Shown here: positions 1 through 64,000 of the stretch, piece by piece
Numbering within the stretch: position 1 is the first letter of the stretch
Layout: every line of letters begins with the position of its first letter
Assembly (NCBI GenBank): GCA_026708015.1
Contig: JAPOVT010000049.1
Coordinates: forward strand, 5,274 to 69,273
Direction: 5' to 3'
Length of the DNA stretch: 64,000 nucleotides
From: a bacterium
GTDB lineage: Bacteria; Actinomycetota; Acidimicrobiia; Acidimicrobiales; Bin134
Position numbers and translations under genes: made by a program
Notes under the pieces: generated by a model
The model's input: only the letters and a program-made list of their open reading frames with translations
Databases searched by the model: none
Told to the model about the DNA's origin: nothing

Positions 1-213
1 AACGGCGAGCTGGTCGACAACTGGATACGCCACACCTACCCCTACAACCTGACCCGGCTGCCGGCGGGCAGCGTTCGAGCCGGTTTCGCCGCCGACGGCA
101 TGCCGGTGGGACTCCAGTTGGTGGGCCGCCAGCTCGGCGATGTGCGGGTGCTCCAGGCCATGGCCTACTGCGAACAACTGTTCGCGCCCCCGATGTGGCC
201 TGCGCTATCCTGA
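1..213 (+). CDS. amidase-family protein, C-terminal fragment (5' end outside window)
   Basis: Frame 1 is open from the window edge to TGA 211-213. The tail ...GMPVGLQLVGRQLGDVRVLQAMAYCEQLF resembles C-termini of amidase-signature enzymes. Confidence 0.5.
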   Translation, partial: NGELVDNWIRHTYPYNLTRLPAGSVRAGFAADGMPVGLQLVGRQLGDVRVLQAMAYCEQLFAPPMWPALS

Positions 214-222
214 ACGACCCCC

Positions 223-296
223 GGACCGTTAGCTCAGATGGCCAGAGCGCTCGCCTCACACGCGAGAGGTCACTGGTTCAAGTCCAGTACGGTCCA
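223..296 (+). tRNA. tRNA-Val (anticodon CAC)
   Basis: Hand-folded cloverleaf. Acceptor GGACCGT/ACGGTCC, D stem GCTC/GAGC, anticodon stem CTCGC/GCGAG with loop CTCACAC, T arm ACTGG-TTCAAGT-CCAGT, discriminator A. CCA is not encoded. Confidence 0.9.
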
Positions 297-309
297 CCGC
301 TCCAGCTGA

Positions 310-618
310 TCATGTGCTCCGCGCCGCTGACCTGACCGAAACGGTGCTCACGGTGGTCGGAGACTTGTGAGCAGGATCGTCGAGTTTTTCAAGCACGCGA
401 ATGTGGTGATCGAGGGCTTCTTCGTGCGTCATCGGTGTTTCTGGCACAGGGTCGCCGTTTTCGAGCATCCCCTCAATGTGGAATTCAATGGCTCGGGCGG
501 CAGTTTCCTGCAGTTCTTCCCAGGTGCTCGCAGTGAATACACAGCCGGGAAGATCCGGCACGTAGGCCGAATAGTTTCTTGGGCCCTTCGCACAGACCAC
601 GGCGAACTCAAGCGTCAT
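310..618 (-). CDS. hicB: HicB-family type II antitoxin
   Basis: 102-aa ORF. The N-terminal YSAYVPDLPGCVFTASTWEELQETAARAIEFHIEGMLENGDPVPE is a typical HicB/UPF0150 fold signature. Its start overlaps the stop of the upstream hicA frame. Confidence 0.8.
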   Translation of the reverse strand: MTLEFAVVCAKGPRNYSAYVPDLPGCVFTASTWEELQETAARAIEFHIEGMLENGDPVPETPMTHEEALDHHIRVLEKLDDPAHKSPTTVSTVSVRSAARST

Positions 619-763
619 TGCGGCTCCCTTTGAGACCGGCTTGCTTCAAGATGCTCGACAATACCCACGGCGCCAAGTCGTCACTGGGCTTGCCCGCAAT
701 GGTTACTGTACCGGGCTTGGTCGGATGGTGGTACTGGCGGTGGCTCCATAAGTATATGTTTAG
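608..763 (-). pseudogene. hicA: hicA toxin remnant, 5'-truncated (no start codon)
   Basis: The minus-strand frame reads ...SHRQYHHPTKPGTVTIAGKPSDDLAPWVLSSILKQAGLKGSRNDA*, which matches the C-terminal two-thirds of HicA mRNA interferases. The frame opens directly after a TAG (766-764) with no ATG/GTG. It was not in the ORF track. Confidence 0.6.
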
Positions 764-793
764 CTATTTCAATATATTCCCGCCTACTCGCTT

Positions 794-854
794 TCAGACG
801 GCCAGAGCGCTCGCCTCACACGCGAGAGGTCACTGGTTCAAGTCAGTACGGTCC
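794..854 (+). repeat. degenerate copy of tRNA-Val 3' portion (att-like direct repeat)
   Basis: It matches 234-295 with one mismatch and a 1-nt deletion in the T stem. It lacks the acceptor 5' strand, so it is not a functional tRNA. Confidence 0.8.
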
Positions 855-869
855 GCTGAAACGCTGGCG

Positions 870-1328
870 CTAAGCCCCCAACGAGGGATTCTCAGACATC
901 GACTCGATGGTGGAGGAGGCGATCACATTGTGGTCGGCGTCGAGCGACTCGAACAGCACGCCGGTGGGGGAGTGGAGATTGAACAGCACGATGGCGCCCT
1001 CGGGGCCGCCCCTCTCCATGTGGACTTCTCCGCCGGGGCTCTGGCTGTAAGTGCCAGCCGGTTTGATTTTGTGGACGGTCTCGCCGTTGGGCTCGATGTC
1101 GAATACGTGGTGCTCACCTTGGAGCACCAGGGTGCGGGTGGCAGCCACGTGGCGGTGGAAGTGGCAGTGGGAGTTGGGGGCGAAGCGCACCAACAGGTCG
1201 AGCGTGCCGTTCTCGGGCTGCGAGCCGAGCACGGCCAAGTCGAAATCGACCAGATAGTCGAACTCTGGACCGCCCTCCATGTGGGTCCAGTCCAAGTCGT
1301 CTAGATCGAATCGAGCCTCAAAGGTCAT
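870..1328 (-). CDS. cupin-domain protein (ChrR-like cupin)
   Basis: 152-aa ORF. The His-rich core NSHCHFHRHVAATRTLVLQGEH is typical of the cupin beta-barrel. Confidence 0.6.
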   Translation of the reverse strand: MTFEARFDLDDLDWTHMEGGPEFDYLVDFDLAVLGSQPENGTLDLLVRFAPNSHCHFHRHVAATRTLVLQGEHHVFDIEPNGETVHKIKPAGTYSQSPGGEVHMERGGPEGAIVLFNLHSPTGVLFESLDADHNVIASSTIESMSENPSLGA

Positions 1329-1348
1329 GAGCCGTATCGTAGTGAGCT

Positions 1349-3157
1349 ATGACCGACACCCTCTCTTCGGACGCCACCGGACTGGACTTCGACCCCGACG
1401 CTCTCCGGGAGAAATACCGCCAGGAGCGCGACAAGCGCCTGCGGTCCGATGGAAACGATCAGTACATCGCCATGGATGGGGAGTTTTCCCGCTACCTGGA
1501 TGATCCGGCCCAGGCTGGCATCGTCCGCGAGCCCCTGACCGACGAGGTGGACGTGGCCATCATCGGCACCGGTTTCAGCGGGTTGCTGGCCGGGGCTCGG
1601 CTGCGGCAGTTCGGGGTGGAGAGCATCCGTATGATCGAGACCGGGGCCGAGTTCGGCGGCACCTGGTACTGGAACCAGTACCCCGGCGTGCAGTGCGACA
1701 TCGAGTCGTACATCTATCTGCCCCTCCTCGAGGAAATGGAGTACATGCCCAAGGAGAAGTACTCCTATGGCCCCGAGATCCTGGAGCACTGCCGGGCGCT
1801 GGGCCGCCATTTCGATCTGTACCGGGACGTCTGTTTCGGCACCCGGGTGCATGAGATGCACTGGGACGACACCGATGATCGCTGGGTGCTGCACACCAAC
1901 CACGACGACCGGATGCGGGCCCGGTTTGTGATCATGGCCATCGGGCCGCTCAGCCGGCCCAAGCTGCCCGGCATCGCTGGCATCGACACCTTCGAGGGCC
2001 ACTCGTTCCACACCAGCCGGTGGGACTACGACTACACCGGCGGCGACACCAACGGCGGCCTGACCAAGCTCTCCGACAAGGTGGTCGGGGTGATCGGCAC
2101 CGGCGCCACCGCGGTGCAGTGCATCCCCCATGTGGGCGAGGCAGCCAAGCACCTGTACGTGTTCCAGCGGACCCCGTCGTCCATTGACGTGCGAGGCAAC
2201 CGCCCCACCGACCAAGAATGGGTCGAGTCGCTGGAGCCCGGCTGGCAGCAGCACCGAATCGAGAACTTCGGCAACATCGTGGCCGGCAGCATGCAGGAGG
2301 AAGACCTGGTCAGCGACGGCTGGACCGATATCCTCCGCAACCTCACCGCGCTGGGGGAGGGCGCACGACTGGGCACCCCCGAGGAGATCGCTGAGGCCAT
2401 GGAGATGGCCGACTTCCAGAAAATGGAACAGATCCGCAGCCGGGTCGACGAGTTGATCGCCGACCCGAACGTCGCCGATGCGCTGAAGCCCTATTACCGG
2501 CAGTTCTGCAAGCGGCCCTGTTTCCACGACGACTATCTGCCCACCTTCAACCGCGACAACGTCACCCTCGTCGACACCGACGGCCAGGGCGTGGAGCGCA
2601 TCACCCCTCGGGGCGTGGTGGCCGGCGGCCAGGAGTACGAGCTGGACTGCTTGATCTTCGCCACCGGGTTCGAGGTGGGCACCGACTATTCCCACCGGGC
2701 CAACTGCGAGATCTACGGCCGGGGCGGGGTGACACTGAGCGAGCGGTGGAAGGACGGCATGTCCACCTTCCACGGTGTGGTCAGCCGGGGGTACCCCAAC
2801 CTGTTGCACATGGGCGGCATCCAGTCGGGGGTATCGCCCAACTTCACCGAGCTCTACAACGAGCAGAGCCAGCACGTGGCCTACATCGTCGAGCAGGGGC
2901 TGTCGTCGGGGGCAACCGTGATCGAGCCCACCGAGGAGGCCGAGGCCGAGTGGGTGCGTACCATCTTCGAGTCGGCCTATCGGCGGGCCGGCTTCCTCGA
3001 GTCGTGTACGCCCGGTTACTACAACAACGAGGGCAAGCCCGATGATGGCCCCGGCTGGTTCGGGGGCACCTACGGCGGCGGCGCCCAGGAGTTCTTCAAG
3101 CTTCTCAAGGCGTGGCGCGACGAGGGGTCCCTAGAAGGCCTGGAACTCCGCAGTTGA
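1349..3157 (+). CDS. type I Baeyer-Villiger (flavin/NADPH) monooxygenase
   Basis: 602 aa. Rossmann motifs GTGFSG and GTGATA are present, with the BVMO fingerprint FEGHSFHTSRWD (FxGxxxHxxxWD). Confidence 0.9.
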   Translation: MTDTLSSDATGLDFDPDALREKYRQERDKRLRSDGNDQYIAMDGEFSRYLDDPAQAGIVREPLTDEVDVAIIGTGFSGLLAGARLRQFGVESIRMIETGAEFGGTWYWNQYPGVQCDIESYIYLPLLEEMEYMPKEKYSYGPEILEHCRALGRHFDLYRDVCFGTRVHEMHWDDTDDRWVLHTNHDDRMRARFVIMAIGPLSRPKLPGIAGIDTFEGHSFHTSRWDYDYTGGDTNGGLTKLSDKVVGVIGTGATAVQCIPHVGEAAKHLYVFQRTPSSIDVRGNRPTDQEWVESLEPGWQQHRIENFGNIVAGSMQEEDLVSDGWTDILRNLTALGEGARLGTPEEIAEAMEMADFQKMEQIRSRVDELIADPNVADALKPYYRQFCKRPCFHDDYLPTFNRDNVTLVDTDGQGVERITPRGVVAGGQEYELDCLIFATGFEVGTDYSHRANCEIYGRGGVTLSERWKDGMSTFHGVVSRGYPNLLHMGGIQSGVSPNFTELYNEQSQHVAYIVEQGLSSGATVIEPTEEAEAEWVRTIFESAYRRAGFLESCTPGYYNNEGKPDDGPGWFGGTYGGGAQEFFKLLKAWRDEGSLEGLELRS

Positions 3158-3202
3158 CAAATGATGGCCAGATCATCGTGTTTGGTGACCGGAATTTCCG
3201 AC

Positions 3203-3208
3203 TATAAT
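3203..3208 (+). promoter_or_regulatory. candidate -10 hexamer TATAAT for a leaderless phd-vapC transcript
   Basis: A perfect TATAAT lies 8 nt before ATG 3217, with TTTGGT/TTGGTG 15-16 nt upstream. A small inverted repeat GGAAtTTCC (3191-3199) sits in the spacer. Confidence 0.35.
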
Positions 3209-3216
3209 TTAGGGCT

Positions 3217-3510
3217 ATGGAAAAAGTCGCTGCGGAGACTGCCAGGACTATGCCGGCCAATGAGTTCAAGACCCACTGCCTGCGGGTGATGGACGAGGTG
3301 GCCGAGACCGGCCAAGAGGTGATAGTCACCAAGCACCGCAAGCCAGTGGCGAAGCTCGTGCCGATGCCTGCACCCGGAGGTATCGTCGGCCTGTTCAAAG
3401 GTGTGATGACGGTCTCCGGCAATATCGACAAGCCTGCCTTCTCCCTAGATGAGTGGGAGGTCTTCTCCAACCCCGAGCAGGTGGTCAACCCCATGTCGAG
3501 AAAGGGATGA
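3217..3510 (+). CDS. Phd/YefM-type type II antitoxin
   Basis: 97 aa. NEFKTHCLRVMDEVAETGQEVIVTKHRKPVAKLVP is typical of prevent-host-death antitoxins. The stop overlaps the vapC start (ATGA). Confidence 0.8.
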   Translation: MEKVAAETARTMPANEFKTHCLRVMDEVAETGQEVIVTKHRKPVAKLVPMPAPGGIVGLFKGVMTVSGNIDKPAFSLDEWEVFSNPEQVVNPMSRKG

Positions 3511-3926
3511 TGCTCACGCTGGACACCAACGTGCTCATCGGCATCACCCTTGATGACGGCCGGGTTGGCTCTCTCTTCAGGGCTGAAGCAGAAAGTCTAG
3601 TCACCGAGCGCAGGCTGGCGGTGTCCTCGGCAGTGGTGCTGGAGATGGTGAGGCTCAACAGGGACGGAGTGATCTCAATGGGGATGCACCCACTGGTGTG
3701 GTGTCGGAATCTGTTGGGCACCGGTGTTGTGGACATTCCCGTCGATTACCGCATTGCTGCCGAAGCAGTGCTGTTGGCCGACAGGGGCTTTCATCCCGAC
3801 CCAATGGATCAGGTGATCGCAGCCACGGCCATTGTGTGCGGTCACGAACTCGCCACCTTTGACGAGGACATCATCTCGTGGGCAGAGAGCAATCCGGAAC
3901 TGCAATTGGTTGACCCCCGTCGATGA
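3507..3926 (+). CDS. vapC: PIN-domain ribonuclease toxin VapC
   Basis: Begins MMLTLDTNVLI (PIN first acidic residue), with a later conserved D in FDEDII. The in-frame ATG at 3507 overlaps the antitoxin stop. The ORF-track start at 3453 is probably too early. Confidence 0.8.
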   Translation: MMLTLDTNVLIGITLDDGRVGSLFRAEAESLVTERRLAVSSAVVLEMVRLNRDGVISMGMHPLVWCRNLLGTGVVDIPVDYRIAAEAVLLADRGFHPDPMDQVIAATAIVCGHELATFDEDIISWAESNPELQLVDPRR

Positions 3927-4001
3927 GCAATGGGGCCAATCCGCCCCGGCAGGTGAGGGGTTTGTCCGCCATTGGCTGACGCCGATGACTAGTTTGAGGA
4001 C

Positions 4002-5177
4002 ATGGCGGTCAAATTCGCCTATCGCAGCGGCGAGACCTGGGCCGATCCCTGGGACGACTATCGGGTGCTGCGCGACGAGGATCCGGTGCACGAGGTGGGC
4101 GACGGCGAGTTCTGGGTGCTGTCCCGATTCGACGACGTATTCGCCGCCGCCCGGGACACCGCCACCTACTCGTCGGCCAACGGACTGACCACCGCTCCCG
4201 ACGACATGGCCAGCTTCGGTGACGAGGCCCGGCCCATCGTGATGATGGACCCGCCCGAGCACACCGCCATGCGCCGACTGGTGAGCCGGCCCATGACCCC
4301 TCGCCAGGTGGCTCCGGTGGAGGACCAGGTTCGGGCCTTCGTCGCCGACAAGCTCGACGAAGTGGCCGACGCTGGGGACGTCGACATCGTCCAAGCGCTG
4401 TTCAAGCCGCTGCCCAGCTATCTGGTGGCGCACTATCTGGGCGTCCCGCCCGAAGACCGGGTGCTGTTCGACCGCTGGACCGAGCGCATCGTGCAGGCCA
4501 CGGCCGAGTCAACCGCCGCCTATGGCCAGAACCAAAGCGCGTTTCTCGAGCTGTTCGAGTACGCCACCGGGCTGATCGAGCGCCGCAAGGCCGAACCCGG
4601 AGACGACCTGGTGACCGGCCTGGTCGCAGAGGGCGAAGACGTCGCCTCGGCCATGTGGATCGTGGGGTTCATCTTCACCATGATCACCGGCGGCAACGAC
4701 ACCGTCACTGGGATGCTTAGCAGCTCGGCAGTGCTGCTCGACCGCCACCGGGATCAGCGCCAGCTGTTGATCGACGACCCGTCGGCCATTCCCAATGCGG
4801 TGGAGGAGCTGCTGCGACTGACCTCCCCGGTGCAGAACCTGGCCCGCACGTTGACCCGAGACGTGACCCTGCACGGCGTCACCATGCCCGAGGGCAAGAA
4901 GGCGTTGCTGCTGTTCGCGTCGGCCAACCGGGACGAGCGAGAGTTCGGCCCCACCGCCGGGGAGCTCGATGTGAAGCGCAAGATCGACAAGATTGTGGCC
5001 CTCGGCTACGGCGCCCATCACTGCCTCGGCGCGTCGGTGGCCCGGCTCCAGTGCAGAGTCGCCCTCGAAGAGCTGTTAGCGCGCTTCCCCGACTACTCAG
5101 TCGATGAGGACACCGCCCGCTTCGCCTCCGGCTGGTCGACTCGCCGCTACGAGTACCTGCCGTTCTCCACTAACTGA
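4002..5177 (+). CDS. cytochrome P450
   Basis: 391 aa. K-helix EELLRL and heme loop LGYGAHHCLGASVA (FxxGxxxCxG type). Confidence 0.9.
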   Translation: MAVKFAYRSGETWADPWDDYRVLRDEDPVHEVGDGEFWVLSRFDDVFAAARDTATYSSANGLTTAPDDMASFGDEARPIVMMDPPEHTAMRRLVSRPMTPRQVAPVEDQVRAFVADKLDEVADAGDVDIVQALFKPLPSYLVAHYLGVPPEDRVLFDRWTERIVQATAESTAAYGQNQSAFLELFEYATGLIERRKAEPGDDLVTGLVAEGEDVASAMWIVGFIFTMITGGNDTVTGMLSSSAVLLDRHRDQRQLLIDDPSAIPNAVEELLRLTSPVQNLARTLTRDVTLHGVTMPEGKKALLLFASANRDEREFGPTAGELDVKRKIDKIVALGYGAHHCLGASVARLQCRVALEELLARFPDYSVDEDTARFASGWSTRRYEYLPFSTN

Positions 5178-5517
5178 GTTCGCCGAGGCGCTCGAGGAAC
5201 TGGGTGGGAGCGCCCACGTATTGGGCGATCTCGGCCCTTGTCAGCAATTCGCTCCACTGCCCGTCGTGGTGGCGAACAATGGAAGGCAACCCAGTAGCAG
5301 CAGCCAGCTGTTCAGCAGTGGCCTCGTTGCGGTGGACCAGGTCCAGCTCAACGTCGGAGACTTCGCAGGCCTGCTTCCAGCTCCGGGACCCCATCGGGTT
5401 CCACCCGTGGGTGATGTCGCACAGCGCGCACTTCCCCCGGCCCAAGACCTTCCCCATGGCATATCGCAGTTCGCCGCTGAGGCCTCCGTTGGCGTCGTAT
5501 ATCCCCACGAGAGACAC
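5170..5517 (-). CDS. conserved hypothetical protein with CxxC motif
   Basis: The ORF track gives 5170-5595. A GTG at 5517 avoids overlap with the upstream gene, which ends at 5546. Contains GKCALCDITHG. I do not recognise the family. Confidence 0.5.
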   Translation of the reverse strand: MSLVGIYDANGGLSGELRYAMGKVLGRGKCALCDITHGWNPMGSRSWKQACEVSDVELDLVHRNEATAEQLAAATGLPSIVRHHDGQWSELLTRAEIAQYVGAPTQFLERLGELS

Positions 5518-5545
5518 GCTTAAGCGTATCGGCCAAAATCCCCGT

Positions 5546-5965
5546 TTACTGGGGCTGGCAGGCCCACTGCGACCAGGGATCGAGGCCGGTGGCATCTTCG
5601 AAGAACCGGACGAACTTGGCCGCTTGCAGGTTCGTGGCCGGATCGGTGAGGTCGACGGGTTGCCCGTTGTGGGAGCGGATCGACCACTCCGGGCGACTCC
5701 AGCCGGTGAGCCAGCCCTCGTTGATCTGCATGAGGCCCACCGATTCCACCCCCCACTCCTCCATGTAGCGGGTGTTCGGATTGCCGTGAGACTCGCAAGC
5801 CATTACCGAGAGCACATCGTCCACTTCGTCGGCCGGGAAGAACTCCTCCACCAACGGACGCCACTGCTCGACGCCGAAGTGGTCGTAGCTGTCGATCCGG
5901 CTTCCGCCGGCAACCAGAACGAAAGCGGACAGGGCGAGAAAGGCAAACAGGCGTAGTGGGCGCAT
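5546..5965 (-). CDS. secreted lytic transglycosylase (SLT-domain) protein
   Basis: 139 aa. N-terminal signal-like MRPLRLFAFLALSAFVLVAGG, catalytic-type ACESHGNP and GLMQINEGW motifs. Confidence 0.7.
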   Translation of the reverse strand: MRPLRLFAFLALSAFVLVAGGSRIDSYDHFGVEQWRPLVEEFFPADEVDDVLSVMACESHGNPNTRYMEEWGVESVGLMQINEGWLTGWSRPEWSIRSHNGQPVDLTDPATNLQAAKFVRFFEDATGLDPWSQWACQPQ

Positions 5966-6023
5966 ATTGGGGCTCTTGGGTGTCCAGATTGATTGGGGAG
6001 ATTGAAATGACGGTCAATCTCGA

Positions 6024-6911
6024 TTAATCCGCTGCCCGTATGCCCGCCTCAGCGGCACTGCCGCCGGGCCCCTTTACGGAGCGGCTGAGCAAGATAGCGG
6101 CGATAACCAAGGCAATGCCAAGCAATTCCCTAACACTGGGCACCTGGATGAGCACGGCCAAGCCCACCAGCACCGCGGTGGCGGGGAGCAGTGCCTGCAA
6201 GAGGGCGAAGCGGTGCTGGGTGATGCGCTTCATCACCAGCTGATCGATCCAGTAGGGAATGACGTTGGACAACAGGCCGGTGACCAGGGCCAACAGCAGA
6301 ACTACCGGCGAATCCAGCGCCGGCCCCAGCTCAGGGGCGCCGAATCCACTGATGGCCGCCGCACCGGCCAGCATTCCCAGGCCCAGGCCGTCGACCGCCG
6401 CCGGGCCGCGGGCCACTCGGTGGCCCAGCACGATGTAGCCGGCCCAGAACATTCCGGCCAAGAGGGCGAAACCCACCCCCCGCATGGTGCCTTCGGCCTC
6501 CACCCCGGCCAGCACTACCACGCCTCCCGCGGCCATCAGCAGTGCAGCCCCCGAGCGCAAGGTGCGGGTGAAGGCAGCGGCCACGAGGATCGGGCCGGTG
6601 AATTCGATGGCCACCGCATTGCCCAGTGGCAGCTCGTCGATGGACAGATAAATCGACAGGTTCATGGCGGCCAGCGTCATCCCGAAGGCCGACGCCCATG
6701 CCAGGTCGCTGGCCTTCCACCGGCGTTGCCAGGAGCGCCGCAGCAGGATGATCATCAACGCCGCCCCGAGCACCCTCACCAATGCCACGCCCGCCGGGGC
6801 CATCTCGTCGAACAGGTGAACGGCCACTGCCGCCCCTAGGTACTGGGATACCGCCCCCACCACAAACAGCGGTTCGGGGGCGACTGAATCCGATCGGTGC
6901 AGGCGGACCAC
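6024..6911 (-). CDS. EamA/DMT-superfamily transporter
   Basis: 295 aa, about 10 hydrophobic segments, two-EamA-repeat organisation (RhtA-like). Confidence 0.75.
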   Translation of the reverse strand: MVRLHRSDSVAPEPLFVVGAVSQYLGAAVAVHLFDEMAPAGVALVRVLGAALMIILLRRSWQRRWKASDLAWASAFGMTLAAMNLSIYLSIDELPLGNAVAIEFTGPILVAAAFTRTLRSGAALLMAAGGVVVLAGVEAEGTMRGVGFALLAGMFWAGYIVLGHRVARGPAAVDGLGLGMLAGAAAISGFGAPELGPALDSPVVLLLALVTGLLSNVIPYWIDQLVMKRITQHRFALLQALLPATAVLVGLAVLIQVPSVRELLGIALVIAAILLSRSVKGPGGSAAEAGIRAAD

Positions 6912-7004
6912 CTCCGTGTTCTACCCGTCCCGGTCTCCTCTATGCAGCAAATTCATGTGGTATCTCAGCCACCGCAGCCTTGTAGGGGTTCGTAGAGTGC
7001 AGGA

Positions 7005-7409
7005 ATGGACAGCGGCGACATGCGGGAGCGGGTGGAGGAGGCCCGCACCGGGGTGCTCGGCACTGTCACCGTGGAGGGTCGGCCCCACGCAGTGCCGTGC
7101 TGCTTCGTGTTGACCGACGACGTGTTGTATTCGGCGGTGGACGCCAAGCCCAAGTCCACATTGGTGCTGCGCCGACTGGACAACCTGGCCGCCAACCCGG
7201 CGGCTTGCCTGCTGGTGGACCGCTACGACGACGACTGGTCGCAGCTCTGGTGGATCCGGGTGGATGGAACCGCTCGAGTGTTGACCGACGGCGACGAGCG
7301 CGACCACGCCCTCGACTTGCTGGCTGCCAAGTATCACCAGTACCAGGAAACCCGCCCGCCCGGCCCGGTTATCGCTATTGACATCACCGACTGGCGCGCC
7401 TGGCCCTAG
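7005..7409 (+). CDS. PPOX-class probable F420-dependent enzyme
   Basis: 134 aa. ARTGVLGTVTVEGRPHAVPCCF...WWIRVDGTARVL is typical of the pyridoxamine-phosphate-oxidase-like F420 family. Confidence 0.7.
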   Translation: MDSGDMRERVEEARTGVLGTVTVEGRPHAVPCCFVLTDDVLYSAVDAKPKSTLVLRRLDNLAANPAACLLVDRYDDDWSQLWWIRVDGTARVLTDGDERDHALDLLAAKYHQYQETRPPGPVIAIDITDWRAWP

Positions 7410-7426
7410 CGGTGTGTCGGCTGGGC

Positions 7427-8863
7427 CTATTGAGGTGCTTCCGCCGCGGCGTTGCGGCCGGCTACTCGGCCAAAGGCTAAGGCGTCGCCGATGTGGAAGC
7501 CGCCGTCTTTGCACCGGCTGTAGGTGGAGCTGACGGTGCCGGCGGCGTAGAGGCGGCCGATGGTCTCGCCGAAGGGGTCGAGCACTTGGGCCTTCTCGTT
7601 GCGGCGGGGGCCGCCGTTGGTCCAGCCCAACAGGGGAGCGGAGGTGAACCCGTAGTAGGGGGGAGTGGCCAGCGGGGCGAGGGTGGCCGCTGGGCGGCCC
7701 AACGGGTCGTGCCCGGCGGCACAGGCGTCGTTCCACGAGCCCACCGCAGCCTCCAATCCGTCGGGGTCGATCCCCAAGACCTCGGCCAGTTCGGCGGGAG
7801 TGTCGGCCTGTTGGATCCACCCCTTTTCGATCTCGGCTGAATTGTCGGCGCTCCACTCGTAGCCCTCCATAAGCAGGTTCCACCCCACCGGCAGAATCTC
7901 TCTGGGCGGCGAGATGGGCCCGGCCTTCCGGGTGGCCTCGTCGAAGATCACATGCACAGGCCGCCGTTGGAACAGCTCGTAGTCGCCGTCGATGAGGCCG
8001 TGACCATGGCCTTGGGGTGGGATCTCATTGTGGGACCGTCGGCCGTCGTTGCCCACGCATATGAATCCCATGGAGTAGATGAACATCACGTACATCCCCG
8101 CCTCGAACCCGTCGGCGGCAAAACCGAGGGCGGCCATCATGTTGTCCATGTGCCACAGATCGGCGCCCACCTTCTGAGCCATCTTGATGCCATCGCCGGT
8201 TCCGGCCGGTGAACCCCACACCGGCGAGCCGGGCAGTTGCAAGTAGTCCCGCACCATCTCCGGGTTGTTCTCGAAGCCGCCAGTGGCCAGCACAACGCCC
8301 CGACGAGCGCCCACTCGGAGCGGCTGGCCGCCCGAAGACGCCACCACACCGACCACCGAGCCGTCGTCGTCGGTCACCAGCTCCTTGGCCGGCGTGTCCA
8401 GCGCCACCTCGACCCCCCGGTCCCGCACCACAGCCGACAGGACTTTCCATAAAAGCTGTTGGCCCATCTCCCCGTTGACCCCCAGGTAGCCGCCGTAGAA
8501 CTCTGCCCCAGGCAGTTCGGGATATTCGGGCTTGTAGTCGGCATGGACACCGGGGGTAACCCCCAGGCTCTCCAGCCACTCGGTGTTCTTGTAGGTCTCG
8601 TCAGCCCAGACCTCGATGATCTCCTCGGGCAAGGTGTAGGGGCCGCACAGCGACCGCAGGTATGTGGCCATCCCGTCGCGATCGAGGCTGTTGTACCAAA
8701 TGCCTCCCGAGATGCGGGTGTTGCCGCCCTCGCGGCCCTCGGGCATTTTCTCCAGCAAGATCACCGACGCCCCCGCATCGGCCGCCGAAATAGCGGCGGC
8801 ACACCCCGCCGCTCCCATCCCCAGAACTACAACGTCAGCTTCCCGGTCCCATCCATTGCTCAT
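7427..8863 (-). CDS. FAD-dependent oxidoreductase (fumarate reductase / KstD-like flavoprotein)
   Basis: Dinucleotide motif DVVVLGMGAAGCAAAISAADAGASVILLEK. I chose the start at ATG 8863 (MSNGWD...). The ORF-track start at 8935 would overlap the next gene. Confidence 0.8.
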   Translation of the reverse strand: MSNGWDREADVVVLGMGAAGCAAAISAADAGASVILLEKMPEGREGGNTRISGGIWYNSLDRDGMATYLRSLCGPYTLPEEIIEVWADETYKNTEWLESLGVTPGVHADYKPEYPELPGAEFYGGYLGVNGEMGQQLLWKVLSAVVRDRGVEVALDTPAKELVTDDDGSVVGVVASSGGQPLRVGARRGVVLATGGFENNPEMVRDYLQLPGSPVWGSPAGTGDGIKMAQKVGADLWHMDNMMAALGFAADGFEAGMYVMFIYSMGFICVGNDGRRSHNEIPPQGHGHGLIDGDYELFQRRPVHVIFDEATRKAGPISPPREILPVGWNLLMEGYEWSADNSAEIEKGWIQQADTPAELAEVLGIDPDGLEAAVGSWNDACAAGHDPLGRPAATLAPLATPPYYGFTSAPLLGWTNGGPRRNEKAQVLDPFGETIGRLYAAGTVSSTYSRCKDGGFHIGDALAFGRVAGRNAAAEAPQ

Positions 8864-8889
8864 GGCTGGGAATGTAGTGGGTCTATTGA

Positions 8890-10032
8890 TTAGGCGGGCG
8901 ACTCCACCCGGTACAGCTCTTCGGCGTTGCCCCACAGGAGCTGGTGGCGGGCTTCGGGGGAGAAGTGGCCCAGGCTGGCGGCGATCTTCTCCTCCACGTT
9001 GTCGTAGAGGCAGGTGGGGTGGGGGAAGTCGGTCTCGAACAGCACGTTGTCCAGCGGGATCCGGTCGCCCAGCACATCCTGGGGTGCTGATTCTTCAAAC
9101 CAGAATGTGGTGTACACCTGATCGTAGAAGTACTCGCTGGGCAGCTTTTCGAACTCAGGCCGCTCCTGCCTGCCACCGCCCTCGACGAATTGGTGGTCGA
9201 GCGCCTCGAGCATGAACGGCAACCAGCCGATGCCCGACTCCACCGACACCACTCGTAGCTTCGGGAACCGGGGCAGCACGCCCGACAGCAGCAAGTCGCA
9301 CACCTGGATCCCGTTCTTGGTGAACAGGTCTATGGATTGGAGGGCGTAGGCCTCCACGAAGCCCCGGCGCTCCACTCGGGTGCGGTCCCAGTTGAACTCG
9401 CCGCTGCCGATGTGGAACGACACCACCATGTCGCAGTCGCATATTGCCGACCAGAACGGGTCCCAGTGGGACTCGCCCAGATAGGGCAGGCCGAACACCT
9501 GGGGCTCGCCGGTGAAGTTCACCGATCGGTAGCCCTTTGCCGCACACCGCTGTACTTCGGCCACCGCGCTGTCCACGTCCCAAAACGGGGTGGCCATCGA
9601 TGGAATGAGGCGCCGGTCATCGGCGCTGCACCACTCGGAGAGGAAGTCGTTGTAAGCCCGGACGCACTCGTATTTCAGCTTGGCGTCCTCGATGGACAAG
9701 AACTTCTGGGCGCCGAACCCGCCAACGTTGGGATACAGCACCTCGGCCCACACCCCCCGCTGGTCCATGAGCTCTAAGCGGGCCTGGGCGTCGTAAGCCG
9801 CCGGATGCACCTCGTCATAGCCGGCAGGGGAGTCGGGCATGGGCTTCTTCCACCCCGCGGGGGCCGTCGGGCCCACCGCGCCGATGCGCTCGTCGCCCAG
9901 CAGCCACACCTCCCGGCCCTCGGCCACCTCCACCCGGGGAACAAGGTCGCGGTGGCGGGCGGACACCCGGCTGGTCCAAGTGTCGGCCGGCTCGGTGATG
10001 TGGGTGTCGACATCGATGATCGAATAGGCCAT
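8890..10032 (-). CDS. amidohydrolase-2 family protein (ACMSD-like decarboxylase/hydrolase)
   Basis: 380 aa. N-terminal IIDVDTHITEP metal-binding motif and FETDFPH near the C-terminus. Confidence 0.75.
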   Translation of the reverse strand: MAYSIIDVDTHITEPADTWTSRVSARHRDLVPRVEVAEGREVWLLGDERIGAVGPTAPAGWKKPMPDSPAGYDEVHPAAYDAQARLELMDQRGVWAEVLYPNVGGFGAQKFLSIEDAKLKYECVRAYNDFLSEWCSADDRRLIPSMATPFWDVDSAVAEVQRCAAKGYRSVNFTGEPQVFGLPYLGESHWDPFWSAICDCDMVVSFHIGSGEFNWDRTRVERRGFVEAYALQSIDLFTKNGIQVCDLLLSGVLPRFPKLRVVSVESGIGWLPFMLEALDHQFVEGGGRQERPEFEKLPSEYFYDQVYTTFWFEESAPQDVLGDRIPLDNVLFETDFPHPTCLYDNVEEKIAASLGHFSPEARHQLLWGNAEELYRVESPA

Positions 10033-10103
10033 GCACCAGTCTCGCGCCGTTCAAGCCATTAATGCATTGGCGGCGGACTTCGGATCGGTCAAGGATTAGG
10101 GGC

Positions 10104-11807
10104 ATGAGCAGCGCTGGCAGTCCGGGAGGCGATGAGCCCGGCGAGCGCAGCGACTTCATCCGCAGCCTGATCCGCCAGGACATCGCCGATGGCACTTACG
10201 GCGGTCGGGTGCAGACCCGATTCCCTCCCGAACCCAACGGCTATCTCCACATCGGCCACGCCAAGTCGATCTGCTTGAACTTCGATTTGGCTACGGAATT
10301 CGGCGGCACCTGCAACCTCCGGTTCGACGACACCAACCCCGAGACGGAGCGGGCCGACTTTGTGGCTGCCATCGAGGAGGACATCGCCTGGCTGGGCTAT
10401 CAGTCCGACCGGGGCACCCTGTACGCCTCCGACTACTTCGAGCAGCTCTACCAGTGGGCCGAGGACCTGATTGCGGCCGGGTTGGCCTATGTGGACGACC
10501 AGGACGCCGAGGCCATATCGGAGAACCGGGGCAGCTTCACCGAGGCGGGCACCGAAAGCCCGTGGCGCAACCGCACCCCCGAAGAGAACCTCGACCTGTT
10601 CCGGCGGATGACAGCCGGGGAGTTCGCCGACGGCGAGCGGGTGCTGCGGGCCCGCATCGACATGGCCCACGAGAACATGCTCATGCGCGACCCGGTGCTG
10701 TACCGCATCCGCCATCACACCCACCATCGCACCGGCGACCGGTGGTGCATCTACCCCACCTACGACTGGGCCCACGGCCAGAGCGACGCGGTGGAAGGCG
10801 TGACCAACTCCATCTGCACCCTGGAATTTGACGCCCACCGTCCGCTGTACGACTGGTTCTTGGACCATCTCGATTTGCCCGGCGACCGCCCCCGCCAGAC
10901 GGAGTTCGCCCGCTTGAACGTGACCCACGCGGTGTTGTCCAAGCGCCGGCTGTTGCAGTTGGTGGGCGATGGCCATGTGGACGGCTGGGACGATCCCCGC
11001 ATGCCCACCTTGCGGGGCCTTCGCCGCCGCGGCTTCCCGCCCCAGGCCATCAGGGAGTTCTGCCGCCACGTCGGCGTGGCCCGGGTGGACGGCACTGTGG
11101 AGGTGGAGCTGCTGGAGTCGTTCGTCCGCCGAGAGATGAACGCCACCGCGCTGCGCCGGATGGCGGTGCTCAACCCGCTGCGCCTGGTGATCGAGAACTA
11201 TCCCGAGGGCCAAGTGGAGATGCGAGAGGCGGGCAACAACCCCGAGGATCCTTCGGACGGCACTCGGCAGGTGCCGTTCTCCAGGGAGCTCTACATTGAA
11301 CGGGACGACTTCATGCTCGACCCGCCCCCCAAGTTCTTCCGGCTGTCACCGGGCCGGGAGGTAAGACTGCGCTCGGGCTACTTCGTGACCTGCACCGGGG
11401 TGGACACCGACGCTGACGGCAACGTCACCGAGGTCCGCTGCACCTACGACCCCGAGACCGGCTCTGGCCAGGCCCCCGACGGCCGCAAGGTAAAGGCCAC
11501 CCTCCACTGGGTGTCGGCCGCCCACGCCCTCGACGGTCGGGCTGTGCTCTACGAGCGCCTGTTCACCGACCCCCACCCCGGCGCTGACGGCACCGATCCC
11601 ATGGACTCGCTCGACCCCGACTCGGCCCAGCTCATCGAGGGCGCCCGCTTCGAGCCCGCCATGGTCGACATCGCCCCCGGCCAAGTGGTCCAGTTCGAGC
11701 GCCTCGGCTACTTCGCCCGAGACCCCGAAACCCCCGATCTGTTCCACCGCACCGTCGGCCTAAGAGACGAGTGGGCCCGCATCCAAAAGCGCCAGGGCAA
11801 CAAGTAG
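10104..11807 (+). CDS. glnS: glutaminyl-tRNA synthetase
   Basis: RFPPEPNGYLHIGHAKSICLNF (HIGH) and VLSKRRL (MSK-type) motifs, with a GlnRS-type C-terminal anticodon-binding region. ATG 10104 is preceded by AAGGA. Confidence 0.85.
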   Translation: MSSAGSPGGDEPGERSDFIRSLIRQDIADGTYGGRVQTRFPPEPNGYLHIGHAKSICLNFDLATEFGGTCNLRFDDTNPETERADFVAAIEEDIAWLGYQSDRGTLYASDYFEQLYQWAEDLIAAGLAYVDDQDAEAISENRGSFTEAGTESPWRNRTPEENLDLFRRMTAGEFADGERVLRARIDMAHENMLMRDPVLYRIRHHTHHRTGDRWCIYPTYDWAHGQSDAVEGVTNSICTLEFDAHRPLYDWFLDHLDLPGDRPRQTEFARLNVTHAVLSKRRLLQLVGDGHVDGWDDPRMPTLRGLRRRGFPPQAIREFCRHVGVARVDGTVEVELLESFVRREMNATALRRMAVLNPLRLVIENYPEGQVEMREAGNNPEDPSDGTRQVPFSRELYIERDDFMLDPPPKFFRLSPGREVRLRSGYFVTCTGVDTDADGNVTEVRCTYDPETGSGQAPDGRKVKATLHWVSAAHALDGRAVLYERLFTDPHPGADGTDPMDSLDPDSAQLIEGARFEPAMVDIAPGQVVQFERLGYFARDPETPDLFHRTVGLRDEWARIQKRQGNK

Positions 11808-11884
11808 TCACGCAGGCTGCCGCCATGCCGTGAAACCCACTAAGGGGTTCTAAGCGTTCTGTATTATGTAACACGGCGCTCTGA

Positions 11885-12412
11885 GTGGGGAGGCTTTTGG
11901 TGAAGCGGTATGTGGCTTTGGCGGTCGTGTTCTGTGTGGTGACAGCGGGCTTGGCGGTGCCTGCTGGGGGGCAGTTTGAGGATGGAGCTACAGTTCCGCC
12001 TGGACCTCCAGCTTCGACTGCGACGAGGTCGGTTGCGGGATTGGTAGAAGGGGGCGGTGCTGTTGGGGCGGAGGGTTCGGAGGTTTTCGTTCCAGTTCCG
12101 GCAGTGCCCGGTGTGCCGCCTGCTGATGGGCCGCTTTCGGACGATGCGGCTGGGCTAGATGACGGCACTCCTGCTGAGGGGGCAGATGGTGCGTCGGAAC
12201 CGCCCCCGGAGCCAACACCGGATCCGGTTGCGGTGGATAACGGTTCTGAATCAGGGCCGGTTCCGGTTGTTGGAGAGTTCGGGCCTGCGCCCGAGGGTTT
12301 TGAGGGGTTGCCGCCTTGCGGCGAGGGCTATGTGTGCGGGCAGGCAAGCATTCTGCCGCCGCCGACAGGTTTGTCTTGTTCGGCGACGGCGTCGTCGATT
12401 GCGTTCTCATGA
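11885..12412 (+). CDS. N-terminal segment of a giant secreted FN3-repeat protein. It has a signal/anchor, a Pro/Gly/Glu-rich linker and the start of module 1, and ends at an in-frame TGA.
   Basis: Hydrophobic KRYVALAVVFCVVTAGLAVPAGG. The ORF ends ...PPPTGLSCSATASSIAFS*, exactly where the paralogous module reads ...PAPTGLACSATPTSISFSW. Confidence 0.7.
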   Translation: MGRLLVKRYVALAVVFCVVTAGLAVPAGGQFEDGATVPPGPPASTATRSVAGLVEGGGAVGAEGSEVFVPVPAVPGVPPADGPLSDDAAGLDDGTPAEGADGASEPPPEPTPDPVAVDNGSESGPVPVVGEFGPAPEGFEGLPPCGEGYVCGQASILPPPTGLSCSATASSIAFS

Positions 12413-15400
12413 AATGCGGTTGCGGGTGCGGACGACTATACGGCGAAGCTCCAGTTGGCAGTGCCCAACAGTCCTCAAACCCCGAAGACCACATCTTCGA
12501 CTTCGGTGACATTCACCGAATTGTTGTCGTCAACGAGGTACTACCTGGGTGTTCATGCCAATGTGGATGGCGCGGCCCAGTACTTTTCGGGCATCTATTG
12601 CACAACCCCGGTGGGACCGCCGGCCTGCGGGACGGTTTCGGCGAGTTCGGTGCGGTTGAATTGGCGGGCTGATTCCCGGGTCAACAGCTGGTATGTGGGC
12701 CGAAGGACCACACCGGGTAACTATGTTGACGGGCGGTCTGCTCTGGGGTCCACGCTGACGACGACATTCACCGGCTTGGCCAGGAATGTGTCGTACACAT
12801 TCTACTTCTGGTACCGGCTATCGCCTGGGGGAACGTGGCATCAGGTTCATCCCAGCAGGTCGTGTACCACGACAGCGCCGCCGTCGGCACCCTCAGTTTC
12901 CTGCACGACTACGGCAAGCAGTATCACTGCCACGTGGGGGTCGGTTGCGGGGGCGGCCCGGTATCGGGTTTCCAGGGGCGCTGGGTGGGCCACTGCCTCT
13001 GGGCGGAGCCATGTGTTCTCCAACCTGGAGGAGTCGACTGCCTATACCGTGAGAGTCCAAGGCGGCAACACGGCTGGCTGGGGCGCCGTCGGGACGGCGA
13101 GCTGTACAACTGCGACGTCGGTTCTCCCGGCGCCCACCGGTCTAGCGTGCTCGGCGACACCCACGTCGATCTCGTTCTCTTGGAACTCGGTCGCGGGTGC
13201 CGACAGCTATATGGCGAAGATCCAGCTCGCAGTGGCGGGCAGCCCGCAGACATCGAAGAGTGCGACATCGACATCGGTGGTGTTCGACAGCTTGGAGCCG
13301 GCCACGAGGTATTGGGTGGGCGTGCATGCGGTCAAGAGCAGCACGCCTCAGCTGTCTGCGGGCGTGTATTGCACGACCCTGGCCGACATCGCTGCGCCCG
13401 TCGTCTCATGTATGGTCACATCGACCACCATTATGGCGTCTTGGACGGCGATTACAGGGGCCACGAAGTACCGGGCCAAGCGGGGCAGTGATAGCTGGAC
13501 CTCTGACCTGACAGAGACGTCGCATGTGTTCTCGGGCTTGTCGTCGGGCACGGCCTACACCATTACCGTCCAGTCAGGCAGCACTGCGGGTTGGGGCCGG
13601 GCCGGCACAGCGACCTGCGTGACGATGGCGGCTGGGTTGAGTTGCGGGACGGCGACCATTTCCAGTGTGGTGTTGAACTGGGAGGCTAGGCCCGGGGTGA
13701 GGTGGTGGTACGCCGCCCGCTCAGTGCCCGGCGACTTCACCGACGGCAGGATGCTCGATGGAGAGCTGTCGACGAGGTTCACCGGTTTGTCCAAGGACAC
13801 CTCCTATGTGCTTCGCCTCTGGTGGTGGGGCAGCAGCCGGTGGAACGAAGTGACCCCTTCGCCGGTCTGCGAGACAACTCCGGTGGCCGCCCCGGTCTTG
13901 ACGGCCCACACCACGGGGGGCAACACGCTCACCATCGAGTGGAACCCGGTAGACGGTGCCGAGGTGTATCAGGTGAGGTACAGGCCAAGTCAGTCGGCTG
14001 GCGCCTCGGGGGCGTCCGGGACCAACGATTGGCGGACAGTGGTGTCGACGGGTGAGTTTCATACCGTCACTGGCCTGAGTCCCGGCACCGAGTACACGGT
14101 GGAGATCCGGGCCGGGATCGGAATCCCCCGGCGCTGGAGTGCGGTCCCCTCCTTTTCCCTTACGATGTCCCCAACCACTTGCGCAGCGAGCACCACGACG
14201 AGCGTCACGATCTCTTGGGACGACACCGCTGACCAGTACCACTGGCAGACCAGGCGGATAACGGGAATAAACCAGTACACCGACACCAAAACGTTTACCA
14301 AGGGCGGTGCTACCGAGGCGACGTACACCGGCCTCCAACCCGGCACGAAGTACTGGTTCGGCGTGTGGCGGCGCACAGAGACCACTGACCAGTGGCAGCC
14401 CTACACTCGCTTCCCTCATTGCCATACCAGCCCCAGCAATCCGGTGATCGACCAGTGCCCGCAAACCGCGGATTCCTCCGGCACGGTTCGATGGACGCCT
14501 AACGGCGCCTCCTCCTATCGGATCACCAGCCAAGGCACGGCAACCAACCCCAACTGGATTACCACCAACGCCAACTCCTATACCTTCACCGGTCTTGCCG
14601 AAGGCACCACCTATGCCGTCCAACTCCAAGCCTGGAACCCTTCGGGATGGAGCACCGGCAGCACCTGCCAATTGACAACTCTCCCGGCCATACCCACAGG
14701 AACGCTTACTACTACGAGCGGTACGAAGTACTATTTCACCAAAGGAACGGTCAAGGGAGTCCTCTACTCTGCAGGAAAGGCCATAAACGACAGGAGCACT
14801 TCAACCAGCACAGTCACTCAGATCACTTGCGGCAACGGCGGCAGTATGGCAATAAATCAACTCGCCGCGATCATGTTGTCGATACCAATCTACGAAATTG
14901 AATCTCCGACTAACGCCAATGCAGCCACATCTCCCATGGTGCTGAGTAGATGGGACAACCCCAGCCAGCAAGAGCAGACGCATGCGAGAATGACCGAGAG
15001 TTTGAACAAGAGGCTGTATTCGCATATGGACACGGCAGGGTATCTTAGGGCTCACTGGAGTCCCGGCGTTGGCCTATGGCAACTTGACCAACTTAACAAC
15101 ACTGTCTTGAACATGAACCATGCCGAGCGCGCAAACACCACAAAGGGCGGTGTCGAGGTTGCAAAGTGGCTGCTCAACGGTTATTGCCGTAACACCGCTG
15201 GAGATGCGGGACTCAAGACTGCCTTGAGGAGGTGGGTCGCTTGCTATGAGGAAACAAGCACAACCCACAGGTGCTACAACGCCTACAATAGCGGCCCGCT
15301 CAAGCTCTACGAGAACGGCAAACTCAACATAGGCGTTGCACAAACCCATGGAGATATTGATGGCGGCGTCAAGGAGCGCACATGTCGATGGATTTCAAAT

Positions 15401-15916
15401 GAGGAAGAAATGCCGTGCTTCCTTTATGATGCTGACGCACCTCAAGGGAAGATAAAAGGAGAAGACAAAACCGGTCAGAATAGTGCGCGAACTCCATTGG
15501 CAAAGGCATTCGTATCCCTCACCGATCCTGAAACGGGAACTAGATATGCGGCGTGGCCCAAACAGTGGCCGCGGTCATCGGCTTATGTGGATTGGCCCAC
15601 AGATGTAGTGGCCACAGATAAGACCATTTATAGAGCCGTCAAACAAAACGAGGAAGTCCGGTGTAGCCCCGGCCGCGATTCAACGCCAGAAACCGTAAAT
15701 GATTGTGCGGAAGGAACCTATAAGCCGTTCGGGGATGCGATCGCCAACGAAGACTTTTCCGGTGGAAATAGAATCGTAGAGGGTTGGTACGACGACTCAG
15801 TGCCCTTCCGCAATGGCGGTACTGCTGCGGACAGGCGCAATCTCCAGGTCCAAACCTGCGAAGCGAGAGTAATAGCTGGACAAAGCGTTGTCTACTGCAG
15901 GTGGGTAGATGTCTAG
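12413..15916 (+). CDS. continuation of the same reading frame: remainder of nine FN3-like modules plus a ~410-aa C-terminal SLT-like/Cys-rich domain
   Basis: Same frame as 11885-12412. No ATG, RBS or signal peptide of its own (the track start at 12455 is a TTG inside module 1). C-terminal motifs are IYEIES, GLWQLD and AYNSGP. Confidence 0.7.
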   Translation, partial: NAVAGADDYTAKLQLAVPNSPQTPKTTSSTSVTFTELLSSTRYYLGVHANVDGAAQYFSGIYCTTPVGPPACGTVSASSVRLNWRADSRVNSWYVGRRTTPGNYVDGRSALGSTLTTTFTGLARNVSYTFYFWYRLSPGGTWHQVHPSRSCTTTAPPSAPSVSCTTTASSITATWGSVAGAARYRVSRGAGWATASGRSHVFSNLEESTAYTVRVQGGNTAGWGAVGTASCTTATSVLPAPTGLACSATPTSISFSWNSVAGADSYMAKIQLAVAGSPQTSKSATSTSVVFDSLEPATRYWVGVHAVKSSTPQLSAGVYCTTLADIAAPVVSCMVTSTTIMASWTAITGATKYRAKRGSDSWTSDLTETSHVFSGLSSGTAYTITVQSGSTAGWGRAGTATCVTMAAGLSCGTATISSVVLNWEARPGVRWWYAARSVPGDFTDGRMLDGELSTRFTGLSKDTSYVLRLWWWGSSRWNEVTPSPVCETTPVAAPVLTAHTTGGNTLTIEWNPVDGAEVYQVRYRPSQSAGASGASGTNDWRTVVSTGEFHTVTGLSPGTEYTVEIRAGIGIPRRWSAVPSFSLTMSPTTCAASTTTSVTISWDDTADQYHWQTRRITGINQYTDTKTFTKGGATEATYTGLQPGTKYWFGVWRRTETTDQWQPYTRFPHCHTSPSNPVIDQCPQTADSSGTVRWTPNGASSYRITSQGTATNPNWITTNANSYTFTGLAEGTTYAVQLQAWNPSGWSTGSTCQLTTLPAIPTGTLTTTSGTKYYFTKGTVKGVLYSAGKAINDRSTSTSTVTQITCGNGGSMAINQLAAIMLSIPIYEIESPTNANAATSPMVLSRWDNPSQQEQTHARMTESLNKRLYSHMDTAGYLRAHWSPGVGLWQLDQLNNTVLNMNHAERANTTKGGVEVAKWLLNGYCRNTAGDAGLKTALRRWVACYEETSTTHRCYNAYNSGPLKLYENGKLNIGVAQTHGDIDGGVKERTCRWISNEEEMPCFLYDADAPQGKIKGEDKTGQNSARTPLAKAFVSLTDPETGTRYAAWPKQWPRSSAYVDWPTDVVATDKTIYRAVKQNEEVRCSPGRDSTPETVNDCAEGTYKPFGDAIANEDFSGGNRIVEGWYDDSVPFRNGGTAADRRNLQVQTCEARVIAGQSVVYCRWVDV

Positions 15917-15947
15917 AAGCCCTTCACGTGTCGAGAGAGGTGGAAGG

Positions 15948-18365
15948 ATGGGATTGAGCGCGTTGGTGATTGTTCGACGGGTTGCTGTGGTGATCGCGGC
16001 AGGAGGGCTTACTGTTGTCGGGTGCGGTAGCGAAACGGCTGGTCGAACTATGGCGGAGCCGATATCGGCGTCGGCACCCACACCAACGGACACGAAGGTA
16101 GCTGTGGCAGAAGAGCCTGCTGCTACAGAACTGCCAATTGTTGCCGGGGAGCCGTCTTGGGACCAAGATAAGTTGGAAAGGGAATCGCCGGTCGCCGCGC
16201 CTTCTACCACGCCGACGGTAGAAGCAACTTTGGATGACGACGACTCATCCACGACTGGAGCGGTTGGGGATTCGGAGCCTCCGGAGCTTCTAGAGCACGA
16301 CGTTTCGGATGAAGAGAATGCCCCTGACGATACGCCGCTAGCGTCCGATCCGGACTTCCCGCCACAAGCTGAAGATGTAGTAGTAATCGAATCTTTCAAT
16401 GTGAAAGAATGCGTGATGCGGGGAATGTTGCACAACCAGTCGGACAGCCTGTTTGCTAGAGATGTTGTGTTGATTATTGAATCTCCAGATAGGAGCAAGA
16501 AAGCCAGTTGGCATTGGCCGCTTATGATGCTGCCAGACGAGCGGGCACCTTTTGAAATCAATATAAATTGGTCGCGCAACGAACTCGCTGCAACTACTCC
16601 GAGTAATTCTCAATGGATGGAGCCGTATGATCTGGCGCAGAGTTCCTGGAGCAGTATATGGCACACCGTCACAGCGACCTTTTCTGAAAAGCCAGACGTG
16701 TCTCGCTCTTTCTCGTGGAATGCAGATGGGACCGAAGACTATAATCTGTTCCAATCATTTCAGAACTATTTGGTTTACGATGATCGAGTATTTGAGAGTG
16801 AAGATTGGTACGAATTTCGATACAGGGGAGGCCGCGGTGTCAGGCTCCTGCATCGCCATAAATTTGAGTTAGTTTACCCAAACTATCTCGTCATAAGTAA
16901 CGACCTCGACCCCATCTTATCTGAGTTCCAACCGTATGACTTTACCGACATTTACTATACCCCAGAAATTTCACCTCCAACCATTCGATATCAAACCCCC
17001 GAGATTCCATATCAGAAGTTTTATGATCCGATAAATGATCAGACCGCGAAAGACGTCAAAGTATATCAAGCTATTCTTGGACCAGGTGGAGTTCTAGACG
17101 TGAGAGAGCTCATACTTCACACAGTTGTAGAGGAAATAAGCCCGGAAGGAAGAATTGTGGATCGCACTATGACTCCAATTTCCGAACTTGTAAACTATGA
17201 TTCAGGCACCGCTATACCAGTTTATGTTCGAGTTACCACTCCAGATCGGATCGATAATCCACCAGGTGACAATTGGGACTACGAAGGAAAGGTCTGGATT
17301 GGGATTGCTGGCCAAGGAGATCCATTTGCAGATTCAAAAGATGTCTCGCAAGTATTGAGTTCTGGTAGACAAGGAAGAGATATTCCGCGCGGCACATGCG
17401 ACTTGCCAGGTGGATTGGCTGTACAAGATTTTATGATTCAAAGCAATAGTGGAATCGCAGGCCAGGTGTTCAATATCCCGTTGGGATATTTTGGAACATT
17501 TGACGCGTTCGAACCATCTCAAGAGGCGATCGACGATGTCATCGTTGAAGATGAAACGATTGCAATAATCGATGGTGTTATTCGAGGTTTGGTACACAAT
17601 CTTTCTGCCGACAAGTTTGCTCGGGGTGTGACCGTGACTGCGGTACCAAAGGATGGCAGCGAAGATAGCGCAAGCTGGCAGTGGCCACTGACTCTGCAAC
17701 CCGGTGAACGGGCTCCCTTCGAAATTATAGGCTGGAACGGTGTCTCTGATCCGGAGGCATTTTCTTTCCAAGTGTCAGCGTCGTTTTCAGAGCAGGTTGA
17801 TATCAGCCGCGCATTTCGTGTGGAAAGATCTAATAACTTTGGCTATGTGTATAAAGAGGATGCCAGGGAATTATACAATAGGGAAAAGTACCAAAACTCA
17901 TACCCTGGTAACTATAGGGATTATAATGTCTGGTTAGGTCAGAATCGAAACTATCTTCTTTGGGATGAGTTTGAAAAAATATACCTGGATGTCCTGACTC
18001 CTGATCTTGATTCCGATGTCGCAAAATTCGAATATTCGGAGATATATGCTAGCGTTGTGCGCGCTGACTCACATCCAAGTTTGGACGGTAAGATCGATAC
18101 GCAAGTCATTGATGAATTGAAGGCATATCGTGCCATCTTCAATTCAAATATGGAGGTCGTTGAAGTTTACGAGTTGATACCATTCACATCCGTCTATTCT
18201 TCGAACGCTCCTATCAATCGTCGCCTCATGCCAGTCAACGTTGTCCCCACGCCAAATGGCTGGACTCCTAAAACCGTACAGATGCTCTTGGTCTCCCCCA
18301 TGGAAAGTGAAGAGGACACTGAGACCTATTATTCCAGCCAGGTGTGGATTGGCGGAACGTCCTAG
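15948..18365 (+). CDS. lipoprotein of unknown family with an internal ~390-aa tandem duplication
   Basis: Signal plus lipobox MGLSALVIVRRVAVVIAAGGLTVVGC, preceded by AGGTGGAAGG. The alternative ATG 15909 overlaps the upstream stop. An acidic linker is followed by two homologous modules sharing HNxSxxxFARxV...ASWxWPLxLxPxERAPFEI. Confidence 0.75.
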   Translation: MGLSALVIVRRVAVVIAAGGLTVVGCGSETAGRTMAEPISASAPTPTDTKVAVAEEPAATELPIVAGEPSWDQDKLERESPVAAPSTTPTVEATLDDDDSSTTGAVGDSEPPELLEHDVSDEENAPDDTPLASDPDFPPQAEDVVVIESFNVKECVMRGMLHNQSDSLFARDVVLIIESPDRSKKASWHWPLMMLPDERAPFEININWSRNELAATTPSNSQWMEPYDLAQSSWSSIWHTVTATFSEKPDVSRSFSWNADGTEDYNLFQSFQNYLVYDDRVFESEDWYEFRYRGGRGVRLLHRHKFELVYPNYLVISNDLDPILSEFQPYDFTDIYYTPEISPPTIRYQTPEIPYQKFYDPINDQTAKDVKVYQAILGPGGVLDVRELILHTVVEEISPEGRIVDRTMTPISELVNYDSGTAIPVYVRVTTPDRIDNPPGDNWDYEGKVWIGIAGQGDPFADSKDVSQVLSSGRQGRDIPRGTCDLPGGLAVQDFMIQSNSGIAGQVFNIPLGYFGTFDAFEPSQEAIDDVIVEDETIAIIDGVIRGLVHNLSADKFARGVTVTAVPKDGSEDSASWQWPLTLQPGERAPFEIIGWNGVSDPEAFSFQVSASFSEQVDISRAFRVERSNNFGYVYKEDARELYNREKYQNSYPGNYRDYNVWLGQNRNYLLWDEFEKIYLDVLTPDLDSDVAKFEYSEIYASVVRADSHPSLDGKIDTQVIDELKAYRAIFNSNMEVVEVYELIPFTSVYSSNAPINRRLMPVNVVPTPNGWTPKTVQMLLVSPMESEEDTETYYSSQVWIGGTS

Positions 18366-18447
18366 CCTTGCTCGGTTAGTTGTCTTGACGGCACACATCC
18401 CGAGGTATGGGATGGTCACGTAATGGATCGGGTGGAAGCGATTGGGA

Positions 18448-19251
18448 TCAGTCCCTAATGGGCCAGCGTTCGGCGGTGGTGTTGGGGGCGGGCCAGGCGT
18501 CGGCGTTGAGGGCGGCGTCGCTGCCACCGTCCATGAACACCACCGAGCCGCAGAAAAAGCTGGCGTCAGGCGACAGCAGGAAGGCCAGAAGGTTGGCCAC
18601 CTCGGCAGGGCGTCCGGGACGGTTCTGAGGGATGGGGTAGACATCGCCCAGGTTCATGATCATGTCGATGTTGTCGGCCACCAACGGGGTGTCGATGAGC
18701 CCGGGGGCTACTGCGTTCAACCGGATGCCCGAACCGATCCAATCGGCGCCGATGGCGGTGCGGCGGACCCACCGGGCCAGGGCCAGTTTGCTGGTGGCGT
18801 AAGCCGTTCCCGGATCGGAGCCGGCCAGCTCTCTGGCTTGGGTCTCGTCGTCGTTGAGGCAGGCCTCGACCAGCCCATCGGGCAGGGCGACCAAAGTGGT
18901 ACTGGAGTTGGAGCTGATGGCCACTGCCGAAGAGTCGGTGCCCTGGGCCAACAAGGGGCGCAGTCCCTCCACGGTGGCCAGCGCACCGAAGTAGTTGATC
19001 GAAACCACTTGCTGAGGATCGGGCCCTGTGATCCCCGCTCCGGCCACCAGTCCGTCGATCCGGCCTCCGCTGGCTGCGGCCACCGCGCCGATCATCTCGG
19101 TGCGCCCCTCAGGAGTGGACAGATCGGCGATGACCTCGGCATCCCGTATGTCCACCCCGATCACCTCATGGCCGTCGCGGGCAAGCCGCTCCCTAGTGGC
19201 TTGGCCGATTCCGCCTGCTGATCCGGTGATGACAATCGTTCCCATGGGCAC
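18448..19251 (-). CDS. short-chain dehydrogenase/reductase (3-alpha-HSD-like SDR)
   Basis: 267 aa with TGSAGGIGQA cofactor motif and YATSKLAL catalytic YxxxK. Confidence 0.85.
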   Translation of the reverse strand: MPMGTIVITGSAGGIGQATRERLARDGHEVIGVDIRDAEVIADLSTPEGRTEMIGAVAAASGGRIDGLVAGAGITGPDPQQVVSINYFGALATVEGLRPLLAQGTDSSAVAISSNSSTTLVALPDGLVEACLNDDETQARELAGSDPGTAYATSKLALARWVRRTAIGADWIGSGIRLNAVAPGLIDTPLVADNIDMIMNLGDVYPIPQNRPGRPAEVANLLAFLLSPDASFFCGSVVFMDGGSDAALNADAWPAPNTTAERWPIRD

Positions 19252-19343
19252 TTATCCTTAGCAGGCTCCTGCGGTACCTTCCATATTCTCATTTTCCTTG
19301 TGAATAAATTGTATTCATAAGATGAATAGATATGATTTAACCC

Positions 19344-20567
19344 ATGGACGGAATCGCTCTGCCCCGTCTCGCCGCTTCGAGCCTGGTCGACCGGCTGGAG
19401 GTCATGCCAGCGGTGGTAGTTACCGGCGCACGCCAATCGGGAAAGAGCACTCTTGTCCAGGAACTTATCCCTGGCACTCGACGCTATTTCACCCTTGACG
19501 ACCTCGATGTGATCGATGTGATCCGCAGCGATCCCGCCGCTCTGGTAGGCGGTAACCAGCCGACGGCCATCGATGAGGTGCAACGGGCACCCGAACTGCT
19601 TCATGAGATCAAGAAAGCCATCGATCGCGACCGCAAGCCGGGACAATTCCTATTGACCGGCTCAGCCAACCTGTTGTTGATGAGCCAGGTATCAGAGTCA
19701 TTGGCCGGAAGGGCCAGCTATCTGACGCTGGGGCCGATGACCCGCCGGGAGCAAATGGGCCTGGGTCGAGGTGGCGTTTGGGAGGAGTTGTTCAGCACCC
19801 CGGGTGAGGAATGGCTTGATCTGGTGGTTGCTCAACCCGGTAGCCGCGAGGATTGGCGCGCCCTTTGCCGACGGGGCGGATTTCCCCAGCCGGCGGTGCA
19901 TCTGGAAACTGCTGAGGAGCGGGCCATCTGGTTTGACGGCTACGTCAGGACCTACCTGGAGCGCGACTTGAGAGACCTCTCCTCGATATCGTCGCTCCCC
20001 GACTTCCGACGGTTGATGCGGGCCGCCTGCCACCGTGTGGGCCAGATTCTCAATCAGGTGGAATTGGGCCGCGACGTCGCACTGTCTCAGTCGACGGCTC
20101 ACCGGTATCTCAATCTGCTGGAGACTTCATACTTGTTGGTACGGCTTCCGGCATTTGCGGTGAACCGAACCAAGCGGCTCGTCAAGTCGCCCAAGCTCTA
20201 TTGGGGAGATATCGGATTGGCGCTTCATCTGGCCCAGACATCCGAGCCCGAAGGCGCCCACCTGGAAAACTTGGTGCTCTGCGACGTGCTGGCTTGGCGC
20301 GACGCACGAATCAACCAGGCCGATGTGTTCTATTGGCGAACGAGGACGGGGGAGGAGGTGGATTTGGTGATCGAGGTCGCCGACCGCCTGATTCCCATAG
20401 AGATCAAAGCCACCGAACGCCCTCGCCTCGGCGACGCCGCCCACCTGCGAGCGTTCCGAACCGAATATGGCGACCGGTCCGGCCCCGGCTTGCTCCTCCA
20501 TACCGGATCAACCATGGAATGGCTCACTCCCAACGTGCTTGCCGCCCCCTGGTGGAAGGTGATGTGA
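19344..20567 (+). CDS. AAA-type ATPase with C-terminal DUF4143-like domain
   Basis: 407 aa. Walker A is GARQSGKST. Overall similar to COG1373-type ATP-binding proteins. Confidence 0.7.
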   Translation: MDGIALPRLAASSLVDRLEVMPAVVVTGARQSGKSTLVQELIPGTRRYFTLDDLDVIDVIRSDPAALVGGNQPTAIDEVQRAPELLHEIKKAIDRDRKPGQFLLTGSANLLLMSQVSESLAGRASYLTLGPMTRREQMGLGRGGVWEELFSTPGEEWLDLVVAQPGSREDWRALCRRGGFPQPAVHLETAEERAIWFDGYVRTYLERDLRDLSSISSLPDFRRLMRAACHRVGQILNQVELGRDVALSQSTAHRYLNLLETSYLLVRLPAFAVNRTKRLVKSPKLYWGDIGLALHLAQTSEPEGAHLENLVLCDVLAWRDARINQADVFYWRTRTGEEVDLVIEVADRLIPIEIKATERPRLGDAAHLRAFRTEYGDRSGPGLLLHTGSTMEWLTPNVLAAPWWKVM

Positions 20568-20584
20568 CCCGCTGAGCCCTAGTT

Positions 20585-21445
20585 CTAAGCGGGGTCTAGG
20601 GGTTCCCATTGGGGCTCGCGTTTTTCGGCGAAGGCGGCGGGGCCCTCGATCTGGTCGGGGTGGCCCCATATGCCGGTCATGTGGAAGGCGCCGGTCTTGC
20701 TGGCCTCGGTGAGCCCGTGTTCCATGGCATCCCATAGGGCCTTCTTGGTGGCGGCCATGGCTGAGGGGGAGTTGCGGGCGATGGCTTCGGCGATCTCGCC
20801 AGCCCGCTTTCGCAGGCGCTCGGGCGGACCGACGATTTCGCTGATCATGCCCAGCTCGTAGGCCCGCTGGGCGCTCATTCGCTCGTGGGCACCCATCAAC
20901 GCCATGCGCATGACTGTTTCGGCGGGCATCTTCTTCAATAGCGCGATGGCCTCCAGTGCCACAACCTGTCCCACCGACACGTGGGGGTCGAAGAACTGGG
21001 CGTCGGAGGCCGCGATCACGATGTCGGCGTCGGCCACCCAATGGAAGCCGCCCCCGCAGCAGATACCGTTCACCGCGGTGATCACCGGCTTGCGCACCTT
21101 CTGGTGCCAAGAGGTGAAGTGCAGGTCGAATTTCTCCACCGACTCGCGATAGCGCTCCATGCCTTGGCCGTCGGTGGCTAGTTCCACCACGTCCACCCCG
21201 GTCTGGAAGGCCCGACCCTCCCCGGTGTGGACGATCACCCGCACCTCGGAGTCTCGATCCAGCTCCAGCCACGCCTCGGCGAACTCCTCTCGCATCTGGG
21301 AGTTCATGGCATTGAGCTGATCGGGGCGGTTGTTTATCAGCCATCCCACCCGGCCCTCGCGCTCCACGATCAGCGTTTCGTAGCCCATCTCGCCAGTCTG
21401 TCGCGGTACTCCCACCGATGCCCCGTCGTTGGGGAGGTCCATCAT
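20585..21445 (-). CDS. enoyl-CoA hydratase/isomerase family protein
   Basis: 286 aa. Crotonase fold motifs (VIVHTGEGRAFQTGVD, AVNGICCGGGFHW). Confidence 0.85.
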   Translation of the reverse strand: MMDLPNDGASVGVPRQTGEMGYETLIVEREGRVGWLINNRPDQLNAMNSQMREEFAEAWLELDRDSEVRVIVHTGEGRAFQTGVDVVELATDGQGMERYRESVEKFDLHFTSWHQKVRKPVITAVNGICCGGGFHWVADADIVIAASDAQFFDPHVSVGQVVALEAIALLKKMPAETVMRMALMGAHERMSAQRAYELGMISEIVGPPERLRKRAGEIAEAIARNSPSAMAATKKALWDAMEHGLTEASKTGAFHMTGIWGHPDQIEGPAAFAEKREPQWEPLDPA

Positions 21446-21481
21446 CTGCGATTTGGAATTTCTCCCCGTACATTTGGGGGT

Positions 21482-22348
21482 ATGAAACGGCTGATATCCC
21501 GCTTGTGGGGCTGGTTGAAGGCACTGTCGACCCGAGCCAAGGTGCTCATCGCCGTGGTGTTGGCCGCCCTGCTAGGCGTGCTGATCTGGCTGGTGTTCTT
21601 CTGGTTCGCCTTCCAGACCTATTTCATCGACGACAAGGTTGATGAGGCCGGACCGGTATTCGACAGCGGCGTGGTGGTTGGAACCCCGGCAGTCGAACCG
21701 GCCGCCCCCGAGTCAGATGTCCCCGAACCAGCCGCTCCCGATCTCACGGCTGGCGATCCCGGCACTCCGGCCGCAGAGGCGACAGCTGCGGTACCCGCCA
21801 CGACAGCTCCGGCGCCCGCCGCGACAGCCGCGGCCTCCGAGACCGATGCAGTCGAGACCGATACTGGCGCCCTGGCACCCGCCACGGGTCCCATGCCGGG
21901 CGACGAGTTGTCGGAGGAGCTCATCGCCGAGATGGACGATGCGATGGAAGAGATGGGCATGCCCGAGGAGCAACCGGTCGAGGAGACCATGCCTCCAATG
22001 CCCCAGGTAAGGGTGGAGGCATCCGGTGAGTTCATCAGCCGCAGCCACCCCACCCGTGGAACGGTTGAGGTGTTGGGCGACGGCACTGGCCAGCGATTCT
22101 TGCGGTTCGAGGACTTCAGGACCGACAACGGCCCCGACTTGAACGTCTATCTGAGCGCGGCTCCCCCCGACGCCCCGGTCGGCCAGTTTACCGACGTGTA
22201 TGTCGACCTCGGCGATCTGAAGGGGAACGTCGGCTCGCAGAACTACGAGATCCCCCGCGACCTCGATCTCGACCTCTACTCCACCGTGGTGATCTGGTGC
22301 GTGAGGTTCTCAGTGATATTCGGGGCCGCCGAGCTTGTACCTAACTGA
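21482..22348 (+). CDS. membrane-anchored DM13-domain protein
   Basis: I chose the start at MKRLISRLWGW.... It has a TM helix, an Ala/Pro/Glu-rich linker and a C-terminal DM13-like region GTVEVLGDGTGQRFLRFEDFRTDNGPDLNVYLS. The track start at 21227 overlaps the divergent gene. Confidence 0.65.
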   Translation: MKRLISRLWGWLKALSTRAKVLIAVVLAALLGVLIWLVFFWFAFQTYFIDDKVDEAGPVFDSGVVVGTPAVEPAAPESDVPEPAAPDLTAGDPGTPAAEATAAVPATTAPAPAATAAASETDAVETDTGALAPATGPMPGDELSEELIAEMDDAMEEMGMPEEQPVEETMPPMPQVRVEASGEFISRSHPTRGTVEVLGDGTGQRFLRFEDFRTDNGPDLNVYLSAAPPDAPVGQFTDVYVDLGDLKGNVGSQNYEIPRDLDLDLYSTVVIWCVRFSVIFGAAELVPN

Positions 22349-22370
22349 TTCTGGCTAGCCTGGTCCGGGC

Positions 22371-23180
22371 ATGAAGCCCTATCCAACGCCGCCCGAGGGG
22401 CTGCAAGTGGTCTCGGCGCCACTGATATTGACTCTGACACTCGACCGGCCTCAGCGCCGCAATGCGCTGACCGACGACATCGTTCTGGCTCTGATCGACA
22501 CGTTGGAAGCGGCCAGCGCCGATGAGGAGATCAGGGCGGTTCTGCTCAACGCCACCGGCGACAACTTTTGCAGCGGCTTCGACTTGGCCGGACGGGCGGG
22601 CGACGGAAACCGGCCCCGGCCGAGCAGCATCTCCCGGCGCATGCCGTATCTGGTGAACCGGCTCATCCCGGCGATGCTGGAAGTGCAGGTGCCCATTGTG
22701 TGCGCGGTGCGGGGATGGGCGGTGGGCCTGGGCCTCAGCCTGGCGCTGGCCTCCGATTTCGCGGTAGCGGCTGACGACGCCCGATTGCGGGCGCCGTTCA
22801 CCGCCATGGGCATCACCCCCGACAGCGGGACATCCTGGCTGCTGCCCCGGCTGGCCGGTGTGGCCCGGGCCAAGCAGATGCTCATGCTGGGCGAGGAGGT
22901 GTCCGGGGCCGAGGCCGCTGCTTGGGGGTTGATCCACCAGGCGACTTCACCCGGCAGGGTTGACGCCGAGGCCGCCGCTTTGGCTGGCCGACTGGCCAAC
23001 TCGGCCACTGTGGCCGTCGGGTTGGCCAAAATGCTCATCCACCGGAGCTCAGGACGCAGTCTGGAAGCTCACTTGGGCGACGAGGCGTTTGCCATGGAGC
23101 TATCGTCCCGCTCAGCCGACTTCCGGGAGTGGGCCGCGTCTCGCGAAGAGGGTCGCCCCCCCGGCTTCACCGGCCGGTAG
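22371..23180 (+). CDS. enoyl-CoA hydratase/isomerase family protein
   Basis: 269 aa. Crotonase motifs (GDNFCSGFDL, AVRGWAVGLGLSLAL). Confidence 0.85.
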   Translation: MKPYPTPPEGLQVVSAPLILTLTLDRPQRRNALTDDIVLALIDTLEAASADEEIRAVLLNATGDNFCSGFDLAGRAGDGNRPRPSSISRRMPYLVNRLIPAMLEVQVPIVCAVRGWAVGLGLSLALASDFAVAADDARLRAPFTAMGITPDSGTSWLLPRLAGVARAKQMLMLGEEVSGAEAAAWGLIHQATSPGRVDAEAAALAGRLANSATVAVGLAKMLIHRSSGRSLEAHLGDEAFAMELSSRSADFREWAASREEGRPPGFTGR

Positions 23181-23227
23181 TTCATTCTCAAACCGGCTTT
23201 TGGGATACCGTTAGGTAACCTGCGGGC

Positions 23228-23761
23228 ATGTTGGTATTGGATCCGACAGCATCTCCGCCGGCGGTTGACCCTGATCGGGGCCCCGACGCCGGTCCGCTGA
23301 CCGGCAAGCGGGTGGGCATCCGCTACGACCTCACCTGGCGCTCATTCTTGTGGACCACCGATGAGTGGGCCCGGAAGCTGGAGGCAGCCGGAGCCGAGGT
23401 GGTGCCGTGGTGCTCGGAGTCTCGCCAGGACGTCAAGCTCGAGGGCGCGGTGCTGGAAGAACTGGAGAGCTTTGCCACCGACGTCGACATCGCCATTGTC
23501 GGCTTGGGCAATTGAGGAAGCTGCACGTCCTGGACCGTCCACGACGCAGTTGCGGTGGCGGCCCAGGGCAAGACGGCGGTCGCCGTCGTAACCGAAGAGT
23601 TCGTGCCGCTGGCCGAGATCATGGCCCGCAACATGGAGCGGCCGGGCCTGCGGCTGTGCGTGCTGCCCTATCCGCTGGACACCCGTCCCGAACCAGAGGT
23701 GCGCCAGATCGCCCTAGATTTCTGGCAGCCGCTGTTGGATTCACTGGGAGTGCCCACGTAA
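23228..23761 (+). CDS. probable selenoprotein with U-G-S-C redox motif (UGA 23513-23515 read as Sec)
   Basis: Two track ORFs (23228-23515 and 23555-23761) are in one frame with no other stop. The sequence reads ...IAIVGLGN-TGA-GSCTSWTVHDA..., and a hairpin starts 6 nt after the UGA. Confidence 0.65.
23521..23549 (+). promoter_or_regulatory. candidate bacterial SECIS hairpin
   Basis: Hand fold: 21-23/47-49, 26-29/43-46 and 31-34/38-41 (last two digits of the 235xx coordinates) pair. There is a CA bulge, one C-C mismatch and a small apical loop CCG about 20 nt downstream of the UGA. Confidence 0.45.
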
Positions 23762-24808
23762 ATGGCGTCTGACGGCGGCGCCGTTCCCGACGGGCAGGTC
23801 GAGGCCCCAGACGACCCGACGGAGTTCATGGCCTGGGCGACGGCCCAAGGCTGGGGCGACGGCCTGCCGTTGATCCCGCCCACCCCCGAGGGGGTAGCTC
23901 GGTTCACTGCCGCCGCCGGTCGCCCAGCCGACTCGGTGCTGTTGGAAGTGCCGCCGGCCAATGCCTGGTGCACGGTGGAGAAATTGGCAATCAATGCCTG
24001 CATGGCCGGGGCCGCCCCCGAGGCCATGCCGCTGATGATGGCCGCGCTGGAGGCCATGGCCGAGCGACCGTTCGACCTGTTCGCCCTCAACACCACCACC
24101 AGCTCAGTGGTGCCCTGCCTGTTTGTGAACGGCCCGGCCCGCGACCGCCTGGACCTGCCCTATCAAGCCGGCTGTTTCGGCGGCGCCGCCGGGGCCGGAC
24201 CGGCCATCGGCCGGGCCATCCGGCTGGTCATGCGCAACGTGGGCGGCCAAGTGGCCGGTGAGACCTCCAAGTGTGTTTTGGGCCAGCCGGCCCGGGTGGT
24301 GGGTCTGGTGATGGGGGAGTGGGAGGAGCGTTCCCCGTGGCCGCCGCTGGCCGAGCGCCGGGGGGTGAGCGGTGACGCGGTGACCGTGTACGGCACCATC
24401 GGAACCATGGACATCGCAGACATCGCGGCCGACGACGGCCGTTCCCTGGCCTGGGTCATCGGCCAATCGCTGGCCTATGTGGGCACCAACGCCTACATCT
24501 CCCACTGGGGGGCCGAGGTCATGGTGGTGGTGCCCCCGCCGTGGGCGGACATGCTGGCCGCCGCCTATCCGACCATCGAAGACGTGCAAGAGGCCCTGTG
24601 GTCCAATGCCTGCCATCGGGTGGACGACTTTCCCGAGACCCATAAGAGGTGGTTGGCTGAGCGCGACCGGATCAGCCCCGACGGCACCGCCTACATCGTG
24701 GAGCAGCCCTCCGATGTGATCGTGATGTGCGCCGGCGGCCTGGGCAACCTCCACGCTGGCGGCCTCCACAACTTCGGCCCCACCCGGGCCATCACTCGGC
24801 CGTTCTGA
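23762..24808 (+). CDS. conserved hypothetical protein (348 aa), translationally coupled to the UGSC gene
   Basis: ATG immediately follows the upstream TAA (TAAATG). I recognise no family motif. Confidence 0.6.
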   Translation: MASDGGAVPDGQVEAPDDPTEFMAWATAQGWGDGLPLIPPTPEGVARFTAAAGRPADSVLLEVPPANAWCTVEKLAINACMAGAAPEAMPLMMAALEAMAERPFDLFALNTTTSSVVPCLFVNGPARDRLDLPYQAGCFGGAAGAGPAIGRAIRLVMRNVGGQVAGETSKCVLGQPARVVGLVMGEWEERSPWPPLAERRGVSGDAVTVYGTIGTMDIADIAADDGRSLAWVIGQSLAYVGTNAYISHWGAEVMVVVPPPWADMLAAAYPTIEDVQEALWSNACHRVDDFPETHKRWLAERDRISPDGTAYIVEQPSDVIVMCAGGLGNLHAGGLHNFGPTRAITRPF

Positions 24809-25458
24809 TGCCTGAGTCCGAGTCCATAGCGGTCACCGTGGTCGTGGTGGCCGGAGGCGACCACCCGACGCCTGAGGAGATTGCCCGTCTCCCCGCCGAC
24901 CCAGTAGTTGTGGCCGCCGACGCCGGCCTGGATCACGCCTTGGCCGCCGGGCTGACGGTGGCCGTAGCGGTCGGCGACATGGACTCGGTATCAACCGAAG
25001 CACTGGCCGCTGCCGAGGAGGCCGGAACCCGCATAGAGCGCCACCCCCCCGACAAAGACCAGACCGACTTGGAGTTAGCCCTCGAGTTGGCTGCCCGCCT
25101 GGCCGACCGGGTCATTGTCATCGGCGCCGGTGGCGGTCGCCTAGACCACCTCATCGGCAACCTGGCCGTGCTGGCCTCCCCCCAATGGTCCGGAGTCAAC
25201 ATCGAAGCCTGGCTAGGCAACGCTCAGGCCGTCGTCGTCCACGGCCACCGCACGCTCGACGTCGAACCCGGTGCCACCGTCTCCCTATTCGCCCTAGGCA
25301 GCCCCGCCCGAGTAACGACCACCGGGCTGAACTGGCCGCTGCACGACGAAATCTTGGACCCCCTCACCAGCCGAGGAGTAAGCAACCTCGTCACCGAACC
25401 CTTACCCCAACTCTCAGTTTCCGAAGGCGTGGTTGTAGCGATAATCCCTCACGGGTAG
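24808..25458 (+). CDS. thiamine pyrophosphokinase
   Basis: The start ATG overlaps the upstream TGA (TGATG). Shows VAADAGLDHA...GDMDS...PPDKDQTDLELAL...GAGGGRLDH, the typical TPK catalytic region. The track start at 24727 is too early. Confidence 0.7.
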   Translation: MPESESIAVTVVVVAGGDHPTPEEIARLPADPVVVAADAGLDHALAAGLTVAVAVGDMDSVSTEALAAAEEAGTRIERHPPDKDQTDLELALELAARLADRVIVIGAGGGRLDHLIGNLAVLASPQWSGVNIEAWLGNAQAVVVHGHRTLDVEPGATVSLFALGSPARVTTTGLNWPLHDEILDPLTSRGVSNLVTEPLPQLSVSEGVVVAIIPHG

Positions 25459-25551
25459 GCGGGGTGGGGGGTGGCGCCGGTGGCGGACCTGGCCGCACCG
25501 TCGGCCAGGCCGCTTCCGGTGACAGGACCCGCCGCCCCGCCGGTTGGACAA

Positions 25552-26025
25552 TCAGCCCGGCCGCTCTTTCGGGAACACCCGGTTGCCCTCGACTGCGATC
25601 CGCTGCCGCCGCAACCGCAGCGTGGCAATCCGCCACTGCCCATCGTCGCCCTTGCGATAGGTCTCCTCGTACCACCCCGTACCCCACATCTGCCCCACAC
25701 CACTCTCCGGCGGCCAGTCCAAGTGGTCCTCCATCGACCACACAGCAGAAGCAGTATCAGGCCCGTCGATGCTGATCTCGCTCATGTGCCCGTGGTGGGT
25801 GGTGATGATCGGGGCCAAGATGGGCTCCAAGTACACCCGGAAGGCCTTGTTGCCGGTGATGTCGGAGTCCTCGCCGGTGTCGTCGGGGGTGGAGATCACC
25901 ACGTCGTCACAGAATACGTCTTCCCACTCGTCCCACCGCTTCTGGTCCATCAACCGGAAGTAGCGGGCCTTGAGCTGGCGAATGGCCTCGATTTCCACCA
26001 AATCCTCAGGAGTCATGGCTGGCAC
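25552..26025 (-). CDS. SnoaL-like / NTF2-fold protein
   Basis: 157 aa. EIEAIRQLKARYFRLMDQKRWDEWEDVF is typical of the SnoaL_4 family. Confidence 0.65.
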   Translation of the reverse strand: MPAMTPEDLVEIEAIRQLKARYFRLMDQKRWDEWEDVFCDDVVISTPDDTGEDSDITGNKAFRVYLEPILAPIITTHHGHMSEISIDGPDTASAVWSMEDHLDWPPESGVGQMWGTGWYEETYRKGDDGQWRIATLRLRRQRIAVEGNRVFPKERPG

Positions 26026-26026
26026 G

Positions 26027-27037
26027 CTAGTCGGCTGAAACTCGCGCGAGCTGCTTGCCGATGTTCTTGCCCTCGAAGAGCCGAGCCAGGGCTTGGGGCA
26101 CGTTCTCGATGCCGTCCACCACGTCCACTCGGTAGCGGATACGACCGTCGCGTACCCACTGGGCCAGGATGGGGAGGGCCTCCCCGAAACGGTGGAAGTA
26201 GTCGGTGATGATCACGCCCTGCACCTTCAACCGCCGGAACAAGATATTGCGGAACAAACGGGGCGACCACCAGTCGCCCTCGGCGTTGTAGGTGGAGATC
26301 AATCCGCACAGCACCACCCGGGCATGGTTGTTCACCTGGCCCAGAACGGCGTCCATCACCTCGCCGCCCACATTCTCGAAGTCCACGTCGATCCCGTCAG
26401 GGCACGCCGCCCGGAACTGCTCCTCCAGGTTGCCGGCACGATGGTCCACGCAAGCGTCGAAGCCCAGTTCCTCGGTCACGAACCGGCACTTCTCCGGCCC
26501 GCCGGCCACCCCCACCACCCGGCAGCCCATGATCTTGCCGATCTGGCCCGCCACCGAGCCGGTGGCCCCGGCCGCGGCCGATACCACCAATGTCTCGCCC
26601 GGGCGGGGCTCGCCCAGGTCCAGCAGGCTCCAGTAGGCAGTCATGCCGGTAGGGCCGAGAACACTGGTGAACGCCTCCAGCGGCAGCCCCAACTCCATTG
26701 GGATGCGCTCGGCCCGGTCTAGCACCGAGTACTCCTCCCAGATCAGCCCACCGGTGACCACATCGCCCGGTTGGAACTCTGGATGGTGGGACTCGATCAC
26801 CGTGCCCCACGTCCGACCCCGCATGGGCTCACCCACCTCAATGGGGGGCATGTAGGCGTCGATGTCGCTCATCCAGATCCGATGGGTGGGGTCCATCGAC
26901 AGGAACTGGTTCCGCACCAGCAACTGGCCTTCACCCGGATTGTGCACCGCCAGCTCGGTCAACTCCAGGTCGTCAGCAGTGATGTCGCCCTGCGGTCGAG
27001 CCCGCAGAATCCACCGCCGGTTTCGCTCGCCGCTCAT
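26027..27037 (-). CDS. NADP-dependent medium-chain oxidoreductase (YncB/PTGR-like)
   Basis: I chose the start at ATG 27037 (MSGERNRRWIL...). Cofactor motif AAAGATGSVAGQIGK. Confidence 0.8.
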   Translation of the reverse strand: MSGERNRRWILRARPQGDITADDLELTELAVHNPGEGQLLVRNQFLSMDPTHRIWMSDIDAYMPPIEVGEPMRGRTWGTVIESHHPEFQPGDVVTGGLIWEEYSVLDRAERIPMELGLPLEAFTSVLGPTGMTAYWSLLDLGEPRPGETLVVSAAAGATGSVAGQIGKIMGCRVVGVAGGPEKCRFVTEELGFDACVDHRAGNLEEQFRAACPDGIDVDFENVGGEVMDAVLGQVNNHARVVLCGLISTYNAEGDWWSPRLFRNILFRRLKVQGVIITDYFHRFGEALPILAQWVRDGRIRYRVDVVDGIENVPQALARLFEGKNIGKQLARVSAD

Positions 27038-27093
27038 GTCGCTTCCCCTGTGGTCACCGGCACACCCTACGGTCTTATCACTAGCCTCAGCCC

Positions 27094-28479
27094 ATGAGCG
27101 AGATGTCACCCGCCGAGGTCAGGGAGCGGATCGACCACCCAGTGGTGGACAGCGACGGCCACTATTGGGAGCACTGGCCCGACTTGGACCGTTATGTGCG
27201 AGACGAGGGCATCAGCGAGGGTTTGAACGCGCTGTGGGCCACGGGAACATTCGATGGGAGCCCCCACTGGGCCGGGGTGGTCCCTGAAGAACGCCCCCGA
27301 GTGCGGCCATTTCGCCAGACGTGGTGGGGCGTCCCGTTCGCCAACACCGACGACTTGGCCGCGGCCATGGCCCCATCGCTTATGTATCGCCGCCTCGACG
27401 AGCTGGGCTTGGACCTGGCCGTCTGCTATCCGACGTGGGGCCTGGTGGTTCCCAGCCAGCGCAACAATGAGATCCGCCGGGGGCTGTGCCGGGCCTGGAA
27501 TCGCTACACCGCCGACGTGTATGACGGCTTCGGCGACCGGCTGGTGCCGGTGGCCACCATTCCCACCGCGACCCCTCAAGAAGCGGTGGCCGAATTGGAC
27601 CACGCCGTGGTCGACTTGGGCTTCAAGGTGGTGATGCTGGGCGGCTTTGCGGTGCGAGATCTCGACAGCGGAGGCACCTGGATCGACTCGCTGGGCCTCG
27701 ACAGCGCCTACGACTACGACCCGCTTTGGCAGCGGCTAGTGGAGCTTGGCGTGGTGGCCGGCTTCCACTCCGGGTCGATGGGGTGGAGCGGTCGGCGCTC
27801 CATCACCAACTTCTCCTACAACCACATGGGCAACTTCGCCGGGGCCAGCGAGGCCACCCTCAAGTCGCTCCTGTTCGGCGGCGTGCTCCATCGATTTCCC
27901 GACCTGCGGCTCAACTTCTTGGAAGGGGGCACAACCTGGGCGGTGCAGTTGGTTCACGACATGATCGGCCACTACCACAAGCGCGGCCCTGAGGGTCTCC
28001 CCGCCTACGACCCCGACGCCTTCGAACCCGACCGCTTCGACAAGCTGCTGGCCGAGCACGCCGGACGGCTCAATCCCGAGCCCGGCTTCGGGTCCCAGTT
28101 CGCCGACTTCTTCCGCACTCCTGATGTGGTGAACGACTTCGAGGCCGCCGGGATCACCGGGCCCGACGATGTGATCCGCCAGATCTCGACCACCTGTTGG
28201 TTCGGGTGTGAGGCCGACGACCCCCTCACCCGGCTGGCCTTCGACCCGGAGCTCCCGGGGGGCGTACCCCTGAACGCTGTCTTCAGCTCCGATATCGCCC
28301 ACTGGGATGTCGCCAACATGGTCGACGTGATGCCTGAGGCCTATGAGCAGGTGGAGAACGGATGGCTCGACAAGGAGCAGTTCCGGGCCTTCATGTGCGA
28401 CAACGCAGTGCGGCTCTGCACCGGCGCCGACCCCGGCTTCTTCAAGGGCACGATCCTCGAGGACTACCAGCCGGGCTGA
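27094..28479 (+). CDS. amidohydrolase-family protein
   Basis: 461 aa. N-terminal [10 protein letters not shown] metal-binding-type motif. Amidohydrolase_2-like. Confidence 0.7.
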
Positions 28480-28553
28480 GCTCCACCCCGTCGAGGAAGA
28501 GCGGCGCCTCGCAGCAAGTGCCGTATTGTGTCGGCGGATCACTGGGAGGATTC

Positions 28554-30872
28554 ATGACCGATCAGCGCCAGCAGGAGCACTATCCGGGGTTTGAGGGCAC
28601 GGTAGGGAAGATCATGGCCACCTCCGAGTCCTGGTGGCCGCCCCGCCCGACTCCGCCGGCCGGCGCCCCCAACATCGTGGTCGTGCTGGCCGATGACCTG
28701 GGCTACTCCGATGTGAGCTGCTACGGCTCGGAGATCGCCACCCCGGCTATCGACGAATTGGCCGCCACCGGTGTCCGCTATACCAACTTCCATGTCACCC
28801 CGCTGTGCTCACCCACCCGGGCCGCGCTGTTGACTGGGCTCAACTCCCATCACGTTGGGGTGGGGTTCGTGGCCAACGCCGATCCCGGCTTTCCCGGCTA
28901 TGCCAGCGAGCTGCCCCACAACCAGAGCACGCTGGCTGAGATGCTCAAGGCCAGCGGCTACGCCACCATGGCGGTGGGCAAGTGGCACCTGTGCAAGGAA
29001 ACCGACTTGTCGATCGCCGGCGACACCCATTCGTGGCCGCTCCAGCGGGGCTTCGACCAGTTCTATGGATTCCTGGAGGCACTCACCAACTTCCATCACC
29101 CCCACCTGATGTACGAGGGCAACAGCCCTATCGACATCGCCGAATACCCCGAGGGGTACTACCTCACCGACGACCTCACCGACCGGGCCTGCCGCATGAT
29201 CCGCGAGGTCAAAGCCACCGACCCCCAAAAGCCGTTCTTCCTCTATTACGCCCATGGCGCAGTCCACGCCCCGTTGCACGCCAAGCCGGAGGACATTGCC
29301 CGCCACCGAGGTAACTACGACAGGGGTTGGGACCAGCTCCGAGAAGAGCGCCTGGCCCGCCAGATCGACCTCGGGGTGGTGCCACCGGGAACCGAGCTGC
29401 CCCCCCGGAACTTCGAGCCCGACGAGGACGTGGCCGCGTGGGACAGCTACCCGGAGGGTGAGCGCCGGGTGATGGCCCGCTACATGGAGGTGTACGCCGC
29501 CATGGTGGAGTCGATCGACGACAGCGTGGCCCGCATCCGGGCCGAGCTGGAGGCCATCGGCCAGCTCGACAACACCATCTTCGTGTTTACCAGCGACAAC
29601 GGGGCGTCCCGAGAGGGACGGGCCCAGGGAACCATCTCCTATTTCACCTACAGCAACCCCGGAGCGATGTCGTCGGCGGCAGTGGGCGACGAGGAGATGG
29701 ACGCTCTTGAGGCAATCGGCGGCCCCACCACCTGGCCCCATTACCCCCGGGGCTGGGCCATGGCCTGCAATACCCCCTTCCGGCTCTACAAGATCACCTC
29801 TTACCGGGGCGGCCACTCGGTGCCGTTCGTGCTGTCGTGGCCGGCCCGCACCGCGGCGGTGGGAGGGGAGCTGCGCCACCAGTACGCCCACATCATCGAC
29901 CTGCTGCCCACTCTGTCGGAGCTGGTGGGTGTGGGCATCCCCACCGAGCGCAACGGGCTGGCGTCGGAGAACCCCGACGGGGTGTCGTTCGCGGCCTCGC
30001 TGCACAATCCCGACGTCGCGTCCGAGCGCACTGAGCAGTACTACGAGTGCATCGGCCACCGGGCCTACTACCGGGACGGCTGGGCCGCGGCCGCGTTCCA
30101 CGAGTTCATGACCCCGTTCAGCACCGACCGGTGGGAGCTGTTCAATCTGGCCGAGGACATCAACGAACGCATCGACTTGGCTGAGGCCGAGCCCGAGAAG
30201 CTGGCCGAGCTGGTGGAGGCCTGGGAGGAGGCCGCCTGGCGCAACCGGGTGTACCCCCTCGACGAGGGCACCGGCCTGTACCGCCTGCTCCGTCCCGCTG
30301 AGCACGAGCTGCTTACCCGGTCGCTCACGATTTTGCCCGGAACCCCCACCGTGGAGCGCTACCGGGCCTCCCGGGTCATCTCGGGGGGCAACTTCACCGT
30401 CACCGTCGAGCTCGACCACCGTCCCGGCGACCAGGGCGTGCTGGTGTCCCACGGCGGACAGGCGTCGGGCTACGTGCTGTACATCGAGGACGGAGCTCTG
30501 CACTTCGAGGTGAACAGCGGCGGCCAGCCCATGGTGTTCGAACCCATGGCGCTGCCGGGGAAGTGCCGGCAGATCGTTCTGGACGTAAGGGCCCCCGGCG
30601 GCCGTATCTGGAACATAACGGTGAGCACCGACGGCCGTACCGGGATAACCGCCACAGACATCCCCCAGATCTACGGCTTCATCCCCTGGGAGGGCATAGA
30701 CGTGGGTGTCGACCGCCGATCCCCGGTGTCATGGCGGCTCCACCAGCGCCACGGTTCCTTCCCCTACACCGGCACCATCCACCAAGTGACCTACGTCCCC
30801 GGCCCCCCCGCCCCCGACACCGAAGAAGTCCGCCTCGCCGAACTCCGCGAAATCGGAATGGGCTTGGAATAG
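28554..30872 (+). CDS. arylsulfatase (AtsA-like, formylglycine-dependent)
   Basis: Start [13 protein letters not shown] after GGGAGGA. Sulfatase signature [12 protein letters not shown] ~250-aa C-terminal beta-rich extension. Confidence 0.9.
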
Positions 30873-30903
30873 CACTAACCTCCCAGCCGACTCAGGAGGA
30901 CAG

Positions 30904-33228
30904 ATGACTGATCATCGCCAGCAGGAGCACTATCCCGGGTTCGGGGGCAAGATCGGAAAGATCATCTCCACCTCGGAGTCGTGGTGGCCGCCCCGCCCCA
31001 CGCCCGCTCCCGAGGCCCCCAACATCGTAATCGTGCTGGCCGACGACCTGGGCTATTCCGATCTGGGCTGCTACGGCTCGGAGATCGCCACTCCGGCCAT
31101 CGACGCACTGGCCGACAGAGGAGTCCGCTACACCAACTTCCACGTGACCCCGCTGTGCTCGCCCACCCGCGCCGCCCTGTTGACCGGGCTCAACGCCCAC
31201 GCCGCCGGCATGGGCTTCACCGCCAACACCGACCCCGGCTTTCCCGGCTACGCCAGCGAGCTGCCTCGCAACCAGTCGTCTTTGGCCGAGATTTTGAGCG
31301 CCCACGGCTACGCCACCATGGCGGTGGGCAAGTGGCACCTGTGTCGGGAGGCCGACTTGTCGATTGCCGGCGACACCCATTCGTGGCCGCTCCAGCGGGG
31401 CTTCGACCAGTTCTACGGGTTCTTGGAGGCCCTCACCGATTTCCACTTCCCCCACCAACTATTCGAGGGCAACAACCCCGTCCATATCGACCAGTATCCC
31501 GAGGGCTACTACCTCACCGACGACCTCACCGACCGGGCCTGCCGCATGATCCGCGAGGTCAAGACCACCGACCCCGACAAGCCGCTCTTCTTGTACTACG
31601 CCCACGGGGCGGTCCACGCCCCGCTGCACGCCAAGGCCGAGGACATCGCCCGCCATCGGGGCAACTACGACAAGGGCTGGGATCAATTGAGAGAAGAGCG
31701 GCTCGCCCGCCAGAAGGAACTGGGCGTGGTTCCCTCCGATGCCGAGCTGCCGCCCCGCAACCCCGAGCCCAACGAGGAGGTGCGGGCCTGGGACAGCTAC
31801 GCCGAGCCCGACCGCAGGGTCATGGCCCGCTATATGGAGGTGTACGCCGCCATGGTGGAGTCCGTAGACGAGAGCGTGGCCCGCATTAGCGCTGAGCTCG
31901 AGGCCCTGGGCCAGCTCGACAACACCATCTTCATCTTCACCAGCGACAACGGTGCATCCCGCGAGGGGCGGGCCCAGGGAAGCACCTCGTACTTCTCCCA
32001 CAGCGGAACCGGCGCCAAGCCTTCTCCCGACGTGAGTGAGTTCGAGATAGAGGCCCTTGAGGCCGACGAGATCGGTGGTCCCACCACTTGGCCCCACTAT
32101 CCCCGGGGTTGGGCCATGGCCTGCAATACCCCCTTTCGGCTCTACAAGATCACCGCACACCGGGGCGGCCACTCGGTGCCGTTCGTGGTCTCGTGGCCCG
32201 CCCGCCTCTCGGGGATCGGCGGAGAGCTGCGCCACCAGTACACCCATATCACCGACCTGCTGCCCACCCTGGCCGAGATGCTCGACCTTGAGGTGCCCAC
32301 CCAGCGCAACGGGCAGGACTCAGCCGATCTCAACGGGGTGTCGTTTGCTGACTCGCTGGACGATCCCGATGCACCCTCTGACCACACCGAGCAGTACATC
32401 GAGTGCATCGGCCACCGGGGCTTCTACCGGGACGGCTGGTCGACGGCGGTGTTCCACGAGTTCCAGACTCCGTTCAGCGCCGACCGCTGGGAGCTGTTCA
32501 ACCTCGAAGAGGACTTCAACGAGCGGTTCGACCTGGCCGATGCCGAGCCCGAAAAGCTGGCCGAGATGGTTGAAGGCTGGGAGGAGGCAGCGTGGCGCAA
32601 CCAGGTCTTTCCCCTCGACGACCACGCCGGGCTGTTCCGAATCGTCAAGCCGCCCGAACACGAGAAGCTCACCCGGGTGCTTCGGATTCTGCCTGGTTCG
32701 CCCACCGTGGAGCGGGTTCGGTCAGCCCGCATCATTGCCAACGGCAACTTCACCATCACCGTCGACCTGCACCACAGCCCTGACGACCAAGGCGTTTTGG
32801 TGGCCCATGGCAGCCAGGCCGCGGGCTATGTGCTCTACATCGAAGACAACGCCCTGCACTTTGAGGTGAACAGCGGGGGCCACTATCTGATCGCCGACCC
32901 CATGGACCTGCCGGGGGAGTGCCGACAGATCGAAGCAGACGTGCAAGCCCCCGGCGGCCGCATCTGGAATGTCACGGTGAGCGCCGACGGGAAGGAGGGG
33001 ATGACCCTCACAGACATCCCCCAGATGTTCGGATTCCTGCCCTGGCAGGGCATCGACGCCGGCATCAACCGCCGATCCCCAGTGTCATGGCAGCTCTACC
33101 AGCGCCACGGCGCCTTCCCCTACACCGGCACCCTCCACCATGTCACCTACACCCCCGGCCCCCCCGCCCCCGACACCGACGAAGTCCGCCTCGCCGAATA
33201 CCGCGAAATCGGCATGGCCCTGGAGTAG
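30904..33228 (+). CDS. arylsulfatase, tandem paralog of the preceding gene
   Basis: 774 aa, collinear with 28554-30872 along its whole length. Signature [11 protein letters not shown]. Confidence 0.9.
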   Translation: MTDHRQQEHYPGFGGKIGKIISTSESWWPPRPTPAPEAPNIVIVLADDLGYSDLGCYGSEIATPAIDALADRGVRYTNFHVTPLCSPTRAALLTGLNAHAAGMGFTANTDPGFPGYASELPRNQSSLAEILSAHGYATMAVGKWHLCREADLSIAGDTHSWPLQRGFDQFYGFLEALTDFHFPHQLFEGNNPVHIDQYPEGYYLTDDLTDRACRMIREVKTTDPDKPLFLYYAHGAVHAPLHAKAEDIARHRGNYDKGWDQLREERLARQKELGVVPSDAELPPRNPEPNEEVRAWDSYAEPDRRVMARYMEVYAAMVESVDESVARISAELEALGQLDNTIFIFTSDNGASREGRAQGSTSYFSHSGTGAKPSPDVSEFEIEALEADEIGGPTTWPHYPRGWAMACNTPFRLYKITAHRGGHSVPFVVSWPARLSGIGGELRHQYTHITDLLPTLAEMLDLEVPTQRNGQDSADLNGVSFADSLDDPDAPSDHTEQYIECIGHRGFYRDGWSTAVFHEFQTPFSADRWELFNLEEDFNERFDLADAEPEKLAEMVEGWEEAAWRNQVFPLDDHAGLFRIVKPPEHEKLTRVLRILPGSPTVERVRSARIIANGNFTITVDLHHSPDDQGVLVAHGSQAAGYVLYIEDNALHFEVNSGGHYLIADPMDLPGECRQIEADVQAPGGRIWNVTVSADGKEGMTLTDIPQMFGFLPWQGIDAGINRRSPVSWQLYQRHGAFPYTGTLHHVTYTPGPPAPDTDEVRLAEYREIGMALE

Positions 33229-34713
33229 CTAACCGCCGTACTTTGCCGCCTCCAGCTCACGCAGCAGTTCAAATCGCTCCCGCAGTTCACCGCGCCGAGT
33301 GCGGTCGTTGGCCAGGTTCACTAGTTCGTGGGGATCGTCGTCGTGGTCGTACCACTCGTGATCGTGGTCGTCGAAGTCGGCATCGGGGCCGAACAGCATT
33401 GAGTCGCCCAGCGACACGCCGAGGTTGCTCACCCCGCCGCCGATGCCGTAGTAGCGGCAGTACTTGTGGCGGCCGTCGAACACGCCGGAGGAGGCGTACC
33501 GCACCTTCTCCACCCCCAAGTACCACGGCCACCGCTGGGCGAACAGGATGTGGTCGCGGACCTGTGCCGACTGGTCGCCGAACAGGGGGGTGAGGTTTTC
33601 ACCAGGCAGATCGGAGGCGTCCACACCGGCCAACTCCAGGATGGTGGCGGCCAGGTCGGTGTGACAGGTGAGCGACTCGGTGGCGGTGCCCGCAGCAGTC
33701 AGACTCGGCGCCGAGAGATAAAGCGGGATCCGCATGGTCTCCTCGTAATTCCACGGTCCCTTGGACCGCAGCCCGTGCGAGCCGCATTGATCGCCGTGGT
33801 CGGAGGTGAACACCACCACGGTGTTATCCCACTGGCCAATGTCGTCTAAGGCGTCGAGAACCACTCCGAGGCACTGGTCGCTGAGCTGGTGGAGCTTCAC
33901 GTAGTAGTCGAGCTGGCGCAGCCACAGGTCGCGGTCGCCGGGGTCCATCGGCCCCGGGGTGCTGTTGCGCTCCATCTCCAGCAGCCACCGGCGGTGTACC
34001 TCGGGCTTGGTATGCAGGTCGTCGTCGAAGTTCTCGGGCAGCTCGGTACACCAGCGCTCGATCTCGGGGGCGAAGGCCGGCAGGTTGGTGGCCCGGCCCC
34101 ACTTGCGCCGGTCCAGCTTCTCCCGGCTCTGGGCCACGTAGTCGGGCTCCTGCTCCCAGAACCAGGGCTGGTCGAGCGGGAACCACATGATGTCGTGGGG
34201 ATTCACCAAGCCCACGGTCAAAAACCACGGCTGGGTGGTGTCGCGCTGGTCGCGGAGCCAGGCAGCCGAGTCGGCGGCGATGGGCTCGTCGAACTCGGTG
34301 CCGCTGCCCGGCAACCCCCAAAAGGCCATGTCGTTGCCGGTCCAATCAGAGAAGCCGTAGGCCTCCATGTCGGGTTCGGCCGCAGCCTCGAGGTGCCATT
34401 TGCCCTTGTAGGCGGTGCGGTAGCCGGCTTCCCGCAGCCGATGGCCCAGGGTGGGGATGCCGGTGGAGAGCTGGGTGTTGTTGGGGTAGCTGGAGTTCTC
34501 GGCCACCCCGTGCTGGTCCATGTGCAACCCGGTGAACAGCGTGGCCCGCGACGGCGAGCACGGCGACGTGTGGGTGTAGTGGCGACGGAACTCCAGTGAC
34601 TGGTCCAGCAAGCGCTGGCGGGCGGGCAGCGGCACATCTGGTGGCAGCCAATCCCGCTGGCGTTCCTGGTCGGATACCAACAGCAGAATGTTGGGCGGTT
34701 TGCTCTCGGACAC
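33229..34713 (-). CDS. sulfatase-family protein (third, shorter type)
   Basis: 494 aa with signature CSPSRATLFTG. Confidence 0.85.
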   Translation of the reverse strand: MSESKPPNILLLVSDQERQRDWLPPDVPLPARQRLLDQSLEFRRHYTHTSPCSPSRATLFTGLHMDQHGVAENSSYPNNTQLSTGIPTLGHRLREAGYRTAYKGKWHLEAAAEPDMEAYGFSDWTGNDMAFWGLPGSGTEFDEPIAADSAAWLRDQRDTTQPWFLTVGLVNPHDIMWFPLDQPWFWEQEPDYVAQSREKLDRRKWGRATNLPAFAPEIERWCTELPENFDDDLHTKPEVHRRWLLEMERNSTPGPMDPGDRDLWLRQLDYYVKLHQLSDQCLGVVLDALDDIGQWDNTVVVFTSDHGDQCGSHGLRSKGPWNYEETMRIPLYLSAPSLTAAGTATESLTCHTDLAATILELAGVDASDLPGENLTPLFGDQSAQVRDHILFAQRWPWYLGVEKVRYASSGVFDGRHKYCRYYGIGGGVSNLGVSLGDSMLFGPDADFDDHDHEWYDHDDDPHELVNLANDRTRRGELRERFELLRELEAAKYGG

Positions 34714-34821
34714 TGCCGGGAGCGTAGCGGCGATTAGTTCTCTATTTCTTGCGCCTCCTAATTATTAGTGCTGAACTATCGCCCTGAACGGCGTCTATTC
34801 GCGCGGACCCGAGGGGGATCA

Positions 34822-36987
34822 ATGAAAGCACGTTCTTGGCTGTATTCACTTTTCGCCATATTGCTGGCGTTTTCGCTTGTTGCCACGGCATGCGGCAATG
34901 ACGATGACGACCCGGGGGCGGGTGATACCCCGTCGGCTCCTTCGGGCGACTCCGATGACGGAGCCGCGGACGATGCTGGCGACGACATGGCCGACGACTC
35001 CGGCGACGGAGCCGCGGACGATGCTGGCGACGACATGGCCGACGACTCCGGCGATGGAGCCGCGGACGATGCTGGCGATGGCCCGGCGGAAGACGCCGTC
35101 GTCATGGAGGAAATCGGGCCACCTGAGGACACGGTGGTCACCATCTGCGATGCGCCTTCATTCACGCAGATATACGCCAAGGTGATGGCCAACCGGGGCT
35201 TTGCCGAAAACCGGGGCTTCGAGATCGACTTCGTGGCCTGCCACTCCGGTCCGGCGCAGGCCGCAGCGTTGGTATCCGGCCAGGTTGATATCGCGCTGAA
35301 CACCCCCGACAACATGCTGGGTATCCGCAACGCCGACTTCGACGTGGTGATGTTTGCTCAGGCCGTCGACAACCACTTCTTCGACATCGTGGTGTCCAAC
35401 AACTTCGGTGAGATCGACTGCCCGCAGGGCGACTGGGAGTGCGCCATGGCGGCTCTGAACGGCACCCGGGTGGGTGTGGTGGCCCGGGGTGCCGCCGCCG
35501 AGCAGATCGCCCGGCAACTCTTGGACTCCGCCGGATTCGACCCCGACGACACCACCTACATCGCCACCGGCCTGGCCGGTACCACGCTGGCCGCGCTTGA
35601 TTCCGATGAGGTGGACTGGGCCATCACCTTTGAGCCCGGTTTGAGCCGAGCCGAACTCGATGACATCGGCTACGCCCCATTCCGGCTGCGGGCCGGCGAT
35701 GGGCCGACCGAACTGGACTGGCCCTCTGCGGTAATCATCACCGCCCGCTCATACTGGGATGCCAATCCCAACACCGTGTTGAATTACCGAGCGGCGATAC
35801 TCGAATCCATGGAGTGGTTGCGCGATCCGGCCAACCGCGACGCGGTCTTGGAGGAACTGGACGCTCACTTGGGTCTCGAGCCAGCCGTCGCCGAGTACAT
35901 CTTCGACCGGAACATCGGCTCGATGACGGTGACCGCCGAACTCGATCCGGTCCGGATCCAGAACAACGTGAACTACGCCGTGGGCCGGGGCATACTCAAA
36001 GAAGCCCAGGAATTCGGCGAATTCGCAGTGGGCCCAGGCATCGACGTGATCTTGCCGGCAGCGCTGGTGCCCGAGACGACAACCGTCAACATCTGTCAGG
36101 CGCCCTCGTTCAACGGCATGATCGCCCATATCGCGGTTGAGGAGGGATTCCTCTCCGACCGCGGAGTCACCGGCGAATTCGTCCAGTGCCACTCCGGCCC
36201 GGCCAATGCCGCCGCGCTGATTGCCGGTGAGGTCCAGTTCGTGGGCAATACGCCCGACAACATGCTTGGCATCCGCAACGCCGGCTTCGACGTGGTGATG
36301 TTCCAGCAGTTGGTGGATAAGCACTTCTTCGACATCGTGGTGTCCAACAACTTCGGGCCGATCGATTGCGAACAGGGCGACTGGCAGTGCGCCATGCAGG
36401 AGCTTGAGGGCACCAACGTCGGCGTGGTGGCCCGCGGCGCGGCGGCCGAACAGATCGCCCGTCAGCTGGTCGACTCCGCCGGTCTTGATCCCGACGGTGC
36501 CACTTACATCGCTACCGGCTTGTCGGGCACCACATTGGCCGCTCTGTCGTCCGGCGAGGTGGACTGGGCCATCACGTTTGAGCCCGGTTTGAGCCAAGCC
36601 GCGGTCGACGACATCGGATATGCCCCGTTCGCCCTGCGAGCCGGGGAAGGTCCGACCGAGCTCGACTGGCCGTCGTTGGTCAACACCACTTCCCGGCAGT
36701 TCGCCGAGGAGAACCCCAACACGGTGGCCATTTTCGCCAGGGCATCCCGCCAAGCCATGGACTTCATGCGCAATCCGGCCAACCGTGAAGCGGTCTTGGC
36801 GTACATGCGAGACTTCCTCAGCTTGGAAGGCGCAGTGGCCGAGACCGTCCTCAATTCCAACATCGGGAGCTTGTCGCTCAACGGTGCTCTCCAGCCTGCC
36901 CGTCTCCAGAACAACGTGGATTACGCCGTGGGCCGGGGCATCCTCGAAGAGGCTCAAGACTTCGACGAATTCACGGTTTCTCCATAG
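34822..36987 (+). CDS. lipoprotein made of two fused SsuA/NMT1-type ABC substrate-binding domains
   Basis: Lipobox LVATAC, an acidic repeat linker, then two ~300-aa halves (about 35134-36040 and 36076-36984) that align residue for residue. Confidence 0.8.
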   Translation: MKARSWLYSLFAILLAFSLVATACGNDDDDPGAGDTPSAPSGDSDDGAADDAGDDMADDSGDGAADDAGDDMADDSGDGAADDAGDGPAEDAVVMEEIGPPEDTVVTICDAPSFTQIYAKVMANRGFAENRGFEIDFVACHSGPAQAAALVSGQVDIALNTPDNMLGIRNADFDVVMFAQAVDNHFFDIVVSNNFGEIDCPQGDWECAMAALNGTRVGVVARGAAAEQIARQLLDSAGFDPDDTTYIATGLAGTTLAALDSDEVDWAITFEPGLSRAELDDIGYAPFRLRAGDGPTELDWPSAVIITARSYWDANPNTVLNYRAAILESMEWLRDPANRDAVLEELDAHLGLEPAVAEYIFDRNIGSMTVTAELDPVRIQNNVNYAVGRGILKEAQEFGEFAVGPGIDVILPAALVPETTTVNICQAPSFNGMIAHIAVEEGFLSDRGVTGEFVQCHSGPANAAALIAGEVQFVGNTPDNMLGIRNAGFDVVMFQQLVDKHFFDIVVSNNFGPIDCEQGDWQCAMQELEGTNVGVVARGAAAEQIARQLVDSAGLDPDGATYIATGLSGTTLAALSSGEVDWAITFEPGLSQAAVDDIGYAPFALRAGEGPTELDWPSLVNTTSRQFAEENPNTVAIFARASRQAMDFMRNPANREAVLAYMRDFLSLEGAVAETVLNSNIGSLSLNGALQPARLQNNVDYAVGRGILEEAQDFDEFTVSP
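34957..35080 (+). repeat. 48-bp tandem repeat, about 2.6 copies (encodes DGAADDAGDDMADDSG)
   Basis: 34957-35004 and 35005-35052 are identical. A partial third copy has two substitutions. Confidence 0.9.
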
Positions 36988-37068
36988 CAAACCCCTCTTC
37001 TGGTTGGGCGGCCTGTGATCAGGCCGTCCGACCGGAGGGGCTGACTAAGGTGTCTGAATGGTGGCGTT

Positions 37069-37845
37069 GTGAATCCAGCGGTCGAGCTTAAGGGCGTCAC
37101 CCTCATCTTCGGGGGCGACCACCCCAAAGACGAGCCGGTGCTCGCCGTCCAAGACATCGATCTCGCCATTCCCGCCGGCCAGTTCGTGGCTGTGGTCGGC
37201 CCGAGTGGCTGCGGCAAGACCACCATCTTGAACATGCTGGCTGGGATCATCGGCGCCACCCGGGGATCGGTGATGCGCCACGGCGAAGAAATCGACGGGC
37301 CGAGCGACGACATCGGCTACATGCTGGCTCGCTCGGGGTTGAGCCCGTGGCGCACCGCTCGCCGCAACGTCGAGCTCGGACTGGAGTTCCGGGGGGTACC
37401 ACGAGGAGACCGGCGTGAGCGGGCCATGGAGCTGCTGGTCAAGTTGCGCTTGGAGGGCTTCGCCGACTCGTTCCCATCCCAGCTCAGCCAGGGCATGCGC
37501 CAGCGAGTGGCCATCGCCCGCACGCTGGCCATAGACCCCGACTTGTGGCTCATGGACGAGCCCTTCGGCGCCCTCGACGCCCAGACCCGCCTCACCGTGC
37601 AGGCCGAGTTCCTGGACCTCTGGTACGAGACCCACAAGACCGTCATCTTCGTGACCCACGACCTGGAAGAGGCCGTGCTGTTGGCCGACCGAGTGGTGGT
37701 TATGACCGCTCGTCCCGGCCGCATCAAGTCGGACACCATCGTCGATCTGGCTCGGCCCCGGGTGATCGACGAGCTTCGCTTCGACCCGGTGTTCCGGGAG
37801 ACCGAGCACAAGATTTGGGAGGAGTTGCGCGGTGAGATCGTCTGA
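37069..37845 (+). CDS. ABC transporter ATP-binding protein (nitrate/sulfonate/taurine type)
   Basis: Walker A GPSGCGKTT, signature LSQGMRQR, Walker B LWLMDEP. Confidence 0.9.
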   Translation: MNPAVELKGVTLIFGGDHPKDEPVLAVQDIDLAIPAGQFVAVVGPSGCGKTTILNMLAGIIGATRGSVMRHGEEIDGPSDDIGYMLARSGLSPWRTARRNVELGLEFRGVPRGDRRERAMELLVKLRLEGFADSFPSQLSQGMRQRVAIARTLAIDPDLWLMDEPFGALDAQTRLTVQAEFLDLWYETHKTVIFVTHDLEEAVLLADRVVVMTARPGRIKSDTIVDLARPRVIDELRFDPVFRETEHKIWEELRGEIV

Positions 37846-38863
37846 CGTTGACGAGCCTCGGGAAGCCGACATGGCCGATCACGTTGGATTGGCCGATGCG
37901 CTCAGCCAAGAGGAAGTGGATGCACTGATCCCCCACGAATCCATCTGGGCGTATCGGCTTCGCCGCCTCGACATCCCAGTGCAGCTATTGAGGATCGCGA
38001 TCCTGTTCGCCATCTGGGCTCTATGGCACTACGACGTTGTCTGGGATGGTTTGACTTCGATTTCGTTCTTCGGCTGGGACAGGGTGGAAGTGTTCGGCTG
38101 GTTCGGCTGGAGCATGACGTGGTTCAACTGGGATGCCTCATTCTTCGGAATTCAACCGCTTCCCTATGTGCAGGAGACTTTCCGGGCCAGCCCTGGCGAG
38201 ACCTGGGAGTACTTCACACAGATCTACCACGAGAAGCTGTTTTGGCAGGACCTCTGGGTCACGGTGAAAGAAGCGTTGTTCGGCTTTGCCATCGGCTCAA
38301 TTCTCGGTCTCCTCGTCGGCATCGTTCTCGGGCGCTTCCGGCAAGCGGCCAAGACGTTGGGTCCGTTCATTGTCATCATCAACGCCATGCCCAAGATCGC
38401 CTTTTTGCCGCTGATCTTGATCGTGTACGGCGTGGGCGAGACCTCCAAGGTGGTCTTGGCGGTGATCATCGTGTTCTTCATCGTGCAGGTGCCCACCCAG
38501 GCCGCGGTGGCGCTGGTAGATCCCGACTTGGACTTGGTGGCCCGCACCATGGGCGCATCCCAGCGCCAGCTGTTCACCAAAGTCACGCTGCCCGGTATCA
38601 CCCCGGCGGTGTTCGGCGCGCTGCGGCTGTCGGCAGTGATCTCGGTGCTGGCGGTGGTGTTCGGTGAGATCTTCTCGGCCCGCCGCGGCCTCGGCCAGCG
38701 GCTCATCACCGCGGCCAACCAGCTCTCCTACGGCGACACCTTCGCCATCGTGTTCATCCTGGCCCTGATTGCGCTGATCATGAACGGGGTGATCGGCTTC
38801 GCCGAGCGCAAGGCCCTCCGCTGGCAAGCCACCCAGCAAGGCGGCCAGGTCATCTCGCTGTAG
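37832..38863 (+). CDS. ABC transporter permease (SsuC/TauC type)
   Basis: 343 aa, multi-TM, BPD-transport-type EAA-like loop. Overlaps the ATPase gene end. The true start may be ATG 37871. Confidence 0.8.
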   Translation: MRSSDVDEPREADMADHVGLADALSQEEVDALIPHESIWAYRLRRLDIPVQLLRIAILFAIWALWHYDVVWDGLTSISFFGWDRVEVFGWFGWSMTWFNWDASFFGIQPLPYVQETFRASPGETWEYFTQIYHEKLFWQDLWVTVKEALFGFAIGSILGLLVGIVLGRFRQAAKTLGPFIVIINAMPKIAFLPLILIVYGVGETSKVVLAVIIVFFIVQVPTQAAVALVDPDLDLVARTMGASQRQLFTKVTLPGITPAVFGALRLSAVISVLAVVFGEIFSARRGLGQRLITAANQLSYGDTFAIVFILALIALIMNGVIGFAERKALRWQATQQGGQVISL

Positions 38864-38877
38864 AGGTTGCGGTCCGC

Positions 38878-40326
38878 TCAGGCTTGACCGCGGGCCAATT
38901 CAGCAAGACGGGCCAAGTCGGCAGGATCCAGCATTTCGACCACGTCGTAGACTGGCTTGCCGTCCCCGGTGACTGCTTGGAGCGCTCGATGTCCTGCGCT
39001 GTTTGGGGCCGGACGATCAGTGGTCAATAGCACCAATCGGGCTTCCGGCTCAGTTGAGTGCAGCACGGCCGCCTTTCCCAGCGCCTTCCACAGCGTGTCG
39101 GTGCGGCGAAGCCCTGGCCGTTGGGTGATGCTGAACGCGCCGGAAACGTCGAACAGCCAAGCCTCCCCTTGCTGGTCGACGGCCCCGTAGTTGACTTCCA
39201 CTCCGCAGGAGAACTTGACCTTCTCACGGATATTGCGGAATCCACTCTGCTCAAGAATGACTTGGGCCATCTCCTGGGCTTTGCGACCTTGTTGACCGGC
39301 CCGAACTTGGAAGTCGTCACTCCACTCTGGTTCGGCACTGTTGGCCGATGGAGTGACGGTGACTCGCCAATGCTGCTTCTCTGTGTGCTGATCTAGCCGA
39401 TCCCGCTCGTCGGCGATGCGCTGCTCGGCTAACTCGATGTAGTCGGCGTCGGTGTCGAAGCCTATGAAATGGCGCCCGGTGCGAACCGCTGCTACGGCAG
39501 TGGAACCAGCACCCATGAACGGGTCAAGAATCAGATCGCCGCGGTAGGTGTAGAGATCGATGAGCCGCTGGGGCAACTCAACCGGGAAAGGGGCGGGGTG
39601 GCCAACTCGAGTGGCCGACTCTGGGCGTATTTCCCACACGTCGGTGGTGGCTTCCATGAACTCATCGACAAACGCGGTGCCCTCCGATGGGAGTTCCTGA
39701 TCCGCTCGTTCGACCGCGGGAAGAGCTCGGTCAAAGCGCCCTTTGGAAGCAATCACCACACGTTCCGTGAGGTCGCGCAGCACCGGATTGCCCGGGCGTT
39801 GGAAACTGCCCCATGCGCAACTTCCTCCCGCTCCTTTGGACTTGTACCAGATCACCTCGCCACGCAGCAGCAGTCCCAAGCGATCTTGGAGTATGGCGAT
39901 CACATCAGCGGAGAGCGAGCGGTAGGGACGGCGCCCCAGGTTGGCCACATTCACCGCAATGCGGCCACCAGGCTCCAGCTTTTGAACACACACTTCAAAA
40001 ACATCGTGAAGCATCTCCAAATAGGCGATGTAGTCGGCTGGTATGTGACCCTGGCCGACCGCCTCTTCGTATTCCTTTCCTGCGAAATACGGGGGAGAAG
40101 TGACGACCAACGCCACCGAGCTGTCGGCCACTTCTCCAATGGTGTCCATCTCGCGGGCATCGCCCACCCAAAGGCGGTCTAGGCGGGCATGGGGGGAAAT
40201 CTCGTTGTCTTCGCTAATCTCAGGCACCGGGAACCGGTCGTAGAACGCGGAGGAATCATGTCCCTCACGCCGACTAACCCCGAACTTGGAAGTAGACGTC
40301 CCCTGCCGTCGCCGGGCAGATTCCAT
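38878..40326 (-). CDS. beta-class DNA methyltransferase (SPPY motif IV, probable N4-cytosine) with a ~180-aa uncharacterised C-terminal extension
   Basis: VVTSPPYFAG (motif IV) precedes DPFMGAGSTAVAA (motif I), which is the PF01555-type order. The extension starts around HWRVTVTPSAN. Confidence 0.8.
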   Translation of the reverse strand: MESARRRQGTSTSKFGVSRREGHDSSAFYDRFPVPEISEDNEISPHARLDRLWVGDAREMDTIGEVADSSVALVVTSPPYFAGKEYEEAVGQGHIPADYIAYLEMLHDVFEVCVQKLEPGGRIAVNVANLGRRPYRSLSADVIAILQDRLGLLLRGEVIWYKSKGAGGSCAWGSFQRPGNPVLRDLTERVVIASKGRFDRALPAVERADQELPSEGTAFVDEFMEATTDVWEIRPESATRVGHPAPFPVELPQRLIDLYTYRGDLILDPFMGAGSTAVAAVRTGRHFIGFDTDADYIELAEQRIADERDRLDQHTEKQHWRVTVTPSANSAEPEWSDDFQVRAGQQGRKAQEMAQVILEQSGFRNIREKVKFSCGVEVNYGAVDQQGEAWLFDVSGAFSITQRPGLRRTDTLWKALGKAAVLHSTEPEARLVLLTTDRPAPNSAGHRALQAVTGDGKPVYDVVEMLDPADLARLAELARGQA

Positions 40327-40380
40327 CTCTCGAAGTTACATCTTGGCAGTGACAATTTGGCGGAGGTCAGTTGGCCGTCG

Positions 40381-40755
40381 TTACTGAGAAGTGTCAGCCT
40401 TGGGATCCAATGCCTCGATTCGGCCTTCTAGCCGACCCACCCTGCGGCACAGGTCCATGACGACGTCGGTGAGCTTGTCCAGACGATTGTGGACGAGTTT
40501 GAACCCACCGTTCATGTCGTCTCGGAGCTTGTCATTTTCGGCACGCGCTTCCCCGAAACCGGATTCCATGTCTTTTTTGAATTCGGAGCGGGATTCCTTG
40601 AAACCGGTTTCCATGTCTCTTCGAAGTTGGGCATTATCGTTGCGCAGTAGCGCGATGTCGGCGCGGCGGCCGCGGTCGAGGTAGAGCATCAGGGTGACGA
40701 TGATCCCAATCAGTGTGAGGGTGATCCCCTGCATGGCGAGAATTGCTTGTTCCAT
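40381..40755 (-). CDS. small membrane-anchored coiled-coil protein, copy A (three DM(E/N)xGF repeats)
   Basis: 124 aa. N-terminal TM ILAMQGITLTLIGIIVTLMLYL followed by a charged repeat region. Paralog of 41147-41464. Confidence 0.65.
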   Translation of the reverse strand: MEQAILAMQGITLTLIGIIVTLMLYLDRGRRADIALLRNDNAQLRRDMETGFKESRSEFKKDMESGFGEARAENDKLRDDMNGGFKLVHNRLDKLTDVVMDLCRRVGRLEGRIEALDPKADTSQ

Positions 40756-40888
40756 GAGTTCTCCTCAAAGGACTCAGCACATGGGGGAAGCTTGAGTCCA
40801 CTATACCCCCTGCGAGAGTCTCTGGATGTTGCGGTGTTCAAGGATTGGGGAGGGGGGAATGTGTCATCGGCGTTCGTAGGCTTTTGTC

Positions 40889-41137
40889 ATGAGCAATTCA
40901 GAATTGGTGTGGCCACAGCCGGACAGCGAGGTCCGCGACGACGGGATGTATGCCTTCACCTGGAAATTAGACCCCGACACTGGTGCCCGGATCGCCGCGG
41001 CGCTGACGGCCAAGGAGCGCGAACTGTGGCGAAACGAAAGTCCGGCTGAACGACGGACACCGCAGCAGCGAATGGCCGATGCGCTAGTCGAGTTGATTTT
41101 GGAGTCGCAAAACGACGGCGCCAAAGGCCGCGTTTGA
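40889..41137 (+). pseudogene. fragment of a DUF222/HNH-endonuclease (13E12-repeat-type) gene
   Basis: The 82-aa ORF opens right after a TAG. It contains RTPQQRMADALVEL, typical of the DUF222 middle region. No HNH domain follows. Confidence 0.5.
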
Positions 41138-41146
41138 TCTACTCAA

Positions 41147-41464
41147 CTATGTCCGCTGGGCGGGGTTGTCAGGTGTCTCGGCGACGTCGATTCGGCCTTC
41201 TAGCCGACCCACTCTGCGACACAGATCCATTACGACGTCGGTGAGCTTGTCCAACCGCTTGTCGATCCGCTTGAAACCGGCTTCCATGTCTCCCTTTAGT
41301 TCGGAGCGGGATTCCTTGAAACCGGCTTCCATGTCTCTTCGGAGTTGAGCATTGTTCTCGTTCATGTCCCTCCGAATCTGAGCGTCGTCGGCACGGCGGC
41401 CGCGGTCCAGGTAGAGCATCAGGGTGATGGTGATCCCCAGCATGGCGAGTATTGCTTGTTCCAT
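41147..41464 (-). CDS. small membrane-anchored coiled-coil protein, copy B (two DMEAGF repeats)
   Basis: 105 aa. Shares its N-terminus, C-terminal LDKLTDVVMDLCRRVGRLEGRI and an identical 59-nt leader with copy A. Confidence 0.65.
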   Translation of the reverse strand: MEQAILAMLGITITLMLYLDRGRRADDAQIRRDMNENNAQLRRDMEAGFKESRSELKGDMEAGFKRIDKRLDKLTDVVMDLCRRVGRLEGRIDVAETPDNPAQRT

Positions 41465-41534
41465 GAGTTCTCCTCAAAGGACTCAGCACATGGGGGAAGC
41501 TTGAGTCCAATATAACGGCAGTGTGCCAGCGGAA

Positions 41535-42335
41535 TCAACGAGTTTGGGCGTGCCAGCGGCCGTTGTGGTGTTCCAGTTCTAGAGACAGGCCGAAGCAGGC
41601 CGAGAGGGATTCGGAGGTCAGTACATCCTCGAGCGGGCCCAGGGCCAGCACTCGACCCTCGCGCAGCATCAGCCCGTGGGTGAACCCGGCGGGGATCTCC
41701 TCGGTGCGGTGGGTGACCATAACTAGGGGAGGGGCGGAGGAGTCGGCGGCCAGACGGGCGAGGTCGGTCACCAGCATCTCCCGGCCGCCCAAATCCAGGG
41801 TGGAGGCGGGCTCGTCCAGCAGCACCAAGCCGGGGTCGGTCATCAGGCTGCGGGCGATCTGCACTCGCTGGCGCTCGCCCGACGACAAGGTGGCGATGGT
41901 GCGGTCGCCAAGCCCCCCCGCTCCCACCTGATCCAACAACCGCAAGGCCCGTTCTCGGTCGGCGTCGGTGTAGTCGTGCCACCACGGCTCCAGGGCGCCG
42001 TGGCGAGCGGTCATAACCACATCGACCGCCTTCAAATGGGGCCGCAGCATCTGGGCCAACGCGGGCGATACGAACCCCACCCGGTGCCGCAGTTGGCGCA
42101 CATCCACCTGGCCCAGCCGCTCGCCCAGCACCTCAACTGTCCCGGTTGTGGGGTGCTCGTACAGGGCGGCGATTCTCAGCAGCGAGGTCTTGCCGCTGCC
42201 GTTGGCCCCCAGCACCACCCACCGCTGGTCACACGCCACCTCCCAGTCCACATCGCAGAGGATGGGCTGCTTGTCGCGGGTGAAGCCCACCCCGGCCAAC
42301 CGCAGCGCGGAAGTCGGCTCCTGGCTGCCCATCAC
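41535..42335 (-). CDS. ABC transporter ATP-binding protein (stand-alone, YlmA/ModF-like)
   Basis: Walker A GANGSGKTS, signature LSSGERQR, Walker B LVLLDEP. Confidence 0.85.
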   Translation of the reverse strand: MMGSQEPTSALRLAGVGFTRDKQPILCDVDWEVACDQRWVVLGANGSGKTSLLRIAALYEHPTTGTVEVLGERLGQVDVRQLRHRVGFVSPALAQMLRPHLKAVDVVMTARHGALEPWWHDYTDADRERALRLLDQVGAGGLGDRTIATLSSGERQRVQIARSLMTDPGLVLLDEPASTLDLGGREMLVTDLARLAADSSAPPLVMVTHRTEEIPAGFTHGLMLREGRVLALGPLEDVLTSESLSACFGLSLELEHHNGRWHAQTR

Positions 42336-44233
42336 TCAGTTGGCGTGGGCCATCCAGGTGGCGTACATCTCGGCATAGTGACCGCCTTGGGCCACCAGCT
42401 CATCGTGGGTGCCGATCTCGGTGATCCTCCCGTCTTCCACCACCGCGATCCGATCGGCCCGCATGGCGGTGGCCAGTCGGTGGGCGATGATGATGGCGGT
42501 CCGCCCCTCCAACACCACGTCTAGAGCGGCCTCGATCTTCGACTCCGATCGCAAGTCCAGATTGGAGGTGGCCTCGTCCAACACCAGCACCCGGGGCCGG
42601 GCCAGAAACGCCCGGGCCAGCGCCAAGAGCTGCCGCTCACCAGCCGACAACGACGCCCCTCGCTCGTGGACTTGGGAGTTCACGTCATCGGGCAGCCGCT
42701 CCAAGAGCTCGGTCAACCCAACTGCCCGACAGGCCTCCAGCACCTCGGCCATCGATGCCTCAGGCCGGGCGAAGGCCACGTTGTCGCGGATCGAGCCGTA
42801 GAACAAGAACGGCTCCTGGGGCACCACGCCCAATTGCCGACGCAGCGAAGCCAGTTTCACCGTGCGCAGGTCGTGGCCGTCGATGCAGACCATTCCCTGC
42901 TGGGGGTCGTAGAACCGGGCGATGAGCTTGGCCACCGTGGACTTGCCCGCCCCAGTGGGGCCCACCACCGCCAGGCTCTCGCCCGGTGCCAGCCGCAAGC
43001 TCACGTCGTGCAGCACCGGGGTGTTGTCCTCATAGCCGAAGCTCACCTGGTCGAGAGTGATCTCTCCCTCGATGAGGGGCAGTTCCACGGCATCAGAAGC
43101 CTCCATGACCGAGGGCTCGTTCATCAGCACCTCGCGCAGTTTCTTGGCCGAGGCCTGCCCCTGCTGGTAGCCGTTGTAGAGCTGCACGAGCTGCTGGATG
43201 GGGGCGAAGAAGAAGGTCAGATACAGCACGAAAGCGGTGAGCTCACCGGGGGTGAGGCTCCCGTTGATCACCATGGTCCCGCCGATCACCACCAACAGGG
43301 CCTGGCCGATGATCACAATGGCCTCAGTGGCGGGGGCGTAGATGGACGCGGCCCGCACACCGGCCAAATTGGCATCCTTGTGCCGCCCCACCACGTTGTT
43401 GTGGCGGACAACGTTGTGGCGTCGGCGGTTGTGGGCGGTGATCACCCGGATGCCGGCGAGGCTCTCCTGCAAATCGGCCAGCACATCGGCAATGCGGTCT
43501 CGAACCAGCCCGTAGTACAGGTTGGACACTCTGCGGAACCAGATGCTGAGCAGGAACGTGCCCGGCACCACGATCACCAGGGTCAGCACCGCCAGCAGCG
43601 GGTTCAGATAGAACAGCACGCCGGTGATCACCAAGAGCACCAGGGATTGCACTGCGAAGTTCACCAGGCCTTCTTGGAACAGCACGGTCAGGGCTTCGAT
43701 GTCGCTGGTCATGCGGGTCATCAGCACGCCCGCCTTCTCCCTGGTGAAGAAGTCCAGCGACAGCCGCTGGTAGTGGGAGAACACTCGCATGCGCAGGGCG
43801 TACATAAGCCGCTCGCCCAACTTGCCGGTGTAGCGAATGCGCAAAGACGAGCTGAATGCATGGGCGACCACTGTGCTCAAGAACACGGCGGCCACCACCA
43901 AGAGCACCTGTAGATTGCCTGAGCTGACACCGTGGTCGATGCCGATCTGGGCCAGCAACGGGCCCGACTGCATCATGGCCGACTCGATCACCACCAAAAG
44001 CAGCGCCACGGCCAGCTGGCGCCGGAACGGCCACAGCATCGTGCGCAGAGTGAGCGGCGGGTCGGCCGGTTGGCGGTGGCTGAAGTCGACATCTACCGGG
44101 GGATATTCGGGCTCCTTCCGCAGCACCTCCTCGACCTGAACCCGAAGATTGCCGGGCACGCCGGCATGGGGGAGCCCGGCGTCGCGGGCCGCGCTCTGGG
44201 CCTGGGGCCCGCCGAAGTACCCACCCCAGCCCA

Positions 44234-44234
<1 letters not shown>
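42336..44234 (-). CDS. ABC exporter, fused permease/ATPase (MdlB-type)
   Basis: Six-TM domain plus NBD (GPTGAGKST, LSAGERQ). The start ATG 44234 overlaps the upstream stop (TGATG). Confidence 0.85.
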
Positions 44235-46174
<1,940 letters not shown>

Positions 46175-46205
46175 CGTTTCGCCTCTGGTCCGACGTCGAC
46201 GGCGG

Positions 46206-46697
46206 TCACTGCCGTGTCTCCAGTGCGGCGCGGTGCCGGTTGAGCGCCTCATTCCAAAGGGCCAGCCCATCGACGGCCTCATCGGACTGGTGCTCATCGA
46301 GGTGGGCGGCGATTCCGGTGATGCGCTCGGCCACCGCGGCGTCGGCTGCGGCCAGCGCCTCCCGTCCGGCGTCGGTCAGCTCATGGGCAACTTTGCGGCG
46401 GTCGTCCGGGTCGGACTTCCGCTGGAGCAGGCCCCGTTTCTCCAACCCGTCGGCCAGCGCGGTCACACTGGGCCTGCTCACTGCCAACCGCCCGGCCACA
46501 GCCGAAGCGGCCGCGTTTCCTTCCGAAAGGAACAGCAGCAAGCGATACTGGGAGGGTGACAAGTCCAAGTCTCCCAGCGCCACCGCCACTTGGCGAGCCA
46601 AGCGCGTCGCCGCCCGAGCCGCTTCCAGCGCCACAGTGGAAGGCGATTGTTTGAGACTCACACGTTTAGTCTCTCTAAAGAATATGGCCACTGCCAA
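46206..46697 (-). CDS. MarR-family transcriptional regulator
   Basis: 163 aa. Winged-helix region LSPSQYRLLLFLSEGNAAASAVAGRLAVSRPSVTALADGLEKRGLL. Confidence 0.85.
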   Translation of the reverse strand: MAVAIFFRETKRVSLKQSPSTVALEAARAATRLARQVAVALGDLDLSPSQYRLLLFLSEGNAAASAVAGRLAVSRPSVTALADGLEKRGLLQRKSDPDDRRKVAHELTDAGREALAAADAAVAERITGIAAHLDEHQSDEAVDGLALWNEALNRHRAALETRQ

Positions 46698-46723
46698 GCC
46701 ATGACCAGGAATAACGGTCGCCG

Positions 46724-48052
46724 ATGAGCTGGACCACGGCGCTGGGATTGGCGGCGGCCGCGCTGTTGATCGCGGCCAACGCGCTGTTTGTGGCCGTCGA
46801 GTTCGCCCTGGTGGCGGTAGATCGAATTCGCATCGAGCGGTTGGCGGCCGAAGGCAGAAGAGCGGCCCGAACCGCGCTGTCGCTGCTCAAATCCCTGTCC
46901 TTCCAGCTTTCCGGAGCGCAGTTCGGCATCACGGTCACGTCTTTGGCGTTGGGTTTCATCGCCCGCCCCTCTATCGCGGCGGCGTTGAAGCCTGCCGCCG
47001 ACCGCGTAGCCTCCGGTGCCGCCGAAGGCCTGTCCATCGCCGCCGCCCTGATCATCGCCGTGGTGGTTCAGATGGTGTTGGGGGAGCTGGTTCCCAAGAC
47101 CTTGGCCATATCCCGGCCGCTGCCCACATCTATGCGCCTAGCCGCTCCGATGAAGGGCTTCGCCACCGTGGCGGGGCCGTTCATCCGCTTCTTGGACGGT
47201 TCGGCCAATTGGATTGTGACCCGATTGGGCATCGAGCCTGCCCAAGAACTCAGCGAGGCCCGCTCCCGCGACGAACTGGCCTGGTTGATCCGATCTTCGG
47301 GGCGAGAGGGTTCGATGCGGCCGGCAAGAGCCCGCCTGTTGACCAGGGCGATCCGCTTTGCTGAGCGAGACGCCGCCGACGTGCTGGTTCCCCGGGTGTC
47401 GGTCAGTGCCATCGAGCGTCAACAGTCGGTGGCCGAACTGGTGGCGCTCTCAAACCAGACCGGGTACTCCCGCTTTCCGGTCATCGGTGCCGACATCGAC
47501 GATGTGGTGGGCGTGGCCCTGGTCAAGAACGTGTACGAGGTGCCCTTTGAGAGATGGGTCGATACCCCTGTTTCCAACATCATGCGGACCCCGCTCATTG
47601 TGCCTGAGACCCGGGACTTGCGCTCATTGCTGCTGGACATGAGATCCCAGCGCAGCCCCTTGGCCGTGGTCATGGACGAGCACGGCGGCACGGCGGGCAT
47701 CGTCACCCAGGAAGACCTGGTGGAGGAGATCGTGGGCGAGATCGCCGACGAGCACGACGAAACGGAGCCCCCTGTGGTGGCCCGAGAGGCTGGGGAGCTG
47801 GTGATACAGGCGGGAATCCACCCCGACGAACTGGAGGACATGACCGGGCTCAGGGTGCCCGATGGCGATTACGAGACCCTGGCCGGCTTCATCTTGGATC
47901 ATCTTCAGCGAATCCCCGCGCCGGGCGAAGTGTTCCGATTCCAGGGCTGGGAGTTTCAGATCGAATCGGTCGACCGGCACCGGATTGACGCCGTCCGGTT
48001 GCGTCAGGTGGCCTCTGGACACCCAGCCCGTCAGAGTGGGGTGGGCCAGTGA
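46724..48052 (+). CDS. CNNM/hemolysin-family protein (DUF21 + CBS pair + CorC_HlyC)
   Basis: 442 aa. N-terminal TM DUF21 region, CBS region, C-terminal transporter-associated domain. Confidence 0.8.
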   Translation: MSWTTALGLAAAALLIAANALFVAVEFALVAVDRIRIERLAAEGRRAARTALSLLKSLSFQLSGAQFGITVTSLALGFIARPSIAAALKPAADRVASGAAEGLSIAAALIIAVVVQMVLGELVPKTLAISRPLPTSMRLAAPMKGFATVAGPFIRFLDGSANWIVTRLGIEPAQELSEARSRDELAWLIRSSGREGSMRPARARLLTRAIRFAERDAADVLVPRVSVSAIERQQSVAELVALSNQTGYSRFPVIGADIDDVVGVALVKNVYEVPFERWVDTPVSNIMRTPLIVPETRDLRSLLLDMRSQRSPLAVVMDEHGGTAGIVTQEDLVEEIVGEIADEHDETEPPVVAREAGELVIQAGIHPDELEDMTGLRVPDGDYETLAGFILDHLQRIPAPGEVFRFQGWEFQIESVDRHRIDAVRLRQVASGHPARQSGVGQ

Positions 48053-49116
48053 CCGCGCTGTACATCGCCGTCGCGGTGGTGCTGCTGGTGGCCAATGCCG
48101 GATTCGTGGCGGTGGAGTTCGCCCTCATCGCGGCCCGCAGATCCCGCTTGGAGCCGCTGGCCGAAGCCGGCAACCGCCGGGCCCGCATGGCGCTGGCCGC
48201 CATGGGCGACATCAACCGACAGCTAGCCGGTGCCCAGCTCGGCATCACCATGGCGTCGCTGGGCTTGGGGTTCGTGGCCGAGCCGGCGGTGGCTCGCCTC
48301 ATCGAGCGGGCGGTGGAGTCGTTCGTCCATCTGCCCTCCGGGGTGCTGCACACCATCTCGTTTGCGGTGTCGCTGGCCCTGGTGGTGTACCTGCACATGG
48401 TGCTGGGGGAGATGGTCCCCAAGAACATCGCTTTGGCCGGGGCAGAGCGCACCGCGATGTGGCTGGCCCCCTTCAATCGCCTCTATACCATCGTCTTCGG
48501 CCCCCTCATCGGCCTGCTGAACCACCTCAGTGCGGGATTGGTCCGCCTTTGCGGGGTCGAGCCCATCGACGAGCTGTCTACCACCCATACTGCCCAGGAG
48601 TTTGCCGCAGTGGTGGAGCACTCGGCGGCCGAGGGGTTCTTGGATGAGTTCGACCGGTCGCTGTTGTCCAGCGCGCTGGAGCTGGCCGGCCGTCCGGTTC
48701 GATCGGTCATGGTGCCCCGCGGCCAAATCGTGGCGGTGGAGCGGGAGGCCACGGTGTCCGAGGTGGTCGAAGTGATGACCGCCAGCGGCCACTCCCGGGT
48801 GTTGGTCCAAAGCGGCTCGCCTGATCAGGTGATCGGGTTCGTCCACGCCAAGGACCTCTTCGATACCACCGGCGCCGGGGCAGAACAGCCTCTGGGCGAA
48901 GAGTTGATACGGATTGTTCCGACCATTGAAGAGGAGACCTCGCTGGAAGGTGCGCTGGTGCTGATGCAGGGCAGCCGGCGCCATCTGGCCGTCGTCCGAC
49001 AAGGCGGGCGCCGCACCGTCGGATTGGTCACCCTCGAGGATGTGCTGGAAGTGCTGGTGGGCGATCTGTTCGACGAGACCGACCCCATGAGTTCTGCCGG
49101 TTCAGCCGGGCCATAA
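48049..49116 (+). CDS. CNNM-family protein (DUF21 + CBS pair)
   Basis: 355 aa. Paralogous to the preceding gene, with a 4-nt overlap. No CorC C-terminal domain. Confidence 0.8.
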   Translation: MTALYIAVAVVLLVANAGFVAVEFALIAARRSRLEPLAEAGNRRARMALAAMGDINRQLAGAQLGITMASLGLGFVAEPAVARLIERAVESFVHLPSGVLHTISFAVSLALVVYLHMVLGEMVPKNIALAGAERTAMWLAPFNRLYTIVFGPLIGLLNHLSAGLVRLCGVEPIDELSTTHTAQEFAAVVEHSAAEGFLDEFDRSLLSSALELAGRPVRSVMVPRGQIVAVEREATVSEVVEVMTASGHSRVLVQSGSPDQVIGFVHAKDLFDTTGAGAEQPLGEELIRIVPTIEEETSLEGALVLMQGSRRHLAVVRQGGRRTVGLVTLEDVLEVLVGDLFDETDPMSSAGSAGP

Positions 49117-49123
49117 TGTCGGC

Positions 49124-50032
49124 ATGAAATTCTGGTGCGTTACCGCGTTCATGAAGAGCACCGAGCTGGTGCCCATTGCCCAAATGGTGGATGAAGCCGG
49201 GTACCACGGGATGGTGCTCTCCGATCACATCTTCTATCCCCAAGACCTCGAGAGCCCTTACCCCTACTCGCCTTACGAGGACGGTCGGCCCATCTGGGAT
49301 CCGGAGACGTCTTGGCCCGACACCTGGGTGACCATCGGAGCCATGATCGGGGCCACCGAGCGCCTGCATTTCTCCAACAACATCTACATCGCTCCCAACC
49401 GCCCCATACTGGCCGTGGCCAAGCAGGTCTCGACTGCCGCGGTTATCTCCGGCAACCGGGTGGCGTTGGGCATGGCCGCAGGCTGGATGCGCGAAGAGTT
49501 CGAGCAGATGGGCCAGGACTTCGACAACCGCGGCCCCCGCACCAACGAGATGATCGAGGCCCTGCGGGAGTTGTGGAAACCCGGCTGGGTGGAGTTCCGC
49601 GGCGAGTACTACGACATCCCCCCCATGATGATGGGACCGGCCCCCGACCAGCCCATCCCTATATTCACCGGGGGACACTCTGGACCGGCGCTGCGTCGAG
49701 CGGCCCGCCACGCCGACGGATGGGTTGGCAATGCCTACGACTGGGACACGCTGGCCGGCATCGTGGCCCGATTGCGGACGCTGTTGGCCGAAGAAGGTCG
49801 GGCCGACGACCACTTCGAGATCATCTCCGGCTTCTACGAGCCGCCTTCGCTAGACCTCTATCGTCGAGCAGAAGAGGAGTTGGGCATCACCGGTTTGTAC
49901 GCCCTTCCCTGGGCAGAACTCGAGGAAGTCAGCACCGACAACCGGGAAGGCCTTTTGGAGAACGCATCGGCCTATCGGGATGCCATCAACCGCTTCGCCG
50001 ACGACTTCGTTATTCCCCTGGCTGACGGCTAG
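49124..50032 (+). CDS. LLM-class (luciferase-like) probable F420-dependent oxidoreductase
   Basis: 302 aa. AGYHGMVLSDH...IYIAPNRP...GGHSGPALRRAARHADGW is typical of the TIGR03619-type LLM family. Confidence 0.75.
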   Translation: MKFWCVTAFMKSTELVPIAQMVDEAGYHGMVLSDHIFYPQDLESPYPYSPYEDGRPIWDPETSWPDTWVTIGAMIGATERLHFSNNIYIAPNRPILAVAKQVSTAAVISGNRVALGMAAGWMREEFEQMGQDFDNRGPRTNEMIEALRELWKPGWVEFRGEYYDIPPMMMGPAPDQPIPIFTGGHSGPALRRAARHADGWVGNAYDWDTLAGIVARLRTLLAEEGRADDHFEIISGFYEPPSLDLYRRAEEELGITGLYALPWAELEEVSTDNREGLLENASAYRDAINRFADDFVIPLADG

Positions 50033-50044
50033 GCCAATCGGGGC

Positions 50045-50812
50045 TCAGGCGCCCATGGCGTGGTAGCCGCCGTCCACATGAACCATCTCGCCGGTGGTCA
50101 TCGGGAACAAATCAGATAGCAGTGCCACCGCGGCTTTGGCCACCGCCGAGCTGTCTTTGACGTCCCAGCCCAGCGGGGCCCGAGCGGCCCAGGAGTCCTC
50201 GAACACCTCGAAACCGGGAATGGAGCGGGCGGCCATGGTGCGCACCGGGCCGGCCGCCACCAAGTTCACCCGGATCCCCTGGTCGCCCAGCGACCGGGCC
50301 AGATAGCGGGCGGTGGACTCGAATGCCGCCTTGGCCACCCCCATCCAGTTGTAGAACGGCCAGGCCACAGTGGCATCGAAGTCGAGTCCCACAATCGAGC
50401 CGCCACCATCCATGAAGGGCACCACCACCTCGGCCAGGGTCTTGAGCGAATAGGACGAGATCTCCAGGGCCACCTTCACGTCGTCCCACCCGGCGGCCAT
50501 GAAGTCGTCGCCCAGGCACACCTCGGGGGCGAACCCGATGGCGTGTACGGCGCCGTCCACCGACCCCCACTGGCTGGCCAGTTCGTCCCGCAGCGCACCC
50601 GGATGGTCGGGATCAGTCACGTCGAAGGCCAGCACCGGCGGGGAGCCTGGAAGCTTGCGAGCGGTCCGCTCGGTGAGGCTGAGGCCCCGTCCTGCGCCGG
50701 TCAGCACCAGATCGGCGCCTTCGGCCGCGGCCAGCGAGGCGATTCCAAAGGCGATCGAAGCATCGGTCAACACTCCGGTGACCAGAATCCGTTTCCCATC
50801 GAGGAGTCCCAT
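50045..50812 (-). CDS. fabI: enoyl-[acyl-carrier-protein] reductase (NADH), InhA/FabI type
   Basis: Collinear with mycobacterial InhA from memory (LLDGKRILVTG...SIAF, HAIGFAP, YNWMGVAKAA, VNLVAAGPVRT). Confidence 0.9.
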   Translation of the reverse strand: MGLLDGKRILVTGVLTDASIAFGIASLAAAEGADLVLTGAGRGLSLTERTARKLPGSPPVLAFDVTDPDHPGALRDELASQWGSVDGAVHAIGFAPEVCLGDDFMAAGWDDVKVALEISSYSLKTLAEVVVPFMDGGGSIVGLDFDATVAWPFYNWMGVAKAAFESTARYLARSLGDQGIRVNLVAAGPVRTMAARSIPGFEVFEDSWAARAPLGWDVKDSSAVAKAAVALLSDLFPMTTGEMVHVDGGYHAMGA

Positions 50813-50928
50813 GATCGTTGGAGGCTACTCGCCCCGCGCCGGCTTTCACGGTCCTATGGGGGCACGGGAGACCCTCTCACAGCGTCCCTATGTGGGATCG
50901 GGAGTGTACCTCCTATACCGTTAGGTTG

Positions 50929-51594
50929 ATGCGGATCGGGATTCTGGGAGGCACTGGACCGGCAGGGCGCGCCCTGGCCGTACGGTTGGCATCGGTGGGA
51001 TTCGACATTGTGGTGGGATCGCGCTCCGCCGAAAGGGCTGCCGAGATCTGCCAGGGCCTGCTAGCCGAATGGCCCGACCACGAACTCCCTCTGTCGGGCG
51101 CGGCCAATCCCGGCGCTGCGGCCTGCGACGTGGTGGTGGTGGCCACCCCGTGGGACGCCGCCGCGGCCACCGCGGCCACGGTGGCCGACGAATTGGCTGG
51201 CAAGGTGGTCATCAGCATGGCCAACGCCCTGGCCAAGATGGGCCGGGAGTTCCAGCCTCTGGTGCCGTCTCGAGGATCGATCGCCGCCGCGGTGCAGGCT
51301 GCGGTGCCCCAGGCCCTGGTTTCGGCCGCCCTTCAACATGTGCCGGCCCACGATCTGGGTGATCTGAACCATCCGGTGGATTGCGACGTGCTGGTGTGCT
51401 CTGACCATCCCGAGGCCACTGCCACGACCATGGAGATCATGGACATGCTCCCCGGCGTTCGAGCCCTCGACGCCGGTCCGCTGTCGTGCGCCACTCCGGT
51501 GGAGGCCTTCACCGCGGTGTTGCTGCACCTGAACGTCCGCTACAAGACCAGGGTGGCGGTCCGCTTCACCGGCTTGGGCCTCGAAGGCGGCTGA
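50929..51594 (+). CDS. npdG: NADPH-dependent F420 reductase
   Basis: Start MRIGILGGTGPAGRALAVRLA (Rossmann), about 220 aa. The track start at 50818 is too early. Confidence 0.75.
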   Translation: MRIGILGGTGPAGRALAVRLASVGFDIVVGSRSAERAAEICQGLLAEWPDHELPLSGAANPGAAACDVVVVATPWDAAAATAATVADELAGKVVISMANALAKMGREFQPLVPSRGSIAAAVQAAVPQALVSAALQHVPAHDLGDLNHPVDCDVLVCSDHPEATATTMEIMDMLPGVRALDAGPLSCATPVEAFTAVLLHLNVRYKTRVAVRFTGLGLEGG

Positions 51595-51605
51595 GCCCGT
51601 CGGCC

Positions 51606-52769
<1,164 letters not shown>

Positions 52770-52838
52770 ACGGAGTGGGCTGCTGCTCTCGTGGCAAATT
52801 AGGTGGTGCAGGGCATCGGGGCAACATAGGATGACGGG

Positions 52839-52908
52839 TGGAGCTAGAGGGGATCGAACCCTCCCGGTACGGTGTCAAGTCGCGGCCGGCCCGACCACGG
52901 GTAGCCCC
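52839..52908 (-). ncRNA. 70-nt tRNA-Ala-like element (acceptor stem and T arm canonical, core non-canonical)
   Basis: Minus strand: GGGGCTA...GAGGG-TTCGATC-CCCTC-TAGCTCC-A. There is a 7-bp acceptor with G3:T70 and a perfect T arm. The 38-nt interior folds as a GC hairpin, not as D or anticodon arms. Confidence 0.4.
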
Positions 52909-52913
52909 ATCCT

Positions 52914-52973
52914 GGAGGAAGCACTGCTTCCTCCTTGGGCCGCACCGGGCCGCTATGCGGGCCCGGTGCGGCC
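52914..52973. other. two adjacent GC-rich stem-loops (9 bp at 52914-52934; 14 bp at 52938-52973)
   Basis: GGAGGAAGC-act-GCTTCCTCC and GGCCGCACCGGGCC-gctatgcg-GGCCCGGTGCGGCC. They could be a U-tract-less terminator for mshC or part of the minus-strand RNA. Confidence 0.5.
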
Positions 52974-53047
52974 TAGTTCAGCATATACGGAAATACACTG
53001 AAACTAAATGGCAACGAAATTGCATGAACATCTAGGGTGGTCCCGGT

Positions 53048-55036
53048 ATGGCTGACATCAGCGTCCTTCTGCCGGACGGCAGTACGCGCACGATTCCCTC
53101 GGGCGGTACCGCGGGCGACTTGGCCGCCGACATCGGCCCCGGTCTGGCCAAGGCGGCGCTGATCGCCACCGTCGACGACGCCGAGGTGGACTTGAGCGCT
53201 CCGCTGGCCGACGGCCAGCAGGTTTCGATCATCACTGCCGACAGCGACGCCGGCCTGGAAACGCTGCGCCACTCCACCGCCCATGTGCTGGCCCAGGCGG
53301 TGCTGGAGCTTTACCCCGGCTCTACCTACGCGGTGGGCCCACCCATCCAAGACGGCTTTTACTACGACTTCGACCTGCCCGACGGCGCCACCATAAGCGA
53401 CGACGACCTCGAGGCCATCGAAGCCCGGATGCGGGAGATCATCGAAGCCGACCAGCCATTCGAGCGCCACGAAGTGTCGGCCGCCGAAGGGCTACAGCTC
53501 TTTGCCGACCACCCCTATAAGCGCGAGATCATCGAAACGGTGGCCATGTCCCCCGATGCCGACGACTCTGGGCAGCCCGCTGACGAATTGGCCGACGAGG
53601 TGGCCGACGACGGCCAGATCAGCTACTACCGCAACTCGGATTCCTTCATCGACTTGTGCCGCGGCCCCCACGTTCCCTCCACCGGCCGCCTGGGGCACTT
53701 CAAGCTGATGAGCGTGGCCGGGGCCTATTGGCGCCGCGACGCTGGCCGCCCGTCGTTGCAGCGCATCTACGGCACGGCCTGGGCTTCCCGCAAAGACCTG
53801 GCTTCCCACCTGCACCGACTGGCCGAGGCCGAAAAGCGAGACCATCGCCGCCTGGCCCGAGAGCTCGACCTGTTGTCCTGGCCCACCGAGCTAGGACCAG
53901 GGCTGGCGGTGTGGCACCCCAAAGGCGCGGCGGTGCGGCGCATCATCGAGGACTACAGCCGGGGTCGCCACGATGAGGGGGGCTACCAGTCGGTAGTCAC
54001 CCCCCATATAGCCCGCTCTGAGCTGTGGGAGACCAGCGGCCATCTGGACTTCTACCGGGAGTCCATGTACCCGGCCATGGAATTGGACGGCACCTCCTAC
54101 CACCTCAAGCCGATGAACTGTCCCTTCCACGTGCTGATCTACAAGAGCAGCCAGCGCTCTTATCGCGACCTGCCCATTCGACTGTTTGAGCTCGGCACGG
54201 TGTACCGCTACGAGCTGTCGGGGGCGGTCCACGGCCTGATGCGCATCCGGGGATTCACCCAAGACGACAGCCACATCTTCGCCACCCGCGAGCAAGCCCC
54301 CGCCGAGATCGCCTCGTTGGTGGCCTTCGTTTTGTCGGTGCTGCGGGCATTTGGATTCGACGAATTCGAGGCTCGACTGGCCACTCGGCCGCAGGAGAAG
54401 TCGATTGGCGATGACGCCGAATGGGATTTGGCCACCGAGGCCCTCCGGGAAGCGCTGGAGGCCTCCGGGCTGGAGTATGAGCTAGACGAGGGCGGGGGCG
54501 CCTTCTACGGGCCAAAAATCGACATCGACGTGCGCGACGCCATAGGGCGGAGCTGGCAGCTGTCCACCCTCCAGGTGGACTTTCAGCTTCCCGAGCGGTT
54601 CGGCCTCGAATATGTGGGCTCTGATGGCAACCGCCACCGCCCGGTGATGATCCACCGCGCCCTCATGGGAGCGATCGAGCGCTTCTTCGGGGTGCTCATC
54701 GAGCATTGCAGCGGTGCGTTCCCGGCCTGGTTGGCCCCGGTCCAAGCCGCCATCTTGCCGGTGGCCGCTACCCATGCCGACTATGCCACCGATGTGGAAG
54801 CCCGGCTCAGCCAACACGGCTTCCGGGTCGAAGTGGTGGAAGCACAGGAGCCTCTGGGCCGGCGCATCCGGGCAGCCAAGCTCCAGAAACTGCCCTATGT
54901 GCTGGTGGTGGGCGACGACGACGTGGCTCACGGCACGGTAGGGGTAAACGCCCGGGGCAGCGACGGCGATGAGCGGGGCGTGGCGTTGGAAGACTTCGCG
55001 GCCCGATTGGCCGACGACGTGGAAACCCACCGCTGA
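53048..55036 (+). CDS. thrS: threonyl-tRNA synthetase
   Basis: 662 aa. N-terminal TGS domain, editing-domain HSTAHVLAQA, class II core motifs. Confidence 0.95.
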   Translation: MADISVLLPDGSTRTIPSGGTAGDLAADIGPGLAKAALIATVDDAEVDLSAPLADGQQVSIITADSDAGLETLRHSTAHVLAQAVLELYPGSTYAVGPPIQDGFYYDFDLPDGATISDDDLEAIEARMREIIEADQPFERHEVSAAEGLQLFADHPYKREIIETVAMSPDADDSGQPADELADEVADDGQISYYRNSDSFIDLCRGPHVPSTGRLGHFKLMSVAGAYWRRDAGRPSLQRIYGTAWASRKDLASHLHRLAEAEKRDHRRLARELDLLSWPTELGPGLAVWHPKGAAVRRIIEDYSRGRHDEGGYQSVVTPHIARSELWETSGHLDFYRESMYPAMELDGTSYHLKPMNCPFHVLIYKSSQRSYRDLPIRLFELGTVYRYELSGAVHGLMRIRGFTQDDSHIFATREQAPAEIASLVAFVLSVLRAFGFDEFEARLATRPQEKSIGDDAEWDLATEALREALEASGLEYELDEGGGAFYGPKIDIDVRDAIGRSWQLSTLQVDFQLPERFGLEYVGSDGNRHRPVMIHRALMGAIERFFGVLIEHCSGAFPAWLAPVQAAILPVAATHADYATDVEARLSQHGFRVEVVEAQEPLGRRIRAAKLQKLPYVLVVGDDDVAHGTVGVNARGSDGDERGVALEDFAARLADDVETHR

Positions 55037-55084
55037 TGGCCGCACGAAGACGGACCGGCGGTCTCCGATGACAGGAGGGCGCTG

Positions 55085-55591
55085 ATGCTCGAGCGATTGT
55101 GGGCTCCGTGGCGCAGCCGCTATGTGGCTGGACTTGGCGACACTGACTCTGAGTCAGGAGAGGGCACGCTGTTTGAGCGCATCTTGGCTGCTTCCGAACC
55201 CGACGAAGAAACCGGAATCTTGTGGCGGGGCGATACTTGCTTCGCGGTGCTCAACGCCCATCCCTACGGAAGCGGGCACTTGATGGTGGTTCCCAACCGG
55301 GCCGTAGCTGACCTGGCCGATCTCACCGACGCCGAGAGCGAGGAATTGTGGTCCGCAGTGCGAACGGCGGTGGCCGCCATCCGCCGGGCCTACAGCCCCG
55401 ACGGCGTGAACGTGGGCCTCAACCTGGGCGCCGCCGCCGGTGCCGGCATTCCCGACCATCTTCATGTTCATTGCATGCCCCGCTGGCAAGGCGACACCAA
55501 CTTCATGACCACCGTGGCCGAGGCCCGAGTGCTCCCCGAGCCCCTCACCGAATCGTGGTCCAAGCTGAGAGACGCCTGGGAAGCTCGGTAG
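55085..55591 (+). CDS. HIT-family protein (Ap4A phosphorylase-like, Rv2613c-type)
   Basis: Histidine triad HLHVHCMPRW. Its position after thrS matches mycobacteria. Confidence 0.8.
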   Translation: MLERLWAPWRSRYVAGLGDTDSESGEGTLFERILAASEPDEETGILWRGDTCFAVLNAHPYGSGHLMVVPNRAVADLADLTDAESEELWSAVRTAVAAIRRAYSPDGVNVGLNLGAAAGAGIPDHLHVHCMPRWQGDTNFMTTVAEARVLPEPLTESWSKLRDAWEAR

Positions 55592-55632
55592 GGTGTCCGA
55601 CGCTGAATCCAGCATTTCCTGAGAGCGAGACG

Positions 55633-56127
55633 ATGTCTGACGCCGAGATAACCGATGAGCTCCCCCAAGAGCTGAACGTCAGCGAGTACGTCGGCCCATA
55701 CCTGTTTCCCAACAACAGCCGTCGTCGGATTCCGGCCATCATCTATCTGTCGGCTGCATTGGTCTGCACGGTGGTGTGGGCGGTGGCCGCCGACAGCCCG
55801 CTGGTCAATGGGGGATTCCTGGCCGCCGCCATCGCCCTAGCCGTCTTCGCCGTCTACGGCTTTGTCTGCGGCAAAGAGTTGAAGATCGACGAGTCGGATG
55901 CACTGGTCATCGCCATCGGCGCAGTGGGGTTTCCCGTGGGCCATGCATCGGCCCAAATGGGGTGGCGGGGCTGGCTCAGCCGCCCCACTTGGCGCATCCT
56001 GCTCTACTCCAACGAGCCCCAACCTGATCAGCGGGGATTGGTCTTTGTGGACGGCATCACCGGCGAAGTGATCGACCAGCTTGTGCAGCCCAATCCCGAA
56101 GACTGGGCTGACCTAGCAAACGACTGA
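55633..56127 (+). CDS. membrane protein of unknown function
   Basis: 164 aa starting MSDAEITDEL, with two predicted TM helices. The track start at 55348 overlaps the HIT gene. Confidence 0.55.
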   Translation: MSDAEITDELPQELNVSEYVGPYLFPNNSRRRIPAIIYLSAALVCTVVWAVAADSPLVNGGFLAAAIALAVFAVYGFVCGKELKIDESDALVIAIGAVGFPVGHASAQMGWRGWLSRPTWRILLYSNEPQPDQRGLVFVDGITGEVIDQLVQPNPEDWADLAND

Positions 56128-56146
56128 AGAGTAGAGTTAAGGCCGC

Positions 56147-56740
56147 ATGTTCGACGGCAATTGGCGCTCGGCGGTCAATCGTGGGCTGGATCCCATCGGC
56201 GCCATCTTCTGCCGGATAGGCGTGAGCGCCAATGCGGTTACCGCCTTCGGCATCGTCATGGCTGCGGTGGCCGCGGTGGTCATCGGCCGTGGTGAACTCA
56301 TCCTCGGCCTGGTCTTTTTGATCCTCACCGGTCTGGCCGACGCCCTCGACGGGCCCATCGCCAAGGCGTCGGGCACCAGTTCGGTCCGAGGTGCCTTCTT
56401 CGACTCGGTCAGTGATCGGGCCAGCGACGCACTTCTGATCGCGGGCTTTGCCTGGTATCTGGGGTCCACCGAGCCGGGTCACATCTTCATGCTGCCGCTG
56501 GCCCTCATGGCGGTGACCTCGCTGGTCTCCTATCAGCGGGCCAAGGCCGAGTCACTGGGACTCGACGCCAAGGGCGGGCTCATGGAACGGGCTGAACGAT
56601 TCTTCGTACTCGGCGCCGGATTGGCCTTCAGCTTCGTGATGATTCCCATACTGTGGGCCATGCTGGTGCTCACCGCGGCCACTGCCCTGTATCGGTTTGC
56701 CAAGGTCTGGCGCCAGACCAACTCCCTGCACTCAGTATGA
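56147..56740 (+). CDS. CDP-alcohol phosphatidyltransferase (phosphatidylinositol-phosphate synthase type)
   Basis: DALDGPIAKASGTSSVRGAFFDSVSDRASD matches the DGx2ARx8Gx3Dx3D-type motif. Synteny with pgsA1. Confidence 0.85.
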   Translation: MFDGNWRSAVNRGLDPIGAIFCRIGVSANAVTAFGIVMAAVAAVVIGRGELILGLVFLILTGLADALDGPIAKASGTSSVRGAFFDSVSDRASDALLIAGFAWYLGSTEPGHIFMLPLALMAVTSLVSYQRAKAESLGLDAKGGLMERAERFFVLGAGLAFSFVMIPILWAMLVLTAATALYRFAKVWRQTNSLHSV

Positions 56741-57777
56741 CAAACACTGCCGAGGCGGCTGCTCCTCTACCTCTTATAGCCCGCACCCGCCGTCTCTCGG
56801 CCGACGTGGTTCTCTACCGCAGCGGCGCCGCCCTGGCCCGCCGTCTGCCCCAGCCGGTGGGCGCCGCCCTCACCCGGTCCATAAGCCGCACGGCATATCG
56901 GCTGCTGCCCGAGCGTCGCTTCATCACCGAGCGCCGCCTCCAACGGGTGTGCGGCCCCCAGTTGAAGGGCGATGCGCTGGCCGAGGCCGTGCGGGCTTCA
57001 TTCGAGTCGTACGCCCGCTACTGGTATGACGGCGCCCGGATCGGCGACCTGGACGATGCCGAGGTGGAGGCCGGATTCAGCCATCAGGGATTTCACTACA
57101 TTCAAGAGGCAATTGACACCGGTACGGCGCCGATACTGGCCCTTCCCCACCTCGGGGGCTGGGAATGGGCGGGAACGTGGATGGCCCGTATCCCCGGCTA
57201 CCCGGTGATCTCGGTGGTGGAGCCGCTAAAGCCGGTTCGGCTGTTCGACTGGATGGTGGAAGAGCGGCGCCGCATGGGCATCGATATCGTGGCGCTCGGC
57301 CCCGACGCGGTGTCAGTGCTCATCAAGTCGCTGCGAACCGGTCAGGTGGTGTGCTTGCTCGCCGATCGCCAGGTCGGCCGGGGAGGCGTGGAGGTGGAGT
57401 TTTTTGGAGAGCGCACTCTGCTGCCCGGTGGCCCGGCAACTCTTGCTCTGCGGACCGGCGCGGCCATTCTGCCGACCGCGGTATATCAGGACGGACCCAA
57501 CCATCGGGGCGTGGTTTTGCCGCCGGTCCCCGCCGAGCGCCAGGGACGGCTGCGGGCCGACGTGACCCGGGTAACCCAGGAGCTGGCCCGATCGCTGGAG
57601 CAGCTGATAAGCGCCGCTCCGGAGCAGTGGCATCTCATGCAGCCCAACTGGCCCAGCGATGAGACGGCCCTTCAGAGATTCCGCCAACAGCGGAAGGGCT
57701 TCGACCGATTCGGGGACGACGACCCCCAACGACAGGCCAAGTCCGAGCGCATTGTCGAACAGAGAGTGCCCGGATGA
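56737..57777 (+). CDS. phosphatidylinositol mannoside acyltransferase (LPLAT/HtrB family)
   Basis: ATGA overlap with the upstream gene. Lauroyl-acyltransferase-like. Position equivalent to Rv2611c. Confidence 0.75.
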   Translation: MTNTAEAAAPLPLIARTRRLSADVVLYRSGAALARRLPQPVGAALTRSISRTAYRLLPERRFITERRLQRVCGPQLKGDALAEAVRASFESYARYWYDGARIGDLDDAEVEAGFSHQGFHYIQEAIDTGTAPILALPHLGGWEWAGTWMARIPGYPVISVVEPLKPVRLFDWMVEERRRMGIDIVALGPDAVSVLIKSLRTGQVVCLLADRQVGRGGVEVEFFGERTLLPGGPATLALRTGAAILPTAVYQDGPNHRGVVLPPVPAERQGRLRADVTRVTQELARSLEQLISAAPEQWHLMQPNWPSDETALQRFRQQRKGFDRFGDDDPQRQAKSERIVEQRVPG

Positions 57778-58904
57778 GGGTTGGGCTGGTTTGTCCTTAC
57801 TCCCTCACCATCCCCGGAGGTGTCCAGGGACAGGTGATGGGACTGGCCCGCTCGCTGCGCCGCATGGGGGTGGAAGCCCGAGTGCTGGCCCCGTGTGACG
57901 GGCCTCCGCCCGACGAGTCGGTCACCCCCTTGGGCAACAGCCTGCCCACTGCGGCCAACGGCTCCATCGCCCCCTTGGCTCCCGATCCTCCGGCCCAGCT
58001 CCGCACGATCCGGGTGCTGCGCGACGAGCGATTCGACGTCGTACACATCCACGAACCCCTCGCCCCCGGTCCCACCAATACCGCGGCGGTGATGAAGTCT
58101 GCGCCGCTGCTGGGCACCTTCCACCGGGCCGGTCACAGCGCCGCCTACCAGTTTCTGCGGCCGATCGTGCAGGCTGTGGCCAACCGCCTGGACTATCGCT
58201 GCGCGGTGTCCGACGATGCCCGCCGTTTGGCCCAGGGGCAGCTCGGGGGCCACTACGAGGTGGTGTTCAACGGGGTGGAGCTGGATGCCCCCTCGGCTGA
58301 TCCCATCGCCTCACCTGATCCCACCATCTTCTTCGTGGGTCGCCACGAGCCCCGCAAGGGTCTCGACATCCTCATCGACGCGCTCCAGTACCTGCCCGAC
58401 GAGGTGCGGTTGTGGGTGGGAGGCGACGGCCCTGAGACCGACGATCTGAAGGCCCGCACGGTAGATGACTCAAGGGTGGAGTGGCTGGGCCGGATCTCCG
58501 ACGCCGAGAAGCAGGCCCGCCTGCGTGGGGCCGACGTGTTTTGCGCCCCGTCGCTGTTCGGGGAGTCGTTCGGAGTAGTGCTGTTGGAGGCTATGGCGGC
58601 CCGGACGCCGATTGTGGCCTCCGATCTGGACGCCTATGCCATTGTGGCCCGACCGGGACGCGATGCACTGCTGTCGGCGCCCGGCGATCCCGCCGCCCTG
58701 GCCGCCAACCTGAAGCGGGTGCTGTTCGACCAAGACACCGCCGACTCCCTGGTGGAATCAGGGCTGGACCGAGCCCAGCAGTTCTCCATGGACACCTTGG
58801 CCGAGCGCTACATCGAGATCTATGCCGATCTGGCAGCTCGCCGCCCGGTACGCGCTCCCCAGCGCCCATGGAAAGATCTCCGCCATCACGAGGAGGAATC
58901 GTGA
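57774..58904 (+). CDS. pimA: GT4 glycosyltransferase, phosphatidylinositol alpha-mannosyltransferase
   Basis: ATGA overlap. Shows MRVGLVCPYSLTIPGGVQ and the EPRKG...ESFG..LLEAMA GT4 motifs. Mycobacterial synteny. Confidence 0.8.
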   Translation: MRVGLVCPYSLTIPGGVQGQVMGLARSLRRMGVEARVLAPCDGPPPDESVTPLGNSLPTAANGSIAPLAPDPPAQLRTIRVLRDERFDVVHIHEPLAPGPTNTAAVMKSAPLLGTFHRAGHSAAYQFLRPIVQAVANRLDYRCAVSDDARRLAQGQLGGHYEVVFNGVELDAPSADPIASPDPTIFFVGRHEPRKGLDILIDALQYLPDEVRLWVGGDGPETDDLKARTVDDSRVEWLGRISDAEKQARLRGADVFCAPSLFGESFGVVLLEAMAARTPIVASDLDAYAIVARPGRDALLSAPGDPAALAANLKRVLFDQDTADSLVESGLDRAQQFSMDTLAERYIEIYADLAARRPVRAPQRPWKDLRHHEEES

Positions 58905-59656
58905 ATTCAGGCCAACGCCGTTCTGCCGTTGTTCTTGGCGCCCTGGGAGTGGTTGTGGGCGCGCTGGTTTTGGCTGTGCTCCTATTGGCCGGGCTCCCCT
59001 GGCTCGTGGCCGTGGTGGCCGGCGTGGTCGTTGGAGGGGTCGCCGCAGCCGGCCTGCACTTGACTGCGTGGCGCCTGCTGCTGCGCCTGGCCGGAAGCAC
59101 CCGCCCCACCGGTGAGGCGCAGGCCGTTCTCGAGAACCTGCTGGAGGGCTTGTGCGTGATCCACGGCATCCCCGCCCCCGAACTGCGGGTGATCCATTCC
59201 CACTCCATCAACTCCCTGGCCGCGGCCCGCACTCCCGCCCATGCGGCCATCGTCGTCACATCCGGCGCAGTAGAGCAGCTTGAGCGCATCGCGCTTGAAG
59301 GGCTGGTAGCCCATCACTTGTGCCGAATCCGTCGGGGCGATGCCGCCTTTGAGACGTTGGCCGGGGTGCTCTTGGCCTGGCCCCTCTCAACGGTCGGCTG
59401 GCTGCGCCGCCGATTGATGGGTCGGGTGCTGCCCGCGGGACGGGGCCTGGCGGCCGACTTCGAGGCGGTGTCGCTCACTCGCTACCCTCCCGGCCTGCTG
59501 TCTGCGCTGATGACACTTTCTGGGCAAACGGCTCAGGTACCATCGCCAACGGTGGCAGCGCTTCACATGTGGATCGATGAGCCCGATTGGGGCATCGCCG
59601 ACGTCATCCGCCATCCCCGGCTGGAAACCCGTATCGCCGCGCTGACTGAGCTTTGA
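58901..59656 (+). CDS. membrane protein of unknown function
   Basis: GTG 58901 overlaps the pimA stop. Two N-terminal TM helices. No family recognised. Confidence 0.5.
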   Translation: MNSGQRRSAVVLGALGVVVGALVLAVLLLAGLPWLVAVVAGVVVGGVAAAGLHLTAWRLLLRLAGSTRPTGEAQAVLENLLEGLCVIHGIPAPELRVIHSHSINSLAAARTPAHAAIVVTSGAVEQLERIALEGLVAHHLCRIRRGDAAFETLAGVLLAWPLSTVGWLRRRLMGRVLPAGRGLAADFEAVSLTRYPPGLLSALMTLSGQTAQVPSPTVAALHMWIDEPDWGIADVIRHPRLETRIAALTEL

Positions 59657-60996
59657 TCTCAAGCAGTCCCCCCAATCGGGGCGCTCGTTGGCGAGGGGGG
59701 ATTGCGGCTGCCCTGTTGGCCCTTTCCCTGGTGGGCGCGGCCTGCGGCGGCTCAGAAGACGAGTCCAACGGCGTTCAGCCGGTGGGAACGAATGATTCTG
59801 CCCCTGTGATGACGACTACCCCGACCGGCGACGGCGGCGCAGAATCGCCAGAAGGCGCTCCAGCGCCGGCCAACGGAGGCTCCGGCGTCACCGAAGGCGA
59901 TGGCTCCGGGGATGGTGCTGGCGAAGCCTCCGGCGACGGCACCGCTCCCGATCCTGGTTCAACAGAAACCGGCGATCCAGAGCCCGTTCCCGACCCGCCT
60001 GCGCCCACCCCAACGCCAACGCCAGGACCCACCGAACCGCTGACCGGTGAGCCGCTGGCGGATCCGTCCATCATGAACCGGCCGGCTCTGGCCGTGAAGA
60101 TCGGCACCAGCAGCGTGGGGCGCCCCCAAACCGGCATCAACCAAGCGGACATACTCATCGAGGTAAGGGTGGAGACCATCACCCGCCTCTTCGCCGTGTT
60201 CCACAGCCAGGACGCCGTTTCATTGGGCCCGGTTCGGTCGGCCCGCAGCTCCGATCCCGACATCCTGGCCAATTTCGGCCAGCCGGTGTACGGCCATTCG
60301 GGAGGAAACCCCGGGGTGCTGCGGGAAATTTCCCAAGGAGAGTCGGCGGGCATGCTCTATGAGCTGCTGTGGGATGGCCTGCCCAACGACTATTGGCGGA
60401 TTGCCGACCGAGTTCCCCCGTGGAACTTGTACACCACAACGGCAAACATCTGGAGAGCTGCTCCCAGCAGCTTGCCGCCCCCCGAACCACTCTTCGAATA
60501 CCTAAGGGAAGGCGAGGCGCTGCCATCGGATGCTGAACCGGTTCCCGGAGTGGAGGTCCGGTATCTCGGTGGCACCGTGGCCCAATTCGTCTGGGATGCT
60601 GAAGCCAGCGGCTGGGCCCGCTGGCAAGACGGAACCCCCCATGTCGACATGGCCCGCCATTCCGATGGCACACCCAATCCCGATGTCAATCCTGAGCAGG
60701 TGACCCCGGCCAATGTGGTGGTTCTGCAAACCCGATACACCGGCAGCGCCCAATGCTCTTACTGCCCCGAGGCCATCACCGTCGATCCCGAGGGCGGGAC
60801 TGCCTTGGTGTTCACTGCCGGCCACATGATCCGAGGCCGGTGGTCCCGCCCGTCAGCCGACCAGCCCTGGAAGGTGACCGACAACAACGGCAATCCGGTG
60901 CGGCTCACTCCGGGCCAGACCTTCATCGTCCTGCCCGGGGGTGATGTCTTGGTGATGGTGCAGGACTTCGCCGAGCACCTGCTCAAGAACCGATAG
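59653..60996 (+). CDS. DUF3048-domain lipoprotein
   Basis: Lipobox LVGAAC, a Gly/Pro/Glu linker, then NRPALAVKIGTSSVGRPQTGINQADILIEVRVETITRLFAVF, typical of DUF3048. A TTG start is inferred. Confidence 0.65.
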   Translation: MISSSPPNRGARWRGGIAAALLALSLVGAACGGSEDESNGVQPVGTNDSAPVMTTTPTGDGGAESPEGAPAPANGGSGVTEGDGSGDGAGEASGDGTAPDPGSTETGDPEPVPDPPAPTPTPTPGPTEPLTGEPLADPSIMNRPALAVKIGTSSVGRPQTGINQADILIEVRVETITRLFAVFHSQDAVSLGPVRSARSSDPDILANFGQPVYGHSGGNPGVLREISQGESAGMLYELLWDGLPNDYWRIADRVPPWNLYTTTANIWRAAPSSLPPPEPLFEYLREGEALPSDAEPVPGVEVRYLGGTVAQFVWDAEASGWARWQDGTPHVDMARHSDGTPNPDVNPEQVTPANVVVLQTRYTGSAQCSYCPEAITVDPEGGTALVFTAGHMIRGRWSRPSADQPWKVTDNNGNPVRLTPGQTFIVLPGGDVLVMVQDFAEHLLKNR

Positions 60997-61048
60997 TGGT
61001 CCAAAACCGACATCGTGTTTGCGGTGCTGAAAGCCATAGACTGCAACC

Positions 61049-61948
61049 ATGGCTGCTGAGTCGATGACGGGCCGCGAGACGGGAACTCCTCTGGTCAAGC
61101 GGGGGCTGGCCGAAATGCTCAAGGGCGGCGTCATCATGGACGTGGTCACCCCCGATCAGGCCAAGGTGGCCGAGGATGCCGGGGCGGTGGCGGTCATGGC
61201 CCTGGAGCGGGTTCCCGCCGATATCCGCCGCGACGGCGGCGTGGCCCGCATGAGCGATCCCGAGATGATCACCGGCATCCAGCAGGCGGTGACGATCCCC
61301 GTTATGGCCAAGGCCCGCATTGGCCACTTTGTGGAGGCCCAGATACTCGAAGCCCTCGACGTGGATTATATCGACGAGAGCGAGGTGCTGACTCCCGCCG
61401 ATGAGGCTCACCACATCGACAAGTGGGCGTTCACCGTGCCGTTCGTGTGCGGGGCCACCAACCTGGGTGAGGCGCTGCGGCGCATCTCCGAAGGCGCCTG
61501 CATGATCCGGTCCAAGGGCGAAGCCGGCACCGGCAACATCGTGGAAGCCGTTCGCCATCTCCGGTCGATTATCGGCGACATCCGCAAGATCACCCAGGCC
61601 GATTCGGCCGAGCTGTTCGACTGGGCCAAGCAGCTCCGGGCCCCGCTGCCGCTGGTGCGCGAGGTGGCTGAGACCGGCTGGCTCCCGGTGCCGATGTTCT
61701 GCGCCGGCGGCATCTCGACCCCTGCCGATGCCGGACTGGTGATGCAGCTCGGTGCCGAAGCCGTGTTTGTGGGCTCGGGCATCTTCAAGTCGGCCGATCC
61801 GGCGCCCCGGGCCAAAGCCATTGTGGAGGCGGCCACCAACTATCGCGATCCCCACATCCTGGCCAAAGTAAGCCGCGGCCTGGGCGAGCCGATGCCCGGC
61901 TTGGAGATCGACGGCCTCGAAACCCGGCTGGCCGACCGCGGCTGGTAG
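61049..61948 (+). CDS. pdxS: pyridoxal 5'-phosphate synthase, lyase subunit
   Basis: [34 protein letters not shown] and downstream PdxS blocks. Confidence 0.95.
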
Positions 61949-62003
61949 CAGCGGTTGATCGTGCAGCAGATCGAGACAACTCCCCGAGACCCGGAGCCCC
62001 CGG

Positions 62004-62570
62004 GTGAAAGTCGGGGTCTTGGCCCTTCAGGGCGCATTCGGGCTGCATGAGCGGGTCCTGAACCGGCTCGATTTGGCCGCAGTCCAAGTCCGCACTCCTG
62101 AAGAGCTGGCGGAAGTCGATCGCCTCGTCATCCCCGGCGGCGAGTCCACCGCCATTTCCAAGCTGTTGGACGCCAACGATTTGGCCGATCCGCTGGCCGA
62201 ACGCCTGGCCGACGGCCTGCCGGTACTCGGGACCTGCGCCGGGCTGATCCTTCTGGCATCCGAGGTGGTGGACGGCTATCCCGGCCAGCACTGCTTCGGC
62301 GCCATCGACGCCACGGTGCGGCGCAACGGCTATGGCCGCCAGTCGGAGTCGTTCCACGCGCCGATTGACATTGAAGGATGGGAATCGCCATTTCCCGGTG
62401 TCTTCATCCGCGCCCCGGTGATCGAGTCGGCTGCCCCGGAGGTGGACGTGTTGGCCGAATTGGACGGGGTGCCGGTGCTTTGTCGCCAAGGCTCGACGGT
62501 GGTGTCGTCGTTCCACCCCGAGTTGGCTGAAGACAATCGAATCCACCGCTGGTTCATCGAGCAGGAATAA
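62004..62570 (+). CDS. pdxT: pyridoxal 5'-phosphate synthase, glutaminase subunit
   Basis: GTG start, MKVGVLALQGAF. Catalytic GTCAG, and a C-terminal FHPE. Confidence 0.9.
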   Translation: MKVGVLALQGAFGLHERVLNRLDLAAVQVRTPEELAEVDRLVIPGGESTAISKLLDANDLADPLAERLADGLPVLGTCAGLILLASEVVDGYPGQHCFGAIDATVRRNGYGRQSESFHAPIDIEGWESPFPGVFIRAPVIESAAPEVDVLAELDGVPVLCRQGSTVVSSFHPELAEDNRIHRWFIEQE

Positions 62571-62580
62571 GGGAGCACCC

Positions 62581-63330
62581 ATGTCAGGACACTCCAAGTG
62601 GGCCACCATCAAGCACCGCAAGGGTGCGGCCGACAAGCGCCGGGGCAAGCTGTTCGCCAAGCTGATCCGCCAGGTGGAGGTGGCGGCCCGTGAGGGCGGC
62701 GGCGACCTCGACGCCAACCCCACGCTCCGCACCATGTTCCAGAAGGCCAGGGACAACTCGGTGCCCCTCGACACCATCGAGCGGGCCATCAAGCGGGGAA
62801 CCGGTGAGCTCGAGGGGGTGGCGTATGAGTCGGTGTACTACGAGGGGTACGCCCCCGGAGGAGTGGCCCTCTACGTGGAGACGCTGACCGACAATCGCAA
62901 TCGGACCAGTTCTGAGGTGCGGGCACTGTTCACCCGCAACGGGGGATCACTGGCCGAGCCCGGCGCGGTGGCCTGGCAGTTTGAGCGCAAAGGGGTGGTG
63001 ATCCTCGACCGCTCGGTGGACGAGGACGAGCTGATGATGGCCGCCCTCGATGCCGGGGGCGAGGACTTGGCCGACGAGGGCGACACTTGGCGGCTCACCT
63101 GCGATCCCTCCGACCTCACGACGATGCGCGACGCCCTGTCCGAGACCGGCATTGCCTTTGTGTCGGCGGCCTCCACCATGCTGCCCACCTCAGTAGTGGG
63201 CGTCGACAGCACCGACGCCGCCCGATCGGTGCTCCGCCTTATCGACGCTCTTGACGACCACGACGACGTCCAAGACGTCTACGCCAACTTCGACATCCCC
63301 GACGACATCCTCCAAGCTGCCGCCAGCTGA
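62581..63330 (+). CDS. YebC/PmpR-family DNA-binding regulator
   Basis: MSGHSKWATIKHRKGAADKRRGKLF is diagnostic. Confidence 0.95.
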   Translation: MSGHSKWATIKHRKGAADKRRGKLFAKLIRQVEVAAREGGGDLDANPTLRTMFQKARDNSVPLDTIERAIKRGTGELEGVAYESVYYEGYAPGGVALYVETLTDNRNRTSSEVRALFTRNGGSLAEPGAVAWQFERKGVVILDRSVDEDELMMAALDAGGEDLADEGDTWRLTCDPSDLTTMRDALSETGIAFVSAASTMLPTSVVGVDSTDAARSVLRLIDALDDHDDVQDVYANFDIPDDILQAAAS

Positions 63331-63470
63331 GGCCTCCTTTGTCGGGGTTCTACAGAAAGGTGGTTGTCTCCAACAAGTAGCACCGTTATGATTCGGTCGC
63401 AGTCGGAACTGGCTTCGCTTTTCGGTGTCAAAGGGTTCCCTTTCGAGTTCATAAGGAGAGAGGGAATCTG

Positions 63471-63914
63471 ATGACAGCGGTTAGCGAAATTGAGCGGACG
63501 GAGTTGGTGAATCAGTTGGTTGCCACCATTGGCGAAGGGCCTGCGGAGACCTTGATGAATTGTGTTCTGCCCGATGGCCGCGACCAGCTTGCCACCAAGG
63601 AGGACTTCGCCAAGTTCGCCACCAAGGAGGACTTGACCAAGTTTGCCACCAAGGAGGACTTCGCCAAGTTCGCCACCAAGGAGGACTTGACCAAGTTTGC
63701 CACCAAGGAGGACTTCGCCAAGTTCGCCACCAAGGAGGACTTGACCAAGTTTGCCACCAAGGACGACCTGGAAATCTTTGGTGCCAAGCTGAGAGCCGAG
63801 CTGCGGGCCGAGTTTCGGGCCGAGATGGCCAAGCAGACGCGGCTCTATTTGACGATAATGACGGCCTTCATGGTCCCAATCTGGGCCGCAATGGCGGCGC
63901 AGTTCTTCGGCTAG
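63471..63914 (+). CDS. tail-anchored repeat protein (ATKEDFAKF/ATKEDLTKF repeats plus C-terminal TM)
   Basis: 147 aa. RBS AAGGAGAGAGGG. Seven 9-aa repeats, then a LRAELRAEFRAEM coil and a hydrophobic tail LYLTIMTAFMVPIWAAMAAQFF. Confidence 0.65.
   Translation: MTAVSEIERTELVNQLVATIGEGPAETLMNCVLPDGRDQLATKEDFAKFATKEDLTKFATKEDFAKFATKEDLTKFATKEDFAKFATKEDLTKFATKDDLEIFGAKLRAELRAEFRAEMAKQTRLYLTIMTAFMVPIWAAMAAQFFG
63591..63779 (+). repeat. 27-bp tandem repeat x7 (a 54-bp super-unit repeated perfectly three times plus one diverged unit)
   Basis: gccaccaaggaggacttcgccaagttc and gccaccaaggaggacttgaccaagttt alternate without a single substitution through 63752. Confidence 0.9.
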
Positions 63915-63919
63915 AGAGA

Positions 63920-64000
63920 TCAGTCGAAGAGATTGGACTGGTCTGCCGCGCTGGCTGGCGGGGCAAGGCCCAGGTGCTGCCAGGCGGTGGGAGTGGCCAC
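63920..64000 (-). CDS. 3' end of an unidentified minus-strand gene (runs off the window)
   Basis: The minus frame is open from the window edge to TGA (63922-63920): ...VATPTAWQHLGLAPPASAADQSNLFD*. Too short to name. Confidence 0.3.
   Translation of the reverse strand: MATPTAWQHLGLAPPASAADQSNLFD

Follow-up and report, generated by a model that had tools for sequence, protein, structure and literature searches.

A mobile two-gene module of Acidimicrobiia with an exported Cys-rich domain and a large lipoprotein, a tentative effector and immunity-like pair

Peptidoglycan-targeting effectors with immunity proteins located in the envelope are represented by the T6SS pairs Tge/Tgi and Tse3/Tsi3, by TelC/TipC, and by the lipoprotein lysozyme inhibitor MliC. 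In the WxL/Csc complexes of Firmicutes, operons combine an anchored partner protein with surface proteins whose C-terminal module is conserved. We describe here two adjacent genes, A and B, in a window of 64,000 nucleotides (the whole stretch of DNA that was analysed), and compare them with these systems and with the polymorphic toxins.

With the polymorphic toxins (Rhs, CDI, LXG/T7SS) the locus shares a secreted multidomain protein, A, with an effector-like C-terminal domain, a partner gene, B, which is immediately adjacent and co-inherited, and a lower GC in the A C-terminal domain and the partner. It also shares tandem A-B arrays with putatively leaderless copies, presence/absence polymorphism, and the loss of effector-like A with retention of B. 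The differences are that A has only a Sec signal for its export, Rhs, LXG and pre-toxin modules not being found, that B, at about 370-960 aa, is a lipoprotein of several domains, and that the indel comprises gene A as a whole, not its tip. Moreover, the C-terminal domain of A is one family (424 clusters) and the N-terminal part varies (FN3, PPC, FG-GAP, PKD or none), which is the reverse of the polymorphic arrangement. An earlier sequence-only reading had placed the locus within the logic of polymorphic toxins; because the conserved part is the C-terminal domain and the variable part is the stalks, it is not a classical one.

The likeness to Tge/Tgi, Tse3/Tsi3, TelC/TipC and MliC would consist in a secreted enzyme that attacks the wall and is neutralised by a protein placed on the outside of the producer membrane; however, A and B have no sequence or fold relationship with these proteins and no associated secretion apparatus, and the activity of A is putative. 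With WxL/Csc the locus may share a surface protein with a conserved C-terminal module and an anchored partner, and a weak fold match to a WxL-interacting protein (WxLIP, 9i1y) was obtained, but there is no homology, and the A-domain has enzyme-like invariant residues and occurs also without a stalk.

The inserted island and its two genes

The two genes form a low-GC island of 6.6 kb in a high-GC marine Acidimicrobiia genome, with the following features.

11808..18440, + strand: inserted island, comprising all of gene A and gene B and lying between the stops of glnS and the SDR gene; right edge approximate
11885..15916, + strand: gene A, single reading frame of 1343 codons, broken by an in-frame stop
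11885..11974, + strand: Sec-type signal peptide of A (VGRLLVKRYVALAVVFCVVTAGLAVPAGGQ), read from the translation
11975..12340, + strand: Pro/Gly/Ala/Asp-rich linker of A, GC3 0.47-0.57
12341..14680, + strand: FN3-like stalk of about nine modules, GC3 0.62-0.87, near host-like
12410..12412, + strand: in-frame TGA, FS-stop-NAVAGAD against FSWNSVAGAD, replacing the consensus FN3 Trp
14681..15913, + strand: A-domain, 411 aa, Cys-rich, globular, undescribed family; N-terminal half helical, C-terminal half beta-rich
15948..18365, + strand: gene B, 805-aa lipoprotein, undescribed family, intact
15948..16025, + strand: signal peptide and lipobox of B (L-T-V-V-G-C26), read from the translation
16026..16343, + strand: linker of B, acidic, Pro/Thr-rich, probably disordered, read from the translation
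16344..17462, + strand: B module 1, motif RG..HN.S..FAR.V ... SW.WPL..P.E.APFE, with internal duplication; beta-sandwich model
17463..18362, + strand: B module 2, common to the single-module B proteins of loci L004 and L005

An empty site was found in the related genome L045, where glnS directly adjoins the SDR gene and the A+B block is absent there. In L045 and L046 the backbone is 85-90% identical and the SDR gene begins 36 nt past the glnS stop. The indel unit is therefore all of gene A and B, and not the C-terminal cassette alone; the right-hand limit lies at about 18440. The island is thus a mobile, accessory two-gene module, occurring mainly in Acidimicrobiia.

The stalk of A matched Pfam fn3 (PF00041) with E = 1.1e-40 and 138 bits, with six stretches passing; the nine modules were counted by reading the translation, and the stalk contains no DNA repeats of at least 30 nt. 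The codon at 12410-12412 is TGG in L001 and L003, and TGA is the most frequent stop codon among the long ORFs of the window. Intact A orthologues of 1370-1434 aa are present in L006, L007, L009, L010 and L012, and the leader is 44-55% identical in L006-L012. Gene A is probably inactivated by the nonsense codon in this genome, while B is intact; the secretion signal previously proposed is present at 11885 but is cut off from the rest of A by the TGA.

A Shine-Dalgarno-like sequence (GGTGGAAGG) lies just upstream of the B ATG at 15948, 31 nt after the A stop. The sequence-only reading had proposed a lipoprotein gene abutting or overlapping this stop; the lipoprotein nature is supported by the VVGC lipobox and the protein is large, but an overlap would exist only with an alternative ATG at 15909. 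The lipobox Cys26 (16023-16025) is at least 90% conserved among 22 B homologues and is missing from a single B copy in the other surveyed loci. Module 2 shows 46% identity over 122 aa with the L004 protein. Between strains, B has eight synonymous and seven nonsynonymous codon differences, so it is not pseudogene-like. B is a predicted lipoprotein whose flexible linker is long and which carries a single beta-sandwich module or two of them; its model resembles only generic Ig/MG-like sandwiches.

The drop in GC noticed by the sequence-only reading proved real when GC and GC3 were computed in sliding windows. In 400-bp windows both flanks have a GC of 0.62-0.70; it is 0.52-0.54 over 14600-15800, falls to 0.40-0.49 over 16400-18400 and is back to 0.66 at 18400. 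In 1200-bp windows the mean of the 64 kb is 0.641 (sd 0.041) with a minimum of 0.447 at 17001, and all windows below 0.56 start between 14201 and 17801, the only such stretch in the 64 kb. GC3 reaches 0.885 in glnS and 0.80 in the SDR gene; within A it is 0.76 for the FN3 stalk and 0.57 for the C-terminal domain, and mature B has 0.45. Since GC3 is also low, the drop is not an amino-acid effect. Across the junction GC3 falls from 0.75-0.87 to 0.45-0.65, and the next gene has 0.45. The break is located in the 14585-14764 windows, which agrees with the boundary between the last FN3 module and the C-terminal domain that had been claimed. The leader of gene A (11885-12340) likewise has a low GC3 of 0.47-0.57. 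Low GC3 in the leader, the A-domain and B is stable within this A/B subfamily, and it most likely stems from horizontal circulation or from exclusion from GC-biased recombination.

The A-domain family and lytic transglycosylases

The A-domain family profile matched 424 clusters at 50% identity. Neither the A-domain nor B had a match in Pfam, NCBIfam, PADLOC, PHROGs or PDB sequences, consistent with the first impression that both are undescribed families. The AlphaFold2 model of the A-domain had a pLDDT of 80 and a pTM of 0.84; residues 70-140, which carry the motifs, had the lowest confidence in the N-terminal half (pLDDT 65-78). The motifs are as follows.

14894..14896, + strand: Glu72, invariant, right after helix 58-67, candidate catalytic acid
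14948..14956, + strand: Arg90-x-Asp92 in the SPMxLSRxD motif, invariant
15065..15088, + strand: G129-V-G-L-W-Q-L-D136, GLMQ-like; G129, G131, Q134 and D136 invariant
15116..15151, + strand: N146-H-A-E-R150 ... G156-G157, conserved motif
15233..15244, + strand: W185-x-x-C188, conserved; by spacing, a possible counterpart of SLT 'YNxG'
15281..15298, + strand: AYNSGP (201-206), cited in the sequence-only reading; unconserved, in a variable, indel-rich stretch at columns 901-925 of alignment A1

Residues E72, R90, D92, G129, G131, Q134 and D136 and six Cys positions are invariant in 37 divergent members, whose identity to the first sequence in alignment A2 is 22-31%. Among these members is the unpaired protein P0166, whose neighbours are GT2, GH25 muramidase and MurJ-like genes. 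Partner domains of the A-domain are FN3, FG-GAP, PPC, PKD and SLH, and these together with the conserved Cys suggest an extracellular location. There are also stalk-less secreted A proteins of 313-357 aa, and immediately upstream of one of them (P0019) lies a weak B homologue. The comparison shows A as a predicted Sec-exported protein with the conserved, apparently disulfide-rich A-domain as its working part and the FN3 stalk as what appears to be an interchangeable spacer; the minimal unit would be a signal peptide, the A-domain and B.

The A-domain had been proposed as a family-1 lytic transglycosylase (GH23/SLT, PF01464), and this assignment is not supported. The search for PF01464 was negative for the window protein up to E = 10, for 24 members up to E = 1 and for 37 further members up to E = 0.001, and the family profile had no match at E<=10 among PDB sequences. 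Foldseek of the model against PDB and BFVD found nothing at E<0.4, and its 50 best hits included neither a lysozyme nor a transglycosylase. With hhalign, the five E. coli SLT domains compared (Slt70, MltC, MltD, EmtA, MltF) had probabilities of 0.7-4%, and 17% was reached solely after a 47-residue insert was removed. Two of the three motifs cited for the assignment are unconserved.

The best local hhalign matches were nevertheless the SLT catalytic-Glu helix, onto Glu72, and GLMQ, onto GLWQ. Their scores were 19.4-20.0 against a shuffled-profile mean of 10.6-11.9, and 19.4 was reached in one of 99 shuffles; for the GLWQ-to-GLMQ alignment the score of 19.4 compares with a shuffled 95th percentile of 14.9. 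This suggests a weak, motif-correct resemblance to the SLT active site, with p about 0.01 per motif against shuffled profiles. The coordinates given previously for E74-S75 (14900-14905), GLWQ (15071-15082) and AYNSGP (15281-15298) were right, but only GLWQ(LD) is conserved. In motif I the conserved Glu is E72 and not E74; the residue after it is I, L, V or A and not Ser, and Ser75 is unconserved. Motif II (G-L-M-Q) is present, G131-L-W-Q134-L-D136 being invariant or nearly so. Motif III (A-Y-N-x-G) is absent from the family, as AYNSGP occurs in this sequence alone in the family alignment.

The A-domain resembles SLT in a hydrophobic helix followed at once by an invariant Glu (lmLaI..E against l.aI..ES), in G-L-W-Q-[LI]-D where SLT has G-L-M-Q-[IV], in an AE[RQ]...GG..[VY][AL]..L helix after GLWQ with MltF-like spacing (compared by eye), and in an aromatic residue about 54 residues past the GLxQ Gly, a spacing like that of E. 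coli MltF. It differs in the distance from Glu to GLWQ (about 59 residues, against about 15 in E. coli SLT domains), in the invariant SPMxLSRxD motif which this interval bears, in lacking the Ser of ES and AYNxG, and in its extra Cys-rich beta half of about 200 aa.

Pairing, arrays and loss across genomes

Of the 28 informative GTDB loci, those with room for a partner gene, 27 have A and B side by side in the same orientation (A followed by B in 24, B followed by A in three), and the pairing was also found in L004, L005, L044 and L047. The C-terminal domain and the lipoprotein are thus co-inherited as had been supposed, and the pair stands behind different N-terminal parts (FN3, PPC or no stalk). 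Its contexts vary, and in L005 it lies between ruvA and ruvB. In L029, A-B occurs four times in tandem, and its A ORFs show no signal peptide at their putative starts; L027 and L028 have additional A-B pairs or remnants. The family was also found in Acidimicrobiia beyond the named sponge-symbiont genera (Ilumatobacter) and in one Pirellulaceae metagenome-assembled genome (MAG).

Gene A is lost more often than B. It is broken by the nonsense codon here, by a frameshift in L001 and L003, by two frameshifts in L044, and is split in L015 and L032; some of these disruptions may be assembly errors in MAGs. B stands alone in L045 and L046, and extra B copies are present in L015 and L034.

Possible functions of the pair

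Our best explanation, which we hold tentatively, is that A and B are a mobile pair, A being a secreted effector that acts on the wall and B a lipoprotein with an immunity-like role. The A-domain would be an enzyme with an invariant Glu/Arg/Asp/Gln/Asp set, most likely acting on cell-wall glycan by lytic-transglycosylase-like acid catalysis (Glu72 after the helix, then GLWQLD). Anchored in the cytoplasmic membrane on its outer side, B would bind the A-domain and shield the producer's own wall; in this way A would be a secreted effector against other bacteria and B its immunity-like partner. This genome, with broken A and intact B, would be an 'immunity-only' genotype. The tandem arrays, the empty site, the low GC3 and the preferential loss of A may be signatures of a conflict system, and we count them for the effector reading. 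Against it are the absence of a lysozyme-like fold in the Foldseek search of PDB/BFVD with a confident model (though this model is at its least certain, within the N-terminal half, in the motif-bearing residues 70-140), the hhalign probability of at most 4%, the size of B, which is far bigger than typical immunity proteins, with its generic sandwich model, the single conserved family in place of a polymorphic set, and the absence of a dedicated secretion system or pre-toxin domain in what was found. An independent function of B would equally lead to its retention.

Should A be a wall-active effector with B as its protector, the pair would represent a new route of bacterial competition in dense host-associated communities, and both the muralytic or hydrolase scaffold of A and the type of inhibitor seen in B would be new. 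The two families are new in any case, the A-domain model having no PDB or BFVD fold match either, and the pair is among the most consistently linked of the gene pairs that could be tested in these uncultivated marine Acidimicrobiia. More doubtful is a wider proposal: an unrecognised, Sec-dependent antagonism system largely specific to Acidimicrobiia, with an effector that has a new fold or else a GH23-like core too diverged to be recognised, a new class of large lipoprotein immunity proteins that span the wall, arrays with silent cassettes, and common loss of the effector with retention of immunity in host-associated populations.

It is unlikely that the pair is instead a surface display complex like WxL/Csc, in which B would be the membrane anchor and the A-domain a docking module, holding adhesive stalks (FN3, FG-GAP, PKD) for interaction with a sponge or coral host. 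Such a complex would fit the lack of a sortase motif or other anchor in A, the constant lipoprotein nature and long linker of B, the adhesion-type scaffolds among the partner domains, the beta-sandwich strings of B with a WxL-interacting protein among the weak fold matches, and the enrichment of FN3 proteins in sponge-symbiotic Actinobacteriota (PMC11706023). However, stalk-less secreted A-domains are paired with B too, the invariant charged residues are kept in members without B, the family extends to Ilumatobacter and to a Pirellulaceae MAG, and B is kept where A is broken or absent. Rather improbable, in our view, is a housekeeping or accessory autolysin, where A would remodel the producer's own wall and B would activate or spatially restrict it. 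Lipoprotein regulators of peptidoglycan enzymes are known in other bacteria, the enzyme-like conservation and weak SLT-type motifs fit this equally, the distant member P0166 has a cell-wall gene context, and the genes are tightly linked, with the Shine-Dalgarno so close to the A stop. But the pair is present or absent between related genomes, forms multi-copy arrays, has a low GC3 and shows repeated inactivation of A, which argue for a dispensable, conflict-type function.

We consider very improbable the version of the sequence-only reading, a bona fide GH23/SLT cassette with its inhibitor gene recently fused by horizontal transfer onto a resident FN3 stalk. The GC3 break exactly at the FN3/A-domain junction, the conserved GLWQ and Glu after the helix, and the landing of hhalign on the correct motifs speak for it; the missing PF01464, PDB sequence and fold matches and the unconserved Ser of 'ES' and AYNSGP speak against it, as do the entire gene A and B as indel unit in L045 and the low GC3 of the leader too. 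In addition, both the stalk-plus-domain architecture and the intragenic GC3 break recur in orthologues merely 45-54% identical in the A-domain, and a break conserved at about 50% identity is not explained by a simple recent transfer. Such a discontinuity could serve to test ideas on recombination-driven GC content.

Gene organization and insertion site

Between glnS and a gene of the SDR family there is a low-GC block (11808 to about 18440) with two genes: gene A, encoding a secreted FN3-stalk protein that ends in a 411-aa domain (A-domain), and gene B, encoding the lipoprotein downstream of it.

11885-15916, gene A, a single frame with an in-frame TGA at 12410-12412
14681-15913, A-domain, 411 aa, the C-terminal end of gene A

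Gene A encodes, in order, a Sec-type signal peptide, a Pro/Gly-rich linker, FN3-like modules (Pfam fn3, E = 1e-40; about nine as counted by reading the translation) and the A-domain. The TGA replaces the consensus Trp of an FN3 module (FS*NAVAGAD versus FSWNSVAGAD). Recoding was rejected, because 27 of 46 long ORFs in the window end in TGA, which makes it the most frequent stop there, and a repeat-collapse assembly artefact was also rejected, because no DNA repeats of ≥30 nt occur near the block or in the gene A region. FN3 modules 1-3 resemble modules 4-6 (12341-13700, for example LPPPTGLSCSATASSIAFS versus LPAPTGLACSATPTSISFSW), which looks like a duplicated triplet that has diverged at the DNA level. 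Two contigs 98-99% identical to the window (L001 and L003) have TGG at the TGA site, but in them a single base is missing at window position 12957 and gene A is frameshifted. It means that gene A was broken by different lesions in close strains, two independent inactivations within one species-level clade. The present genome has an intact B beside an inactivated A. Gene A is also split over three frames beside an intact B in L044, and truncated or split in L008, L015 and L032, while L006, L007, L009, L010, L012 and L047, in other genomic contexts, have intact A proteins of 1368 aa or more whose leaders are homologous.

The most probable start of gene B is the ATG at 15948, with GGTGGAAGG just upstream, 31 nt past the TAG of gene A, and gene callers gave the same 805-aa product on sister contigs. 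As an earlier sequence-only reading proposed, the product is a lipoprotein, with a signal peptide followed by the lipobox VVG-C26, and with its 805 aa it is not a small one. Next come an acidic linker, rich in Pro and Thr and about 100 aa long, and two tandem modules with the motif RG..HN.S..FAR.V...SW.WPL..PGE.APFE. The structure model of B was mediocre (pLDDT 64) and resembled generic Ig/MG-like beta-sandwiches alone. Foldseek with this model gave low-probability generic beta-sandwich proteins and nothing more specific, so homology with alpha-2-macroglobulin or integrin was not accepted.

Two related loci, L045 and L046, have a backbone 85-90% identical to that of the window, with genes for EamA, PNPOx, FAD oxidoreductase, amidohydrolase and glnS, then SDR, ECH, DM13 and ECH. 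At 5266-5301 of these loci, 36 nt separate the glnS stop from the SDR gene, and the site is empty. Because glnS lies directly beside the SDR gene there, the insert is the whole 6.6-kb A+B block, and not a C-terminal cassette joined to a resident stalk as had been proposed. L045 carries a lone B homologue (64% amino acid identity) beyond the SDR gene, and A was not detected in this locus. This B occupies the place of the AAA_14/DUF4143 ATPase gene of the window (19344-20567). The neighbourhood around the block is a variable hotspot.

Codon differences between the window and L001 number 2 of 411 in the A-domain, 15 of 805 in B (8 synonymous and 7 nonsynonymous), 48 of 581 in glnS and 88 of 267 in the SDR gene (18448-19251, minus strand). 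The SDR gene is oddly divergent among near-identical strains, differing at 41 of 267 codons from L002 too, unlike amidohydrolase (11/380) and AAA_14 (4/407). This divergence against near-identical neighbours suggests that the SDR gene may have been replaced allelically by recombination beside the block. No tRNA or flanking direct repeats were found near the block; tRNA-Val (CAC) at 223-298, distant from it, was the single RNA gene found with Rfam in 64 kb. Promoter and terminator scans gave no excess over shuffle expectation, and conserved glnS/SDR synteny was looked for in L006-L012 with none found.

Base composition of the block

In 400-bp windows, the GC content was 0.62-0.70 on either side of the block, 0.52-0.54 at 14600-15800 and 0.40-0.49 at 16400-18400, and it was back to 0.66 from 18400. 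In 1200-bp windows, the mean over 64 kb was 0.641 (sd 0.041) with a minimum of 0.447, and all windows below 0.56 start between 14201 and 17801. The GC drop is real and the sole one of its kind within the window. GC3 stood at 0.885 for glnS and 0.80 for the SDR gene; within gene A it was 0.76 for the FN3 stalk and 0.57 for the C-terminal domain, and mature B had 0.45. In 60-codon windows it stayed at 0.75-0.87 until 14674, and the windows covering 14585-14854 gave 0.63 followed by 0.58, a step that falls on the junction of FN3 and C-terminal domain. Both measures thus confirmed the GC drop noticed at this boundary from sequence alone. The N-terminal leader and linker of gene A likewise have low GC3 (0.47-0.57). 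Since the fall is at synonymous sites, amino acid composition was ruled out as its source.

The A-domains of L006-L012 are 45-54% identical to that of the window, yet they show the same GC3 break (stalk 0.73-0.83, A-domain 0.46-0.53, B 0.37-0.49). Other subfamilies have little or no break, with 0.81/0.82/0.83 in L013 and 0.84/0.79/0.80 in L005. The break is therefore conserved and not recent, and a feature common to such divergent orthologues cannot be due to one recent transfer into this genome. It might come from a unit that circulates horizontally again and again. Or the local GC3 equilibrium may differ, for example if fast-diverging cassettes were shut out of GC-biased homologous recombination and the FN3 repeats were not.

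The A-domain family and its relation to lytic transglycosylases

The A-domain and B had no usable match in Pfam, NCBIfam, PADLOC or PHROGs; a sub-threshold PARP12 winged-helix match was treated as noise. Single-sequence search of PDB gave chance matches only (SoxA, E = 0.85), the A-domain profile gave zero matches among PDB sequences, and tblastn of the A-domain against plasmid and phage collections gave nothing. No description of the A-B pair was found in the literature. By these sequence searches the two appear to be undescribed families, in accordance with the earlier view that neither domain was a described one.

Searching 1.84 billion representatives with the A-domain profile gave 424 clusters at 50% identity, of which 140 had E≤1e-30; the names found in source databases were "hypothetical protein" or domain-repeat descriptions. 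The named sources were chiefly Acidimicrobiia MAGs (Ca. Poriferisocius, Poriferisodalis, Aldehydirespirator, Ilumatobacter). Outside this class there were one Pirellulaceae MAG and one weak match in Murinocardiopsis flavida (L035), the only cultured match. Invariant in 37 divergent members were E72, R90, D92, G129, G131, Q134, D136, W185, G256, P272, F277, W369 and six Cys (numbered within the domain). Pairs of the window subfamily combine a longer A-domain with a B of two modules; in those of the L004 and L005 types a shorter A-domain goes with a single-module B. The companion domains are all extracellular scaffolds: FN3, FG-GAP, PPC, PKD, SLH and InlB B-repeat. Some proteins are only 313-357 aa long and contain a signal peptide and the A-domain but nothing else, so the stalk is dispensable. 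P0166 (752 aa; L041 6001-8259) is a distant A-domain protein without a B partner. Its neighbours are genes for a GT2 glycosyltransferase, a sugar nucleotidyltransferase, a 774-aa GH25 muramidase-domain protein and a MurJ-like flippase, which is a cell-wall context.

The C-terminal domain had been likened to the SLT family (PF01464/GH23) by the order of three motifs, though with wider spacing. Among them GLWQ is conserved and the other two are not: the conserved Glu of the family is E72, followed by an aliphatic residue instead of the Ser of "ES", and AYNSGP falls in a variable, indel-rich stretch. The AlphaFold2 model of the A-domain (24-sequence alignment; pLDDT 80.4, pTM 0.84) is helical in its N-terminal half and beta-rich in its C-terminal half, with pLDDT of just 65-78 at the motif-bearing residues 70-140. 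With this confidence at residues 70-140, Foldseek against PDB and BFVD found nothing at E<0.4, and no lysozyme or transglycosylase was in the top 50 matches; a lysozyme-like fold was thus not found. We also compared, with hhalign, a 97-sequence A-core alignment with an SLT profile made from E. coli Slt70, MltC, EmtA, MltD and MltF. Over the whole domain the probability was 0.7%; limiting the comparison to residues 50-215 gave 2.2-2.7%, and to residues 118-215, 4.1%. SLT membership is not upheld by these profile, PDB sequence and fold comparisons.

The best local hhalign alignments fell on matching motifs, lmLaI..E to the SLT catalytic l.aI..ES and VGlWQLD to GLMQ. The scores of 20.0 and 19.4 were each reached once in 99 column-shuffled SLT profiles (null means 11.9 and 10.6; 95th percentiles 16.0 and 14.9). 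With residues 76-122 deleted, a deletion picked knowing the motif positions, both motifs came into a single alignment with a probability of 17%. By eye, MltF and the A-domain have like spacing of GLxQ, AE[RQ], GG and an aromatic residue, which suggests that W185-x-x-C188, and not AYNSGP, may correspond in position to YNxG. The A-domain might have a remote SLT-like arrangement of its active site.

Pairing of A and B and its possible meaning

HMMs of both families were scanned over stop-to-stop ORFs in 30 GTDB loci. B directly adjoins A on the same strand in 27 of the 28 loci with room for a partner, so the proposed co-inheritance holds; the sole locus without B was L035, the weak distant match. 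A precedes B in 24 loci and follows it in L021, L022 and L025. Tandem pairs were also found, four in L029 and two in L028, and L015 and L034 are A-B-B. The four pairs of L029 (1-12939, Ca. Poriferisodalis chromosome NZ_OZ240249.1) are successive on one strand, every B with a lipobox, and the lipobox Cys is kept in all B copies but one. A Sec signal is present in many A proteins; the copies in the L027-L029 arrays show no recognisable signal peptide. More pairs were found in L004 (flanked by a thiolase gene and a PIN gene), L044 and L047, and in L005 (7327-12760) a pair with two small ORFs lies between ruvA and ruvB, breaking the otherwise conserved ruvCAB. On the question raised by the earlier survey proposal, pairs stand behind different stalks (FN3 or PPC) or none. 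A and B form a mobile accessory two-gene module from two new families, and their products are extracellular or envelope-located.

We tentatively favour, as possible and somewhat short of probable, that the A-domain acts as a secreted enzyme, whose plausible target would be wall glycan and whose mechanism would be acid-catalysed, like that of lytic transglycosylases, and that B would be its cognate membrane-tethered protector. B might otherwise anchor A in a surface-display complex, which seems rather unlikely, or regulate A as an autolysin, which we consider a little less likely still. The effector and protector reading is preferred to these because the pairing with B persists in A proteins that lack a stalk, arrays hold leaderless copies, A has decayed repeatedly with B kept or duplicated, and unpaired members keep the catalytic-looking residues, with P0166 lying among the GT2, GH25 and MurJ-like genes. 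The literal fusion of an SLT cassette to a stalk, for which the conserved GLWQ speaks and against which the empty site and the failed SLT comparisons stand, is improbable. From that earlier interpretation the pairing, novelty and foreignness were retained, and SLT membership and the cassette-on-stalk fusion were not. The module is also not a classical polymorphic toxin, because in A, in contrast to such toxins, the C-terminal domain is the constant element and the N-terminal stalks vary.

A further pair, in the order B then A, was found at 4322-9145 of L042/L043, where a weak B homologue lies immediately upstream of the short secreted A protein P0019. The pair adjoins genes for a Mu-type transposase, IstB and an rve integrase in a MAG labelled Pseudomonadota, a setting that could reflect a mobile context or mis-binning.

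Follow-up and report, generated by a model that had tools for sequence, protein, structure and literature searches.

A probable selenocysteine codon in a UGSC-family gene of Acidimicrobiia, and the conserved gene that follows it

A TGA codon within a bacterial reading frame may be the end of a gene, or it may be a codon like any other. The locus described here raises this question in a simple form. In the 64-kb stretch of DNA that was analysed (hereafter the window), two ORFs, at 23228-23515 and 23555-23761, occupy a common frame in which the TGA at 23513-23515 is the sole stop between them, exactly as a preliminary description of this DNA had it. Read through, they give a 177-residue product that contains ...DIAIVGLGN-U-GSCTSWTVHDAVAVAAQ..., U standing for the residue at the TGA; the segment around this residue, number 96, reads ...IAIVGLGN-U-GSCTSWTVHDAVAVAAQGK. 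GenBank and RefSeq divide the same DNA into two hypothetical proteins, one of 95 and one of 68 amino acids (MCY4135576.1, MCY4135577.1; WP_420620580.1), within a run of proteins, MCY4135575-MCY4135584, from a sponge-associated metagenome-assembled genome (MAG) of the lineage Actinomycetota; Acidimicrobiia; Ca. Hopanoidivoransaceae. Named close relatives of the 95-aa ORF belong to 'Acidimicrobiia bacterium' and Candidatus Poriferisocius sp., and the split annotation recurs in every record examined, be it a GenBank MAG, a RefSeq Ca. Poriferisocius entry or another Acidimicrobiia MAG.

The motif around the TGA recalls UGSC, a computational selenoprotein family described by Zhang and Gladyshev in 2008 (PMC2398784). 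Their analysis of the GOS ocean survey listed 255 sequences of the UGSC-containing protein with selenocysteine (Sec) and 21 with Cys; the family is among the most abundant selenoproteins in ocean surveys (PMC2398784), and 26 sequenced organisms are known to have it (PMC5029168). As late as 2026, a review counts UGSC among the selenoproteins of uncharacterised function, nearly all of which, UGSC included, were identified only by bioinformatics and are largely uncharacterised (PMC13188914). The family is thus already known, the window gene adds one member to it, and the novelty of that addition is low.

[quoted passage not shown] The two features on which this reading turns are:

23228..23761, + strand: predicted UGSC-family selenoprotein gene, 177 codons and a TAA stop, Sec at codon 96
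23513..23515, + strand: in-frame UGA, predicted Sec codon (U of G-L-G-N-U-G-S-C), a Cys column in homologues

A single reading frame and its family

Profile searches were run with the read-through protein carrying Cys in place of the stop. The Pfam UGSC profile, PF24696, matched it with 104.5 bits and an E value of 8.8e-30 (gathering threshold 25 bits), and the match crosses the TGA, running over protein residues 3-173 of 177 and profile positions 2-170 of 172. The tetrapeptide that marks PF24696, U/C-G-S-C after a strand ending in G-L-G-N, is present in the window as GLGN-U-GSC. Of the 622 homologues obtained in a protein search, the best align over 90-100% of the query at 44-55% identity, and homologues at 43-53% identity extend over the entire protein. 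When full-length homologues were aligned at the UGA position, a check that the preliminary description had asked for, Cys occupied the TGA column in 25 of 25; N95, G97, S98 and C99 are invariant in the same alignment (N-C-G-S-C). The UGA at 23513-23515 is accordingly the conserved first Cys of the family's C-G-S-C, and the locus shows what is looked for in a bacterial selenoprotein, an in-frame UGA aligned with Cys and a frame conserved downstream of it.

The claim of a UGSC-family selenoprotein, as first put forward from the letters of the sequence, is therefore borne out: one profile of an established family spans the TGA, and every aligned homologue has Cys there. That claim had also invoked the NCBIfam version of the family, and here the outcome is divided. 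Family identity stands through Pfam, but the NCBIfam equivalog model NF041046 (UGSC_fam) gives only 68.3 bits, over residues 74-171 alone, against a cutoff of 125. Ten relatives from the same clade, seven of them Sec forms and three Cys forms, likewise stay below 125, at 56-91 bits. The window protein is a relative of the NF041046 family that lies outside it by cutoff. A clade outside the equivalog model goes unannotated, which is probably why PGAP, GenBank and RefSeq leave the UGSC gene split. There is a high probability that the public annotation wrongly divides a single UGSC gene into two hypothetical proteins and, since records are split and the NCBIfam model does not reach the clade, selenoproteome counts for Acidimicrobiia are likely underestimates.

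The TGA is both real and recurrent. An identical 95-aa upstream ORF occurs on at least eight independently assembled contigs from different samples; it comes in two haplotypes, with four differing sites, and both keep the TGA. The 90%-identity cluster of this ORF comprises 93 distinct sequences, and 15 of the 15 members listed are 95 amino acids long. The TGA at 23513-23515 is no sequencing error. The same split form is present in a complete 3.45-Mb Ca. Poriferisocius genome (ERZ25072258) and in an unrelated Acidimicrobiia MAG, GCA_027494165.1, that is, in both of the Acidimicrobiia genomes checked. Beyond these, we scanned metagenomes with a degenerate DNA pattern for [G/A]-N-TGA-G-S-C-T-x-W-T and obtained at least 120 loci, of which at least 119 are genuine UGSC genes with TGA (119 of 120 among the matches listed). 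The 119 listed metagenome forms and the window have a common signature, U-GSCTSWTVHD..V...GKTAVAVVT.EFE. A scan of GTDB used a pattern that required Cys and yielded 80 Cys-form loci only, with TGC or TGT at the TGA position in 80 of 80, as that pattern dictates; we used these loci as a negative control.

Translation continues past the UGA, as judged from the downstream half of the gene, which evolves like coding sequence across the entire clade that carries the TGA. Among the Sec forms listed, diversity at the first, second and third codon positions is 0.20/0.19/0.44 on the 3' side of the TGA and 0.32/0.38/0.51 on the 5' side; the downstream ORFs of the listed Sec forms terminate 79-91 codons past the TGA, and 99 of 108 Sec forms among the matches listed retain an LPYP motif. 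UGA is not reassigned in this organism: 19 of the 34 ordinary long coding-like ORFs in the window end in it, more than in any other stop codon. The 64-kb window contains no second selenoprotein gene; one further in-frame TGA, at 42336-42338 on the minus strand, looks coding-like, but it separates two ordinary ABC-transporter genes.

A SECIS-like hairpin within the coding sequence

Bacterial Sec insertion calls for an RNA hairpin just past the UGA, and one such structure is found inside the coding sequence:

23527..23569, + strand: SECIS-like hairpin, 17 bp in four helical segments
23548..23551, + strand: apical loop AGUU of this hairpin, beginning 32 nt past the UGA

The hairpin starts 11 nt past the UGA. 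Its unpaired bases are A23534, U23538 and GA23543-23544 in the 5' arm and C23562 in the 3' arm; it has a free energy of -27.6 kcal/mol and accounts for 84% of the ensemble. None of 200 dinucleotide shuffles was as stable (z = -3.65), and in a wider context, 23490-23600, it is again the centroid structure. The preliminary description had drawn a different hairpin, at 23521-23549, with its apex about 20 nt from the UGA. This candidate did no better than dinucleotide shuffles (the fold of 23513-23560 has -17.3 kcal/mol, z = -0.41, with 62 of 200 shuffles as stable) and was abandoned for 23527-23569, whose loop stands at 32 nt.

A stable fold may simply follow from the protein that the RNA encodes, and five independent tests support selection on the hairpin RNA beyond this protein requirement. 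When synonymous codons were redrawn with protein and codon usage held fixed, 0 of 100 recodings of the window were as stable as the natural sequence (z = -3.44). The same control gave a mean z of -2.22 for the listed Sec forms (n = 97, Wilcoxon p = 1e-17) and of -0.08 for the Cys forms (n = 80, p = 0.59), the latter having no excess of stability; measured against plain shuffles, too, the Sec forms among the matches listed are more stable than the Cys forms (p = 9e-9). Covariation was assessed in the 31 Sec forms that have the window's register. In these, 78.6% of cells are paired, against 38-60% for slid registers, and the covariation score of 0.196 was reached by 0 of 500 shuffles (0.141 +/- 0.012). 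Pair 36-60, for instance, is G-C in 13 and C-G in 11 of the 31 sequences, and both of its columns are third codon positions.

A structural covariance model beat a sequence-only model built from the same alignment by a median of 9.5 bits on held-out Sec loci, scoring higher in 73 of 82 of them (among the matches listed; p = 1.5e-12); Cys-form loci score at most 32.8 bits with the covariance model. The region is also frozen between relatives. The UGSC genes of the window and of the complete Poriferisocius genome differ at 81 of 534 positions (15%), 51 of them third positions, and not one of these substitutions falls within the 63 nt past the TGA (P ~3e-5, or ~8e-4 with third positions only). The more distant MAG GCA_027494165.1 has a different sequence there and an equivalent fold at -29.3 kcal/mol. 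It was the folds of individual Sec forms that pointed to this hairpin, longer than the one first drawn and with the W-T-V-H-D codons as its 5' arm.

Generic tools are less telling. In the bacterial SECIS (bSECIS) model, as given in Figure 2 of the 2026 review, the apical loop has 3-9 nt with a G in its first two positions and is spaced 16-37 nt from the UGA, the free energy is at most -7.5 kcal/mol and the upper stem has 4-16 bp (PMC13188914). The AGUU loop, the 32-nt spacing and the -27.6 kcal/mol of hairpin 23527-23569 all fall within these bounds; its upper stem does so only if a 2-nt bulge is tolerated. The simple rule is satisfied by 58% of the listed Sec forms and by 42% of the Cys forms as well, so that it discriminates weakly by itself, and the weight for a SECIS lies with the recoding, covariation, covariance-model and frozen-site tests. 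Applied to the 31-sequence alignment, RNAalifold by itself missed the long hairpin, because its 3' arm is not in the same register in all sub-groups. The program's output was just a helix of 4 bp, GAGG/CCUC, with the UGA in it, a candidate we rejected: the window reads ACG at a place where ACC prevails in the other sequences, and the helix cannot form there in full. No Rfam family matched at gathering threshold. What emerges is a family-specific recoding element, now defined and statistically supported, that can be used to find and annotate other UGSC members.

Selenocysteine and the alternatives to it

Selenocysteine is the most likely meaning of the in-frame UGA. By analogy with the established bacterial mechanism, SelB carrying Sec-tRNA(Sec) would bind the hairpin as a SECIS and insert Sec at the UGA, a scheme that assumes the Sec machinery to be present in the genome. 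Within reach of our searches, this machinery did not appear. Searches by tblastn with E. coli probes found no SelA, SelB or SelD in the 64-kb window or in 1.5 Mb of related loci, where the single SelB-like match (in locus L148) proved to be TypA; no tRNA-Sec was found in the window, whose one tRNA is for Val, or in 30 related loci, and no Sec machinery within 10 kb past each window end. Published genomes of the class extend the picture. SelA and SelB are enriched in sponge-symbiont bins, among which the sponge Acidimicrobiia bin76 has SelA, SelB and SelD, and bin134 (90% complete, 64.3% GC, near the window's value) has SelD only, without SelA or SelB (PMC5649159, Table S4). According to a preprint, selA, selB, selC and selD occur in 84 of 84 complete genomes of Actinomarina, also of the class Acidimicrobiia. 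The remark in the preliminary description that selenoproteins are uncommon in Actinobacteria is, for Acidimicrobiia, doubtful in view of this preprint, of the TGA form in two of two genomes, and of the close relatives of the neighbouring partner gene (see below), those with names being all from Acidimicrobiia among the matches listed.

The same observations bear on the alternative that survives best, namely that the UGA is decoded during translation as something other than Sec, either as Cys by a Sec-like tRNA with SelB or by a suppressor tRNA, the hairpin promoting recoding in each case. Our results demonstrate read-through and a selected hairpin and none identifies the inserted residue; the missing Sec genes in the window, the flanking 10 kb and the 1.5 Mb of related loci, and the lone SelD of bin134, count in its favour. 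We nevertheless consider it improbable. UGSC has long been recognised as a family with both Sec and Cys members, the TGA forms prevailing in some environments (PMC2398784), bin76 and Actinomarina do possess SelA, SelB and SelD, and for a Cys product TGC would suffice without a constrained hairpin of 43 nt. A general suppressor tRNA, moreover, sits badly with a window in which UGA is the most frequent ordinary stop.

A second alternative, that the public annotation is right and the TGA a true stop, whether between two small genes of 95 and 68 amino acids or in a gene inactivated by a nonsense mutation, has a very low probability in our assessment. It is the reading of GenBank and RefSeq, and gene callers make the same division on every contig; the NCBIfam score below cutoff could be counted in its favour too, but the entire clade falls short in this way, Cys forms of plainly full length included. 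Two separate genes are difficult to reconcile with a single Pfam domain that spans both ORFs and with homologues that are continuous, with Cys at the site. The putative start of the second ORF, GTG 23555, lies inside the 3' arm of the hairpin and corresponds to a Val within the conserved ...VAVAA.... As for inactivation, a nonsense mutation would not persist at one codon in at least 119 diverged sequences whose downstream halves are under purifying selection and keep a conserved end position. Finally, the idea that faulty sequencing or assembly made a TGA out of TGC or TGT, conceivable for a metagenome-assembled source in which one wrong base would be enough, is effectively refuted by independent assemblies. 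At least eight contigs, obtained from different samples with different assemblers and representing two haplotypes, have the identical codon, as do a complete genome of long-read style and at least 119 other metagenome sequences.

Predicted fold, partner gene and relation to known systems

With Sec as the preferred reading of the UGA, what could the protein do? An AlphaFold2 model made with the homologue alignment predicts, with high confidence (pLDDT 93.4, pTM 0.88), a small alpha/beta protein of five beta-alpha units, in which Sec96 lies between a strand (88-94) and a helix (98-111). In a Foldseek search of the PDB, only flavodoxin-like folds were retrieved (NQO1, MdaB, flavodoxin, WrbA, ArsH; TM ~0.5, E ~1e-4), and no thioredoxin-fold protein was among the top 50 matches. 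Sequence and profile searches of the PDB with the UGSC protein gave nothing significant, and a search for remote homology added no Pfam match at E values up to 10. The product is thus predicted to be flavodoxin-like and not thioredoxin-like, and neither the model nor Foldseek shows the thioredoxin topology. This runs against the thioredoxin-fold-like assignment of the preliminary description and differs from the thioredoxin-like fold suggested for UGSC in 2008 (PMC2398784). The U/CxxC motif at a helix N-terminus may nonetheless work in the manner of a thioredoxin-type redox motif outside that fold: the U-x-x-C pair, which closely follows a beta-strand and sits where a helix begins, would most likely serve as a redox centre, cycling between selenol/thiol and selenosulfide.

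The gene that follows directly may offer a second clue:

23762..24808, + strand: conserved partner gene for a 348-aa protein, its ATG abutting the UGSC stop (TAAATG)

A homologue of this gene accompanies UGSC in 78 of 80 Cys-form loci of GTDB and in 94 of 119 Sec-form loci among the matches listed, many of the others being truncated contigs. Homologues of the partner number more than 1,500; those with names are all 'hypothetical', and none has a precomputed Pfam domain. Searches against Pfam and NCBIfam gave no match (Pfam E up to 10), sequence and profile searches against the PDB found no relative, and the accessible portions of the UGSC family literature contain no mention of the gene that we could find. 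Its AlphaFold2 model (pLDDT 81.8, pTM 0.85) has no structural match above a TM of about 0.27; Foldseek matches to class I fumarate hydratase and Toblerone-fold hydrolases, at TM ~0.2-0.27, were dismissed. The protein has many invariant motifs, among them a Cys in G-C-F-G-G. The thiamine-diphosphokinase-like gene found after the partner is specific to the window's lineage.

Gene order suggests that the UGSC protein probably works with this 348-aa protein, and the redox role and the partnership, as drawn from motif position, predicted structure and gene adjacency, are both probable. A more specific proposal, which we put forward tentatively and hold to be possible rather than likely, is that UGSC and the adjacent protein are the two components of a selenoenzyme not described before, with the Sec-x-x-Cys of UGSC shuttling reducing equivalents to its partner or resolving a covalent intermediate on it. 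If true, this would mean a new enzyme system in Acidimicrobiia, other Actinomycetota and Proteobacteria. A near-universal partner and a flavodoxin-like predicted fold are in any event the first concrete handles on the function of the UGSC family.

Several known systems provide points of comparison. With flavodoxin-like oxidoreductases (NQO1, MdaB, WrbA, ArsH and flavodoxin) the predicted UGSC structure shares a three-layer alpha/beta/alpha sandwich with five beta-alpha units, a likeness that is generic only (TM ~0.5, 9-18% identity, rmsd 5-10 A); U/CxxC is not a feature of these proteins, and a flavin-binding motif in UGSC is not established. The UxxC selenoproteins of the GrdB/PrdB reductases (PF07355), listed beside UGSC among abundant marine selenoproteins (PMC2398784), are likewise small redox proteins with U-x-x-C and partner subunits. 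They have no detectable sequence relationship to UGSC (Pfam E up to 10), and the partner of UGSC differs in being a single 348-aa protein of no known family.

The hairpin resembles bacterial SECIS elements, of the E. coli fdhF type or as summarised in the bSECIS consensus, in its position within the coding sequence just past the UGA; resemblance to the E. coli elements in sequence is not established. Compared with the bSECIS model it is long (17 bp), its loop lies close to the upper limit of the permitted spacing, and the helix next to the loop has 3 bp followed by a 2-nt bulge where the model wants an upper stem of 4-16 bp. The closest comparison is with the known UGSC family itself. The window clade differs from the equivalog model NF041046 in scoring below its cutoff, but it has the same U/C-G-S-C motif, the same length class of about 150-190 amino acids, a full-length Pfam match and, as in the family at large, an alternation of Sec and Cys at the same column.

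Genes 3' of the UGSC gene

The UGSC gene is followed by two further genes on the same strand.

23762-24808 (+): partner gene of 348 aa, adjoining UGSC genes almost invariably
24808-25458 (+): thiamine-diphosphokinase-like gene of 216 aa, 3' of the partner gene

The partner belongs to a family of more than 1,500 homologues, whose genes almost invariably neighbour UGSC genes of Sec and Cys type alike. Searches turned up neither a Pfam or NCBIfam model nor a relative in the PDB for it, and structural comparison gave no convincing match; the group may warrant definition as a new family. The thiamine-diphosphokinase-like gene starts on the final base of the partner's stop codon (24808), and this one-base overlap suggests, from gene layout, that the two are translationally coupled. 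As a neighbour it is restricted to the window's lineage, with a single occurrence among 199 other loci.

The UGA and its sequence context

A small helix involving the UGA itself can form in most Sec forms, as seen in A2, the alignment of Sec-form genes.

23514-23517 with 23526-23529 (A2 columns 14-17 with 26-29): 4-bp helix GAGG/CCUC, pairing possible in most Sec forms

GAGG is made up of the GA of the UGA and the GG of the Gly codon, and CCUC derives from Thr-Ser codons; in the window one of the four pairs is missing, the codon there being ACG, not ACC. The helix may arise incidentally from codon conservation, or it may represent a second, minor structural element. Within the window, the sole further coding-like in-frame TGA (42336-42338, minus strand) was rejected as a recoded codon: it simply ends a gene for an ABC transporter in which permease and ATPase are fused, and the same frame resumes after it with a GTG-ATG start and a second ABC ATPase gene.

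Genomic surroundings and Sec machinery

Two other gene groups were located in the window.

28554-33228 (+) and the following minus-strand gene: three consecutive large arylsulfatase genes (772, 774 and about 494 aa), adjoining an amidohydrolase
about 3200-3930 (+): PhdYeFM antitoxin/PIN-domain toxin pair, mapped from related loci L213-L215

The toxin-antitoxin pair lies 3' of a 602-aa flavin monooxygenase-like gene. L213 and L214 carry a HicB-like antitoxin gene upstream of the latter; this gene may be absent from the window, since it would map close to the tRNA-Val of the window.

For the sponge Acidimicrobiia bin134 (Sva0996 group, 64.3% GC, 90% complete), Table S4 of PMC5649159 records SelD as present and SelA and SelB as absent, reflecting either incompleteness of the bin or an 'orphan SelD' organism. 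The absence is relevant here if bin134 represents the window's lineage.

Variant UGSC architectures

In one Sec form, L145 (metagenome contig Ga0209283_10246214), the post-TGA frame spans 210 codons versus the usual 79-91; the gene may be fused to the partner gene, or its stop codon may have been lost. Some Cys-form homologues, of about 270-280 aa (P0010, P0011, P0028, P0034, P0042 and P0084), bear a NifU-like domain (PF01106) at the N-terminus, with conserved Cys residues of its own. This architecture may correspond to the 'Unknown_1' fusion mentioned in the 2008 GOS paper (PMC2398784).

Follow-up and report, generated by a model that had tools for sequence, protein, structure and literature searches.

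The stretch of DNA analysed here (64,000 nt, the window) carries a 70-nt element on its minus strand (52908-52839), lying between a gene for an MshC-like protein and thrS in a spacer of 278 nt that, in this genome, is filled by a larger RNA-only module. The initial annotation had described the element as tRNA-Ala-like, with G3:U70 in its acceptor stem and a perfect T arm, flanked by mshC and thrS and preceded on the same strand by two strong hairpins. These observations were borne out by the sequence: the 7-bp acceptor stem with G3:U70, the discriminator A73 and the canonical T arm are all present, the flanking genes encode a 427-aa protein with a CysRS catalytic domain and ThrRS, and the two hairpins, H1 (52973-52938, 14 bp) and H2 (52934-52914, 9 bp), lie upstream. 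The features of the locus, with the tRNA-like RNA abbreviated as TLS, are as follows.

51486-52769, plus strand: gene for an MshC-like CysRS paralogue with a CysRS catalytic domain, 427 aa
52775-52838, minus strand: conserved 3' trailer, from alignments of the copies: CC, then CAUCCUA..CACCACC..UUUGCCA..AGAGCAGC
52827-52832, plus strand: P_AS, -10-like hexamer TAGGAT, 6 nt past the 3' end of the TLS
52838-52840, plus strand: predicted antisense start, from P_AS
52839-52908, minus strand: TLS, 70 nt, from sequence, covariation and wobble-pair strand bias
52908-52902, minus strand: acceptor stem, 5' strand
52901-52890, minus strand: D-like hairpin CCCG-UGGU-CGGG, from covariation
52889-52864, minus strand: long anticodon-like arm, from covariation
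52873-52879, minus strand: anticodon-like 7-nt loop CUUGACA
52863-52847, minus strand: T arm
52846-52840, minus strand: acceptor stem, 3' strand
52839, minus strand: discriminator A73
52914-52934, minus strand: hairpin H2, GGAGGAAGC-AGU-GCUUCCUCC, 9 bp, 5 nt upstream of the TLS
52938-52973, either strand: hairpin H1, GC-rich 14-bp stem with an 8-nt loop
52980-52985, minus strand: P_S, inward -10-like hexamer TATGCT, 6 nt upstream of H1
52994-52999, plus strand: P_div, outward -10-like hexamer TACACT, ~48 nt upstream of the thrS ATG (53048)
53048-55036, plus strand: thrS (ThrRS)
55633-56124: membrane-protein gene

Read along the minus strand, the TLS opens with GGGGCTA (52908-52902), continues through 38 interior nucleotides and ends with GAGGG-TTCGATC-CCCTC (52863-52847), TAGCTCC (52846-52840) and A (52839), after which comes CC; the complete order is GGGGCUA / CCCG-UGGU-CGGG / CCGGCCGCGACUUGACACCGUACCGG / GAGGG-UUCGAUC-CCCUC / UAGCUCC / A. 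Standard searches with this single sequence returned little. ARAGORN reported nothing in three paralogues, including the window copy, its only call in the window being a tRNA-Val elsewhere, and no Rfam 15 family reached its gathering score over the element, with RF00005 giving no match even at E<=10. In a relaxed Rfam scan the best match was mascRNA (21 bits against a cut-off of 42.5), followed by tRNA-Sec (20 bits against a gathering score of 47), and the sole match among the tmRNA models was tmRNA_permuted (E=5.9). The fold-energy z-score of the element is -0.40. By these measures the lone sequence is statistically unremarkable, and the reality of the element rests on comparative evidence.

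Counting the copy at thrS, the genome contains four copies of the module: two close paralogues at C65:37332-37404 (88% identical) and C12:109839-109915 (81% identical), and a divergent fourth copy at C13:86385-86523 that was found by covariance model. Homology among the copies extends over ~235-250 nt and comprises an AT-rich box, H1, H2, the TLS and the trailer, the last of which reaches to within ~8 nt of the mshC stop codon and aligns as a homologue with the trailer of the thiC/pgi paralogue. A model built from the module (R1) and run on 40 genomes of the genus matched 36 of them at E <= 0.01, and a single genome could have as many as about 11 matches. Clear copies, with a match of at least 45 bits, are present in about two thirds of the genus genomes (~26); the best score in the remaining ten matched genomes is only 22-31 bits, the range of real tRNA-Ala genes, and these were therefore not counted as secure carriers. 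Some copies form tandem arrays. R1 also matches copies in at least four other families of Acidimicrobiia, where the module is sporadic; only one genome among about 400 evenly sampled from the class outside the genus reaches E <= 1e-7. The carriers are metagenome-assembled genomes of sponge- or coral-associated Acidimicrobiia, several of them assigned to Candidatus Poriferisocius, mention of which in the literature searched was confined to PMC12625765.

Comparison of the flanks identified three main loci that are orthologous across species, namely thrS, thiC/pgi and AMP-ligase/amidohydrolase. At all loci the flanking genes are housekeeping genes, and no conserved protein gene accompanies the module in the flanks compared. 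The leader and trailer sequences are entirely different between subfamilies, while the upper half of the TLS is constant. At the thrS locus the module behaves as an indel at a site of rearrangement: in most genomes of the genus mshC and thrS lie ~65 nt apart with no module between them, in five genomes the module sits between thrS and a co-directional gene for a 164-aa membrane protein, and one genome (G053) has this latter arrangement without the ~214-nt core. A mobile element was considered and discarded, as neither terminal inverted repeats nor a target-site duplication could be found at the indel between G053 and G001. A phage origin was likewise set aside after a pattern scan that gave 0 matches in viral contigs; the scan of JGI metagenomes also gave 0 matches.

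Comparative analysis supported the fold of the TLS throughout its length. Among 30 sequences of subfamilies A and B, 94% of cells were paired, compared with 41-54% in slid controls, with compensatory changes in the acceptor stem, the long arm and the T stem. In a set of 27 more diverse sequences, 38 of the 45 pairs had changed on both sides and 92% of cells were paired, compared with 33-48% in slid controls, counts that lean towards structure, the alignment having been made to fit the model. This latter set includes both-sided changes at each of the four D-like stem pairs (CCCG/CGGG, CCGC/GCGG, CUGG/CCAG and GAGC/GCUC). The initial annotation had held that the interior cannot be folded into D and anticodon arms and had drawn a GTCGGG/CGAC hairpin by hand; covariation lends no support to that hairpin and instead supports the CCCG-UGGU-CGGG hairpin together with a long arm (52889-52864) ending in CUUGACA. 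Three other pairings were tried and rejected: a leader-trailer pairing (AGGAU/AUCCU) that is present in the window and not kept in other copies, and an alternative long-arm pairing (GGUG/CACC) and the RNAfold minimum-energy hairpin (CGUGGUCG/CGGCCGCG), both of which are uncompensated in variants. Wobble pairs favour the minus strand for the TLS, with 49 G.U pairs against 4 A.C mismatches. The folding interior, the membership in a family and the promoter- and terminator-like features on the opposite strand go beyond what the initial annotation had described.

The resulting structure is a linker-free four-way junction, in which four helices abut: a 7-bp acceptor stem, a D-like hairpin of 3-4 bp with a loop of 3-6 nt, a lower arm of ~9 layers (an outer stem of 4-6 bp, a bulge or small internal loop and an inner stem of 2-5 bp) and a 5-bp T arm. 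The ~9 layers would roughly equal the D stem, position 26 and the anticodon stem of a normal tRNA combined. Across copies the T loop conforms to UUCRANY and GG is retained in every D-like loop, a combination that fits the tRNA elbow, where G18/G19 contact psi55/C56. Of the two leader hairpins, H2 changed on both sides at 3 pairs in the 30-sequence set and at 8 pairs in the 27-sequence set and is absent from the copies in other families, and H1 is found in every subfamily with differing sequences, all 14 of its pairs covarying in the 27-sequence set.

The acceptor end is where conservation is strictest. G1:C72, G2:C71, G3:U70 and A73, the identity set of AlaRS, are invariant in 47 of 47 distinct copies, and the adjoining pairs have been exchanged repeatedly: 4:69 is G:C in 32 copies, C:G in 10 and A:U in 4, 7:66 is A:U in 26 and G:C in 21, and swaps also occur at 5:68 and 6:67. 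An invariant identity set amid swapping neighbour pairs is the pattern expected if recognition by AlaRS were under selection. The genome has a single AlaRS, a second one being absent from it. At the 3' end, C74 is present in 44 of 47 copies, and CC is encoded in most copies and A76 mostly not; most of the genome's real tRNA genes also lack an encoded CCA. The conservation of C74-C75 could, however, reflect an antisense start site instead of a CCA end. At the 5' end, the nucleotide preceding G1 is U in 32 of the 47 copies.

The anticodon-like loop has the form Y-U-NNN-(C/A)-(A/C) across copies and measures 7-9 nt. In the window it reads CUUGACA, which equals the loop of the genome's own tRNA-Ser(UGA), CUUGAAA, except for C at position 37; two loops of subfamily C, CUCCAAA and CUGCAAA, are identical to those of real tRNA-Trp and tRNA-Cys, and the loops CUGAAAC, CUGAUAC, CUCAGAC and UUGAUAC belong to four paralogues from another family. 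At the thrS locus, orthologous copies are distinguished by their central bases only (CUUGACA, CUUAGCA, CUUCGCA). Judging from these comparisons, the triplet is free and its flanks are constrained, a pattern that could mark an anticodon or, alternatively, a U-turn contact loop to which its own antisense is always a match; elsewhere in the module, no private antisense site for the loop was found. The loop also contains TTGACA, which was dismissed as a -35 element as no -10 follows it.

Hexamers of the type TANNNT, the -10 promoter signature of actinobacteria, occur at three places in the module. In 32 of about 53 copies, comprising nearly all those of subfamilies A and B (TATGCT or TACAAT) and a few of E, TAnnnT ends 2-6 nt before H1, and P_S is accordingly the putative promoter of an H1-H2-TLS transcript; no sense promoter is recognisable in subfamily D or in the copies of other families. 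The promoter box of subfamily A is a palindrome made of two outward-facing copies of TAYRCTGA. The outward type of hexamer is very probably a promoter, because in the thiC paralogue TATACT lies ~10 nt, and its predicted start ~4 nt, upstream of an Rfam TPP riboswitch (L002:1288-1398). In the window, P_div (TACACT) would be a putative module-borne promoter driving thrS. A scan for the sigma-70 consensus found nothing, as it requires a good -35, an element that promoters of the actinobacterial -10-only type, as proposed here, do without.

The third hexamer belongs to the strand opposite the TLS, where it reads TAnnnT; in the orientation of the TLS it is AnnnTA and starts 5-8 nt past A73 in 51 of 55 copies. 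Its T, A and T are fixed and the three bases between them vary, and it has been kept in all subfamilies even though their trailers are otherwise unalignable. Only 1 of 51 real tRNA and tmRNA genes has such a hexamer there, and the background is 0.0012 per position. The predicted start site would lie opposite positions 73-75 of the TLS. H1 is better paired on the plus strand, as indicated by an excess of A.C mismatches over G.U pairs on the TLS strand (21 against 4 for the fixed 14-bp stem and 55 against 6 when extension is allowed, the copies being phylogenetically non-independent), and in some subfamilies a U-rich tail follows H1 on the opposite strand. H1 is the 5' hairpin of the putative sense RNA and probably also the terminator of an antisense RNA, and the position-specific hexamer and the strand bias of H1 together suggest a complementary antisense RNA of ~140 nt that ends at H1. 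No terminator was found 3' of the TLS. Two open reading frames were examined and discarded: a 65-aa plus-strand frame (52838-53035) that begins at the predicted antisense start is non-coding, being only 24 and 10 codons long in paralogues, and a minus-strand frame that crosses the TLS is interrupted by indels distinguishing the subfamilies.

On this comparative evidence the family of alanine-identity tRNA mimics is real. For the function of the module we favour, with a probability of roughly 0.55, an expressed compact mimic of tRNA(Ala) that AlaRS would charge and a cis-antisense RNA would control, all within an RNA-only module of ~235 nt. The promoter just upstream of H1 would produce an H1-H2-TLS precursor, which RNase P would cleave at G1, a step supported by the frequent U at N-1; the 3' end would be trimmed and completed to CCA, a step in line with the missing CCA of most real tRNA genes here, and the single AlaRS would add alanine. 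From the opposite strand, the promoter located immediately beyond the TLS 3' end would meanwhile give rise to the fully complementary antisense RNA of ~140 nt ending at H1, which would set the level of the mimic by pairing with it, and the outward promoter would serve the neighbouring gene, here thrS. Our committed guess is a tRNA look-alike that carries alanine and is made available, or withheld, by way of its antisense RNA.

A bolder form of this proposal, which we regard as possible but doubtful, is an RNA-only two-gene module that works in the manner of a toxin-antitoxin pair, with the alanine-charged mimic and its freely changing triplet held in check by the antisense RNA and released when the latter is lost, for instance upon transcription shut-off or phage attack. 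Once released, the mimic might place alanine at whichever codon its loop specifies, a switchable form of mistranslation, or might jam the tRNA-handling machinery.

Among the alternatives to the antisense-controlled mimic, the one that survives best, although we consider it unlikely, is a decoding tRNA with an unusual core, that is, a natural family of mistranslating tRNA-Ala that would be charged with alanine and read UCA (Ser) here and other codons elsewhere. AlaRS ignores the anticodon, and the loop (Y-U33-NNN, 7 nt when closed) is identical to real anticodon loops in some copies, with a triplet that varies between orthologues within fixed flanks; the lower arm of ~9 layers in every subfamily may moreover match the combined length of the D stem, position 26 and the anticodon stem. 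Canonical tRNAs have a purine at position 37, whereas C occupies this position in subfamilies A, B, D and E. The inner stem is just 2-4 bp long and bulged and many copies have 9-nt loops, linkers corresponding to positions 8-9 or to the variable region are missing, so that the RNA may not fit the ribosome in three dimensions, and both ARAGORN and the Rfam tRNA model reject the element. Precedents do exist in the mistranslating tRNAProX (PMC10404621) and in allo-tRNAs with G3:U70 (PMC5389517, PMC7609411).

We judge it still less probable that charging is irrelevant and that the tRNA shape is a handle for processing or stability, similar to MALAT1/mascRNA or to spacers linked to tRNAs, with RNase P and 3' nucleases using the TLS to set the ends of the H1-H2 leader or of the trailer, or that the module is mainly a promoter/terminator cassette. 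The best Rfam resemblance is indeed to mascRNA, the leader hairpins and the trailer are conserved as well, and the outward promoter is combined with a hairpin able to terminate a convergent gene. Processing enzymes, however, need neither G3:U70 nor A73, yet these are invariant in 47/47 copies while other acceptor pairs covary, and it is the leader and trailer that differ wholly between subfamilies, whereas the upper half of the TLS stays constant.

That the plus-strand transcript alone is functional, with its -10 at 52827-52832, its body and H1 as terminator, and that the tRNA features of the minus strand are inherited baggage, appears improbable. The plus-strand layout is the more canonical one, its -10 is present in 51/55 copies, the terminal hairpin is better paired there and some subfamilies have the U-rich tail. 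Read on the plus strand, though, G3:U70 would be an A.C mismatch in every copy and the recurrent U.G of the long arm a mismatch as well; it is on the minus strand that the conserved T loop, GG loop and A73 are features of a tRNA, and an inward promoter is present in subfamilies A, B and C.

The initial annotation had also proposed a chargeable tRNA-like RNA, which with its identity set in 47/47 copies and its retained elbow features remains the best fit, and had named among its possible uses a cell-wall or other non-ribosomal donor, a part of the proposal that fared badly. A role solely as supplier of alanine to a reaction off the ribosome, such as peptidoglycan bridge formation, lipid alanylation or Ala-tailing of stalled chains, would agree with an alanine identity kept in an RNA of non-decoding look and would have a precedent in the staphylococcal cell-wall tRNA-Gly species. 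We nonetheless find it very improbable: in this genome, which is 96% complete, the known non-ribosomal users of Ala-tRNA were not found, that is, nothing above cut-off for FemAB, for aminoacyl-phosphatidylglycerol synthase (LPG_synthase_C) or for RqcH (NFACT_N), and no conserved protein gene lies beside the module.

The initial annotation had also contemplated a relic, either the decayed remains of a tRNA-Ala or ssrA gene or the duplicated att site of an integrating element, and this is scarcely credible. In its favour, subfamily B has nearly the same T arm and acceptor stem as the genome's own tmRNA (ssrA, tag GNDRELLAA, at C46), and the module is an indel at a rearrangement site. The element is, however, full-length with both acceptor strands, multi-copy, syntenic and conserved across species and families; every stem has undergone compensatory change, and the element comes with a promoter box of its own. 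It lacks an adjacent integrase, any direct repeat of an intact tRNA and any match in viral contigs, and its interior is unrelated to those of ssrA and the three intact tRNA-Ala genes found elsewhere in the genome.

To our knowledge, the tRNA mimics that accept alanine have so far mainly been tmRNA, minihelices of synthetic origin and some unusual tRNAs. In the present case an entire chromosomal gene family keeps the AlaRS identity set and the tRNA elbow, with the core rebuilt and the triplet left free. If the RNA is charged, cells would maintain alanyl-RNAs that stand outside normal decoding or that miscode deliberately. Gain and loss of a small promoter-bearing module at housekeeping loci would, in addition, change the expression context of essential genes such as thrS and thiC. 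The module offers a testable system for the role of non-decoding aminoacyl-RNAs in bacteria and for antisense control of tRNA-like molecules. It is apparently undescribed in Rfam 15, in ARAGORN and in the literature searched, where tmRNA, viral TLSs, mascRNA, allo-tRNAs and tRNAProX were found and none had this architecture.

One close parallel is the tRNA-like domain of tmRNA (SsrA), which shares with the TLS a T arm, G3:U70 and A73 in the acceptor stem, the lack of a decoding anticodon and, presumably, charging by AlaRS. Unlike tmRNA, the TLS has no mRNA-like part, pseudoknots or long P2 helix, being 70 nt long and without an ORF, its lower arm is genuine and carries an anticodon-like loop, and its D-like hairpin is closed by a stem; the Rfam tmRNA models do not match it, and a normal ssrA is present elsewhere in the genome. 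With tRNA-Ala and G3:U70 minihelices, the latter of which are known to be alanylated, the TLS has in common the 7/5 acceptor-T branch, G1-G2-G3:U70-A73, the T loop and the elbow GG. The alanylation of such minihelices is discussed in PMC11392972 and PMC9976931. In all 47 copies G3:U70, A73 and G2:C71 lie in a 7-bp acceptor helix stacked on the T arm, as in a substrate of AlaRS. The 7-bp acceptor stem, the 5-bp T stem and the 7-nt T loop (UUCRANY) are those of a canonical tRNA. The TLS differs from tRNA-Ala in lacking the linker at positions 8-9, the standard D arm (a 4-bp stem with a loop of 7-11 nt) and the variable loop of 4-5 nt, in having an arm of 9 layers in place of the 5-bp anticodon stem and, in the window copy, in a loop triplet that is not an alanine anticodon.

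In the non-canonical and mistranslating tRNAs of bacteria, some of them from Actinobacteria and some with G3:U70, charging identity is uncoupled from the anticodon, as it would be in the TLS. The allo-tRNAs with G3:U70 (PMC5389517, PMC7609411) have an 8/4 or 9/3 branch and a long variable arm, whereas the TLS has a 7/5 branch and no variable arm; tRNAProA/ProX of Streptomyces, of which tRNAProX is a mistranslating tRNA of Actinobacteria (PMC10404621), are also unlike it, tRNAProX combining a standard cloverleaf with a dedicated synthetase where the window's genome has a single AlaRS. The mascRNA element of MALAT1 (RF01684) resembles the TLS in its small size, its reduced lower half and its release by RNase P, predicted for the TLS, from the longer transcript in which it is embedded, but it is eukaryotic, lacks the alanine identity set and matches with 21 bits against 42.5. 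Finally, the convergent promoters of the module, ~155 bp apart, would give fully complementary RNAs, as in cis-antisense pairs such as plasmid copy-control systems and the RNAs of type I toxin-antitoxin loci. In those systems the regulated function is a protein toxin or replication; in the module the target of the predicted antisense RNA would be a tRNA mimic, the loop of which has a U-turn sequence of the YUNR type, the kind that is used for loop-loop contact and may serve the same end here.

A conserved spacer of ~65 nt (..gataattgg..ggccgaagggttaa..) lies between mshC and thrS in most species of the genus, and comparison of window positions 52770-53047 with loci L109-L126 revealed that, in the genome studied here, this spacer has been wholly replaced by the module, the RNA-only unit that includes the tRNA-Ala-like RNA. 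Gene order in the neighbourhood of thrS differs between species through rearrangement; in five relatives, the gene for a 164-aa membrane protein lies directly downstream of the module and on the same strand as the module. Two features of the window, both on the strand antisense to the tRNA-Ala-like RNA, are relevant here:

55633-56124, plus strand: predicted membrane protein of 164 aa (VSDAEITDELPQELNVSEYVGPYLFPNNSRRR...)
52838-53035, plus strand: 65-aa ORF with a GTG start, its first base coinciding exactly with the predicted start of the antisense RNA

The ORF is probably non-coding, because the equivalent frames in the paralogous modules run into stop codons after 24 and 10 codons.

The paralogous module on contig C65 of the same genome neighbours thiC, which is preceded by a riboswitch:

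L002:1288-1398 (C65), minus strand: TPP riboswitch (RF00059; 59 bits), upstream of thiC

The outward-facing -10-like hexamer of this module lies about 10 nt from the riboswitch start, and the thiC promoter therefore appears to be supplied by the module.

Among relatives, locus L084 (G008:C1:2896900-2898900) carries 4-5 full modules in tandem inside about 1.5 kb. In several of these, the T stem contains 8-15 consecutive G; a 20-C run occurs at locus L030. These homopolymer runs may represent assembly errors or copies in decay.

ARAGORN also made three odd calls in the genome harbouring the window. These may represent additional tRNA-like genes of non-canonical type, or they may be spurious predictions:

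C17:62286-62377: second tRNA-Ser(GGA), whose loop, CUGGACA, has C37
C38:41354-41422: 'tRNA-Thr(UGU)', 69 nt, irregular sequence
C55:95002-95097: 'tRNA-Arg(CCG)', 96 nt, irregular sequence

Finally, the module-family member at L097 (G019:C1:4048300-4048830), preceded by an H1-like hairpin, combines a near-canonical D arm (GCUC-AAUGGUA-GAGC) with an aberrant anticodon arm, and a second tRNA-like gene lies 14 nt 3' of it. This member may be an evolutionary intermediate or one unit of a tRNA array.
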